Source: Oculatellaceae cyanobacterium bins.114 | GTDB taxonomy: Bacteria; Cyanobacteriota; Cyanobacteriia; Elainellales; Elainellaceae | DNA: 45,013 nucleotides | Assembly: GCA_033764315.1 (NCBI GenBank) | Contig: JANRJA010000122.1 | Coordinates: 1-45,013 of the forward strand | Direction: 5' to 3' | In this document: positions 1-45,013 of the stretch, one piece after another | Layout of the letters: each line of letters opens with the position of its first letter | How positions within the stretch are numbered: position 1 is the stretch's first letter | Position numbers and translations under genes: made by a program | The notes under the pieces: generated by a model | Seen by the model: the letters and a program-made list of their open reading frames with translations, nothing else | What the model was told of the DNA's origin: nothing | Databases searched by the model: none

Positions 1-117
1 ATGCTCCTACCCTCGACCAACTCAAACAAACCCTCTCACAGCATCTCAACAATATCTCTGCTGAAACACTTGCATCCCTCACCTCCTATGACTTCATCCT
101 AGAAGCTCTTTTTGGCG

Positions 118-187
118 CAGCTTCATAAAATATTGGTATAAGGATATGCCGCGCGGAGCGCGGCATATCCTTGCTTATTTAGGACTA
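118..187. repeat. Palindromic small dispersed element, copy 1 (left end degenerate)
   Basis: AAGGATATGCCGCGC-GGA-GCGCGGCATATCCTT hairpin followed by GCTTATTTAGGACTA; homologous to 3980-4056 and 23778-23854. Confidence 0.75.
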
Positions 188-212
188 TTCAATTTTCGAT
201 CTTCATCGGTTT

Positions 213-1784
213 TTAGAACCGTTCAGTATTGGTGAGATAGAACACAGTGTCTCCATCAACACCGAAGCCTACCTCCGCTCGAATGGGGCCGATGGGCGAG
301 CGAATGCGTAGACCCACACCAAAGCCCAAACCATCACCGGGCTTGTCACGCTCTGGGCCCGGTTCACCGATGACATCTTCTCCTGAATCTAAGTCATTGG
401 CGTAATCGACAAACAGCGTCCCCCCGACAGGAATCTCTCTATCGCGGAAGTTGAAGGAGAAGATCGGAAAACGATATTCCACAGTGGCTTGCACAAAGCG
501 ACTGCCTGTACCAATTGCGCCTTTGTCAAAACCGCGCACTGAGTTAAACCCACCCAAATTAAAGCCTTCATAAGAAGGGACATCGCCAATCATCACCCCA
601 CCTTGCACATTGAAAACGAGGGTACGGGGTCCCTCGTCAAAGCCAAATAGAGAAAAGGGAATGAAGCGGGTGTAGTTGCCACTGAGACGGTTAAAGGCGA
701 TGCTGCTGTCTCCCAAGGTAATGCCTTGATCGATCCCTAGCCGCAGTCTAGAACCATCTGTGGGATAGATAGGGTCGTTTCGCAGGTCTTGTACGGCTGC
801 GATGTTTAGGGTTATCAGGTCGTCAATGCCATCACTGTCAACGGTCAACCGATTGCCAAATTCGTCAATGGGTTCAACATCATCGCTAAACAAATCGTCT
901 CGGACAGAAACCCGTTGGTAAGACAGCCCAATGGCTGAATTAAAGCGATCGCCGATTGGCACATACACTTCAGCCCCACCCCCTAACCGATGCAGCCACA
1001 TTTCATCGCCGTTGGGCAAGTCTATATCGCGATCGCCCTCTCGATATCCCGGAAAATAAGACCGTTGGTTAAAAAAGTTGACTCCAAAGCCGCTGCGAGG
1101 GGTTGTTAGACCGCTAGGTTGGCTGGTAAAGCCCACATCAAAGGCGAGAATGTGAGCTCCTCCTTCGACTTCAAGAGCAGCTTCTCCGCCAAAAATGGGT
1201 TGTTCTAAGCGGACGATCGCGGCGATCCCTGTTGTTCGATTAGAACCCGGTAACACGGTGCGGGGACGGGTGGCACCTTGCAAGGCTGAGGGCACTGGGG
1301 CTCGTCCTCCAACCCGAAAGACAAAGGCGTTGCCCTCTAACCCATACAAATCAGAGCGGCTCCACTGAGCGATCGCTCCAGCATCGGGCACTTGAGCTAA
1401 ATCACCAATTTCGGCGATCGCGGCTGTTGGGGGGTGAGCAGTCACCCGTTCAGCTTGCAAATCTTCAGCTATGGTTGAAGGTTCTTGGGCTTGCAATTCT
1501 TCTAGTTGGGGAATCATGGTTTCAACAACAACCGCTTGAGTTGGCTCAACTTCGGAGGTGTTATGTAGTTGTTCCCCAGTGGGAGTAATTGCAGATTCAG
1601 TAACCTGATTTGCAGACACAACAGGTTCTATCGTTTCGTTTGCTTGAGAGAGAGCACCCTCAACGGTTTGCCCTAAACTCGCTGGCGTCAATAACAAATT
1701 TGTAGAGATGGTGCCGAGTGTTAGCAAAAAGGTAAATACAACAGTAGATGAATGACGTGATGCCTGCATGTTGGTTCTCCTCAC
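213..1784 (-). CDS. Omp85/BamA-TamA family outer-membrane beta-barrel protein
   Basis: N-terminal hydrophobic signal; GGFNSVRGF loop-6 motif, EYRFP, GFGVGLRIRSPIGPIRAE and terminal Phe (ERF). Confidence 0.85.
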   Translation of the reverse strand: MRRTNMQASRHSSTVVFTFLLTLGTISTNLLLTPASLGQTVEGALSQANETIEPVVSANQVTESAITPTGEQLHNTSEVEPTQAVVVETMIPQLEELQAQEPSTIAEDLQAERVTAHPPTAAIAEIGDLAQVPDAGAIAQWSRSDLYGLEGNAFVFRVGGRAPVPSALQGATRPRTVLPGSNRTTGIAAIVRLEQPIFGGEAALEVEGGAHILAFDVGFTSQPSGLTTPRSGFGVNFFNQRSYFPGYREGDRDIDLPNGDEMWLHRLGGGAEVYVPIGDRFNSAIGLSYQRVSVRDDLFSDDVEPIDEFGNRLTVDSDGIDDLITLNIAAVQDLRNDPIYPTDGSRLRLGIDQGITLGDSSIAFNRLSGNYTRFIPFSLFGFDEGPRTLVFNVQGGVMIGDVPSYEGFNLGGFNSVRGFDKGAIGTGSRFVQATVEYRFPIFSFNFRDREIPVGGTLFVDYANDLDSGEDVIGEPGPERDKPGDGLGFGVGLRIRSPIGPIRAEVGFGVDGDTVFYLTNTERF

Positions 1785-2082
1785 GGAATGAAGGGCTAGA
1801 TGCTGACGCTATTAACGTTGTCAAGACGATCAACTCAGAGGATGGGTTGGGAATTGATCTCCATTAGATTTCAAAGTCTCCATCATCACAGATCGTCGTA
1901 ACAGGATCTACACGAGAAAATCTTTTACAAGATTTAGCCCTAGAATGACTCAATAATTCCAAAATGCACCCGTTTTAGAGGTAAATATTCAAGTTTCTTT
2001 TTAGCAGAGGCAATCTCTCCGCTTTTCTGGCAAGAATCTTTTTGGGAAAGTGCCTAAAGCGACTCTTCTACCTGTTTATTTC

Positions 2083-2739
2083 CTAGTCCTGCATTGGCAA
2101 AATGTCTCCTGCCTGACAATCGTTTAACCATGCCCGAATTGCTTGAGCGATCGCCCCTTGACTGGTATCTTCTGGCGGTGAGGGAGGCTGAGGGAGGCTG
2201 AAATAGCCCCCAGAGCGAGAAAACATGGACGCTAACTGCCAACCCTGAGAGGTCTCGGTCAAAAAGATCCAGTGATAGTTTTGCTGTCTGACGAGAGCAC
2301 CTTCTACATATCGCCGCTCTAACGTGGTGAAAAAAACTTGTCGGACATCATCCTCAGCAACGGTTGGACTGTATTCGCCCGGTCCTAAGCTGAGGGGGTC
2401 AAATTCTGGGTTGCCTGCAATCAACACATAGCCCGGTGACACGTAGGTTCGTTCTTGACGGCGCGATCGCTGAATTTCGCGATTGGTGTAGCTGGGTAAA
2501 TCTCGCAACAGGGGAGGCATGATCGCTTCGACTGTGGCAGGGCAGGTGGTAGATGGACGAATGTAGTTGTGCTCTGAGGCGATCGCTTCTGCTGTTGCTA
2601 ATCCATTGGCTATACCCCAACCTAAGCTGCCACACAGGGTTAGCTTGAGTCCTGCCCTCAACCAGTGATAGGGCGATCGCTTTAGAGAGCGATCGTCTTG
2701 ATGATTCCCCTTGGCTTTCCCCATCCCCTCGCTCCCCAA
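2083..2739 (-). CDS. Conserved cyanobacterial hypothetical protein, probably exported
   Basis: 218-aa ORF with an N-terminal hydrophobic stretch and motifs LLRDLPSYTNR and QVFFTTLERRY; start may be ATG at 2724. Confidence 0.7.
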   Translation of the reverse strand: MGSEGMGKAKGNHQDDRSLKRSPYHWLRAGLKLTLCGSLGWGIANGLATAEAIASEHNYIRPSTTCPATVEAIMPPLLRDLPSYTNREIQRSRRQERTYVSPGYVLIAGNPEFDPLSLGPGEYSPTVAEDDVRQVFFTTLERRYVEGALVRQQNYHWIFLTETSQGWQLASMFSRSGGYFSLPQPPSPPEDTSQGAIAQAIRAWLNDCQAGDILPMQD

Positions 2740-2741
2740 TG

Positions 2742-3022
2742 CTACGGTGTATACACATCTCTGTTTTTTAATGAGACACTCGGTTGCTCGAATGAGTTTG
2801 AAAACCAGGCATTGGGGGAGTCTCCCCCAAACCCCCGATTGGGGGACGCCACTGCCTCCCCCAAACCCCCTAGCAGAAGAGGTTTAGGTCAATCCATAGG
2901 CGCGCTTCGCATCTGTCCTAAGTTCGGGTGCTGCTGATCGGTTCAAGACCCTTGGTAAAGGCTCAAAGTCCCCCAAAGTTAGGAGATTTAGGGGGCTGAG
3001 AGGACTTATGTGTACACAGTAG
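2742..3022. mobile_element. MITE-like element (~281 bp)
   Basis: Imperfect TIRs CTACGGTGTATACACA and TGTGTACACAGTAG; flanks CTCCCCAATG / CTCCACAATA (8/10 direct repeat); internal G/C-run hairpins; no transposase. Confidence 0.65.
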
Positions 3023-3037
3023 CTCCACAATAAAGGA

Positions 3038-3745
3038 CTATAGCTCATCACAAATGCGTTGAAACGCCGCACCGGGATCTGGCGCTTGGGTAATTGGACG
3101 CCCGATCACAAGATAGTCTGCTCCTGCCTTGATCGCCGCACTGGGAGTGAGCGATCGCTGTTGATCCCCACTGTCTGCCCAGGTTGGACGCACTCCCGGA
3201 CAGACAAACAAGAACCCGTCGCCACAAACCTGTCGCAATTGAGCCACTTCTTGAGGAGAGCAGACCACCCCTGATAACTGACTTGCCTGTGCCAGCAATG
3301 CCATTTGCACTACGTAATCGGGTAACTCTAGGGGAATCTTTAGCTCAAACGCTAGTGCTCGCGAAGTCAAACTGGTGAGCAGTGTAATCCCTAACAATTG
3401 AGGAGGTGTCAGTCCGGCGGCGATCGCCCCCTCTTGAGCCGCCGTGTGGGCGGCGGTTAGTGCTGTGTGCCCTGCGGCAATGTGGACGGTCAACAAGTCC
3501 ACCCCAAATCGTCCAGCCGCTCGACAGGCTCCTGCCATCGTGTTGGGGATGTCGTGAAATTTGAGATCCAAAAAAATCCGCTTTTGTCTTTCTTGCAAGG
3601 CCGCTAAGACGGTTGAGCCTGAACTGACAAACAACTCTAAACCCACCTTCCAAAAAGACACCTGAGGCAATTGATCGATCAGGGCGATCGCCTCTGTAGC
3701 AGTCGAGACATCCAGTGGAACAATAATGCGATCGGATGGAGACAT
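3038..3745 (-). CDS. pyrF: Orotidine-5'-phosphate decarboxylase
   Basis: [12 protein letters not shown] active-site motif, PGVRP, DQQR, VIGRPI. Confidence 0.97.
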
Positions 3746-3817
3746 GGGAGGGTAAAGGAGAGAATAGAGATTGAGGGAGTCAGCTCTAGAGGGCTATGCA
3801 GGAGATTTTGCAGCAGA

Positions 3818-3835
3818 GACGCGATTTATCGCGTC
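3818..3835. repeat. REP-like palindrome, GACGCGATTAATCGCGTC family
   Basis: GACGCGATTTATCGCGTC; related copies at 11416, 14925, 36181, 37334. Confidence 0.8.
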
Positions 3836-3887
3836 TGTACAGGGAGAGGTGGCAATAGGGTCTGAATTTTGAACGGGAGGGTGACTG

Positions 3888-3935
3888 CTGACAATTAATC
3901 AACGACCAATGACCAATAACTAATGACCAATGACC
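3888..3935. repeat. Degenerate heptamer tandem repeat (STRR-like, CAATGAC)
   Basis: caacgac-caatgac-caataac-taatgac-caatgac. Confidence 0.7.
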
Positions 3936-3979
3936 GTTATCTCGTCATTTCCCAACTTCCCCATACCTATCCTTCATGA

Positions 3980-4056
3980 TAGTCCTCTAAAAGTCATGAT
4001 TTTTGAGTAAGGATGTGCCGCGCTCCGCGCGGCACATCCTTACTTGTTTAGGACTA
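3980..4056. repeat. 77-bp palindromic element, copy 2
   Basis: TAGTCCT...AGGACTA ends with central hairpin AGTAAGGATGTGCCGCGC-TCC-GCGCGGCACATCCTTACT; directly downstream of tyrS. Confidence 0.8.
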
Positions 4057-4070
4057 CCTCTTTCATTTCC

Positions 4071-5318
4071 CTAAACACGACTGACTAACCGCACAAATCG
4101 ATTTTTGCCGACTTGCAACACTTTGCCATTCAGGTCATCTCCAGAGTCAAACGTCAGGTCTACGTTATCCACGCGATCGCCATCTAGCTTCACGGCTCCC
4201 CCTTGAATTTGGCGTCGTCCGTCGCCACTGCTCTTACACAAGCCCGTCGCACTCAGCAAGTAAAACAACTTGACCGGAAATTGTATATCCGCCAAAGAAA
4301 ATTCAGGAACCGCATCGGCTTGTTTGGCATCTCCTTGAACCAGTGCCAGAGCTGCTTTTTGTGCCTCGATCGCCGCATCGTGTCCATGATATTGAGTCAC
4401 GACCTCAAGGGCTAGTAATTTTTGGCGATCGCGCGGGTTTTCGGGCAGTTGGTTGAGTGGCAAGTTAGTCAACAATTCAAAGTAGTCTTGAATCAGCGCA
4501 TCGGGCACCTTCTCTAATTTGGAATACATCGACAAGGCATCTTCGGTCAGTCCGACATAATTGCCCAAAGATTTCGACATTTTTTGAACGCCATCCGTTC
4601 CCACCAAAATGGGCATCAACAAACCAAATTGAGGACGTTGACTAAAGTGTCGTTGCAAATCGCGCCCAACCGCCAAATTAAACTTTTGGTCAGTGCCTCC
4701 TAATTCCACATCGGCTGCGAGTGCAACTGAGTCATAGCCCTGCATCAAGGGATACATAAACTCGTGCAAATAGATCGGCGTTTCTTTGACATAGCGTTCG
4801 GCAAACCCTTCTTTTGCCAACATTTGCCCAACAGTCGTCGTTGCCAGCAGTTCCAAAATGTCTGCCAGATTCAACTTCGATAACCACTCCGAGTTATAGC
4901 GAATCTCTAGCCGCCCTGGGGTGTCAAAGTCAAGAATGGGGCGCACTTGGTCAATATAGGTTTGAGCGTTTTCAGCGACTTGCTCAGACGTTAACTGCCG
5001 ACGAGCCTCTGATTTACCCGTCGGGTCGCCAATCCGGGCGGTGAAATCGCCAATCAACAAAATGGCCGTGTGTCCCGCGTCTTGAAAGGCTCTCAGTTTG
5101 CGGAAGACAATACTATGACCTAAGTGAATTTCTGAACCCGTGGGGTCGATGCCAAACTTGATACGCAAGGGGCGATCGCTTTTAGCAATGCGTTGTTCAA
5201 GATTTTCGTCAGGATTTTGGGAGTCGGGTTGATTGGGAAAAATTTCATGGGTGCCCCGATGCAACCAAGAAAACGATTCCGTTAAGTTTGATGGGTAATC
5301 CAAAGCCATACTTGGCAA
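4071..5318 (-). CDS. tyrS: Tyrosine--tRNA ligase
   Basis: HLGH (HIGH-type) and KMSKS motifs, [17 protein letters not shown]-terminal S4-like domain. Confidence 0.97.
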
Positions 5319-5656
5319 ATATCCGGCTAATTTCGTTACACTCTCTGGTTAATGTGTAACAGATGATAATAAACTACCTCGATTACTGAGTGATTGACTA
5401 AGAAACGCAAATTAAATAACATCGTTTTTTTGTCAAACTACCCTTTTCCTTTGCCCCTTTCCAACTCAGCAAGGGTTGCCGTGGGTGGGGTGTGGTTTCC
5501 GACGTTATTGAATCTACGAACCTGAGTGCCTGGTGATTTGCTGATTTACTAAGTGATTGAGGAGCCAACCTACTATAATTGCAAAATTCGCCCTACAAAA
5601 TCTGATGGCGGTCTTCAATTTCTTGATTTTTGAGTTTAGGATAACGGTTTGAAGTG

Positions 5657-5704
5657 AAAGCGATTACCAGTCAAAGCGATTACCAGTCAAAGTGATTAAC
5701 AGCC
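5657..5704. repeat. Three 16-bp tandem repeats in the tyrS/PBP divergent intergenic region
   Basis: AAAGCGATTACCAGTC x2 plus AAAGTGATTAACAGCC. Confidence 0.8.
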
Positions 5705-5876
5705 ATTATTCCTGATCATCCCTAACATGAGTCGTAGCAGATTTGTATCACGAATTACAATTGGCTAGCCGTTATAGTTTTAAGTAGCTGTGTGCGGGTT
5801 CGGTGTGAATGGGTTAATTTTGTGTACGGGTTCATTTGTGCGTTGATTCATTGCGTGTTGAGGGATTGGAACTGCC

Positions 5877-7991
5877 GTGTCATCTAATACTACAAGACCA
5901 ACACAACCTGAACGCCGGAAGCCATCCCCCGGTCAAAAGCCACCCGCAGGTCAACGAAAACCTCCTGCACCTCCTCCAGCAGGACAGCGACCTGTGGCTA
6001 ATGCGGCAGCTAAACCTGTTCCACCGCCACCACCCCCAAGCCCCAATCCACCCAGCCCTAAGCGACCTCCTTCGGGTAACTCTAAGCGATCGCCCAATCA
6101 GCAACAATCTGAAGAACTCGCCCCGATCTTTCAGTTTGTGCAAACGGTCGGTAAGGTGACCGCAGGCACCATTTTGGGGATCACAATGCTCACTAGCTCT
6201 GTGATCGCAGGAGGGTTGGTAGGGCTGGCAATTAGTTTCCGCAACTTGCCAGATGTGCGGGTTCTGCGAAACTACATTCCGGCTGAGACGACCTACATTT
6301 ACGACATCAACGGCACCCTGCTCGATAGCATTCATGATGAGGTCAACCGTGAAGTAGTAGACCTCAACAAAATTTCGCCGCACCTAAAGCGGGCAGTGAT
6401 CGCGATCGAAGATAGCTATTTTTTCTCTCATCATGGCATTAACCCCACCAGTGTGGCTCGTGCCTTAATCACCAACTTAGAAGAAGGACAGACCGTTGAG
6501 GGTGGCTCAACACTGACCATGCAGCTGGTCAAAAATTTGTTTTTGACACCAGAGCGATCGTTTAGTCGCAAAGTAGCAGAGGCAGTGTTGGCACTGCGTT
6601 TAGAGCAAATCTTTAATAAAGACCAGATTCTTGAAATGTACTTGAATCAGGTCTACTGGGGACACAACACCTATGGCGTCCAAACGGCGGCAGAGAGCTA
6701 TTTCAACAAGCCTGCCTCCGAGTTGACGCTAGCGGAATCAGCCATGATGGCGGGCTTAATTCAAGCACCTGAAAGTTTTAGTCCTTTTATTGACTATCAA
6801 ACGGCTAAACAACGACAGGCACTTGTGCTCGATCGCATGCTTAAACTCGGTTGGATTACGCAGCAAGAAGCACTGGAGGCACGACGACAGCCGCTTCATC
6901 TGGGTAACGTTACCTCCTTTCGAGCGAGTAGTGCGCCCTATGTGACGGAAGCGGTGGTGCAAGAGTTAGACGATCGCTTTGGTCAAGATGCCGTTGCCAA
7001 AGGGGGAATGCGTGTTCAAACCACGATTGACCTGAGATTACAGCGGATTGCAGAAGACACGGTGCGCCGGGGCTATCGGGCGATTCGGCGGCGCGGTTTG
7101 GGAGCTGATCAAATGGCGTTGGTTGCCGTAGATCCTCGCACTCACTTTGTCAAAGCGATGGTGGGGGGCGTAGATTATAACCAGAGTCAATATAACCGGG
7201 CAATTCAGTCGTTGCGTCAGCCCGGTTCTGCTTTCAAACCCTTTATCTATTACGCTGCTTTTGCGACTGGGCGGTATACACCTGACTCCAGCATTGATGA
7301 CAGCCCTGTAAGCTACCCCGATGGGTATAACACCTATTCACCCCAAAACTACGATGGTAGTTTTCGAGGTCCAATGACGATTCGTTCGGCACTAGAGCAG
7401 TCACGCAACGTTCCGGCAGTCAAGATTGGTCAAGCCGTGGGCATTAATCGAGTGATTGAGGTCTGCCGTACTTTAGGCATCACTAGCCCCATCGAACCCG
7501 TGACCTCGCTGCCCTTAGGAGCTGTTGATTTGACCCCCTTAGAGATGGCAGGGGCTTATGCCACCTTTGCTAGTGGTGGTTGGTACTCAGACACAACGAT
7601 GATTGTGCATGTTACTGATAGTCGCGGGCAGATATTGCTAGATAACACTCCTCGTCCTCAATTGGTGCTCGATCCGTGGGCCGTGGCAGCTCTCAACGAT
7701 GTCTTGAAGGGAGTCATTACAAACGGGACTGGAACAGCAGCACGATTGAGTCGTCCGGCAGCAGGCAAAACTGGAACCACGTCTTCAGAACGAGATATCT
7801 GGTTTGTGGGGTATGTTCCTCAATTGGCTGTGGCCGTGTGGGTTGGCAATGATGACTACACCCCCCTTGGTGTAGGAGCAACAGGGGGTGGCTATGTTGC
7901 CCCAGTTTGGAAAGACTTTATGGTGAGAGCTTTGCAGGGAGTTCCTGTGGAAGACTTTCCGCCTCCATCCCGCTTCCCCAAACCTAATTAA
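5877..7991 (+). CDS. Class A penicillin-binding protein (PBP1A family, transglycosylase/transpeptidase)
   Basis: EDSYFFSHHG, GGSTLTMQL, RKVAE, SAFK (SxxK), SRN (SxN), KTG; Pro-rich cytoplasmic N-terminus followed by a TM helix. Confidence 0.95.
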   Translation: MSSNTTRPTQPERRKPSPGQKPPAGQRKPPAPPPAGQRPVANAAAKPVPPPPPPSPNPPSPKRPPSGNSKRSPNQQQSEELAPIFQFVQTVGKVTAGTILGITMLTSSVIAGGLVGLAISFRNLPDVRVLRNYIPAETTYIYDINGTLLDSIHDEVNREVVDLNKISPHLKRAVIAIEDSYFFSHHGINPTSVARALITNLEEGQTVEGGSTLTMQLVKNLFLTPERSFSRKVAEAVLALRLEQIFNKDQILEMYLNQVYWGHNTYGVQTAAESYFNKPASELTLAESAMMAGLIQAPESFSPFIDYQTAKQRQALVLDRMLKLGWITQQEALEARRQPLHLGNVTSFRASSAPYVTEAVVQELDDRFGQDAVAKGGMRVQTTIDLRLQRIAEDTVRRGYRAIRRRGLGADQMALVAVDPRTHFVKAMVGGVDYNQSQYNRAIQSLRQPGSAFKPFIYYAAFATGRYTPDSSIDDSPVSYPDGYNTYSPQNYDGSFRGPMTIRSALEQSRNVPAVKIGQAVGINRVIEVCRTLGITSPIEPVTSLPLGAVDLTPLEMAGAYATFASGGWYSDTTMIVHVTDSRGQILLDNTPRPQLVLDPWAVAALNDVLKGVITNGTGTAARLSRPAAGKTGTTSSERDIWFVGYVPQLAVAVWVGNDDYTPLGVGATGGGYVAPVWKDFMVRALQGVPVEDFPPPSRFPKPN

Positions 7992-8083
7992 TCAGGTAGC
8001 ACTCTAAAAATAGGGATTTTGGAGCAAGAAGGTATTATGCCCAATGGGACAGATTCTGACTCGTTTAGAACTAACATTAATCG

Positions 8084-8373
8084 AACCTGAGTTCGGGATA
8101 AGGATTTTAGCGGTTGAAACCGCTGACATACAAGCAAAACCGACCTGACACCGATTTGAAAAGTGTTGTGAACACATTTAGCGTTAGGAAGTATTTCGTC
8201 ACTGCCAAACCCAAACAAGCATTTGCCCCATTTTTAATTCAAATTGGTGTGAGTCGGTTCAGTAAACCTTTGATTTTGGCAGTCCGCGAAGGACGTTCGG
8301 CGATGCTCAGTCGAGCCGCGGACTTCGCTCTGGTAGCCGCGAATTTATTCGCTGGGCTGCTTAAACCGAACTC
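8084..8373. mobile_element. MITE-like element carrying nested insertions
   Basis: Inverted ends GAGTTCGGGATAAG (8089-8102) and CTTAAACCGAACTC (8360-8373), 12/14 match; several internal hairpins. Confidence 0.6.
8149..8249. mobile_element. 101-bp MITE nested in the 8084-8373 element
   Basis: TIRs CACCGATTTGAA / TTCAAATTGGTG (11/12), TGA duplicated on both sides; removing it restores the hairpin AACCGAC-CTGA-GTCGGTT. Confidence 0.7.
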
Positions 8374-8463
8374 CCTCCAGGTCTATCCCTTTCTCACGGA
8401 AGAGTGGATTGGAATGGCTAAAAATTCTTCTCCTACGGGAGAAAGATTGGGGCACCTAAAATA

Positions 8464-8787
8464 TCAAGCTGTTTTATCGATTTCAGATTTCATCCGCTCC
8501 AGAGTTTGGTTCATCTGGTCAAACATCTGTTGTGGGGTGACACCAAATTGGTTGAGTTGAGTTTTTAACTGCTCAACTGTCATTTGAGCCATAAAGTCTT
8601 CTGACAGTTCAAATCGCTTCATAAAGATGCGATAGCGATCCATCATGGCTTCCATCTGCTCAATGTAGATCAATTTCCCATCTCGATCGAATTTGCCATA
8701 GTTGCTCCCCAACTGCATAAGGGACTGGTAGTCCTCAAACAACTGTCTGGCTTCTTGCTGAACAATTTCAGAGTCAAAAAATCCCAT
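8464..8787 (-). CDS. DUF1825-family conserved cyanobacterial protein
   Basis: MGFFDSEIVQQEA...RYRIFMKRFELSEDF signature. Confidence 0.85.
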   Translation of the reverse strand: MGFFDSEIVQQEARQLFEDYQSLMQLGSNYGKFDRDGKLIYIEQMEAMMDRYRIFMKRFELSEDFMAQMTVEQLKTQLNQFGVTPQQMFDQMNQTLERMKSEIDKTA

Positions 8788-8954
8788 GATTACCCTGTGA
8801 TCGCCGATCGCTTCTATTACTCGTGTGGTTGCAAGAGCACCATCTCTCTTGCATAGGAGCGATGGTAATCCTTACACCTTAATTCTAGAGCGATCTGGAG
8901 TTAGCCCAAAGTTCGGAAATTGCGACAATGAAAGGTGAAAAAGGCGATCGCTCC

Positions 8955-9287
8955 CTACCCTTGTTGCTGCCTCCGTCTCACAAAAGGGGCATAGTCGCCC
9001 AACCAAGCCGTTTTGGGGGACAGGGAGTAAAGCCACCGTTCAACCATTCCATACAAGATGCTTTTACGCCATATTCCCTGTTTGACCTTCCTCATATTTC
9101 TCTGGGCAAATTGATAAAGAGCGTCTACAGATAGATCTGAAATGACATTGGCATTGAGGTCATGACTCATCTGTTGTCGTAGCTCAAGATGAGCTTGCAA
9201 CATTGTCGCAAGAGGCAGATAAAGCAAGATTGCGCAGCCAAATGTGGCAAGATACGTAACGATAGAAATAGTGGATCGAGTTCTCAT
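8955..9287 (-). CDS. Hypothetical protein with N-terminal membrane anchor
   Basis: ATG preceded by GAGGT; hydrophobic residues 7-31. Confidence 0.5.
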   Translation of the reverse strand: MRTRSTISIVTYLATFGCAILLYLPLATMLQAHLELRQQMSHDLNANVISDLSVDALYQFAQRNMRKVKQGIWRKSILYGMVERWLYSLSPKTAWLGDYAPFVRRRQQQG

Positions 9288-9401
9288 GTCACTACCTCAG
9301 GAGGAAGCTTCCTTGTCAGGATTCCCCCAGGTTAAGAACATAATTTCCTTCTGATAAAAAAGCTTTTGTTTATTGTGCGATGCGATCGCGGAGGTGACTC
9401 A

Positions 9402-9716
9402 ATGCTTGATTTTCTCAATCCGATTCTGGGGCGTAACCCTGACCGGGTCAAAGCTAATGTTGAGATCTATACCTGGCAAACCTGCCCCTACTGCATTCGG
9501 GCCAAATTACTGTTGTGGTGGAAAGGTGTCAACTACACCGAATACAAAATTGATGGAGACGGGGGTGCACGAGTGAGGATGGCAGAACGAGCCAATGGGC
9601 GGCGTAGCGTTCCCCAAATTTTTATTAACAATCAACACATTGGCGGCTGTGATGAGTTGTATGCCCTGGACACACAGGGGCAACTTGACCCGTTGTTAGC
9701 CGAAGCAACGGTTTAG
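9402..9716 (+). CDS. grxC: Glutaredoxin 3
   Basis: CPYC, SVPQIFI, IGGCD; GGAGG at 9390-9394 supports ATG 9402. Confidence 0.92.
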   Translation: MLDFLNPILGRNPDRVKANVEIYTWQTCPYCIRAKLLLWWKGVNYTEYKIDGDGGARVRMAERANGRRSVPQIFINNQHIGGCDELYALDTQGQLDPLLAEATV

Positions 9717-9722
9717 CCAAAC

Positions 9723-10613
9723 GTGACCCAATCTTTGATTTTGGTGACGGGGCCAGCGCGATCGGGCAAGAGCGAATGGGCGGAGCAGTTGGCAACCCAA
9801 TCAGGTCGAGCTGTGATCTATGTGGCGACGGCTCAGACTGATCCCACCGATGCAGAGTGGCAGATGCGCATTGCCAAACATCAACAACGTCGCCCCAAAA
9901 GCTGGCAAACGCTGCATGTGCCGATCGCCCTAACTGAGGCACTCTATCAAGCCAAAGCTGAGGAGTGCTGGCTGATTGACTCCCTGGGCACCTGGCTCGC
10001 CAATCTGTTGGAACAGGATGAATCAACCTGGCAGGTCACGGTGCAGGCATTACTAGAGGCTTTGAGGCAAGTCCCTGGCACAACAGTTGTGGTTGCCGAA
10101 GAAACGGGCTGGGGAGTAGTGCCTGCCTATCCGATGGGACGCTTGTTTCGCGATCGCTTGGGTGATCTGACTCGACGCATTGGGGCGATCGCTGATAGTG
10201 TCTATCTCGTCACCGCCGGACATGCCCTCAACCTGAGCCAATTGGGTATTCCGTTAAAGGCAGAGTTAGGCGGCTTCACCATGAGCAAGAGTGACAAGGA
10301 AATCGCGCGTCGGACTGCGGCAGCTCTAGCTGCCATCAAGCAGTTGTTGAGCGAGGAAGATTCTGCCGTCTCTATGTTCGTGTCGCATCACGTCGAAGAA
10401 CTCGATGCGGCTTACTGGGAGAAACACGCCAGTACCGCGAAGCCGTCTCCGAAACAGGTCGTGGATCTTCTCGAACTGCGATCTTATTGGAGCGGCGATG
10501 GCGATGATGGCGACGTCTTCGACTTCACGCTTCCCGGTGACGTGACCGACTACGTGATGTCCGTGCGTTTTGACGAAGACGGCGAAGTTCAAGACGTGGA
10601 CATGGAAAGCTGA
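9723..10613 (+). CDS. cobU: Adenosylcobinamide kinase/guanylyltransferase with an in-frame foreign C-terminal DUF2004-like domain
   Basis: GPARSGKS P-loop, RIAKHQQRRP, EETGWGVVP, RLFRDRLG; CobU similarity ends near aa 180, then an acidic 110-aa domain follows. Confidence 0.9.
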   Translation: MTQSLILVTGPARSGKSEWAEQLATQSGRAVIYVATAQTDPTDAEWQMRIAKHQQRRPKSWQTLHVPIALTEALYQAKAEECWLIDSLGTWLANLLEQDESTWQVTVQALLEALRQVPGTTVVVAEETGWGVVPAYPMGRLFRDRLGDLTRRIGAIADSVYLVTAGHALNLSQLGIPLKAELGGFTMSKSDKEIARRTAAALAAIKQLLSEEDSAVSMFVSHHVEELDAAYWEKHASTAKPSPKQVVDLLELRSYWSGDGDDGDVFDFTLPGDVTDYVMSVRFDEDGEVQDVDMES

Positions 10614-10641
10614 CTACCAGACGCCTAACCTACCGTTAGAT
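10265..10641 (+). mobile_element. Integron gene-cassette-like insert: own ATG 10281 to TGA 10613, DUF2004-like protein
   Basis: Core site GTTAGGC at 10265-10271 just before the ATG and the exactly complementary inverse core site GCCTAAC at 10623-10629 just after the stop; attC truncated. Confidence 0.65.
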
Positions 10642-10963
10642 CCTTAACCTTTGTTCCAGATTTGGCCGCTCTATCAGCGAGCGAAAGTCGCTAGCATTGA
10701 GACATAAACTAAATTAATTCATAGGCTAGTTAAAAACTCACTTAAACTTGAGTTTGATCAATGGCTCATCAGTTCGATAGCCCCGTTTCGCCTTAAATCC
10801 TCTCCTCCGAACGAGCCATTGTCTGTCTAGCGATGCATGCTCTGTTGAAACAGGTGTAACACAATCTTAAAAAATCTATAGATTCTGCAAACTTTAGCTT
10901 TTATTTAGCTTAAAGTATCTCACCAGCTGAGTTGCAGACCAAGTCATAAACTGAGTTGACGCT

Positions 10964-11410
10964 ATGGCATCCCCAGACGAAGTAAGACGTTATCTGGCCT
11001 ACTGGTTTCAGTTAGGCAAGAAGTTAATTGTTGAAAATCAAGAAGAACTGTTGCCCCGCCCAGTGCTGTGGGGCGATCGCTATAGCCCTGAGTTTGAGAA
11101 GTGCTGGCAACGGGTCATTGCTCAAGGTGGGCAAAACGTCCATTTAGAGGGCACCAACCAAACCCTGGCTGAGTTGCTTAGCTCTGCCTGGGAAATTAGC
11201 CCTTGTGCTCGTTGTGAGATGCCTGTGCCCACACTAGACCTTGGTGTTAGAGACCCCCTCTGTCCTTGTTCTGATCTACCTTTTTGGCCTGATACAGAGA
11301 GTCCTCAACCGCGTGAACCGATTAGCAATCAAGATCATCTGACTCAAATTCGCGATCGCCTGTTGCGGGTGCAGAAATCTAATCCTTCAGGGCAGTCTAG
11401 AGCCAGCTAA
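10964..11410 (+). CDS. Conserved cyanobacterial hypothetical protein with Cys motifs
   Basis: YLAYWFQLGK, CARC, CPCSDL motifs. Confidence 0.75.
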   Translation: MASPDEVRRYLAYWFQLGKKLIVENQEELLPRPVLWGDRYSPEFEKCWQRVIAQGGQNVHLEGTNQTLAELLSSAWEISPCARCEMPVPTLDLGVRDPLCPCSDLPFWPDTESPQPREPISNQDHLTQIRDRLLRVQKSNPSGQSRAS

Positions 11411-11444
11411 ACAGGGACGCGATTAATCGCGTCCCTGTTTAGCT
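11405..11444. terminator. Perfect 40-bp palindrome between convergent genes (REP-like core; likely bidirectional terminator)
   Basis: AGCTAAACAGGGACGCGATT|AATCGCGTCCCTGTTTAGCT. Confidence 0.75.
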
Positions 11445-11455
11445 TTGATTTCTAC

Positions 11456-12226
11456 TTACTTCCACTGATGGTACAAGCGACCATTACGAATCTGAATCAC
11501 CGGATGATTTGACAGGCGAATCAACTGCTCATCGTGGGTTGTCACCACAACCGTAATCCCGATTGAGTTGAGCTTTTTGAGAATCTTGATCACTTGCCAG
11601 GAATTTTCAGAATCTAGATTGCCTGTGGGTTCGTCAGCTAACAGGATAGGTGGAGTGCCAACGATCGCCCGTGCAATGCTGACTCGTTGCTGTTCACCAC
11701 CCGACAACTCATCGGGGAAGCAGTTGGCTTTGTCTTGCAAGCCCACCATCTTGAGAGTTGGCAACAACCGCCGATGAATCTCCTTACGGGTAAAGCCCTG
11801 TGCCCATAAGACAAACGCCACGTTCTCAGAGACGGTGCGACGGGGGATGAGCTTGTAATCCTGAAACACAACTCCAATGCGGCGACGCAGCATAGACAGG
11901 TCGTTGCCTCGCAAGCGTGCCAGATTTTTGTCATGGACAAAGACTTCGCCTTTGGTGGGGCGTTCTTCTCCATACAACAGCTTTAACAGAGTTGACTTGC
12001 CTGACCCAGAGGGCCCCGTGACAAACAAGAAATCCCCTTTTCTGATTTGTAGATTGACATCCAACAACGCTCGACTGTTGTTGGGATAAATCTTGGTAAT
12101 TTGCTGGAGCTTGACAATGACTTGAGACGCTGGAGACGCAACAGGATTTTGCCCCGGTGTTGCAGCCGTCTGAGCCGTTGCGTAAGGGGAGGTAGCGATC
12201 GGAGGTCGTTCTAGAACCGGAGTCAT
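11456..12226 (-). CDS. ftsE: Cell division ATP-binding protein FtsE
   Basis: GPSGSGKS, RRRIGVVFQDYKL, LSGGEQQRVSIARA, LADEPTGNLD. Confidence 0.88.
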   Translation of the reverse strand: MTPVLERPPIATSPYATAQTAATPGQNPVASPASQVIVKLQQITKIYPNNSRALLDVNLQIRKGDFLFVTGPSGSGKSTLLKLLYGEERPTKGEVFVHDKNLARLRGNDLSMLRRRIGVVFQDYKLIPRRTVSENVAFVLWAQGFTRKEIHRRLLPTLKMVGLQDKANCFPDELSGGEQQRVSIARAIVGTPPILLADEPTGNLDSENSWQVIKILKKLNSIGITVVVTTHDEQLIRLSNHPVIQIRNGRLYHQWK

Positions 12227-12587
12227 GGAATTACTTCATCGAAGGGAAATTGAAAGCTTGAGTCAACACAATGCCCTGACGGAAATAAAACAAATATTAG
12301 AGCTCTTTCAAATTAGAGGGTTTGAATTGAGATGAATCGGGGCAAAGCACCCACTCACCTCACCTTGAAAGAAGACTATCGGAACGGTTTTATGTGGGCA
12401 TATTGTAATAGGTGTTGCTCCTTGAGTCACTACTTTTTGCGACTTTAAAGAAAAAATTTCTGCTTTGTCTCTTCAGTAGCCCACATTACACGAACAATCC
12501 GATCGATGATACAGGATCAACGTAACTTGTAACCTCTCTAACACAATTCCTTAATTAGTCTTAGTTTAAACCTCTCCAAAAAATAAA

Positions 12588-12826
12588 GGATGAAGGATAA
12601 AGGATAAAGGCTGAGGGATGAGGGATAAAGGCTGAGGGATGAGGGATAAAGGCTGAGGGATGAGGGATGAAGGATAAAGGCTGAGGGATAAAGGATAAAG
12701 GCTGAGGGATGAAGGATAAAGGCTGAGGGATAAAGGATAAAGGCTGAGGGATGAAGGATAAAAGTAAGAAAAACCCTCTATCCTTCTCATCCATCAGCCT
12801 TCAGCCTTCAGCCTTTTACCTTCAGC
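12588..12826. repeat. Heptamer tandem-repeat tract with a shorter inverted arm
   Basis: About 25 units of GGATAAA/GGCTGAG/GGATGAG/GGATGAA (12588-12762), then complementary TCAGCCT units near the sir stop. Confidence 0.9.
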
Positions 12827-12827
12827 T

Positions 12828-14735
12828 TTACTCTGCCGTCTCTAAGTAAGCTTCAAGGGCTTTTTCCACCAGTTCTGTCATGGGAACCCCCTTTGTGGTT
12901 GCCGTGGCTTTGAGGCGTTGATACAGGGCATCGTCTACTCCCAATCGATAGCGCGATCGATTTTTGTTGACGATTGGCTTGTAAGTCGCAGCATACTCTC
13001 GTAAGCCATCAAAGCCAACCCGATGGCAGAAGTCGCCAAAACTCTCGCCTGGGGTGCGGTGATTTTTGAAATAGAAGAACAGCGGTTCCAACGCGGCTTC
13101 TAATTCGCTGCCTTTAAGGTTATTGACATAGGGTTGAGCCAGACGAGTCTGATGAGGGTCAGCCCCTAGCCAGACCTGATAAGCATCGGGAGATTGACCG
13201 ACCAAACCCAACTCTGCCAAATAAGGACGGGCACATCCATTGGGGCAACCCGTCATGCGAATCACAAAGTGTTCGTCCTTTAAGCCCAGCTTGGTGAGCA
13301 ACGTACGGATGCGATCGAGAATGCCAGGTAATGCCCGCTCTGACTCTGTAATGGCTAAGCCACAGGTCGGCAGTGCTGGACACGCCATTGAATAGCGCAC
13401 CAGAGGATCAATCTCGTTCTCAAATTGAATACCACATCGCTTGAGAATGGCTTGAATCTCTGCCTGGTTAGCAGGGTCAATTTCATACAGAATAATGTTC
13501 TGATGAGGGGTGACTCGCATGGGCAGAGCAAACTGTTGCTCAATCTCGCGTAGAGCCGTTTTGAGTAACAGGGAACCGTTGTCATGAATCCGTCCGTTTT
13601 GCACTGAGAGGCCGACAAATAGCTTGCCATCTCCCTGTTCATGCCATCCTAAAAAGTCGTTGTATTTGAACTCTGGCAGAGGCTTCATTGGCTCAAACGA
13701 CTTACCAAAATAGTCTTCGACGGTGTGACGAAATCGCTCAACTCCCCAGTCGTTTAACAAATATTTCATGCGGGCATGACGTCGATCGGCGCGATCGCCA
13801 TAGTCTCGTTGAGTGGCTACGATCGCCTTAACCGCATTAAACACATCCGCTTTATCGACATAGCCAATCGGATCTGCCAATCGAACAAAGGTTTCTTCTT
13901 TGTTGTGAGTTCGTCCTAACCCACCCCCTGCAAAGATGTTGAAGCCTTGCAACAGACCATTGTCGTCAGTTATCACAACCAATGTGACATCCTGTGAAAA
14001 CAGATCAACCGAGTTGTCTCCCGGCACAGCGATCGCACACTTGAATTTGCGAGGCATATACTGAGTGCCATAGATAGGTTCCTCAGAATCATGCACGATT
14101 GTCCCATTCCCATTGCTGGCGAGAGCCGCCGCTACATCCGGGTGGGGTTCTGCGGTAATCGCTTTTTCCCCGTCTAGCCAAATTTCGTAGTATGCCCCGG
14201 TGTGAGGAGTCAGCAATTCTGCCAGGTGATGAGCATACTCCCGGGCATAAACATACTCTGGACGGTCTTTAAAGGGAGCAGGCGGAGCCATGACATTGCG
14301 ATTTAAATCGCCGCATGCCCCCAACGTGGAACCCATGTTGCGAATAATCGATCCTAAAACCAGCTTCAGATTCTTCTTGAGAATGCCGTGAATCTGGAAG
14401 CCCTGACGGGTAGTAGCACGCAGCGTATGATTGCCATACTCTTCAGAGAGTTGATCGAGCACAAGATAGAGTTGTGCGGGAATGTAACCTCCAGGGTTAC
14501 GAGTCCGCAGCATGAACTGATAATCTTTTTCTTGCCCTTTGATTCGGTTATCTCGGTTGTCCTGCTGATAGGATCCGTGAAACTTGAGGATTTGAATGCC
14601 ATCCTCACTAAAGTGCGTTGTATCTTGCAGAATCTCTGTGGCGATCGGCTCACGCAGAGCATTACTACGCTCTTTGATGCCTTCGACTTTGGAAGCTTTT
14701 TTATCTAGGGAAAGAGTTGCAGGAGTCTTGACCAT
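12828..14735 (-). CDS. sir: Ferredoxin-dependent sulfite reductase
   Basis: [26 protein letters not shown]...MTGCPNGC siroheme/4Fe-4S ligands. Confidence 0.95.
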
Positions 14736-14885
14736 TGGAACGATGAGCGGCTGAAAAGGGCAGATAAATAATTTACGATAATCCGGTAGGAATTAGGGAA
14801 ATACCATCATCCAATCCTATCATCCCATTCCAATAGCCATGTCAGGCGAGAAATCAGGAAAGATTTCGGATTGTGGAAGGGAGGG

Positions 14886-14942
14886 AGGCAGGTGGCGGGT
14901 GGCAGGTGGCAGGTGGCAGACAGAGACGCGATTAATCGCGTC
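14886..14942. repeat. GGCAGGT heptamer tract plus a GACGCGATTAATCGCGTC palindrome
   Basis: About 4-5 GGCAGGT units; palindrome at 14925-14942. Confidence 0.75.
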
Positions 14943-15097
14943 TATACTGAACCTATACTGAAGGGGGAAAAGAGGCAGGTGACAGAGGGCGGGTGGCAGT
15001 AAATCCCCCTATCGCGCTATCCTTACTCCCTACTCCTATTCCACGCTAATCTATAGCTAATTCACAGTCGAGATGCTATCGCGGCGATCATCCCTCC

Positions 15098-17695
15098 ATG
15101 TTGCAGTCCTATTTTGATTCCGACAACAACGGTCACAAATCATTTGAGTTACCTGGGGCAAAACCTCACTACAACCCCGATCGCCCTGGTCAGGTTGAAC
15201 ACATTGCTTTGGATTTAGTGCTAGATATTCCGCAACAGCGATATGACGGAACGTGCTCGATTCGCCTGAATCCAGTTCGTAGCGGCATCGATCGCCTGAT
15301 ATTGGATGCCGTTCAGCTAACGATTCACTCGGTAAAGGTCGTTGGGGTTGAGCAACGGTTTGAGTACGATGGTGAGCAGTTGCACATCTATCTCAAGGAA
15401 CCCAGCCAACAGCGAGAAAAACTTGAGTTGGCGATCGCTTATGCCGCCGATCGACCTCAACGCGGGCTTTACTTTATCACGCCCGATCAGCACTATCCCA
15501 ACAAGCCGATTCAAGTTTGGACACAGGGTGAAGATGAAGATTCTCGCTTTTGGTTTCCCTGTTTTGACTATCCGGGGCAACTGGCGACCTCTGAGATTCG
15601 AGTCAGGGTGCCCAAGCAATTTGTTGCCATCTCCAATGGAGAACTGGTGAGTGCTCAGGAAGAAGGCGACGACAAGATTTATCACTGGTCACAACAAGAA
15701 GTGCATCCCACTTATCTGATGACTTTGGCGGTTGGTGACTTTGCTGAATTGCGCGACGAATGGCAAGGCAAACCCGTTACGTATTATGTGGATAAAGGAC
15801 GAGAAGCCGATGCCCGCCGCAGCATGGGCAAAACGCCTCAAATGATTGAGTTTTTCAGCAAGGTCTATGGCTATCCCTATCCCTATCCCAAGTACGCCCA
15901 GGTGTGTGTCGATGACTTTATCTTTGGCGGCATGGAAAACACTTCCACAACCCTGCTAACCGATCGCTGCCTGCTAGATGAACGGGCCGCTTTAGATAAT
16001 CGGGGCACTGAAAGCTTGGTGGCACACGAACTGGCACACCAGTGGTTTGGTGATCTGGTGGTGATCAAGCACTGGTCTCATGCGTGGCTCAAAGAGGGCA
16101 TGGCTTCTTACTCTGAGGTGATGTGGACAGAGCACGAATATGGTGCCGATGAAGCCGCTTATTACCGTTTGGGTGAAGCGTCAAACTACATCTCAGAAGA
16201 CAGCTCCCGCTATCGTCGCCCGATCGTCACGCACATCTATCGAGAGGCGATCGAACTCTATGATCGGCACCTATATGAAAAAGGAGCCTGTGTCTATCAC
16301 ATGATTCGGGCGGAGTTAGGAGATGAATTGTTTGAGCGAGCGATTCATACCTTTGTCCAAGACAATGCCCACAAAACCGTTGAAACGGTTGATCTGTTAA
16401 GGGCGATCGACAAAGCCACAGGTCGCAACCTGCAATTTCTCTTTGATCAGTATGTGTTTCGAGGGGGACACCCTGATTACAAAGTGGCTTACTCTTGGGA
16501 TGGCGATAGCAACTTAGCCAAGCTCACGATTACCCAAACTCAGGTCAAAGATGGAGACACCAGCTTTAAAAGCGGATTGTTTGATCTCAAGATTCCTTTG
16601 GGGTTTGGCTATATTGGCGAATCAAGCCCTGCGACTGTGAAAACATTCACCGTTCGAGTGCATGAACGGGAGCAAACTTTCTACTTTCCATTAGCCGAGA
16701 AACCCCAATTCGTTAGTTTTGACGTCGGTAATCACATCCTCAAAACTGTGACATTGGAGTATCCCGTTGCTGAGCTAAAGGCGCAGTTACAGTCGGATCC
16801 CGATCCGTTATCGCGCATTTTGGCGGCAGAGGCACTCGCCAAAAAAGGCAATTTAGAAGCGGTGAAAGCTCTGACGATGGCTTTAAAGCACGATCAGTTC
16901 TGGGCAGTGCGGGCAGAGGTGGCTGACCAATTGGCATCGATCAAGCTTGATCAAGCATTCGCAGGATTAGTGGAAGGTTTAAGCGATCCAGAACCGAGAG
17001 TGCGTCGAGCCGTAGTAGACGCTCTGATGCAAATCAAAACAGAGCAGAGCTATGACGTGTTAAAGGCGATCGCCCAAAAGGGTGATCCGAGCTATTACGT
17101 TGAAGCGGCTGCGATTCGGGGAGTTGCAACCGTTTCGGCTACTTTGTTAAACGGAGATTCCAAAGAGGAAGCCGTGATTCAACTGCTCCAATCCGTTCTC
17201 CAAGAACGGGCAGGTTGGAATGAAACGGTGAGAAATGGGGCGATCGCTGGATTAAGTCGGCTCAAAACCTCTGAAGCAGCACTCAACTTGCTTTTGGAAT
17301 ACACCGCCATTGGTACTCCTCAACCGCTGCGCTTAGGTGCCATTCGAGCCTTAGGTGCGATCTCTACCGGGCAGACTCCGATCAACGTCGATCGCATCCT
17401 TACCCGCCTAACGGAATTGGCGGACGAGTCTTTCTTCTTAACACAAGTCTCAGTGGTAGTCGCTTTGGGACAAATGGAAACCACCAAAGCAATGGGTATT
17501 TTGCAGTCTCTCAGCGATCGCACCCCTGATGGTCGAGTTCGACGGATGGCAGAAGAAGCCATCCAAAAAGTGCTAAAAAATGCTGGACAGCCTGAAGCTG
17601 TCAAAAAACTGCAACAAGAACTCGACCAACTCAAGCGGGATAACCAGGACTTGAAGAGTCGTTTGGAAACATTAGAGGCAAAAGCCAAAGGCTAA
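15098..17695 (+). CDS. pepN: M1-family aminopeptidase with C-terminal HEAT repeats and coiled coil
   Basis: GGMEN, HELAHQW...LKEG zinc motif, YEKGA; HEAT-like repeats. Confidence 0.9.
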   Translation: MLQSYFDSDNNGHKSFELPGAKPHYNPDRPGQVEHIALDLVLDIPQQRYDGTCSIRLNPVRSGIDRLILDAVQLTIHSVKVVGVEQRFEYDGEQLHIYLKEPSQQREKLELAIAYAADRPQRGLYFITPDQHYPNKPIQVWTQGEDEDSRFWFPCFDYPGQLATSEIRVRVPKQFVAISNGELVSAQEEGDDKIYHWSQQEVHPTYLMTLAVGDFAELRDEWQGKPVTYYVDKGREADARRSMGKTPQMIEFFSKVYGYPYPYPKYAQVCVDDFIFGGMENTSTTLLTDRCLLDERAALDNRGTESLVAHELAHQWFGDLVVIKHWSHAWLKEGMASYSEVMWTEHEYGADEAAYYRLGEASNYISEDSSRYRRPIVTHIYREAIELYDRHLYEKGACVYHMIRAELGDELFERAIHTFVQDNAHKTVETVDLLRAIDKATGRNLQFLFDQYVFRGGHPDYKVAYSWDGDSNLAKLTITQTQVKDGDTSFKSGLFDLKIPLGFGYIGESSPATVKTFTVRVHEREQTFYFPLAEKPQFVSFDVGNHILKTVTLEYPVAELKAQLQSDPDPLSRILAAEALAKKGNLEAVKALTMALKHDQFWAVRAEVADQLASIKLDQAFAGLVEGLSDPEPRVRRAVVDALMQIKTEQSYDVLKAIAQKGDPSYYVEAAAIRGVATVSATLLNGDSKEEAVIQLLQSVLQERAGWNETVRNGAIAGLSRLKTSEAALNLLLEYTAIGTPQPLRLGAIRALGAISTGQTPINVDRILTRLTELADESFFLTQVSVVVALGQMETTKAMGILQSLSDRTPDGRVRRMAEEAIQKVLKNAGQPEAVKKLQQELDQLKRDNQDLKSRLETLEAKAKG

Positions 17696-17886
17696 AGGAT
17701 CTTAAAGGCTAAAGGATAAACGATAAAGAATGAAAATACGTTTATTTTCTACTTTTATCGTTTGTCTTTTAGCCTTATTGTTCTAGTACTGGTGTTCAAG
17801 CGATCCAGAAGTGGTTAAAATAACCTCTATGTCAATCATTGACGATAGAATTTTTTTAACATCTCTGACAGAGGAGCAACCGCACT

Positions 17887-18696
17887 ATGAAATCGGGCTT
17901 GCAACGGATTGAAGCGACACTCAATCAGCTTCATGCCCAGAGTGTTGATCCACGATCACAGCCTCCTAGTCGAGATGCGATAGGACAGCTTGTTTTGACG
18001 AGCCAAACTCCTGCCAGTGAAACCTTGCCCAGCCTCAAAACCTACTCGTTTGATGTGCGATCGCTCACTCGATCAACGTCAACAGTCAACGAGACCCTTG
18101 CTTCTGAGATTTCTAATCCTCCTTTAAAGGTGCAACCGTTCCCGGTTAAAGACCATTGCCCCCAAGCCCCTAACCTGCCTAAACTCAAGCGACCTAGTTT
18201 TAGTAGCCACCGTCATGCGGCCAATCCAGGGTTTGCGATGGGTCTCCTCAAAGATATGCAAACTATCGTTGGGGGTTGGCAAGCTGAACTGCAACAGATT
18301 TTGATGGAGATTCAGGAGCTTTATCTAGAAGGCCCTATTGTGGATGGTTGGCTCGAATCAGAAAACAGTGAAGAGCGATCGCCTGCCACGGCTCCTTTGC
18401 GCCATGCTGATCCCGATCGACTGATGGGCTATGTCCAAGCGATTGGCTCTCATACTTCTCATACTGCCTTGACTGCAACCCATGATTCTCCTCGCAAAGG
18501 CTATCGTCTCTGTGGATTAGACGCCGATGGGCAACTGTGGTCGCGTCCTTGCCCTCCCGATCAGTTAGCTCATGTTAGCTTGGCGATCGCTCGATATCAA
18601 AAGCTACGGCAACTATTAGCCCGAAAACAAGAATTAGAATCTCGTCTTAGCCAACTGGCCCAAGACCTGATTGAGGTGCATAGCAAGTTGCAGTAA
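17887..18696 (+). CDS. Conserved cyanobacterial hypothetical protein
   Basis: GAGGAG upstream; YLEGPIVDGWLES and GYRLCGLDADG motifs; C-terminal coiled coil. Confidence 0.75.
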   Translation: MKSGLQRIEATLNQLHAQSVDPRSQPPSRDAIGQLVLTSQTPASETLPSLKTYSFDVRSLTRSTSTVNETLASEISNPPLKVQPFPVKDHCPQAPNLPKLKRPSFSSHRHAANPGFAMGLLKDMQTIVGGWQAELQQILMEIQELYLEGPIVDGWLESENSEERSPATAPLRHADPDRLMGYVQAIGSHTSHTALTATHDSPRKGYRLCGLDADGQLWSRPCPPDQLAHVSLAIARYQKLRQLLARKQELESRLSQLAQDLIEVHSKLQ

Positions 18697-19002
18697 TAGG
18701 CTGAATGCTTGAAATCAATACTGTTAGAGATCACGAGGACTGAGTGAGAGCTACGCCACAGACTTGTTTTTGTCGCATTCTCTCTGCACGATTACATGTT
18801 CTGAATAGACTACTTAAATGAGCAAAATTCAGTAGAAATACTGAGCTTTTTTGGTTTTTTTTAGTGAATTACCGTATTCCTAAAATGAGCATTTCAGTAA
18901 ATTCATCTTGCTGTTAAGTGTTCTTTACCAAAAATTGATGACCTGGTGTGGGGTTTATGGGCTAAATAGAGAGTAGCAAATTGGAATTCCTGCTCACCCC
19001 CT

Positions 19003-19944
19003 ATGCCTGACCCGCAAATTTCCGCAATTATTTGCACGCACAACCGGGATGGCTATCTTGGTGCTGCGATCGACAGCCTGCTAGAGCAGGATTTTCCGGG
19101 CGAATATGAAGTCATTGTGATTGACAATGCTTCCAGCGATCGCACCCGTGAAGTGGTAGAAGCTCGTCTACCCCATCCCCGTTTACAGTACGTCTACGAG
19201 CCAGTGACAGGGCTGTCAGTTGCCCGCAATACGGGCGCACAGGCTGCCCAGAGTCCTATCCTGGCTTACCTCGATGATGATGCTGTGGCTAGCCCTCAAT
19301 GGTTACGGGTGCTCCATGCGGCTTATCAGACTCACGACACGCTGGCGATCGCTGGCGGCAAAGTCACGTTGCTATGGGCAGAAGGCACTAGTCAACCTCC
19401 CTGGCTGTCTGAAAACTTAGCGGCAAATCTAGGAGCCTATGACTTAGGCGAACAGATTGTCTACATTGATTCTCCCAATCTCACCCCCAGAGGGTTGAAC
19501 TACTCCATCGACCGGGAGTTTCTTGAAAAAATAGGTGGGTTTGACGTCAACCTCGGACGGGTCGGCAAAAACCTGTTGTCTAATGAAGAATTACACATGA
19601 CTGAACTGGCACTAGGAATGGGGTGGCAAGTCGCCTACCTGCCGGATGCCCTGGCCGCTCACAACGTTGCTCCAGAAAGACTCGAACGCTCCTGGTTCCT
19701 GAAACGAGGTTGGTGGCAGGGTATTAGTGAGTGTTATCGGGAACAAGTAACAGGGCGGGCAGGACTCAAACAACTAGGGAGAGGCTCTGAGCGATTCTTA
19801 CGAGGAATCTACCGTTCTCTCAAATATTTCAACGATCCTGCCCAATCGTTTGATAACTTCGTCTATGCTTATGGGCAAATCGGCTACTTAAAAACAGCTG
19901 TTGAAGGGATGCTCTTTGCCTCAAAACGCCTCAATCGGTCTTAA
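19003..19944 (+). CDS. Glycosyltransferase family 2
   Basis: IICTHNR, VIDNASSD, GLSVARN, YLDDD (DxD). Confidence 0.9.
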   Translation: MPDPQISAIICTHNRDGYLGAAIDSLLEQDFPGEYEVIVIDNASSDRTREVVEARLPHPRLQYVYEPVTGLSVARNTGAQAAQSPILAYLDDDAVASPQWLRVLHAAYQTHDTLAIAGGKVTLLWAEGTSQPPWLSENLAANLGAYDLGEQIVYIDSPNLTPRGLNYSIDREFLEKIGGFDVNLGRVGKNLLSNEELHMTELALGMGWQVAYLPDALAAHNVAPERLERSWFLKRGWWQGISECYREQVTGRAGLKQLGRGSERFLRGIYRSLKYFNDPAQSFDNFVYAYGQIGYLKTAVEGMLFASKRLNRS

Positions 19945-19983
19945 TTTTTTGAACTCATTCTTATACTACATAGACCCCAACTT

Positions 19984-20934
19984 ATGACCTCACTTCCCAA
20001 GCTTCCGGTGTCTGTCCTCATCCCTGCTAAAAACGAAGAGGCAAATTTGCCCGCGTGTCTTGCTAGTGTGTCTAGAGCAGATGAGGTATTTGTTGTTGAT
20101 TCTCAAAGTAGCGATCGCTCGGTTGAAATCGCCGAGAGTCATGGGGCTAAGGTCGTTCAGTTTCATTTCAACGGTCGTTGGCCTAAAAAGAAAAACTGGT
20201 CACTCGAAAATCTTCCCTTCCGCAACGAATGGGTCTTGATTGTCGATTGTGATGAGCGCATTACTCCTGAATCGTGGGATGAAATTGCTGAAGCCATCCA
20301 AAACCCTGAATTCAACGGCTACTACATCAACCGTCGGGTTTACTTTTTGGGCACCTGGATTCGGCATGGGGGCAAATACCCCGACTGGAACCTGCGTCTG
20401 TTCCGCCATCAAAAAGGACGCTACGAAAACCTCAACACCGAAGAGATCCGCAACACAGGCGACAACGAAGTGCATGAACACGTCGTCTTAGAGGGCAAGG
20501 TTGGCTACCTCCAGAAAGATATGGATCACATCGACTTCCGCGATCTCTATCACTGGCTTGAGCGACACAACCGCTACTCCAACTGGGAAGCCAAAATCTA
20601 TTACAACTTGCTCACAGGGATGGGCGAAGGCGGCACGATTGGTGCCAACTTGTTTGGCGATTCCGTCCAGCGCAAACGATTCCTCAAAAAGATTTGGGTT
20701 CGTCTGCCCTTTAAACCCTTCATTCGATTTGTGTTGTTCTACTTCATTCGGTTGGGCTTTTTGGATGGCAAAGCAGGCTACATCTACGGACGTTTGCTGA
20801 GCCAATATGAATATCAGATCGGTGTGAAACTATTTGAATTGCGGCAGTTTGGCGGACAGTTGAATGTGACTGCTGCTCCACCGACTCCACCCCCTCCGTC
20901 TACTCCCCAACCTGACCCAGTGAAAACGGTTTAG
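19984..20934 (+). CDS. Glycosyltransferase family 2 (beta-1,4-glucosyltransferase-like)
   Basis: IPAKNEE, VVDSQSSD, VDCDE, EVHEH. Confidence 0.9.
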   Translation: MTSLPKLPVSVLIPAKNEEANLPACLASVSRADEVFVVDSQSSDRSVEIAESHGAKVVQFHFNGRWPKKKNWSLENLPFRNEWVLIVDCDERITPESWDEIAEAIQNPEFNGYYINRRVYFLGTWIRHGGKYPDWNLRLFRHQKGRYENLNTEEIRNTGDNEVHEHVVLEGKVGYLQKDMDHIDFRDLYHWLERHNRYSNWEAKIYYNLLTGMGEGGTIGANLFGDSVQRKRFLKKIWVRLPFKPFIRFVLFYFIRLGFLDGKAGYIYGRLLSQYEYQIGVKLFELRQFGGQLNVTAAPPTPPPPSTPQPDPVKTV

Positions 20935-20942
20935 CCACTGGT

Positions 20943-20975
20943 AGAAGTCGGAGGTTTCTGAAACGTCCGACTTCT
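20943..20975. repeat. Intergenic hairpin
   Basis: AGAAGTCGGA...TCCGACTTCT. Confidence 0.6.
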
Positions 20976-20999
20976 TTAGCTCATTGCTCCACAACCTTT

Positions 21000-21629
21000 A
21001 TGTCCGATTCTATTCCTCCATTTATGGATAGTTCCGCAGATTCTTCAGACATAAACCTCCCTGATAACGAAGCTTGGGTTGATCTGCGGCAATATGACCA
21101 ATCCTGGTTTGACCGGGGGCGATCGGGATGGGTCGTGCTGTTGTGGTGGTTAGTACAGGCGATCGCTTTTCCACTGACACCACACTCTGCCCATGCGCCA
21201 CGTCGGTTTCTGCTCAAGCTATTTGGTGCGCGTTTGGGCAAGGGAGTGGTCATTCGTCCAACGGCTCGGTTTACCTATCCCTGGAAGGTTGAGATTGGCG
21301 ATTATAGCTGGATTGGCGATGATGTCGTGTTTTACAGTCTTGACCAGATTCAAGTGGGTCAACATTGTGTGATTTCTCAAAAGAGCTATCTCTGCACAGG
21401 CAGTCACGATATTCAAGACCCTGCATTTCGGCTCAAAACAGCCCCGATCAAAATCGGCAATGGAGCCTGGATTGCGACGGATTGCTTTGTTGCACCTGGA
21501 GTGGAGATTGGAGCAAACACGGTGGTGGGTGCCCGCAGTAGCGTATTTGGTAGCTTGCCCTCAGGACAGGTGTGTAAAGGCACGCCCTGTCGTCCCTGCG
21601 GTGTCCGCAAGATGAAGGGTCAAGCATAG
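21000..21629 (+). CDS. WcaF-like hexapeptide-repeat polysaccharide acetyltransferase
   Basis: YPWKVEIGDYSWIG, ISQKSYLCTGSHD, hexapeptide repeats. Confidence 0.88.
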   Translation: MSDSIPPFMDSSADSSDINLPDNEAWVDLRQYDQSWFDRGRSGWVVLLWWLVQAIAFPLTPHSAHAPRRFLLKLFGARLGKGVVIRPTARFTYPWKVEIGDYSWIGDDVVFYSLDQIQVGQHCVISQKSYLCTGSHDIQDPAFRLKTAPIKIGNGAWIATDCFVAPGVEIGANTVVGARSSVFGSLPSGQVCKGTPCRPCGVRKMKGQA

Positions 21630-21727
21630 ATTTTCTGCAATCGTTCTCGTCAGATGTCAGAACTGAATGGTTGCAGGAGTTTACTAGAGCGATCGCTCCG
21701 TTTAAGTAATGCTTTGTATCGGCCTAT

Positions 21728-22117
21728 TTAAAGGCTTTCAAGATATTTCAACAAATCAGCCATCTCTTGAGGGGTTGGCTGAAATTGGGGCATGGGCGGA
21801 GTCTCACCGCTAATGACTTGGTGAATTAAGCCCAAGTTAGATTTGCGGGATGACACATGACGCAAACTAGGGCCAACCTGACCATCGCCATAAATTCCAT
21901 GACAGCTAGAGCAATTCATTTGAAAGATGAACTGCCCTTGTGCCGCGTTACCCGGCAAGGACAGCACACTTTGCACGTACGGGTCAGAATACCGAAATTG
22001 ATGGACGCCAAAAACAACCAGGATGACCGTGAGCAGCACCCCTACGCCAATCAAAACCCATCTCTGAACCGAGACCGTGTTATCTGTAAGCTGATTATCC
22101 AAAAGTTCTCTAGTCAA
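21728..22117 (-). CDS. cytM: Cytochrome cM
   Basis: TM anchor, DPYVQSVLSL, CSSCH heme motif, ISGETPPMPQFQP; real start may be slightly downstream. Confidence 0.85.
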   Translation of the reverse strand: MTRELLDNQLTDNTVSVQRWVLIGVGVLLTVILVVFGVHQFRYSDPYVQSVLSLPGNAAQGQFIFQMNCSSCHGIYGDGQVGPSLRHVSSRKSNLGLIHQVISGETPPMPQFQPTPQEMADLLKYLESL

Positions 22118-22634
22118 AACACAGATGTATATAGCTTTTCAATTTATAACTTAGTTTAAGTTTTTTAGCTCAATGCAAGCAAGTGTAATTCTGTAGGTAG
22201 AGGTGTCAATATCCCTTTATCCTTCAGTTATTCAGGTGTTTAGTGGGGTTTTAGGCTGGAGTTAAAGGCAATGCTGCAATTATGAGAAAAATATAAAAAA
22301 ATTAAATATTATGATGAGATAGTTTTATCAAAGCCAATTTATAAAGTAAATCTTAAACTTTTGTTTATAAATTAGCCTTCAAGCAGGACTTCTGCCTGGA
22401 ATCTTTTGCGTCATGGGAAAACCACTACTGCAAAGCGTCAAGCGGGTGTAGGGCGTTTTGCCAACAAGATTCTATCCTTTGATGTCGATTAGGGCACGAA
22501 CTGGCTAAGCGACCTCGCAGCCAACAGGTCATTTTTCTACTAAAAAACGACTAAACTTGTTTCAACTTGAATTGGGATGCCGTGAAAGGCTGGTAGTTTG
22601 ATAAGATCCTGATAGTGATACGGAGATATGAATT

Positions 22635-22748
22635 GTGGTAGAGCCTTTACTTTCAGGAATTGTTTTGGGATTGATCCCAATTACTTTGGCGGGGCTGTTT
22701 GTGGCTGCCTATCTGCAATATCGCCGCGGCAATCAACTCGGCTTGTAA
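22635..22748 (+). CDS. petG: Cytochrome b6f subunit V (37 aa; absent from the ORF track)
   Basis: Hand translation [40 protein letters not shown] start, GGAGA upstream. Confidence 0.96.
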
Positions 22749-22865
22749 TAAATAACTCCCTTTAATAGCAATCTTAAGCGATTCGTGAAATAGAGGGTTT
22801 TGATAAAACAGGGTTTGAACAAAACGCTGTTTTAAAGCTGAAAAATAGGATCCTATACATAGCTC

Positions 22866-22910
22866 AAACCTGATTGGGATGCTGGGTCATCTCAATCAGG
22901 TTTTATTTTT
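22866..22910 (+). terminator. Rho-independent terminator after petG
   Basis: AAACCTGATTGGGATG / CATCTCAATCAGGTTT stem followed by a T-rich tail. Confidence 0.75.
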
Positions 22911-23070
22911 ATCAATGCTTATTTAGAGAGCAACTGAAGAGTTGGTTAGGACGAAGCTCAAACGATGGAACCCCCTTTGGCTTGAGCACTCAAGTCAAAA
23001 ACTGCTCAGGGCGAAGCTCACACACCCTCTTGTATTAACCATCTTGACAGTTGGTGTAGAGCACCAAAAG

Positions 23071-23511
23071 CTAACGAACTAACAATTCGACATGTTGCTT
23101 GAGTTCTCGTGCCATGCGTCTCAACCCCTGCTGCTCATCTTGCCGAATAAAAGGGAGAGCTAAACGAGTCACGAATCCAGAAAACTGTTCTCGATGGGTA
23201 TATTTAGTCCAACCGCGACCGATATCTTGTAACTCAAAGATGTGTTCGTTGCGAAAACCTGGGGCCGTTGAGACCCACTGTAGGCACACATCAGAATGAA
23301 CTTGAGTAATCTTGGCTTGAAACTCAGTCTCGTCTTCTCCGGCCACTCGCTTTAGAGATAATAAGAGCGATCGCCCCCGCTCAAATTGTTGATTGGGCGA
23401 TCGATCAAATAGAAACGTGTTCCACCGTAACCAGTCTTCTTTATGAACCAGAGCCTGCCAGACAACCGCTCTGGGAGCATTTATCTCAATTTCTGTGTAG
23501 ACACTTGGCAT
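23071..23511 (-). CDS. SRPBCC/polyketide-cyclase-like protein
   Basis: TEIEINAPRAVVW...WNTF, EHIFEL, HREQFSG; ATG 23511 preferred over 23553. Confidence 0.8.
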   Translation of the reverse strand: MPSVYTEIEINAPRAVVWQALVHKEDWLRWNTFLFDRSPNQQFERGRSLLLSLKRVAGEDETEFQAKITQVHSDVCLQWVSTAPGFRNEHIFELQDIGRGWTKYTHREQFSGFVTRLALPFIRQDEQQGLRRMARELKQHVELLVR

Positions 23512-23777
23512 AACCGAAACAGAGGGGATGAGGGTCAATGCTGTAGCCCTCATCAGTATGGCAAAAATTGGGGTTCAGTAGCGTTTTTCCATTGACTGGA
23601 GTTACCATCGCACACTTGTAAAGTTTGGTAACGAATGTGTGCTACCCAACAAACCGTATCTAATCGCACAGCGGTTGTCTTTAACTCAACGCAATCTAAA
23701 ATTACAAATCCTGTAAATTACAGCAGGTTCTATTACTTGGGCAATCGGGGCTGAGATCACTCGGTTTCTTGTTTGGG

Positions 23778-23854
23778 TAGACCTAAACAAGTAAGGATGT
23801 ATCCCGCCTGACGGGACATATTCTTACTTCAAAAGTATTGCTTTTAGAGCACTA
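23778..23854. repeat. 77-bp palindromic element, copy 3 (inverted)
   Basis: Reverse complement aligns end to end with 3980-4056. Confidence 0.8.
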
Positions 23855-23973
23855 CCCTGGTTTGAAAAGTGACAGGTCTGTTGGCAGTAGGGCTGTTATA
23901 CAGGTTCCTAATGCAAGCCATTTCGTAAACTGCTGTAGATGCAGGCTAACAATTTGGGTTTCGGTGCTGCTTT

Positions 23974-24651
23974 ATGCGAATTCTGTTAGTTGAAGATGAT
24001 GCCAAGCTGGGGGATGCCCTCTCTGAGGCACTCAGCGACCAACGATATGTGGTAGATGTGGCGCGAGATGGAGAAGCGGGTTGGGAGCAGGTGACTACTC
24101 TGCCTTATGACTTAGTGCTGCTGGATGTCACCCTGCCAAAGCTGGATGGCATGAGCCTGTGCCAGCGTATGCGAATGCAGGGCTATCATTTTCCATTGTT
24201 GATGTTGACAGCGCGTGATACCAGTGCTGATAAAATTGCAGGCTTAGATGCTGGAGCCGATGATTATGTAGTTAAGCCCTTCGATTTGCCAGAATTGCTG
24301 GCACGACTGCGTGCCCTATTACGTCGAGGGGGCACTTCTGGCTCTGTGTCGGTTTCTCAATGGGGCAGCTTGCGATTAAACTCTAGCACGTTTGAAGTTG
24401 CCTATGGCGATCGCCCCCTGCGTTTGACTCCAAAAGAGTTTTCGATTTTGGAACTCCTACTTTCTAATGGTCGCCGTGTTCTTAGCCGAGCCCTGATGAT
24501 CGAGCGAGTCTGGTCTTTGACAGAGCCTCCTGAAGAAGATACGGTCAAAGCTCACATTAAGAGTCTGCGGCAAAAACTTAAAGTTGCTGGTGCTCCAGAT
24601 GATTTCATCGAAACTGTACATGGACTGGGATATCGGCTTAAGCAAGTGTAG
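23974..24651 (+). CDS. OmpR/PhoB-family response regulator (no adjacent kinase)
   Basis: LVEDD, LLDVTLP, GADDYVVKPF, ETVHGLGY. Confidence 0.92.
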   Translation: MRILLVEDDAKLGDALSEALSDQRYVVDVARDGEAGWEQVTTLPYDLVLLDVTLPKLDGMSLCQRMRMQGYHFPLLMLTARDTSADKIAGLDAGADDYVVKPFDLPELLARLRALLRRGGTSGSVSVSQWGSLRLNSSTFEVAYGDRPLRLTPKEFSILELLLSNGRRVLSRALMIERVWSLTEPPEEDTVKAHIKSLRQKLKVAGAPDDFIETVHGLGYRLKQV

Positions 24652-24756
24652 AGTCTGAGGATGCATCAGCAAGGCTATATGGATCAATGAACGGATCGCA
24701 AGGCGGTTAGACCCCACGCTACAATCAAAGCGTGTAATTTTATCTGCTGTCCTGGC

Positions 24757-25692
24757 ATGATATTCATTAATCCTAAAACTGATTTTGCCTTCAAAAAAAT
24801 CTTCGGTTCTGAGCAAAGCCGCGACATATTGATCAGTTTTTTGAATGGCATTCTGTATGCAGGGCAATCTACAATTCAAGATCTAGAAATCCTCAATCCC
24901 TATCAAGCCCCTCGAATTCGAGGTGTGAAGGATACTTATTTGGATGTCAAAGCCCAACTGAGCACGGGTGAAGCCGTGATCATCGAAATGCAGGTATTGA
25001 ATGTGGAGGGGTTTGAGAAGCGAATTCTCTACAATGCGGCTAAAGCCTACTCCATTCAGTTGAGTGCAGGACAGAGTTACCCTTTACTTAATCCAGTGAT
25101 TGCGCTAACAATTACTGATTTTGAGATGTTTCCTGAAATTGATGCGGTCATTTCTCGCTTTGTGCTTAAGGAAAAAGATTATTTAATTGATTATCTAATC
25201 CACGATTTGGAGTTAGTCTTTGTCGAATTACCCAAGTTTCAAAAGCCTTTAGAAGCCCTGACAAGCTTGACAGACAAGTGGATTTATTTTCTTCAAAATG
25301 CTCGTGACTTGAGCGTTGTACCTGACATTATGGGAACAGTCTCTGCAATTCAGCAGGCTTTTGAGATTGCCAATCAGGCAAATTTGACCCGAGAAGAACT
25401 GGAAGAACTGGAGCATCAACTGATTTTTATTCAAGATCAACGGGGAGCCATCACTAAAGCGACCAAGCAGGGACTGCAACAGGGACTCCAAGAAGGATTG
25501 CAACAGGGACTCCAGGAAGGACTGCAACAGGGATTGCAACAGGGATTGCAACAGGGACGAAAAGAGGCACAGCTAGAAACTGCTCGGCGATCGCTCGCTT
25601 TCTTAGACGATGCGGCTATTAGCCAAATTACGGGGCTATCAGTAGAAGAAATTAGTGATTTAAGGAGATCTGATTTCACGGTTAGCGGTTAG
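24757..25692 (+). CDS. Rpn-family PD-(D/E)XK nuclease / putative transposase
   Basis: NPKTDFAFKKIFG, LDVKA...IIEMQ, C-terminal GLQQ repeats, ISQITGLS HTH. Confidence 0.9.
   Translation: MIFINPKTDFAFKKIFGSEQSRDILISFLNGILYAGQSTIQDLEILNPYQAPRIRGVKDTYLDVKAQLSTGEAVIIEMQVLNVEGFEKRILYNAAKAYSIQLSAGQSYPLLNPVIALTITDFEMFPEIDAVISRFVLKEKDYLIDYLIHDLELVFVELPKFQKPLEALTSLTDKWIYFLQNARDLSVVPDIMGTVSAIQQAFEIANQANLTREELEELEHQLIFIQDQRGAITKATKQGLQQGLQEGLQQGLQEGLQQGLQQGLQQGRKEAQLETARRSLAFLDDAAISQITGLSVEEISDLRRSDFTVSG
25468..25560 (+). repeat. 12-bp coding tandem repeat (GLQ[Q/E]) x ~7
   Basis: CAGGGACTGCAA-like units. Confidence 0.9.
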
Positions 25693-25812
25693 GCTACAGA
25701 ATTGAGCCTCTGACTATTAGTTTGATTAGATCGGTGCCTCCGAAAATCAACTTGAACACCACACCTTGGTTCTAACGACTACAGTAAAAGCAGTGATGAA
25801 GAGGAGAACAAT

Positions 25813-26499
25813 ATGTATGTCCTGATTGGGGGTGCAGGTTTAGTGGGGATCAACTTGGCACAAAAGCTGGTTGATCTGGGACATACAGTAGCGATGATTG
25901 ACGTTGACCCCGCTGCCTGTCGTTATGCTCGTGATCAATTAGGAGTCATGGCATTTGAGGGTAGTGCCGTCAGTACAGAAGTGTTGCTAGAGGCAGGTGT
26001 TCGTAAAGCTGATGCCCTAGCGGCGGTGTTGCGAGATGATGCCCTAAATTTAGCAATGGTCACGCTAGCAAAGCACTATGGCGTTTCACAGATCGTGGTG
26101 CGAATGCGACACCGAGATTTTGCAGAGCCATATCGGATTGCCGGAGCAACGATGGTGGTGAATGCGATTGACCTGGCGGTTTCAACAATGGCAAATGTGA
26201 TCGAGTATCCTCAAGTGGAATCGATGATGCATTTTGAACAGGGACAGATCGAAGTGTTAAAGTTAGCCATTCCTGCTAACTGCCCAGTAGTCGGTCGTAG
26301 TGTCGCCCAAATCGCACAAGATCCTCGCTTTCCCAGTGATTCCTTAATCATTGGTTATCAGCACCACTTGCATGACAAGCTCGTGATTCCCAATGGCAAT
26401 ACGGTTTTAGAAACGGGTTCAACCATTTTGTTGGTGACAAGACCTGGCTCAATGCATCAAGTGGTCAGCTTTATTGATGGCTGTGAGGTAAATAGGTAG
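25813..26499 (+). CDS. TrkA-family (RCK N + C) potassium-transport regulatory protein
   Basis: GGAGLVG Rossmann motif and TrkA-C-like tail; GAGGAG upstream. Confidence 0.88.
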   Translation: MYVLIGGAGLVGINLAQKLVDLGHTVAMIDVDPAACRYARDQLGVMAFEGSAVSTEVLLEAGVRKADALAAVLRDDALNLAMVTLAKHYGVSQIVVRMRHRDFAEPYRIAGATMVVNAIDLAVSTMANVIEYPQVESMMHFEQGQIEVLKLAIPANCPVVGRSVAQIAQDPRFPSDSLIIGYQHHLHDKLVIPNGNTVLETGSTILLVTRPGSMHQVVSFIDGCEVNR

Positions 26500-26596
26500 A
26501 ACTTCTGATTCAGCAGAGTTGTGAAATGGCATAGAGCCTGACGATTAAACAAGGCTTTCAACCTGAGACAAACTTTTGTGAGACAGATGAATTGCC

Positions 26597-26965
26597 TTAA
26601 CCAGATTGGAGGATCATCTCAATCACTCTAAGCAGTAGTTCATAGCGGATAGGCTTGAGCAAATATTCATCACAGCCTGCTTGCTTGGCTTTGTTGTAAG
26701 CTTCTGAGCTATCCTCAGCCGTTAAGACAATAATCGGAATGTGTTGGGTAATGGGATTGTTTTTGAGATAAGCGGTTGCTTCAAACCCATCCATAATTGG
26801 CATCATCAAATCCATGAGGATCAAGTCAGGTCGTTCCTCTAGAGCCGTTGCGATCGCTTCTGCCCCACTCATAGCAGTTATAACAGCGTAGTTTCCACGC
26901 TCTAGAAAACAACGAAACAACATTACATTATTTATATTGTCATCTACGACAAGAATTTTAACCAT
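26597..26965 (-). CDS. Single-domain response regulator (DivK/CheY-like)
   Basis: LVVDD, ILMDLMMP, GCDEYLLKP. Confidence 0.88.
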   Translation of the reverse strand: MVKILVVDDNINNVMLFRCFLERGNYAVITAMSGAEAIATALEERPDLILMDLMMPIMDGFEATAYLKNNPITQHIPIIVLTAEDSSEAYNKAKQAGCDEYLLKPIRYELLLRVIEMILQSG

Positions 26966-27190
26966 TTAGGATCATCCTGGATACACGAGTAATGACACTG
27001 TTTCAAGTTCAATTTGAGAGAGACAACTCTAGCAACCAAGGTTTAGCAACTAAGGGACTGGCCAGAACAGGGCGTACCCCAAACCCTTTGATCTCAGCCA
27101 TTTAAACGGTTGCTATATCAGTATGCTCAGAGGAAAACTATTGAACTTTCTATATCTTCTAAAAGTTCTATAAGACCGTTATGAAATTGG

Positions 27191-27209
27191 GATGAGAGAA
27201 GTCTCATGT
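27191..27209. promoter_or_regulatory. Putative regulator box GATGAGA-N4-TCTCATGT, copy 1
   Basis: ATGAGAGAAGTCTCAT inverted repeat; same frame as 28185-28203. Confidence 0.5.
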
Positions 27210-27574
27210 CATTTCAAACGCTCTAAATAAAGTTTTACTCTGTCCAGTAAGATTTGAAATTTGAAGGGTTTCATCAAGAAGTCATTCGCCCCCAATGCCT
27301 TGGCTCGGTCTTGATTACCGTTATCACTTAATGCCGTCACGATGATGATGGGAATGGCATCTCCCTGTTGGCGGAGTTTTTGTAAAACAAACCAACCGTC
27401 TTTAATGGGTAACCCTAAATCAAGCAGTAATAAGTCAAAGGATGGTTGCTCTAGCAATCGCAATGCTTGCTCTCCGTCTTGAACAACCGTTGTTTCATAG
27501 CCATTCTGTTTTAGTCCTTTAGCAATAAATGCAGCCAAACGCGGTTCGTCTTCAGCAATCAAAATCCGATTCAT
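27209..27574 (-). CDS. Single-domain response regulator (OmpR-type receiver only)
   Basis: ILIAEDE, LLDLGLP, DFLMKPF; ends after the receiver domain. Confidence 0.88.
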   Translation of the reverse strand: MNRILIAEDEPRLAAFIAKGLKQNGYETTVVQDGEQALRLLEQPSFDLLLLDLGLPIKDGWFVLQKLRQQGDAIPIIIVTALSDNGNQDRAKALGANDFLMKPFKFQILLDRVKLYLERLK

Positions 27575-27682
27575 AGTAAGTACTTTTGCGTGACGTGCAA
27601 CTAAAATTTCTTCTCATCCCCTAGCCCCTTCTTCCATGAGGTGAGGAGGGGAAATAGCCTTTAGCTCTTCTCCCAAAACGGG

Positions 27683-27857
27683 CTATCCATTACGCAGATC
27701 TCACCCAAACCACCCTCACCCCTTGTGTTCCCCTCTCCCAGAACAGGCGAGGGGAAAGGGTTTCCTGCTCCCCTTCTCCTATTTTGGGAGAAGGGGTTGG
27801 GGGATGAGGGCGAATAGGATCTGGCGGGATTTTCAGAGACTTTTGCGTAATGGATAG
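27683..27857. mobile_element. 175-bp MITE with 14-bp perfect TIRs and a 9-bp target duplication
   Basis: CTATCCATTACGCA...TGCGTAATGGATAG flanked by CAAAACGGG at 27674-27682 and 27858-27866. Confidence 0.9.
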
Positions 27858-28184
27858 CAAAACGGGAGAGGGGTTGGGATGAGGGTGGTTCGGGAAAGTT
27901 GCATATGATGGGGTTACTTTTGCAATAACTGTAGCGTGGTTAACTCAAATGCTTTGACTGGAGGGTTATCTCAGGCTAGTCATGGAGACTGAAATTAAGG
28001 AATTGTGGAGGCAATCCTCTCAGACCGACCAGGATCATAGAGTGAGGTCTTTACAAGAGCATGGATCGATAGATTCAGTGAACGAAGTTGATTGAGGCCA
28101 CTAGGCAACCTCTGCCGTGCATCAGAACAACGAACAACACTTCATCTCTCTTCTCAATTATGGAGAGAAAAGAGAAAAATCGAT

Positions 28185-28203
28185 GATGAGACTTTTCTCA
28201 TGT
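28185..28203. promoter_or_regulatory. Putative regulator box GATGAGA-N4-TCTCATGT, copy 2
   Basis: ATGAGACTTTTCTCAT; CATAAT -10-like hexamer about 20 bp downstream on the minus strand. Confidence 0.5.
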
Positions 28204-28232
28204 TTATTGAAAGACAGAGATCATAGGGATGT

Positions 28233-28904
28233 TTATTTGCTGCGTAATCGATACCCCATGCCCCGTACCGTTTCAATCAGATCGCTGCTGAGCTTCTTGC
28301 GTAGATAGCCAACATACACATCGACGATGTTTGAGCCTGGGTCATAGTTATATCCCCAAACCCGGTCAAGCAACTGTTCTCGACTGAGAACCTGTCCTGG
28401 ATGGCGAAAAAACATCTCTGCTAACAAAAACTCACGGGCAGGGAGTTCGATCCAGGCATCGCTCACTTTGACTTTACGGGTTCGCAAATCGAGTATGGCT
28501 TCACCCACCTGCAACACCATCGACTCTTGGGTGGAAGAGATGGGGCGATCGCGCAGTCGAGCTTTAATTCGCACGAGCAATTCTTCAAAGCGAAAGGGCT
28601 TGGTGAGGTAATCATCGGCTCCTCCCTCAAACCCAGCTACTTTTTGTTGTACGTCGTCACAAGCGGTCAGGATGATGATGGGAATTTGCTCACCTTGTCC
28701 CCGCAGTTCCTCTAGCACCGTCAGTCCGTCCTTTCCCGGTAGCCCCAAATCCAGGATGAGCAAGTCAAACCCACCTCGCATGACGAGATCGATTGTGGTT
28801 TCAGCATCAGGAGCGATCGCTGTCGTAAATCCGTTGGCTTTCAATCCCTTCTCAATAAAGGATGAGATGCGGACTTCATCTTCAGCAATAAGAATGTGAG
28901 GCAT
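28233..28904 (-). CDS. OmpR/PhoB-family response regulator
   Basis: Receiver plus wHTH (SNIVDVYVGYLRKK, ETVRGMGY); ATG 28904 preferred. Confidence 0.92.
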   Translation of the reverse strand: MPHILIAEDEVRISSFIEKGLKANGFTTAIAPDAETTIDLVMRGGFDLLILDLGLPGKDGLTVLEELRGQGEQIPIIILTACDDVQQKVAGFEGGADDYLTKPFRFEELLVRIKARLRDRPISSTQESMVLQVGEAILDLRTRKVKVSDAWIELPAREFLLAEMFFRHPGQVLSREQLLDRVWGYNYDPGSNIVDVYVGYLRKKLSSDLIETVRGMGYRLRSK

Positions 28905-28912
28905 GGCGATTC

Positions 28913-30442
28913 TCAACTTTCCAATTTGCTGAATGGGAGTTGCAACGGCAGCATCAGGGTAAACGTTGAGCCGTGTTGAAGTTGGCTCTGGAGGGTGATT
29001 TTACCGTGATGTGCTTCTGCGATCGCCCTGACAATCGCCAACCCCAAACCAGAACCATCTGACTTGCGAGCCGTTTTGGTAGCACGAGCAAATCGTTCAA
29101 AAATCCGGGTTTGATCCTCGATGGCAACCCCGTCGCCCGTGTCGCGCACCCACAGATGTAAACAGTGATCCTGAACAGCAGAGCCAATAGCAACCACATT
29201 GCCCGTGGAGGTGTGTTGCACTGCATTTTGGGCCAGATTCATCACAGCTTCAGTAATGCGTTGTCGATCTAGAGTGATCGTGCCTTCTCCTACGGCGTCC
29301 AGTTGCCAGGTGCGATCGCCCAGTGCTTTTGCCTTGGCTAATAGCTCCTCAGTTAGAGACGAAATCTCAACCGGACTGAGCCGCAAGAAATTAGCCCGAT
29401 CTGATTTTGCCAACAAGACCAGATCATCAACGAGTCGTCCCATGCGCTCTAGCTCATCCATAACCAGAGCGATGGTCTCTCGGCGATCGTCTGGATCGTC
29501 TCCCATTACCTCTAGATTGCCTTGAATAATCGTGATTGGCGTGCGGAGTTCATGTCCAGCATCGTTGATAAAGTCACGTTGGAGCGCAAACGCTTGTTCC
29601 AGTCGATCCATCATGGCGTTAAACGTTTGAGCCAGATCCGCCAATTCGCCCCCTCCTCGAATTGGAAGACGGGCTGTTAAATCAGACTCACTGATCTGTT
29701 GAGCTGTGTGGGTCAGCGTTCGCAGGGGAGCCAGCAAACGCCCTACAACCCACCACCCTGACAACAACACTAACCCTCCTACAACCGCCATCACCTCGGC
29801 CACTCTTACAAGAGCGACTAATGCCTCTTGGCGTTCCCCCGCTGTCAGGTGAGCGACAATCAGCACTCCTACCGTCTCACCTGCTACCTGGAGGGGTTCA
29901 ACCACATAGAGAATGCTTCCTCCCGTCGCCTCAGTTACCTGGATTTCTCCTTGCGTCGGCTGGGTTAACGGCTTGACCGTCTGCAAAAATGACTCACCAG
30001 GTTGCAACGCTTGGGGTAAGGCTTTTGGGCTAGACAGATAAACGGTACCGTCAACCAGGGTGATCAGGAAGGTGTCGTCTTCTGGAACTCGGCGAGACAG
30101 ATACACATCAAACAACATTCTCACCTGGTCTGGGGTTTGCGGTTCCAGGGTAAACGTCATTCCTCTAATGGCTTCAACTCGCTCGATCGCATCTAGATCA
30201 GATTCTGTAAATTCGCCCTCTTGCAGGCCCTGAAACTCTTCTACTTCCTCTGCCAAATCTTCCCGAACACGTTGATCCACTTGGGAAAAGATGCGTTGTC
30301 GGATCAACGGTAACGACACCAGAATAAACCCCAGAATAATCAGCACGTACCACATCAGAATTTGGGTACGCGTCTCGCCCAAAAGCCGTTTTAGCAGAAA
30401 TGGTGAGTGGTTTGGAGAGGAAGTGCGCGGCTTAATTGCCAT
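28913..30442 (-). CDS. Membrane sensor histidine kinase (2 TM, HAMP, HisKA, HATPase)
   Basis: AGHELRTP, NLAQNA, DTGDG, GSGLGL. Confidence 0.93.
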   Translation of the reverse strand: MAIKPRTSSPNHSPFLLKRLLGETRTQILMWYVLIILGFILVSLPLIRQRIFSQVDQRVREDLAEEVEEFQGLQEGEFTESDLDAIERVEAIRGMTFTLEPQTPDQVRMLFDVYLSRRVPEDDTFLITLVDGTVYLSSPKALPQALQPGESFLQTVKPLTQPTQGEIQVTEATGGSILYVVEPLQVAGETVGVLIVAHLTAGERQEALVALVRVAEVMAVVGGLVLLSGWWVVGRLLAPLRTLTHTAQQISESDLTARLPIRGGGELADLAQTFNAMMDRLEQAFALQRDFINDAGHELRTPITIIQGNLEVMGDDPDDRRETIALVMDELERMGRLVDDLVLLAKSDRANFLRLSPVEISSLTEELLAKAKALGDRTWQLDAVGEGTITLDRQRITEAVMNLAQNAVQHTSTGNVVAIGSAVQDHCLHLWVRDTGDGVAIEDQTRIFERFARATKTARKSDGSGLGLAIVRAIAEAHHGKITLQSQLQHGSTFTLMLPLQLPFSKLES

Positions 30443-30549
30443 TGAATAAAGGGAAAAGGGAAAGTCACGAGTGATGTTTTCTATTGTTCATAGAATATCT
30501 ATCAATATCATATGCTAACTGAGGGGTTAGCTAGGACAGGGTGCTGCTA

Positions 30550-32142
30550 TTAATCGTCATCCAGGCTAAGCAACTGTTCATCAATTTTTTGGAGTTGCGA
30601 TCGCCCCACAGTTTCAGAAATCACGCGCCGCCGTAGAGCCTGGTTTAGGGCACCCTTTTCAGCTAATAACAACTGCCGTCGAATGGCGTCTAACTTGGGG
30701 CGATCGCTCTTTTCGATCGCTCCTGGATCAGGTCGTAGGTTGTAATGCTCTCGGAGCAATTTTTCAGATTTTGCCACTTGTACTTGATAGCGCGATCGCA
30801 TCTCTTCATAAACTGCTTTTGGCAAAATGCCATTTTTGAGTAGCTCATCCAGCCTATCCTGAGCCGCTTTAGCCGTGATCAACTGGGCCTGCAATTCCTC
30901 AATCTGCTGTAATGCCGCCGACACAGGAGTAATATTTAATTTTTTGACTAGCCAGGGCAGGCTTAATCCCTGTCCGATTAGAGACAGCAAAACCGTTCCG
31001 TAGACCAATGCAATGAGCTCGCCTCGTCCGCTGAGAGTAGCTGGCAAACTCAGTGCCAGTGCCATTGAGAGGGAACCCTTGATGTTGCCCAAAAACAGAA
31101 CATGTTGCCACCGTAGGGGAATGGGGCGATCGAACCGCTGTAAAATCGCCAACAGTGGATAGACAGACAACAAGCGACCTGCTTGATAAGCGGCGATCGC
31201 CACCAGCACAGCAGGCAGTGTTTGCCACAGTGTTGTTAAATTGATCTCTAGCCCAATCAGCAAAAAGATGAACGTGTTGACCCCAAACCCTGCATATTCC
31301 CAAAAGCTGTAGAGGGTAACTCGGCTAGAGGCAGAGAACCCCCGTGTTAATCCTCGATTACCTACAACCAGTCCGGCAACCACCACCGTCACGACTCCAG
31401 AGATGTGCACTAACTCTGCGGCTTGAAAGGCTCCTAGAGCCAGTGCAACGCTCAACAAAATACCACTTAAGGGATCGTCTGAGCGAGTAAACAGTTCTGT
31501 ACTCAAATAGCCCAGCATCAACCCCAACAATGCTCCTCCGACAATCACGATGACGAACCGTTGCACACTTTCTGTAACCGTCACGGAGCCAGTAGCATGT
31601 GCCTGTAAGATTAAGCCAAATAGCACCAGTGCCATGCCATCGTTAAACAGACTCTCTCCTTCGACAATCGTTGACAGGCGTGACGGCACATGGACCTCTT
31701 TAAACACCGCAATCACCGAAACCGTATCGGTAATGGCCAGGATGACTCCTAAAATCAAAGCTTGAATCCAATCCCAACCTGATGCAAACTTGAGGGCGAT
31801 CGCGGTGATGCCAGCACACAGGATCACACCTGGACCTGCTAGCAAAGCTACGGGTTTGATCGTACTTCGCAAACGGCTGAGATCCGTATTAATGGCCGCC
31901 TCAAACAGCAGAATCGGCAGAAACAAATTGAGAATCAGGGCCGAGTCTAACCCAATTCGCTCAGGCAAAAAGTCGGCGATCGCTAACCCCGCTAACACTA
32001 ATCCGGTTACATACGGTATTCGCAGTCGTCGTGACAGCAATGCTACCCCTGTTGCAACCAACAACAGAATGATCAAGACAGTTACCAAACCGGCAACGGC
32101 TCCATGCTCTTGTGTTGCCGCAATTACAGGGATCAAAGTCAT
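30550..32142 (-). CDS. CPA1-family Na+(K+)/H+ antiporter (NhaP-like)
   Basis: FLPILLFEAA, AITDTVSV, EGESLFNDG, many TM helices, soluble C-terminus. Confidence 0.92.
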   Translation of the reverse strand: MTLIPVIAATQEHGAVAGLVTVLIILLLVATGVALLSRRLRIPYVTGLVLAGLAIADFLPERIGLDSALILNLFLPILLFEAAINTDLSRLRSTIKPVALLAGPGVILCAGITAIALKFASGWDWIQALILGVILAITDTVSVIAVFKEVHVPSRLSTIVEGESLFNDGMALVLFGLILQAHATGSVTVTESVQRFVIVIVGGALLGLMLGYLSTELFTRSDDPLSGILLSVALALGAFQAAELVHISGVVTVVVAGLVVGNRGLTRGFSASSRVTLYSFWEYAGFGVNTFIFLLIGLEINLTTLWQTLPAVLVAIAAYQAGRLLSVYPLLAILQRFDRPIPLRWQHVLFLGNIKGSLSMALALSLPATLSGRGELIALVYGTVLLSLIGQGLSLPWLVKKLNITPVSAALQQIEELQAQLITAKAAQDRLDELLKNGILPKAVYEEMRSRYQVQVAKSEKLLREHYNLRPDPGAIEKSDRPKLDAIRRQLLLAEKGALNQALRRRVISETVGRSQLQKIDEQLLSLDDD

Positions 32143-32210
32143 TCAACAGTAGCCCAGACGTCATCCCCTACACCTTAATGCAAGATAGAGCTTTCTTGAT
32201 ATCGCTTTGC

Positions 32211-32537
32211 CTAAAAGCTTCCGAGCAACGGGAATACTTTTTTCTTAAGCAACTCTACTAGAGCTGGCTCCATGTAGTCGTATTCATCGGGAATATCTAG
32301 ACAAATAACTCGTTTCTGTTTAAGCCAGGGCTGAAAGTGTTGTGAGAGTTTGCGGCGATGCGATTTTTCCATCACAAAAATAATGTCTGCCCACTCAACC
32401 GCATCACTGCTTAGGATATTTTCTGCATCTCGCTCTAATCCGGCTGATTCTACTTCTAATCCGTCATATTCTGCAAAGACAGCTTCAGCCGTTGGGCTGC
32501 GTAAGCGATTGCGACTGCAAATAAACAACAATTTCAT
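32211..32537 (-). CDS. Low-molecular-weight protein tyrosine phosphatase-like protein
   Basis: LFICSRNRLRSPTAE (CX5R) and LDIPDEY. Confidence 0.88.
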   Translation of the reverse strand: MKLLFICSRNRLRSPTAEAVFAEYDGLEVESAGLERDAENILSSDAVEWADIIFVMEKSHRRKLSQHFQPWLKQKRVICLDIPDEYDYMEPALVELLKKKVFPLLGSF

Positions 32538-32824
32538 GAAACCTAGTTTAGCTGTGAGACATTATTCTGACAACTGGATGACGCTGAGAAGATGGCGATC
32601 GCTTGGATCGTTGTCAAGTTCACTTGCAATTCTGCCTTCCAGTAAAGAGTGTCCCGTTCCCAGCGGCAACGTAGATTTTGGGTCATGGTGAAAGCTCTCA
32701 TTTCAACAGTACTTTGAGTCGGTTGATCAATCCTCAAGGGACGATCGCTCAAGCCAAGAGTTGGCTGATTAACTTTCGACCTTTAACACAAACCATTCGG
32801 GATGAGTTTGGGCTTTACAACATT

Positions 32825-32856
32825 GATTACTAAAAACAGCGATTACTAGAAACAGC
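32825..32856. repeat. 16-bp tandem duplication downstream of uvrA
   Basis: GATTACTAAAAACAGC / GATTACTAGAAACAGC. Confidence 0.65.
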
Positions 32857-32882
32857 CATTTTAGTTCTGGTAATGATCATTC

Positions 32883-35800
32883 CTACTGGGTAGCTGGGTG
32901 TGATGCAAGGACTTTTTTGAGGTATTGCCCCGTGTAGGATTTGGCTACTTTTGCCACGGTTTCGGGAGTGCCTTGAGCGATGATTTCACCGCCGCGATCG
33001 CCCCCTTCTGGCCCTAAGTCAATGACCCAATCAGAGCAGCGGATCACATCCAGGTTGTGTTCGATCACTAAAATCGAGTTACCCATATCTGCCAGTCGTT
33101 GCAATACATCCAGCAACTTATGGACATCGTAGAAAGACAAGCCTGTGGTAGGTTCATCGATCAAATAGAGAGTTTTACCAGTGGCGCGTCGTGACAGCTC
33201 GGTTGCCAGTTTGAGTCTTTGTGCCTCTCCTCCTGAGAGGGTGTGGGCGGTTTGTCCCAGGCGAATATAGCCGAGTCCCACGTCCACCATTGTTTGCAAA
33301 CGGGCATGAGCTTTGGGGATGTTTTCAAAGAACACCATTGCCTCTTCAGCCGTCATGTTCAACACGTCTGAGATAGACTTGCCTTTATATTTCACCTGCA
33401 AGGTTTCTCGGTTATACCGTGCCCCTTTGCAGACTTCACATTGCACGTAAACATCGGGCAAAAAGTTCATCTCAATGACGTTTACGCCCTGACCCCCGCA
33501 GGCTTCACAACGTCCGCCTTTGACATTGAAGGAAAACTGCCCCGGTTTATAGCCGCGTGCTTTGGCTTCAATGGTTTCAGCAAACAGATCACGAATTACG
33601 TCGAATACACCAGTATAGGTTGCCGGATTAGATCGGGGAGTGCGACCGATGGGCGATTGGTCAATCACGATCGCCTTGTCCAGGGCATTCAATCCCCCCA
33701 TTTCTTCCATTTCTCTGGGATAGGGGATCTTGTGCCCAAAGTGGTGTTGCAGTGCTGGATAGAGCAGTTCGTTGATTAGTGTTGATTTGCCCGATCCAGA
33801 CACTCCTGTAACGCAGACCAGCTTGCCGAGAGGAATATCAACGCTGATGTTTTGCAAGTTGTTGCGGTGGGCTTTGCGAATGCGAAGCATGCAGCCGTTG
33901 CCCTTGCGCCGTTCTGCTGGAGTGTGAATCACCCGTCGGTTAGACAAATACGCTCCGGTTAAGGACTCCTCGGACTCTAAAATGTCCTGGAACGTTCCCT
34001 GGGCAACGACCCGTCCTCCATGTACACCTGCTCCGGGGCCAATATCCACCAGGTAATCTGCCGCCCGAATTGTGTCTTCATCGTGTTCTACCACAATCAG
34101 TGTGTTGCCCAGATCACGCAAGCGAGTTAGCGTTCGCAACAGGCGATCGTTATCGCGTTGATGTAAGCCGATACTGGGTTCGTCGAGCACGTAGAGCACT
34201 CCCGTCAAACCAGAGCCAATTTGAGTTGCCAATCGGATGCGTTGAGCTTCTCCACCCGACAAAGTCATAGCCGTGCGATCGAGGGTGAGATAGTCTAAGC
34301 CCACATCCAACAAAAACTGGAGACGGGCTTTAATTTCCTTGAGCACCAACTCCCCAATTTGGGCTTGCCGGGGAGTCAGTTCCAGGCTATTGACTCGATG
34401 GAGGCAATCGCGGATTGAAACACTGGTTAACTCTTTGATCCGGTGTTGCCCGACCCGAACCCGGAGAGCAGCAGGCTTGAGGCGATCGCCCCCACATTCT
34501 TCACAGGCCTGATCCACCAGATATTGTTCCAACTTTTGTTTATAGAGATCAGAGGTGGCTTCTCGATATTGTCGATCGAGCATCGGCAACACACCCTCAT
34601 AGCGTCGCTGATAGCCTTTGCTATCGCGATAGCGCGAATCAGACTCGATATAAATCTTTTCGTCAGACCCGTGCAAAACCACATGCTGTTGATCGGGGGT
34701 GAGTTTGTTCCAGGGGGACTGGATCTCAAACCCAAACGCTTGACCGACGCTGTAAAGCAGGGAGAAGTAGTAGGTGTTGTCTTTTTCAGACCAGGGGGCG
34801 ATCGCCGCATAGACAGGTAAGGTGGGGTCGGGCACCACCAACTCGGCAGAAAATGTCCGTAACGTTCCTAACCCATGACATTGAGGACAGGCTCCGTAGG
34901 GCGAGTTAAAAGAAAACAACCGGGGAGAGAGTTCTTCCATGACTGCCCCGTGTTCAGGACAGGCAAAGTTTTCAGAGAAGACCAACTCTAACGAAGGTTT
35001 GTCTGTGTTCTCGTCAGAGTCTTGACCATATCGCCCTGCGGGTTCTGCTGCCATCGAAGGCAATACGGCCAACTGCATGTCATCGGGCTTTGTGGGAAAG
35101 GCGATGACGTTATTGGTTTCGGGTAGGGTGACATCAATGATGGCAATCCCTTCCGACCGCTTTAAGCAGGTGGAGAGTGAGTCCACTAGACGTTCTTGAA
35201 TGCCCTCTTTTTTCACCAGGCGATCGACCACAATTTCGATGTTGTGGAATTGGTTCTTATCCAACTCAATGGAATCGCTCAGTTCGCGCACTTCGCCATC
35301 CACCCGCACCCGCACAAATCCTTCGGACGCAAGACTGGAAAGCAGTTTTTTGTGAGTTCCCTTTTTGCCCCGCACGACGGGAGCCAGAATTTGAAATCGC
35401 GCGCGATCGGGTAAATCTGAAATTCGATCGACCATCTCATCAATGGTTTGGGGCACAATGGAGCGATCGCAATGGGGACAATGGGGTTCCCCGGCGCGTC
35501 CATAGAGCAAGCGCAGGTAGTCGTAGATCTCGGTGACGGTTCCCACCGTAGAGCGAGGGTTGTGGGAGGTCGATTTTTGGTCAATGGAGATAGCAGGACT
35601 CAGCCCCTCAATCGCATCCACATCGGGCTTATCGACCTGCCCTAAGAACTGCCGCGCATAGGCACTGAGCGATTCGACATAGCGTCGCTGACCCTCAGCA
35701 AAAATGGTGTCAAATGCCAGCGACGACTTGCCTGAACCCGACACCCCGGTGAAGACTACTAGGCGATCGCGCGGTAACTCTAAGTCAATATCTTTGAGGT

Positions 35801-35999
35801 TATGCTGCCGTGCCCCTCGAATCCGAATTAAGTTCTGCGGTGGTTTTGAGCCGGGTGAGACGCTGTTAGACGCTGGAGCAGCAAGAGCGGCGTGAGGCGA
35901 TTCACCATTGCCATTCAGTGGTTCGGGGTTGCTATCAACATCAAGCTCAGTCACTACTGAGGGCTTAGAACTCTTTCCAGAGTTGGCACGCTTGGACAT
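32883..35999 (-). CDS. uvrA: Excinuclease ABC subunit A
   Basis: Two GVSGSGKS ATPase domains, zinc fingers, LSGGEAQR twice; ATG 35999 preferred over GTG 36050. Confidence 0.97.
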
Positions 36000-36122
36000 A
36001 AGGGGCGGTTGCGGCAGGAAACGGTTCTTAACAATTCTATCGTTATCCACTCTATGCGAGTATCAAAGCAATCAAGAATCATCAAATTTGCAATACTCCA
36101 TCGTAGCGCGATCGCCTCATTT

Positions 36123-36136
36123 AGTACATGCGTTCG
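36123..36136. promoter_or_regulatory. Cyanobacterial LexA (SOS) box-like site upstream of uvrA
   Basis: AGTACATGCGTTCG versus consensus RGTACNNNDGTWCB (one mismatch); 17 bp from TACGAT (-10-like, minus strand 36100-36105). Confidence 0.65.
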
Positions 36137-36187
36137 TTGTGATTACAGCATGGAAACCGGAGCATCGCCCTTTCCGTACAGACGCGA

Positions 36188-36610
36188 TTAATCGCGTCTC
36201 TGCCTGTCTTCTACCTTCTGCTTTCTTAATTCAATCGCCACTTCCCGAATTCCTGCCGTAATTTCCAGAAATGCCTCATCTTGATTAGCCCAGCTTGTCA
36301 CAGCCTCTTTATTCTTGGGCAACACCTCAAGCTGACTAAACGGCGCACCTTGCCAATCGACTGGACGCAACAAAATGGGAATCACACGCGCCTCGCCTGC
36401 CTGATGGCGTTCCATTGCCCGTTTGATTTTTACGTCATAGCAGGTGTTGTCGGCAATGGAATCAGGGCTAATCAGCAATAGAATAATGTCGGTAGCGTTG
36501 AGGCGATCGCTGATCACCTTTGCCGTTTCGTCTCCGGGGAGAGTTTAGCGACTATCCCAACTGGTGATCACTCCTTCTCGTCCTAGCAGGTTAAGGTGCT
36601 TGGCTAACTC
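36188..36610 (-). pseudogene. Orphan, 5'-truncated and inactivated TIR-domain copy
   Basis: Close homolog of 37371-37760; in-frame TAA at 36545-36547; CYDVK in place of CYDIE. Confidence 0.85.
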
Positions 36611-36688
36611 GTGAGTTGAATCCTCCAAACTCTTTAGCTTTCGGAGTGAGAGATAATAGCTCTACCCTTGACTTCGTTATTCGCAGTA

Positions 36689-36931
36689 ATGCCAACGCTT
36701 TTAAGACAAGATGGATTTGAGATTCGGATGTACTTTAATGATCATGACCCACCTCATGTTCATGTATTCAAGGCAGGTGGGCAGGCAAAGGTTGGGCTTG
36801 GTAATCTGGAAGTGTCTCCCAGCCTCTTGTTAGTTCAAGGAATGAGCGACAAGGATGCGAAAAAATCGATCGCCATCGTAATGCAGCACCAAACAGAACT
36901 CTTAGACAAATGGGAAGAATTTTATGGTTGA
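36689..36931 (+). CDS. DUF4160-family protein (putative toxin)
   Basis: MPT...MYFNDHDPPHVHV...LLDKWEEF. Confidence 0.85.
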   Translation: MPTLLRQDGFEIRMYFNDHDPPHVHVFKAGGQAKVGLGNLEVSPSLLLVQGMSDKDAKKSIAIVMQHQTELLDKWEEFYG

Positions 36932-37292
36932 ACCCAGCTTAGAAGATTTAGCCTTTCAACAACAGTTTGAAGAGGCACAATCGGCGGCGACTCAGGCAAA
37001 TCTCACAGAACCCAGAGCCGTTTCTGCCTATTATGATTCAACCGTAGGATTGGTCATCATTCGATTGCAAAGCGGTGCAATTTTTAGTTTTCCACCCGAA
37101 ATTGCTCAAGGATTGGCAGGGGCAGAGCCAGACGTGTTAGCCCAAGTAGAAGTGACTCCAATGGGAGATGGATTGCACTGGGAAACTCTGGATGCAGATT
37201 TCAGCGTAGCGGGTTTGCTGGCAGGAGTGTTTGGCACCAAACGGTGGATGGCGGATCTGCAACAACGGTGGTTACAACAGCAGGCATCTTAG
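36924..37292 (+). CDS. DUF2442-family protein (putative antitoxin)
   Basis: GDGLHWETLDADFSVAGLLAGVFG; overlaps the upstream ORF by 8 nt. Confidence 0.85.
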   Translation: MVEPSLEDLAFQQQFEEAQSAATQANLTEPRAVSAYYDSTVGLVIIRLQSGAIFSFPPEIAQGLAGAEPDVLAQVEVTPMGDGLHWETLDADFSVAGLLAGVFGTKRWMADLQQRWLQQQAS

Positions 37293-37370
37293 GGCGATCG
37301 CCCCTTTACACTATCCTTTCACCCTTCCGTACAGACGCAATCAATTGCGTTTCTGCCTACTGCCTGCCCT

Positions 37371-40300
37371 CTATCTTCTGAATGCAATTGCCACTTCCCT
37401 AATTCCCTTCGCGATCTCTTCAAATGCCTCATCTTGATTCGCCCAGCTTGTCACGGGCTGTTTATTTTTGGGCAACACCTCAAGCTGACTAAAGGGTGCA
37501 TCTTGCCAATCGACCGGACGCAGCAGGATGGGAATCACTCGCGCCTCCCCTGCCTGATGGCGTTCCATTGCCCGTTTGATTTCGATGTCATAGCAGGTGC
37601 TGTCGGCAATAGAATCAGGGCTGATCAGCAACAGAATGATGTCGGTAGTGTTGAGGTGATCGCTGATCACCTTTGCCGTTTCGTCACCGGGGAGAATTTG
37701 GCGACTATCCCAACTCGTGATTACACCTTCTCGTTTCAAAATGCTGAGATGTTTCTCCAACTTATCTCGTAGCTCTTCGTCCTCACTAGCGTAGGAGAAG
37801 TAAAGGGCGATTACCCCGAAGGGGGAACTGCTTCGCACCGCTCGTCCTTGGGGAATCAAACCGTGAGCAATTTCGTAGTTGTAGTAACCGCAGCGTTTTT
37901 GGATGGCAATAATTGCTTTAAGTGCTTCCTCTCCAATTTCACAAAAAGTTAGAGGTAATAAATTAGGTAAGTATTGAGAGGTTATATTACCTGCAATCTG
38001 TTCAATTGCGTATGCAGCACAAAGACGTACCTCGTAATTTGAATGTTGAATTGCCTGAAGTAGACCTGGAATTGCCTCTCTATAACCAAACTTTCCAAGA
38101 AGTAGAGAAACACACAAATTCATTTTGAAATCCAAACTTTTGAAATCTAAGCTGTCGCGGAGAAGTATAATTTGCTCTTCAGATAAAATATTCCAGAGTG
38201 TAAAGGTGATACTCCAATCAGGATTAAATTCTGAACATTTAAGCTTTTGAATTAATATAGGAACTGCTGTTTGGTTTAAAGTTTCTCTAAATTCTTTCTT
38301 GGCACTCCAGTCCCGAAGAATAGATATAGCTCCTTGATAAACTGAATGATCAGAATGAAAAACAGCTCTTAATAATGCTGGAATAGCCTCCTCTGATTCA
38401 ACTCTATAAAAGCCATTAATTGCTTTCCTGCAAATCTCGACGCTTGAATCTTGAAGACCCAATAATAGTCCTGGAATTACTTCTTGAGAACCAATAATGT
38501 TTAATGCATAAACTGCACTTAAACGGATGCCTTCGTTTCTATTCTCCCTGATTAGCTGAGTTAATTTTGGAATTGCTGACTTAAGCCTTAGTCGTCCCAA
38601 AACTTCAGCTACACAATTACGATCTGGAGATTTTGGGTCTTCCATAACTTCTAATAGAAGTGGAACCACCTCTTCAGTGCCTATTATTGCCAAAGCATGA
38701 ATAGCTCCAAGTCTAATGTATTGATCTGGAGCTTTCAAATTTTCAGAGAGTAAAAATAATCTATTTTCAGTGCTGAGTAAGTTCAAGCTTCTAACATAAC
38801 TTGAGTAAGCATCTGGCTCATTTTTGCCTAAAAACTCAAGAAAATCTATACTTACTCTCTCATAAGGATTAAGATGCTTCTGATCAGTATCATCTCCTAC
38901 AGAATCAGTTTCGGAAGATACCCAATTTTGCGAAAACTTAGAAGTTTCTGCTAGATGATCAAGACAGCCTAGTAGCAACAATTGAACATTAGCTTTTTCT
39001 TTTGTTCCTAATGTTGAATCATTAATGATTATTCGTTTTGAATTGTTGTTGTAGATTCTTTTGAGGAATGGAATAGCCTCTTGTGATTTTGTTTCTCCCA
39101 AAAGCTCTATTCTTAGCCAGTCTGATATTTGAGAATCGTGTAAATATGATATGTTCATCAACTCGATGGCTCTTCTCTGAATGGCTGAATGAACATCCCC
39201 TGCAAGTCTTGCTCCTAACATCAAATCTACATCCAGTGCTAATCTCACTATGTGCAATGCTTGATTTTCTTGCTTTAGTAGAGACAGCATTAGGGCGATC
39301 GCCTCTGTCCATTTCAAATAGTTGAGGTAATCCCGCTTCAGTTGCTCATCGCTCAAGTTCGGTAAGTGTTGCAGCAAATACTCAGCCGCGTAATATTCCT
39401 GAAATAGCTGATGGTGAAACTCAATTTCTCCGGGTTTGGCTGCGTCTTGTAGAAGGTGATGGTTGCATAAATCCTTCAACCACTCTTTTGCTCTCGTGGG
39501 GGCATCTACCACTCCTCGCTGGTGTAACCAATTCTCTAAAAGGCTTTCTGCTCGATGTTTGGAAATAGTCAGCCATAGGTCAGTCGGCTTCTGCCCATCT
39601 GCCTGAATCATAGAAAAGGCTAGATGCTGTAGAACCTCTGATTTGAACTCCCAAAAGTTCTTGGATACAGGCACGTAATCTTTTTTGAGGCGTTCATAGT
39701 TGCGATCGAACTGCCGAAACAACTCCCCTTTATTCTGCGGAATCTCTCTCGTTTGCTTGAACACATCACACAGCATCTTTAAGAACAGCGGCGTTTCTGC
39801 AATCTCTCGCAAGCGATCGCGCAACTGCGTTAAGAGTTGTTCTCCATGCTCTGGCAAATACTTCTTCACAAAATCCCGCATCTGTAGCTCTGACAGCGGT
39901 TTCATCTCCAGCCGCTTGCCAATGCCCAAATCACCCCCGACGGCTAACTCTCGCGTTGTAAAAATCATCGGCACGGTTAGATTATCCTCTCGGAACTGCG
40001 CCAACCTACGCCGCAAGTCATCATTGGGAATTTCATTCACCCCATCTAGCAGCAAAATGAGCTGATCAGCTAATAACCAATCTTCAATCTGCTCCGATGT
40101 GACCCGTTGCCTTGCCCGTCGAAATTCAGCCTGAATCAGTTCAGGAACAGGGCGATCGCCCTTCAACTGCACCAACACTGGAACCTGACCTGCCTCTGCC
40201 AAAGCAACTGCTAACTGTTTCAGTGCTGTTGTCTTGCCTGAACCGGGTCGTCCCGCCAACAACACATGCTCGCGCTGTTCCCCCAGTGCATACCTTCGCA

Positions 40301-40748
40301 ATCCGGTTAGAACTAGGAATTGCTCAACCTGCCGTTCCTGTGGCTGTCTGTCCTGCGGCTGATGAGTGTCCTGCGGCTCTACCGATCGAGCCTCCAGCGG
40401 CAATAGCGCATCTGTTGGTGTATACAGAGTGTTTTGCTCAGAATAAAGACGGGCGATCGCAGTCAAATAAGGCTCAAAATCGGGCTGAGCTAAATTGGTA
40501 GAGTTTAGTGGTTGAAAATTTTGCTGAATTGCCTCTACGATCGCCCTTACTGCATCCTCATTCATTTCGACATAGGTGCGATCGCCAATGTAAATCTCTC
40601 GCCCCTCACCGATCTGAATGTTGTACTTTCCCCATTGCACAACTTGAGGATCTCGGTTGTTTAAGACATCTCGCAAGCGTTGCAAATCAGCGGCAGTTGC
40701 CGTACCGTTCTCTAGGCGTACCAACCATTCATCTAGCGGCTGAGTCAT
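37371..40748 (-). CDS. NLR-like protein: EAD-like N-terminus, NACHT NTPase, HEAT repeats, C-terminal TIR
   Basis: VVQWGKYNIQIGEGREIYIGD, GRPGSGKT, LLLDGVNE, EFHHQLFQEYYAA, HEAT repeats, FSYASED...CYDIEIKRA...VIPIL. Confidence 0.88.
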   Translation of the reverse strand: MTQPLDEWLVRLENGTATAADLQRLRDVLNNRDPQVVQWGKYNIQIGEGREIYIGDRTYVEMNEDAVRAIVEAIQQNFQPLNSTNLAQPDFEPYLTAIARLYSEQNTLYTPTDALLPLEARSVEPQDTHQPQDRQPQERQVEQFLVLTGLRRYALGEQREHVLLAGRPGSGKTTALKQLAVALAEAGQVPVLVQLKGDRPVPELIQAEFRRARQRVTSEQIEDWLLADQLILLLDGVNEIPNDDLRRRLAQFREDNLTVPMIFTTRELAVGGDLGIGKRLEMKPLSELQMRDFVKKYLPEHGEQLLTQLRDRLREIAETPLFLKMLCDVFKQTREIPQNKGELFRQFDRNYERLKKDYVPVSKNFWEFKSEVLQHLAFSMIQADGQKPTDLWLTISKHRAESLLENWLHQRGVVDAPTRAKEWLKDLCNHHLLQDAAKPGEIEFHHQLFQEYYAAEYLLQHLPNLSDEQLKRDYLNYLKWTEAIALMLSLLKQENQALHIVRLALDVDLMLGARLAGDVHSAIQRRAIELMNISYLHDSQISDWLRIELLGETKSQEAIPFLKRIYNNNSKRIIINDSTLGTKEKANVQLLLLGCLDHLAETSKFSQNWVSSETDSVGDDTDQKHLNPYERVSIDFLEFLGKNEPDAYSSYVRSLNLLSTENRLFLLSENLKAPDQYIRLGAIHALAIIGTEEVVPLLLEVMEDPKSPDRNCVAEVLGRLRLKSAIPKLTQLIRENRNEGIRLSAVYALNIIGSQEVIPGLLLGLQDSSVEICRKAINGFYRVESEEAIPALLRAVFHSDHSVYQGAISILRDWSAKKEFRETLNQTAVPILIQKLKCSEFNPDWSITFTLWNILSEEQIILLRDSLDFKSLDFKMNLCVSLLLGKFGYREAIPGLLQAIQHSNYEVRLCAAYAIEQIAGNITSQYLPNLLPLTFCEIGEEALKAIIAIQKRCGYYNYEIAHGLIPQGRAVRSSSPFGVIALYFSYASEDEELRDKLEKHLSILKREGVITSWDSRQILPGDETAKVISDHLNTTDIILLLISPDSIADSTCYDIEIKRAMERHQAGEARVIPILLRPVDWQDAPFSQLEVLPKNKQPVTSWANQDEAFEEIAKGIREVAIAFRR

Positions 40749-41065
40749 TGCACCTTGCTGGCTCTCAAGAGTTTGACTGCTTGCCTCAGTTATACCCTCT
40801 TACTGATGGCAAGGACAAACGCAGCTAAGGACAGCGATCGCCTCTGACACTCCGCACGAGGTAGGTCAAACATAACAACTCAAGAGACAGTTTTTTGTTT
40901 TCCAGTAGAAGGTTTTCGGTATAAAATGTATTAAAAATCACACTGTACTGACTTTTTACAATAGTAAATTCAAGCCATCCCTTAAAAACTTCTGCAAATC
41001 TTGATATGGGTCTAATGTGGCATCTTAACTATCTAATTCAGGGCTGGTTTAAGTTGAGGTAACAG

Positions 41066-43528
41066 ATGATGAGTGCCCAAGAACCCAGCGAATCGCTACT
41101 CTATAACGAGACAGAAACGGCAATGCCAACGCCAATCACTGCCGCTGTTAAACCCGATCGCACGCAGCCAGAAGACAAACAAGCCACACAACAAAGAGCC
41201 GTTGAACCAGAACCCTATAATCACATGCTGCGATCGCGCGATCGCCTCTTAGAAACCGTTGCCAAAGCGACCAATATTCTGCTGACCCTGGAGAACTTTG
41301 ATGAAGCGGTCAATACGGCTTTAAACATCATTATGGAAGGCGCAGGCTGCGATCGCATTGGGGTTTTAGAGAATGGCTTTGATGAGGAATCAAAGCTGCC
41401 TTCGCACTATACGATCATCTACGAAGTTGCAAAACCTGGCATCATTAGCCAGATGGCTTGTTTAGAAGCAGGACGTATCAGTAATGTAGGTAGAGAAGCC
41501 TTCATGGAACAACATTATGTCCAGGGAGAAGGCTTTGGCGGATTTTTGGAGGATTGGGATGAACCTGTTCGGGGCGTGTTAGCATCCGTTCAAGTCAAGG
41601 CGTGTTATGCCGTTCCGATTCGGGTGAACGGTCAGTGGTGGGGTCTGTTATGCATTGATTACTGTCGAGAAGCGGTTCGCATCAGTCCGGCAGAAAGTGC
41701 TGTTTTGAAAATGGTTGCTGATTGTATTGGCAGTGCCATCCACCGCGATCGCACCCATCAAGAACGCGCACAGTTTGCTCAACAGCGTGCTGCCGAACTG
41801 AACGAGTACAATCAAAGGCTGCTGAGGCGAGATCGGTTACTAGAGGTTACTGCCAGAGCGACCAATATGCTGCTGACTCTGGATAACATTGACGTAGCGA
41901 TGGAATCTGCGCTTACAGTTCTGCTTGAGGGAACAGGGTGCGATCGCATTGAAATCCTTGAAAATGTCTACGAATCCTCATCCCCGATGCCGATTCGTTA
42001 CCTCAATACGATTCAGAAATGCCTGGAGCCACAATTTGAAACTAGCCCCACTGATGTTGAGTCTGTCCAAGCTGCCGAACTCAGTGATGCATTCAAGAAG
42101 TACTTCCTGGAGATGGATGGCTTTGGTGGTTCTGTAGAGGAATGGGATGAGCCGCTAAGAAGTTGGTTAGCGACTCTGAAAATTCAGTCTACCTACGCAG
42201 TTCCGATTCGGGTGAATGGTCACTGGTGGGGTGTCTTGTGTTTTGATTATTGCCGTGCCCCCATTCAGTTCAACCCTGCTGAAGTTGCGGTGTTGAGAAC
42301 AATCGCCGATTGCATTGGCAGTGCTATTCAACGCGATCGCGCTCAGAAAGCCTTGCTCGAAGCCGAACAAAATCGAGTCGCTGAATTGGCAAGAGCGAAC
42401 ACTGCCATGCGTCATAGCATTGATTGGTTAGCCCATGAGCCAGATATGAACGCATTTCTGGGGCATTTACTAGAAGAATTGGCAACTCAAGTGAACGCCC
42501 AGGATGCCATGATCTTTCTCTACAATGCACGAGAAGGCACATTGCAGCCCTTTGTTGGTGTCATTGACGATGAGATTACCTTTTCCCCACCCTTTACTCG
42601 CAAAATTTCAGCCCATGAATGGCCGGGTTGGGAGGTGCTGTTGCGATCGCCAAACCCCATACAGTTCGACCTGGATACCGATGCCCACTTGTTTATGCCG
42701 GAATATCTGGAGTATCATCGCAGACGCAATAATCAGGGAGTCGTTTGTACCCTACTGCAACAGGGAGATGAACCACTGGGGTTTATTGGGTTTGGCTGTG
42801 TCCGCAAAACCCTGTCGGAGAATGAACTGGAACTGGTGCAGTCCCTAGCACAACAGGCAACACTGGCGATTCAATTAACTCAACTGGCAGAAGAAGCAAA
42901 ACAGACAGCATTGCTGCAAGAGCGTGCCCGCATGGCGCGAGAAATTCACGATACTCTGGCGCAAGCCTTTGGTGGCATTTCGATGCAGTTACAAGCCGCT
43001 ACCTATTTTGCGGCTACTAAAGCTGAAAAAGCACAAACCCATTTACTGGCAGCACAAGCCTTAGCAAAAGATGGCTTAGCCGAAGCTCGACGATCGGTTT
43101 GGACTCTATATTTAGAAACTACGGAATACGAAAACCCAGACCAGGCGATCGCTAAGTTCATTGAGCAAGCTGCACTCAGTCAATCAGCCCAAATTACATT
43201 GGCGATCGACGGTACTCCTTACCATTTGCATCCCGATGTAGGACTAAATTTACTCCGCATTGCCCAAGAATCGATTACCAATGCCTTGCGCCATGCCCAC
43301 GCCCAAACGATCCAGGTTCGCCTGAGTTATAGTGCCCAACTCTTGAAATTGGCTATTTGGGACGATGGCTCTGGGTTTGAGCCGCAATCCTCTGCTCCTG
43401 GGTTTGGGTTATTGGGAATGCAACACCGGGCAGCCCGAATTGGAGCCACCTGGCACTTGGTCAGCCAAGTGGGGCAAGGCACCAGCATTACCGTCACGAT
43501 CGCCAATCCAACGATTCTCTCAACTTGA
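41066..43528 (+). CDS. Soluble triple-GAF HisKA_3 sensor histidine kinase
   Basis: Two duplicated GAF-like units and a third GAF; ERARMAREIHDTLAQ, QESITNALRHA, DDGSGF, GFGLLGM; no TM segments seen. Confidence 0.88.
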   Translation: MMSAQEPSESLLYNETETAMPTPITAAVKPDRTQPEDKQATQQRAVEPEPYNHMLRSRDRLLETVAKATNILLTLENFDEAVNTALNIIMEGAGCDRIGVLENGFDEESKLPSHYTIIYEVAKPGIISQMACLEAGRISNVGREAFMEQHYVQGEGFGGFLEDWDEPVRGVLASVQVKACYAVPIRVNGQWWGLLCIDYCREAVRISPAESAVLKMVADCIGSAIHRDRTHQERAQFAQQRAAELNEYNQRLLRRDRLLEVTARATNMLLTLDNIDVAMESALTVLLEGTGCDRIEILENVYESSSPMPIRYLNTIQKCLEPQFETSPTDVESVQAAELSDAFKKYFLEMDGFGGSVEEWDEPLRSWLATLKIQSTYAVPIRVNGHWWGVLCFDYCRAPIQFNPAEVAVLRTIADCIGSAIQRDRAQKALLEAEQNRVAELARANTAMRHSIDWLAHEPDMNAFLGHLLEELATQVNAQDAMIFLYNAREGTLQPFVGVIDDEITFSPPFTRKISAHEWPGWEVLLRSPNPIQFDLDTDAHLFMPEYLEYHRRRNNQGVVCTLLQQGDEPLGFIGFGCVRKTLSENELELVQSLAQQATLAIQLTQLAEEAKQTALLQERARMAREIHDTLAQAFGGISMQLQAATYFAATKAEKAQTHLLAAQALAKDGLAEARRSVWTLYLETTEYENPDQAIAKFIEQAALSQSAQITLAIDGTPYHLHPDVGLNLLRIAQESITNALRHAHAQTIQVRLSYSAQLLKLAIWDDGSGFEPQSSAPGFGLLGMQHRAARIGATWHLVSQVGQGTSITVTIANPTILST

Positions 43529-43588
43529 CCCCTCCAAACCACCGCCCTATTTCACCCAACTTATTTCACCAACTATTTTGAGCCAACT

Positions 43589-44224
43589 ATGCTGACCCAA
43601 TCCAGCAAAACCATTCGTATCTTAATTGCCGACGACCATCCGATTGTGCGTCAAGGCTTAGTGGCGATTCTCAATGATCAACCCGATATGACTGTGGTTG
43701 TCGAAGTTAGTAATGGGCAACAGGCGATCGAGCAGTTTCGCATTCACCAACCGGATGTTGCCATTCTCGATTTGCGGATGCCTGATGTTGGCGGTGTTGA
43801 AGCCATTCATGCCATTCGTGCTGAGTTTCCTGATGCGGCTATCATCATGTTCTCGATTTATGAAACAGATGAGGATATCTATCAAGGGCTACGCGCGGGA
43901 GCCAAAGCCTATCTGCTCAAAGACACGCCTTGTCTGGAAATGTTGGAGGTGATTCGAGCTGTCAGCGAAGGGCAACGCTACGTTCCGGCAGAAATTGGCA
44001 CAAAATTAGCCGCCCGCATGGATCGCCCTGCTTTAAGCGATCGCGAATATGAAGTTCTGGCACTGATGGCAAAAGGTAAAAATAACAAGGCGATCGCCAC
44101 GGAACTCACCATTAGCGAAAATACAGTCAAATTTCATGTGGCTAATCTGCTGATTAAACTGGGAGCCAGCGATCGCACCCACGCTGTTGTTAATGCGCTT
44201 CAGCAAGGCGTTATTAAGCTGTAA
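43589..44224 (+). CDS. NarL/LuxR-family response regulator
   Basis: IADDHPIVR, ILDLRMP, LSDREYEVL...TVKFHV. Confidence 0.93.
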   Translation: MLTQSSKTIRILIADDHPIVRQGLVAILNDQPDMTVVVEVSNGQQAIEQFRIHQPDVAILDLRMPDVGGVEAIHAIRAEFPDAAIIMFSIYETDEDIYQGLRAGAKAYLLKDTPCLEMLEVIRAVSEGQRYVPAEIGTKLAARMDRPALSDREYEVLALMAKGKNNKAIATELTISENTVKFHVANLLIKLGASDRTHAVVNALQQGVIKL

Positions 44225-44255
44225 AGGGTGTTTCCCTAATATGACATCAAGCGAA

Positions 44256-44298
44256 CTACTCAAATGGGTAGGACGATTGCTGCCTATTAGAACAGGCA
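44256..44298. promoter_or_regulatory. Two inverted repeats, candidate NarL-type operator sites
   Basis: CTACTCAAATGGGTAG (44256-44271) and TGCCTATTAGAACAGGCA (44281-44298). Confidence 0.4.
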
Positions 44299-44391
44299 AA
44301 CAAACCCCATTTGGCGTAGTAATGAATATTTGCATTTTATTTACAGTTAGAGAGTGTTGCAAAACTTGTATGGGTAGCTGTAGTTCTTCTC

Positions 44392-44937
44392 ATGGCTTTA
44401 TCTCCAAGAAATGACCGCCTGATTCTTCCGGTGAGTAGTCGCGACCATTTCCAAGGCATCTCTACAGCAAAGATTACGCTAGTAGAGTATGGGGATTATC
44501 AATGTCCTGATTGTCGAATAGCGCAACACATCATTACATCTATCCAGCAACAGTTGGGTGATCAAATGCGCTTTGTGTTTCGTCACTTTCCACAGTCACA
44601 GATGCATCCCGAAGCCGAGCACGCCGCAGAAGCGGCTGAGGCAGCTGGTTCCCAAAATAAGTTTTGGGAGATGCATACCCACTTATTAGAGCATCAGGCA
44701 CAGCTTGCAGATAGCAATCTTGTTGAATATGCGATCGCCCTTTATCTCGACGTCAATCAGTTTTTACAGGAGATGACAAACGATAGCCATGTGGCACGAG
44801 TACAAGCAGATATTGAAAGCGGAATTCAAAGTGGTGTAATCAAAACACCAACCTTTTTTATCAACGATTTGAAGTACAACGATGGTTGGGGCTTAGAGAC
44901 CTTATTTGAGGCAGTGCTGCAAGCCCATAACGCATGA
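44392..44937 (+). CDS. DsbA/thioredoxin-fold protein
   Basis: EYGDYQCPDC, FVFRHFP, KFWEMH, GVIKTPTFFIN; no signal peptide seen. Confidence 0.88.
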   Translation: MALSPRNDRLILPVSSRDHFQGISTAKITLVEYGDYQCPDCRIAQHIITSIQQQLGDQMRFVFRHFPQSQMHPEAEHAAEAAEAAGSQNKFWEMHTHLLEHQAQLADSNLVEYAIALYLDVNQFLQEMTNDSHVARVQADIESGIQSGVIKTPTFFINDLKYNDGWGLETLFEAVLQAHNA

Positions 44938-45013
44938 CAAAACAGGCTTCATGTTAATTTTGACTGTGGCAGTTTTGTTGTCAAAACCGATCACAGATAT
45001 AGCAATCCCAAAT

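Follow-up and report, generated by a model that had tools for sequence, protein, structure and literature searches.

How did a cobalamin-pathway gene come to run on into a 110-residue reading frame that lies between what look like the core sites of an integron gene cassette? This question is raised by the cobU gene in the stretch of cyanobacterial DNA analysed here, 45,013 nucleotides in all, which we call the window. An initial annotation of the locus had proposed that a foreign integron cassette lies stranded in frame in cobU, and that proposal is supported by the boundaries of the segment, its attC-associated homologs, and the empty site in relatives. In our judgement the segment 10266-10635 is very probably an integron cassette, inserted at the secondary site G/TTAGAT three codons before the cobU stop codon (here and below the slash marks the crossover point).

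Limits of the inserted segment and its homologs

A single open frame of 296 aa extends from 9723 to 10613 in the open reading frame listing, stop-free from cobU into the passenger ORF. Native cobU, for adenosylcobinamide kinase / adenosylcobinamide-phosphate guanylyltransferase, occupies 9723..10265 on the plus strand (residues 1-181), as do all the features that follow, and its last base, G10265, would be the host half of the left crossover. The left junction is a hybrid core site, G/TTAGGC (10265..10271), in which the G belongs to cobU and TTAGGC to the 5' end of the cassette. The inserted cassette of 370 bp (10266..10635) is made up of a 15-nt leader, an ORF and an attC remnant. The leader (10266..10280) contains no stop and reads as the linker L-G-G-F-T in the cobU frame, and it is followed by the passenger ORF (10281..10613), with 110 codons at 10281-10610 and the stop TGA at 10611-10613. 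Further on is R'', the inverse core site GCCTAAC of the cassette attC (10623..10629), complementary to the TTAGGC at the cassette 5' end, and then the collapsed remainder of the attC (10630..10641), which consists of a 5-nt spacer, CTACC, and a hybrid R', G/TTAGAT, where TTAGAT is host DNA. This core-like site GTTAGAT lies at 10635-10641, and the displaced 3' end of cobU, TTA GAT CCT plus the stop TAA (10645-10647), covers 10636..10647.

These details had for the most part been reported before, and re-reading the sequence bore them out: GTTAGGC at 10265-10271 is followed after 9 nt by the ATG at 10281, and GCCTAAC comes 9 nt past the passenger stop, followed by the CTACC spacer and GTTAGAT. 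The 110-aa ORF is acidic as described (25 D+E versus 10 K+R, pI 4.25) and the C-terminal peptide that had been quoted is present. The chimeric reading frame held up as well, as one 296-aa frame through the junction, predicted from the sequence, and the junction peptide of the predicted chimera would read ...LKAELGGFTMSK... The composition of the insert (55.7% GC) does not set it apart from cobU (56.5%); both are above the genome mean of 47.6%, and the composition is not informative.

The passenger has 87 homologs, nearly all of them stand-alone proteins of about 111-113 aa with the same start Met. It aligns end to end with these, and keeps 13 of 13 invariant columns and 22 nearly invariant ones, so that by its sequence it belongs, at full length, to a conserved family of small acidic proteins. 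The expectation of non-cyanobacterial, attC-flanked matches was correct: the best matches in named genomes are from Planctomycetota, Verrucomicrobiota and beta/gamma-Proteobacteria, and many homologs are flanked by attC. The 80 genome loci with homologs that we collected come from Planctomycetota, Verrucomicrobiota, beta- and gamma-Proteobacteria and one Acaryochloris. The protein family is rare in the class to which the window belongs, with members in 3 of 300 other genomes (44-57% identity over the matched parts), and within the window's own taxonomic family it was found in none of 25 genomes; the host genome has one copy.

The label DUF2004-like, given to the passenger initially, is not supported by the Pfam and NCBIfam models used: a Pfam scan of 32 family members gave nothing significant, and none of them matches a DUF2004 model at E<=1. 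The DUF2004 name does appear on homologs in two public sources and on one Atlas cluster, as a name only. None of the four family members among the five proteins scanned with NCBIfam matches any of its models, and the PADLOC defence-system models gave no significant match to the passenger. An AlphaFold2 model of the passenger (pLDDT 89.9) predicts four helices packed on a four-stranded sheet. The PDB profile search with the passenger reached a best E of 0.04 (S-layer fragments), and a Foldseek search of the PDB with the model a best E of 0.06, neither of them significant. A wide search with VIA-align returned generic cystatin/NTF2-like alpha+beta folds with a best Z of 6.6, which is under the level that the tool treats as meaningful, and in the ESM Atlas the passenger falls only in that resource's own unnamed clusters.

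Nucleotide alignments with the closest homologous loci place the left limit of the segment to the base. Similarity to L103, L104, L102 and L022 starts exactly at G/TTAGGC and continues through GCCTAACC, so that the matched span takes in the 15-nt leader, the ORF, the 9-nt trailer and the R'' GCCTAAC(C). Identity over this span is 74-86%, at 309/359 for L103 (86%, the closest), 298/362 for L104, 295/362 for L102 and 269/362 for L022. In the 25 nt upstream of the junction, identity is 4/25 for L103, 4/25 for L104, 8/25 for L102 and 3/25 for L022. The bases before G/TT belong to cobU in the window; in the cassette loci they form the 3' end of the previous attC. The 16 nt formed by GTTAGGC and the leader are identical in L103, a metagenome locus whose protein is 84% identical, and in L022, from a Phycisphaeraceae genome (67% aa identity); one to five base differences are seen in L104, L102, L114 and L105. 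These alignments establish the cassette ancestry of the segment and its exact limits at the level of sequence.

Two of these loci deserve a separate remark. L105 and L114, both from metagenomes and with 76-77% aa identity, have degenerate cores upstream (ATTAGGC or GTTTGGC), GCCAGC in the place of R'' and no match to the attC model described below; the contig of L114 is 590 kb long. Both have the appearance of additional chromosomal copies of this cassette in decay.

To the right, the R'' 9 nt past the stop is also found in L104, L102 and L022. After R'' the relatives have an attC of ~100-128 nt that ends in ..TAC/GTTA.., whereas the window has only CTACC before G/TTAGAT. This spacer resembles the 3' end of the relatives' attC, for example ..CCTAC/GTTAT in L104.

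For the detection of attC sites we built a covariance model from 15 sites; the host genome supplied five, and the other ten came from five of the homolog loci. In the consensus structure 19 pairs are formed, of which 14 show compensatory changes, and the R''-L'' arm contains unpaired bases. The DNA around 80 genome and 80 metagenome homologs was scanned with it. In 14/80 genome loci and 22/80 metagenome loci the homolog gene has an attC no more than 100 nt away, so that the condition named in advance against the cassette reading, homologs never associated with attC, does not hold. At least one attC was found anywhere in the locus in 18/80 genome loci (57 sites) and 23/80 metagenome loci (42 sites), and none with this model in 62/80 and 57/80 respectively. 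As an internal control, all 99 of the 99 matches are on the strand of the homolog gene and 0 on the other strand. Homologs in L061, L022 and L088 lie between two attC sites, and among the five closest relatives L102, L103 and L104 have an adjacent one. Few types of site went into the model, and the true adjacency counts are therefore at least as high as these.

At the locus itself the same model finds no significant attC in the window (9.5 bits, E=3.4). What is left is a remnant of 19 bp (10623-10641), aligned as R'' and R' with 84 of 98 model positions missing between them. A complete attC is a hairpin of R''-L''-loop-L'-R' with extrahelical bases, and of these parts only R''-5 nt-R' is present; nor is there a covariance-detectable attC beside the coding sequence, by which a SALIN is defined. 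The locus is, as read from its sequence, the remnant of a cassette and not a mobile cassette, and it is probably both immobile and invisible to attC-based finders. Since the attC is not detectable as such, the right junction rests on 12 nt.

One candidate in the window scored higher, at 12728-12821 on the minus strand (19.7 bits); it lies in a tandem repeat, has no AAC/GTT cores and looks like a false positive. The repeat belongs to two overlapping ORFs of heptad tandem repeats (..SFIPQPL..) at 12561-12821 on the minus strand, just downstream of a sulfite-reductase-like gene. A strict regular-expression and folding scan of the whole genome for attC returned mostly coding-sequence noise, and the covariance model was used instead.

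The foreign segment might have arrived by another route, through illegitimate or micro-homology recombination of a linear array fragment, with the R''-R' motif a coincidence. This alternative draws on the lack of an intact attC at the locus and on the statistics of the motifs. In the window, GTTRRRY is followed 150-1500 nt further on by its exact complement 12 times, and 50 shuffles gave 6.7 +/- 3.5, so that core-site pairs alone are not significantly enriched, and R''-short-R' motifs are frequent by chance: genome-wide we counted 72 collapsed R''-3..8 nt-R' motifs and 94 for the inverted control. There is no genome-wide enrichment of collapsed attC remnants, and a general class of collapsed attC is unsupported in the host genome. 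The motif evidence alone is weak and the case rests on the comparative evidence, in which homology that starts exactly at the G/TT crossover point lifts the cassette far above chance. The left limit matches to the base the boundary that the cassette has in arrays from different phyla, the right end CTACC/GTTAG is like the 3' end of the relatives' attC, and the deduced target is a perfect GTTRRRY. Together the left limit, the right end and the target are better explained by the known chemistry of the crossover than by random breakage, and we consider entry by such another route very unlikely.

Integron machinery in the host genome

The initial annotation had remarked that no integrase is present in the window, which is correct, yet an intact integron integrase is encoded elsewhere in the genome, and the TIGR02249 search together with the attC covariance model revealed a complete integron. 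In the whole genome TIGR02249 has matches on contigs C16, C35, C150 and C155 only. The intI gene at C16:183-1124 scores 482 bits against a cut-off of 265 and is uninterrupted over its full length. C16 begins with 141 nt that are also the end of the reverse-complemented C183, a contig overlap that links intI to an array. C183 carries an attI-like core, GTTAGCC, and five cassettes, each bounded by an attC of 86-87 nt, and in all five the 5' TTRRRY is complementary to the cassette's own R''. Most ORFs of C183 point away from intI, as in the classical arrangement. That this genome has an integron is thereby established from its sequence.

Some features of this region are recorded in their own right. 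The contigs C16, C112 and C183 form a branch in the assembly graph, where the attI-proximal 141 nt lead either to the intact intI (C16) or to a transposase-like ORF (C112), the latter branch following a one-base difference; this suggests that the front end of the integron is present in two copies or two variants. In the C183 array, reading by eye picked out two toxin-antitoxin-like gene pairs (about 1440-1970 and 3720-4430), one PIN/VapC-like, running against the direction of the other cassettes, and one RelE/ParE-like.

The attC model has 34 matches in the genome at E<=1, and 29 at E<1e-3. The latter are spread over 18 contigs, which indicates that cassettes off the platform are common in this host. 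The host attCs are ~86 nt long and AT-richer, whereas those of the closest relatives of the cassette are roughly 100-128 nt and GC-rich. By this comparison the cassette probably came from elsewhere, and its capture by the host's own IntI is plausible.

cobU and its empty site in relatives

The host part of the chimera is a full-length CobU. Pfam PF02283 matches residues 6-171 over profile positions 1-168 of 168 (1.3e-57, 194.4 bits versus a cut-off of 27), and NCBIfam NF004469 matches CobU with 224.6 bits versus a cut-off of 161; Pfam has no significant match on the last 110 residues of the 296-aa protein. The whole genome contains one match to cobU only. The CobU of a same-genus genome, G001, is 79% identical over residues 1-180.

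In relatives the 3' end of cobU is where the cassette reading would place it. With the 296-aa protein as query, cobU was found in 30/30 relatives and the last 110 residues were matched in none; three matches that run beyond residue 188 cross stop codons. The comparison of cobU 3' ends that the initial annotation had called for came out in favour of its proposal, the genes of relatives ending at about residue 180. The CobU of G001 ends in ...LKP and the stop, and its gene has the same neighbours as in the window: upstream a gene for a glutaredoxin-like protein, downstream the 'MASPDEV...' gene. In the pairwise alignment with G001 the host homology continues to the end of cobU, and it resumes at ~10640 and goes on to the next gene.

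When 10266-10635 is removed in silico, ..GCA GAG rejoins TTA GAT CCT TAA in frame. Read in this way, the CobU that preceded the insertion ended in ...AELDP, and its stop is the one that now lies at 10645-10647. The claim that the cassette had removed the stop codon of cobU has to be amended accordingly: the stop was not simply lost, and it is right that it no longer ends the frame, as the last three codons and the TAA (10645-10647) have been displaced downstream.

G001 has an insert of its own, of ~230 bp, directly after the cobU stop and at the cassette's spot (L003, 1270-1497, minus strand); it contains inverted repeats of the MITE-like kind and a strong GC hairpin. It seems that the 3' end of cobU readily accommodates insertions. 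Elsewhere on L003 of this genome (2900-3400), downstream of a conserved 107-aa gene, there is a long tandem repeat array of the GGTCAATGG type together with an inverted copy.

The alignment with G001 also bears on the integrity of the contig. A fragment of a cassette, from another organism or from the host's own array, could have been wrongly spliced into the cobU contig during assembly, and this is an assembly for which such an error has to be considered, fragmented into 251 contigs, 90.7% complete and with graph branching in the region of the host integron. An error of this kind would, however, need two mis-joins 370 bp apart, each exactly at G/TT, which must also leave the host sequence unbroken and alignable with G001 to the left and right. 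The passenger is present once in the genome, so there is no repeat to confuse the assembler, and the collapsed attC is unlike every array attC in the genome. We regard a chimera of assembly as more improbable still than entry by a route other than integron recombination. That the extension is an old functional domain native to the CobU of this lineage, as the open frame and the closeness in GC of insert and cobU would allow, has next to no likelihood given an extension in 0/30 relatives, no other protein joining CobU to the 110-aa domain among the 162-518-aa proteins of a 5.8-billion-protein collection apart from the window's own, a conserved Met start and leader common to stand-alone cassette genes, and a displaced cobU stop that is still recognisable downstream.

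Insertion of an integron cassette into cobU is therefore the reading that we retain, and the empty site in relatives and the restored gene establish the insertion at the level of the DNA.

Proposed route of insertion and known systems

In the mechanism that we propose, an integron integrase, perhaps the host's own IntI, would have recombined the attC of a free circular cassette with the fortuitous core-like GTTAGAT in cobU. The crossover would have taken place between G and TT, that is by the secondary-site or 'attG' route. The deduced target GAG/TTAGAT fits GTTRRRY and also the 5'-GWT-3' attG consensus; the CRGM right-hand motif of the E. coli attG hotspots is absent at the target, which has TCCT instead.

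The geometry of the left junction governs what would be translated. Since the host G occupies the third position of its codon and no stop interrupts the 15-nt leader, the passenger ORF falls in the frame of cobU, and ribosomes on cobU must consequently read to the passenger TGA. The product would be CobU(1-181)-LGGFT-passenger(110 aa), and a free 110-aa protein may also arise from the passenger's own ATG. A consensus scan of 9200-11100 found no promoter-like site on the plus strand and no terminator-like site. As a promoterless unit, the cassette would ride on the grx-cobU transcript, and its co-transcription with cobU is plausible from the layout of the genes.

The interior of the attC, the L''-loop-L' hairpin of about 80 nt, would have been lost at or after the insertion to leave R''-5 nt-R', after which excision of the cassette should no longer be possible. 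The loss could reasonably be put down to slippage across the hairpin. The complete CobU domain and the retention of all invariant positions of the passenger fit an event that is tolerated or recent. The fusion may be made, with a CobU part that could still be active, and the passenger might be of benefit to the cell.

A wider reading would be that secondary-site capture by integrons is a natural route of domain accretion on core enzymes, one that leaves attC-less 'fossil' cassettes behind, and that the CobU-passenger chimera is a retained, functional two-domain protein and not a neutral accident. In such a scheme the hairpin could be lost, for instance, when replication skips the folded hairpin while the attC x attG junction is resolved. 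We offer this wider reading as a speculation that is rather unlikely to be right. If it were true, tools based on attC would miss the fossils and the integron footprint in genomes, cyanobacteria included, would be underestimated.

Insertion of cassettes at secondary sites is already documented, and the mechanism proposed for cobU is an ordinary one for integrons, with nothing new in it. Insertion at attG sites is described as efficient and as directed to a GWT target (Loot et al., bioRxiv 10.1101/2022.09.11.507474), and Cyanobacteria are reported to encode integrons, with the added suggestion that CALIN may arise via secondary-site integration (Cury et al. 2016, PMC4889954). As far as these sources describe them, attG insertions, SALIN and CALIN are like the present case in that a lone cassette lies off any platform, the crossover is at G/WT and the IntI is encoded elsewhere in the genome; cassettes of the attG/SALIN type are likewise expressed only if they have landed behind a host promoter. 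By the definition given there a SALIN has a detectable attC, whereas the 19 bp to which the attC has shrunk in cobU would escape calling. The cobU case also differs from the attG cases described in that the insertion is inside a housekeeping ORF, with an in-frame protein fusion as its predicted outcome; in the main text of the attG preprint (bioRxiv 10.1101/2022.09.11.507474) the words 'fusion' and 'in frame' are absent.

Fusion of cassettes has been described in another setting. In class 1 arrays, partial or total loss of attC gives rise to fused, immobile cassettes, an outcome that is called rare (PMC4670013). The resemblance to cobU, within what that account covers, is that loss of attC immobilises the cassette and that reading frames can be fused. 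There, however, the partners are two neighbouring cassettes in the class 1 array of a clinical isolate, while here the partner is a chromosomal gene of core metabolism, and the fusion would come from the geometry of the insertion at the 5' end rather than from loss of attC at the 3' end.

Compared with other members of the CobU/CobP family (PF02283, NF004469), the N-terminal 181 residues of the chimera are full-length with an intact P-loop, like theirs, and the 115-residue foreign C-terminal extension occurs in no other member searched. In the titles and abstracts of the literature that we searched, no protein fusion of a cassette to a housekeeping gene is described, which is not to claim that none is in print.

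A further natural precedent is a resistance cassette. In plasmid RSF1010 / pIE723, Recchia and Hall (1995) reportedly found the aadB cassette inserted precisely into a secondary site whose junction has GTT. That case too is a natural single cassette at a non-att site; it is said to differ in being on a plasmid, in carrying a resistance gene with an intact 59-base element, and in having no protein fusion.

Set beside these systems, the cobU locus is a clean, base-resolved natural example of a cassette inserted outside an integron. Such insertion is efficient in the laboratory, and in genomes it is documented mainly through SALINs that bear an attC. To this the locus adds a cyanobacterium-type host with an active-looking integron, a single-copy gene of the cobalamin pathway as the landing gene, and a predicted chimera that is obligatory. 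It also illustrates that DNA derived from a cassette can be recognised without an attC, by the homology of its leader and R'', and this suggests a way to find hidden insertions.

Follow-up and report, generated by a model that had tools for sequence, protein, structure and literature searches.

Upstream of uvrA in Oculatellaceae cyanobacterium bins.114, a gene for a large STAND NTPase lies beside a toxin–antitoxin (TA) pair and a second copy of its own TIR coding sequence, which raises the question of whether these elements form one immune module or are parts of separate origin. A preliminary description of the window (the whole stretch of DNA analyzed, 45,013 nt) had favored an NLR-like receptor, with the TA pair as its stabilizer or co-effector and the second TIR copy as a dead duplicate. 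The NLR-like reading was supported, but the partnership and a local duplication were not. Instead, the locus probably combines a working NLR-like STAND receptor, a separate TA cassette and the tail of an earlier TIR gene that was displaced. The coordinates of all features are given in Table 1.

Table 1. Features of the receptor locus and its uvrA flank, in order of position within the window.
Feature	Position	Strand	Evidence
uvrA, conserved flank	32883..36050	-	Pfam; 82.6% nt identity to G001 over 3241 nt
3' flank of relic, perfect 20-nt dispersed palindrome	36169..36199	.	Genome repeat search, synteny comparison
Second TIR gene, dead 3' fragment (relic)	about 36188..36640	-	ORF 36188-36517, blastn, alignment, TIR_2 genome match with one TAA inside
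TA cassette extent	36641..37303	+	Similarity to another genome (G020:C220)
DUF4160 gene, DhiT-type toxin	36689..36931	+	Pfam 59 bits; ATG 36689, in-frame TTG upstream at 36668
DUF2442 gene, DhiA-type antitoxin	36924..37292	+	Pfam 51 bits; 8-nt overlap with toxin gene
3' flank of intact gene, diverged dispersed palindrome, within repeated segment	37322..37370	-	Repeat, blastn, alignment
STAND NTPase gene, 1125 aa, intact (receptor)	37371..40748	-	ORF, translation, Pfam domains, 1299 homologs
C-terminal TIR domain, residues 984-1111	37416..37799	-	TIR_2 51 bits; PADLOC ThsB1 E 3e-52
Dispersed 38-nt repeat, in-frame copy in HEAT-TIR linker	37804..37842	-	10 genome matches including itself
HEAT-repeat region, presumed sensor, about residues 500-965	37854..39251	-	HEAT_2 in 4 stretches plus HEAT_PBS
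NACHT NTPase core, residues 162-299	39852..40265	-	Pfam NACHT 28.8 bits vs. cut-off 26.7
EAD10 adaptor domain, residues 5-74	40527..40736	-	Pfam E 1.3e-19

The Pfam matches on the receptor ran in the order EAD10, NACHT, HEAT repeats and TIR, in agreement with the EAD-like/NACHT/HEAT protein of 1125 aa with a C-terminal TIR that had been described, and the ORFs of the locus lay where they had been placed. This is the tripartite layout of a terminal effector or adaptor, an NTPase and a repeat sensor, with the TIR following the repeats. EAD10 scored 70.5 bits against a cut-off of 24.1 (75 bits in the genome profile search). The NACHT match cleared its cut-off by a narrow margin, and the competing models fell under theirs (nSTAND5, 29.9 vs. 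34 bits; NB-ARC, 21.7 vs. 23.5 bits). Walker A (G166-R-P-G-S-G-K172-T-T174, nt 40227–40253) fits the P-loop GxxxxGK[ST], and the Walker B region reads D235-G-V-N238-E239. HEAT_2 matched four stretches with E 4e-33. Nine extra residues immediately N-terminal of the TIR come from a dispersed 38-nt repeat that is read in frame; this insertion is missing in all five aligned homologs and might impair the TIR.

At the C-terminus, both TIR_2 (51 vs. 28 bits) and TIR (28.1 vs. 21.3 bits) exceeded their cut-offs, and the sequence matches in the PDB were Cat1 and a TIR-STING fusion. The conserved glutamate of TIR domains is the catalytic residue. Here Glu1056 (nt 37581–37583), at the start of helix alphaC, aligned with the glutamate of Cat1 in the motif C-x-D-E-L and was invariant in two alignments, of 19 and of 6 sequences. 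Walker A, Walker B and C1052 were likewise invariant across the 19 TIR-ending homologs. A structure model of the TIR region alternated strands and helices, but at poor confidence (pLDDT 58). With adaptor, NACHT NTPase, repeat sensor and TIR in place, and Walker A, the Walker B region and the TIR glutamate conserved, the NLR-like immune reading was upheld.

Those bacterial NACHT proteins that have been tested give protection from phage, and in a minority of NACHT proteins the effector follows the repeats at the extreme C-terminus (Kibby et al., bioRxiv 10.1101/2022.07.19.500537). The receptor resembles the bNACHT proteins, as they appear in the available part of that preprint, in its central NACHT NTPase and HEAT-type repeat sensor, in having a TIR or EAD as a terminal module, and in being abundant and paralogous in cyanobacteria. 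It differs from them in joining an N-terminal adaptor (EAD10) and a C-terminal enzyme domain (TIR) in one protein. Its Walker B region also reads DGVNE where the signature quoted there is D[GAS]hDE, a fit at four of five positions; N238 is invariant in 19 sequences. The C-terminal TIR had been called less usual, and it is indeed rarer in bacterial NACHT proteins (Kibby et al.), but it recurs in 18 of the 119 homologs of this receptor among the matches listed.

The sequence search returned 1299 homologous matches, and the homologous genome loci among the matches listed were cyanobacterial in 80 of 80 cases. By sequence, the receptor is thus placed in a large cyanobacterial NACHT-HEAT family; to our knowledge, no member of its HEAT-TIR branch has been tested. 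Conservation was mosaic, with a best identity of 90–93% for NACHT, 76–78% for TIR and at most 48% for HEAT, and GC content was 0.36–0.40 over the HEAT part (38000–39499) vs. 0.48–0.52 in the flanks. Hypervariability together with a GC dip over the same region is the pattern expected for a diversifying sensor. The best homolog from the same genus was 65% identical, over residues 77–568 only, and had no C-terminal TIR. On the uvrA side, synteny with the same-genus genome G001 extended to 36135 and no further; the next gene in that genome encodes a P-type ATPase. The partial, TIR-less homolog and the differing site indicate that the receptor gene is accessory. The neighbors of the receptor were uvrA, the TA pair and a GAF histidine kinase (Pfam). 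Because the other flank is not syntenic with G001, no clean insertion could be outlined; the earlier claim of an insertion upstream of uvrA is upheld in part.

The EADs have been proposed to act as homotypic adaptors, with EAD10 among those that 'primarily recruit other effectors', a cognate EAD-tagged effector often being encoded next door (Kaur, Burroughs, Iyer, Aravind, eLife 2020, PMC7159879). The receptor is like the NTP-dependent conflict systems of that paper in the fusion of EAD10 to the core NTPase and in its occurrence in a filamentous cyanobacterium. Unlike many of those covered in the accessible part of the paper, it had no EAD10-tagged effector adjoining it, nor was one found elsewhere in the window. 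The assembly (91% complete) held three EAD10 matches in all, and the sole other EAD10-tagged effector, a TIR-EAD10 protein on contig C202, was encoded beside a different EAD10-NACHT gene. A GKYNIQIG...IGD motif is common to the receptor EAD10 and two ORFs on that contig, and recruitment of an EAD10-tagged partner in trans is possible.

The best defence-library match of the receptor TIR was PADLOC ThsB1 (model positions 3–142 of 319), a likeness to Thoeris that suits another reading, in which the TIR does not kill directly but, as ThsB does, makes an NAD-derived messenger that activates a separate effector encoded at another place in the genome. The 43 TIR_2 matches in the genome, in many architectures, would suit such a signaling network. 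However, ThsB is free-standing and works with ThsA, whereas the receptor TIR forms the C-terminal end of a STAND protein. ThsA is a SIR2 or Macro effector with a SLOG sensor; no ThsA-like partner was found nearby, and the SIR2_2 profile, which was the ThsA-type profile used in this search, had no match in the 90.7% complete assembly. On the evidence of the gene neighborhood and the SIR2_2 profile, a signal-producing TIR is considered improbable. In the Avs/STAND receptors, activation follows the binding of a phage protein and the effectors are N-terminal (Nature 2026, PMC13581612). The receptor shares with them the logic by which a STAND NTPase is combined with a sensor and a death effector; set against the available text of that article, it differs in its C-terminal effector and in its sensor, and NCBIfam matches were weak (EruA, 31.5 bits vs. 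a cut-off of 1000).

A role outside phage defence, in programmed cell death, self/non-self control in the filament or the monitoring of photosynthesis, was also considered. Systems of this kind are tied to multicellular bacteria (Kaur et al.), the HEAT repeats belong to the phycobilisome-lyase type (HEAT_PBS; NblB 55.6 and CpcE 43 bits in NCBIfam), and the TIR subfamily of the receptor is fused to GUN4 twice in the same genome. The NblB and CpcE scores nevertheless lie far under their cut-offs (300 and 330), likeness at the level of repeats is no evidence for a shared ligand, and the NACHT proteins tested by Kibby et al. protect against phage, so that such a role appears distinctly unlikely.

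The putative TA genes matched DUF4160 and DUF2442 above the Pfam cut-offs and, as previously described, are convergent with the receptor gene on the opposite strand. In DhiTA of Dickeya dadantii, which has the same domain pair and in which the DUF4160 family was tested as toxin, the toxin gene also comes first and the genes overlap (PMC8198452), and to that extent the two pairs are alike. The relationship is distant, however: NCBIfam toxin_DhiT scored 37.7 bits, short of its equivalog cut-off of 100, which makes the DUF4160 gene a member of the same Pfam family as DhiT and not an equivalog. The cassette was 81% identical to a copy in a genome of another family over 567 nt, starting at 36641, with matches at 74% up to 37303, and that copy adjoins unrelated TPR/CHAT genes. 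DUF4160 matches occurred in 16 of 41 related genomes, with no match in a genome search of the same-genus relative; this genome held two copies only of DUF4160/DUF2442, and the type was found at one of 80 homologous receptor loci. The near-copy beside unrelated genes, together with these counts, indicates that the cassette moves on its own. The pair was thus judged, from sequence comparison, to be a separate, horizontally moving type II TA cassette that would stabilize the locus at most, and it can be read as selfish or stabilizing. The expected co-occurrence of receptor homologs with DUF4160/DUF2442 across cyanobacteria was not borne out, and a dedicated stabilizer or co-effector is not supported by these data.

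A looser link did hold, in that TA cassettes of many families were enriched directly downstream of receptor-family genes. At TIR-less homologous loci, TA genes lay downstream in 15 of 46 cases vs. upstream in 4 of 42 (Fisher p 0.010; 13/46 and p 0.032 after removal of two sub-threshold matches), although the loci are related to each other and these counts and p-values overstate their independence. Ten NACHT-TIR loci had sequence on the downstream side; in six of them clear TA genes lay no more than about 1.5 kb away (seven including one doubtful case), which did not differ significantly from the frequency at TIR-less loci (p 0.15). The enrichment lends itself to the view that the TA pair functions within the immune module, with the DUF4160 toxin set free upon receptor activation or the pair protecting the receptor gene from loss. 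The same TA types do occur across genera, UPF0175/DUF3368 for instance at six loci (L020, L046, L058, L063, L130, and L131), and a TA-derived toxin domain has been recruited as co-effector in other conflict systems (Kaur et al.). Against this, TA families near receptor homologs vary by locus and the present type occurs at just one of the 80 homologous loci noted above, 31 of 46 homologous loci had no downstream TA match, and the pair sits on the opposite strand here and beside unrelated genes elsewhere; at other loci the cassettes are co-oriented with the receptor homolog. Participation of the pair in the immune module is accordingly regarded as unlikely, and the separate cassette is the reading retained.

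The second TIR copy is real and dead. Its translation is identical at 85 of 99 positions to receptor residues 1027–1125, with 86% nucleotide identity over 413 nt (36169–36581 vs. 37322–37734) and weaker similarity continuing to about 36640 (blastn, alignment). Strand betaA and everything upstream of it are missing, a TAA stop at 36545–36547 takes the place of the CAA of the intact copy, and AAA (Lys) at 36428–36430 replaces GAA (Glu1056); the relic is considered dead because of these three defects. Its 3' flank lies only 34 nt from the part of the uvrA upstream sequence that the relative conserves. An origin in a local tandem duplication that took in the 3' end of the gene plus spacer, with the fragment junk since birth and without bearing on allele replacement, would fit several features: the copies lie in direct repeat at a distance of 1153 nt, they are mutually nearest among the sequences compared (86.7% aa; next best 81.7%), and the same dispersed palindrome follows both stop codons. 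However, dN/dS between them was 0.14 at a dS of 0.44, a mostly purifying divergence that is not expected of a fragment dead from birth and that points to a relic of a once-functional TIR gene. Moreover, the intervening sequence is the cassette with its 81% relative in another family, and in three other genomes different TA cassettes lie between the relics and the intact gene. A duplication of this sort is very unlikely, and the description of a dead TIR duplicate should be amended to the tail of a once-functional gene.

The layout of an intact receptor, a TA pair and a TIR relic recurs in related cyanobacteria. TIR relics, 3'-complete and 5'-truncated, were found among TA cassettes at four of the ten TIR-ending loci, and one metagenome locus held two such relics stacked. 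Small TA islets can spread when their flanks undergo homologous recombination (Mol Biol Evol 2026, PMC13617665), and the present cassette resembles them in being a tiny TA-only insertion without integrase or transposase. From the islets as presented in the available part of that article it differs in two respects: the flanking homology would be immune-gene coding sequence (TIR, perhaps NACHT) instead of core genes, and the event left a partial copy of its target.

Taken together, the locus is read as an NLR-like defence gene of a known kind, accompanied by a TA cassette and an allele-replacement scar. In the proposed mechanism, the hypervariable HEAT solenoid would bind an invader-derived molecule or infection signal, which would release NTP-dependent oligomerization of the NACHT module; this would gather the C-terminal TIRs, so that NAD+ is cleaved and the infected filament cell is stopped or killed. 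The N-terminal EAD10 may add EAD10-tagged partners through like-with-like binding. As for its history, a new allele with its TA cassette would have recombined in and displaced an earlier functional TIR-ending gene, the tail of which was left downstream, and the arrangement does have the look of a scar left where immune genes were swapped. More tentatively, and with considerable doubt, NLR-like genes of this family may be renewed in this way in general: NACHT and TIR would serve as homology arms round the HEAT part, alleles would carry a TA cassette and push TIR tails downstream, and a cassette between two TIR repeats could loop out and, through ordinary recombination, re-enter any related TIR gene. 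If true, an addiction module would fix a new immune allele in the population.

ORF calling and Pfam domain searches recovered, at their positions, all of the elements that the preliminary description had reported seeing: a gene for an EAD10-NACHT-HEAT-TIR protein (the receptor), a DUF4160/DUF2442 toxin-antitoxin (TA) pair and, next to uvrA, a dead 3′ TIR fragment (the relic). The P-loop (G166 to T174) and the Walker B region (D235-G-V-N-E239) of the receptor were invariant in an alignment of 19 TIR-ending homologs, as were the TIR residues C1052 and E1056. The latter aligned to the glutamate of the solved Cat1 TIR, and we take it to be the catalytic residue. A ThsB-type model of the PADLOC library matched the receptor TIR (E 3e-52), and the NCBIfam models of named anti-phage proteins matched the receptor only far below threshold (e.g., EruA, 31.5 bits where 1000 is required). 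For the TIR region, AlphaFold2 run on a 6-sequence alignment yielded a model whose mean pLDDT, 58, was too low to support a fold search. Scans for promoters (10 matches, 8.4 in shuffled sequence) and terminators (3 matches, 4.7 in shuffled sequence) gave no excess.

Features of the window and of the related loci, with their positions and the evidence for them
Feature	Position	Strand	Evidence or remark
PDDEXK_2 (PD-(D/E)XK nuclease family transposase) ORF	24757-25692		E 3e-49; amid response-regulator genes
uvrA	32883-36050	minus	Pfam UvrA domains
109-aa ORF in relic	36188-36517	minus	partial TIR_2 match (Pfam)
DUF4160 ORF	36689-36931	plus	Pfam, 59 bits
DUF2442 ORF	36924-37292	plus	Pfam, 51 bits
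Receptor ORF, 1125 aa	37371-40748	minus	ORF call
EAD10 in receptor	residues 5-74		Pfam, E 1.3e-19
NACHT in receptor	residues 162-299		Pfam, 28.8 bits (cut-off 26.7)
HEAT_2 in receptor, four stretches, plus HEAT_PBS			Pfam, E 4e-33
TIR_2 in receptor	residues 984-1111		Pfam, 51 bits (cut-off 28)
Receptor in the record's annotation (P0005), 931 aa	37371-40164		start at codon 195
38-nt dispersed repeat	37804-37842	minus	in frame in the HEAT-TIR linker
GAF histidine kinase and LuxR-type regulator	41066-44224		other flank of the four-feature region
Perfect 20-nt palindrome	36180-36199		
Diverged copy of the palindrome	near 37335-37354		
Further palindrome sites	3813-3840; 14921-14943		
EAD10 gene pair on contig C202 of the same genome	about 8200-8950 and 12000-15620		loci L003, L002
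TA cassette copy with TPR and CHAT genes	G020:C220, 6445-8665		locus L015
HEAT-repeat ORFs 3′ of NACHT-HEAT genes	L034:6650-7771; L050:11540-12151; L057:10076-11353; L071:12234-12914		control loci

The gene call in the record cuts off both EAD10 and the P-loop (Walker A). The longer reading was favoured because the EAD10 match lies in frame and EAD10 is conserved in two homologous proteins, P0010 (66% identity over 77 aa) and P0069. The 38-nt repeat, which carries a small GC hairpin and has 10 matches genome-wide including this one, adds 9 residues to the receptor that are missing in all five aligned homologs; it is a small repeat element tolerated within the coding region.

A word-index search with the receptor returned 1299 proteins at E ≤ 0.001 from 8000 scored candidates, and the genome loci retrieved by family alignment were all cyanobacterial (80/80). 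Among the 119 non-self homologs listed, 18 had the receptor-type TIR, always C-terminal and after HEAT repeats, and two had EAD10; a trypsin-like peptidase domain (PF13365 or PF00089) was common among the rest, and one protein (P0009) combined that domain with a C-terminal TIR. The terminal modules of the family are thus interchangeable. Conservation along the receptor was mosaic, with 90–93% identity to the best relatives in the NACHT segment and 76–78% in the TIR, against at most 48.5% to any homolog, and about 32% to most, in the HEAT segment. GC content fell to 0.36–0.40 over 38000-39499, compared to 0.48–0.52 on both sides. In the same-genus relative G001, the best homolog matched residues 77-568 alone, at 65% identity, and had no C-terminal TIR. 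Together, these results mark the receptor as an accessory gene, whose sensor evolves much faster than the neighbouring modules or is exchanged much more often.

Its kind of layout is described in the available text of Kibby et al. (bioRxiv 10.1101/2022.07.19.500537), and EADs are presented as homotypic adaptors, with EAD10 listed among the effector-recruiting ones, in the available text of Kaur et al. (PMC7159879). The receptor is one more member of the known bacterial NACHT/EAD conflict systems and alone is unsurprising; from its sequence, the best-supported reading is an NLR-like protein of known kind. A ligand would bind to the HEAT solenoid, upon which the receptor would oligomerise in an NTP-dependent manner, its TIR domains would cluster and NAD+ would be cleaved, leaving the infected cell arrested or dead. 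EAD10 may serve as a recruiting handle.

Three EAD10 matches were found in the genome, all with the GKYN-x-x-G...IGD motif. The two outside the window are separated by 6.6 kb on contig C202, in a small TIR-EAD10 protein and an EAD10-NACHT protein that carry the same variant of the motif. This pair looks like an effector and core of the type described in the portions of Kaur et al. (PMC7159879) available. No EAD10-tagged effector adjoined the receptor gene, so any EAD10 recruitment by the receptor would be in trans. TIR_2 matches numbered 43 in the assembly, and seven paralogs of the receptor-TIR subfamily (L206-L212) were 42–57% identical to the copy in the window. In these the TIR was N-terminal or stood alone (one TIR-AAA_35, two TIR-GUN4, one TIR-STAND-TPR, two with an uncharacterised remainder and one free TIR), making the receptor the sole protein of the genome with this subfamily at its C-terminus. 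A Thoeris-like pairing was not supported, because SIR2_2, the receiver domain searched, was not found in the assembly (90.7% complete).

The TA pair resembles DhiTA of Dickeya dadantii, an overlapping gene pair headed by the toxin gene, for which the available text reports toxicity and its neutralisation (PMC8198452); the available text of a second study places DUF2442 proteins after most DUF4160 proteins (PMC12065111). The genes overlap here by 8 nt; the DUF4160 protein scored 37.7 against the 100 required by the NCBIfam DhiT equivalog. G020, a genome from a different family, has a copy of the cassette with 81% nucleotide identity, the similarity starting at window position 36641; there it adjoins TPR and CHAT genes. 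The TPR and CHAT (caspase-like) proteins are another conflict-system pair. Of 41 related genomes, 16 contained DUF4160; G001 had none and the genome studied carries two copies. A distant blastn search of PLSDB gave no match that would indicate a plasmid source. The pair thus behaves as a mobile cassette.

The preliminary description had inferred that the TA pair acts as a stabiliser or co-effector of the immune locus. A dedicated partnership with the receptor was not supported, given the G020 copy, the patchy distribution and the occurrence of the pair at just one of 80 homologous NACHT-HEAT loci; the cassette moves separately. That locus, L092, came from a broad HMM scan and passed Pfam for DUF2442 alone. 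The broad DUF4160 model recovered 30/30 seed loci, the DUF2442 model was weaker (15/30), and narrow HMMs built from two near-identical TA seeds gave L092 only, the same result as the broad DUF4160 model. The TA pair is best regarded as an independent, horizontally moving cassette, linked to the receptor by position alone and in a way common to the whole family.

Over 413 nt, the relic matched the 3′ end of the intact gene at 86% nucleotide identity, and weaker similarity extended to about 36640, exactly where the cassette similarity to G020 starts. Strand betaA and all of the gene upstream of that strand are missing from the relic, TAA stands in place of the CAA of the intact copy, and Lys is encoded at the position of Glu1056. 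Both TIR copies keep the stop codon followed by the dispersed palindrome, and just 34 nt separate the 3′ flank of the relic from the sequence 5′ of uvrA that G001 shares. Over 119 codons, dS between the two was 0.44 and dN/dS 0.14, indicating that most of the divergence arose with both sequences under purifying selection and arguing against a copy that was junk from birth. No other sequence compared was as close to either copy as the two are to each other (86.7% aa identity; next best 81.7%). The relic is therefore probably what remains of a formerly functional sister allele or paralog that was recently truncated to its tail.

Template and variable repeats of a diversity-generating retroelement would also give paired TIR copies. 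This explanation was rejected, as no module ORF had a Pfam match to reverse transcriptase; by eye, the differences included T/A, A/G and G/C and were not confined to adenines. An integron-cassette reading was considered as well. The sole hairpin at the module junctions was the perfect 20-nt palindrome, which is dispersed genome-wide (160 blastn-short HSPs in the genome, both strands counted) and also occurs in the relatives G001, G012, G018 and G029, and attC sites are longer than this palindrome.

Recurrence was assessed at 10 non-redundant loci with a NACHT match upstream, a C-terminal receptor-type TIR and at least about 1.3 kb downstream (the window, L016, L021, L025, L026, L074, L128, L130, L131 and L180). 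Left out were L126 and L127 (receptor-type TIR with no NACHT match upstream), L045 (fragmentary TIR matches), L132 (downstream sequence too short) and L129 (a duplicate of L130). Four of the 10 had 5′-truncated, 3′-complete TIR relics downstream on the same strand. Besides that in the window, these were in L021 (84% nucleotide identity to its neighbour, 266 nt), L025 (87%, 99 nt) and L130, with two stacked relics (89% over 168 nt and over 176 nt), one with a frameshift and the other with a stop. More than one TIR place was found at 9 of 80 metagenome loci, yet the relic pattern fitted L129 and L130 only; the others were split matches in one gene (L132, L133), an N-terminal fragment upstream (L136), two full tandem TIRs (L138) and full TIRs on opposite strands (L154, L178, L179).

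Clear TA genes lay within about 1.5 kb downstream at 6/10 loci: the DhiTA-type pair in the window; ParE with a small upstream ORF, and an MNT-type nucleotidyltransferase (L021); UPF0175 with a ParE-like gene, DUF2281 and a RelE-like gene (L025); DUF2281 with PIN, and HepT (L128); DUF2283, UPF0175 with DUF3368, a nucleotidyltransferase and DUF433 (L130); and UPF0175 with DUF3368 (L131). The TA content of L016 was doubtful, and none was found within this distance at L026, L074 and L180. Which Pfam families count as TA-type was our own choice; Uma2 and XisH were not counted.

Controls were the first 46 of 56 eligible NACHT-HEAT loci without TIR and with at least 1.5 kb downstream. TA-type families occurred within 1.5 kb downstream at 15/46 (13/46 without two sub-threshold matches) and upstream at 4/42, four loci having too little upstream sequence. 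Fisher tests of downstream against upstream gave p = 0.010, 0.018 or 0.032 for 15, 14 or 13 loci, values that overstate independence because the compared loci are mutually related. No significant difference was seen between the TIR-ending (6/10) and TIR-less sets (p = 0.15). At four of the 46 control loci, separate HEAT-repeat ORFs lay directly 3′ of the NACHT-HEAT gene; these could be split genes, or sensor relics analogous to the TIR relics.

The relic probably marks a replacement, in which a new allele and its downstream cassette would have recombined in while the resident gene left its tail joined to the uvrA flank. TA islets have been proposed, in the available text of one study, to spread via homologous recombination at their flanks without mobile-element genes (PMC13617665). 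This proposal fits the lack of any integrase or transposase at the receptor/TA/relic locus. The conserved NACHT and TIR segments may act as systematic homology arms for sensor exchange.

The recurrence of relics and TA genes at other loci goes beyond what the preliminary description foresaw, and searches of an open-access library, including the available text of Kaur et al. (PMC7159879), found no earlier account of NACHT genes followed by TA cassettes or TIR relics. Two warnings for annotation follow: the record's gene call loses the adaptor and the P-loop of the receptor, and co-occurrence should be tested before a neighbouring TA pair is assigned to a defence system. The useful part is the surroundings rather than the receptor alone, with TA cassettes of many families directly behind genes of the family and, in the TIR-ending branch, interspersed with the 3′ remains of older TIR tails. 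Together, the TA pile-up, the relics and the sensor divergence point to a testable route for sensor swapping in bacterial NLR-like genes, and for selfish TA modules travelling with immune alleles.
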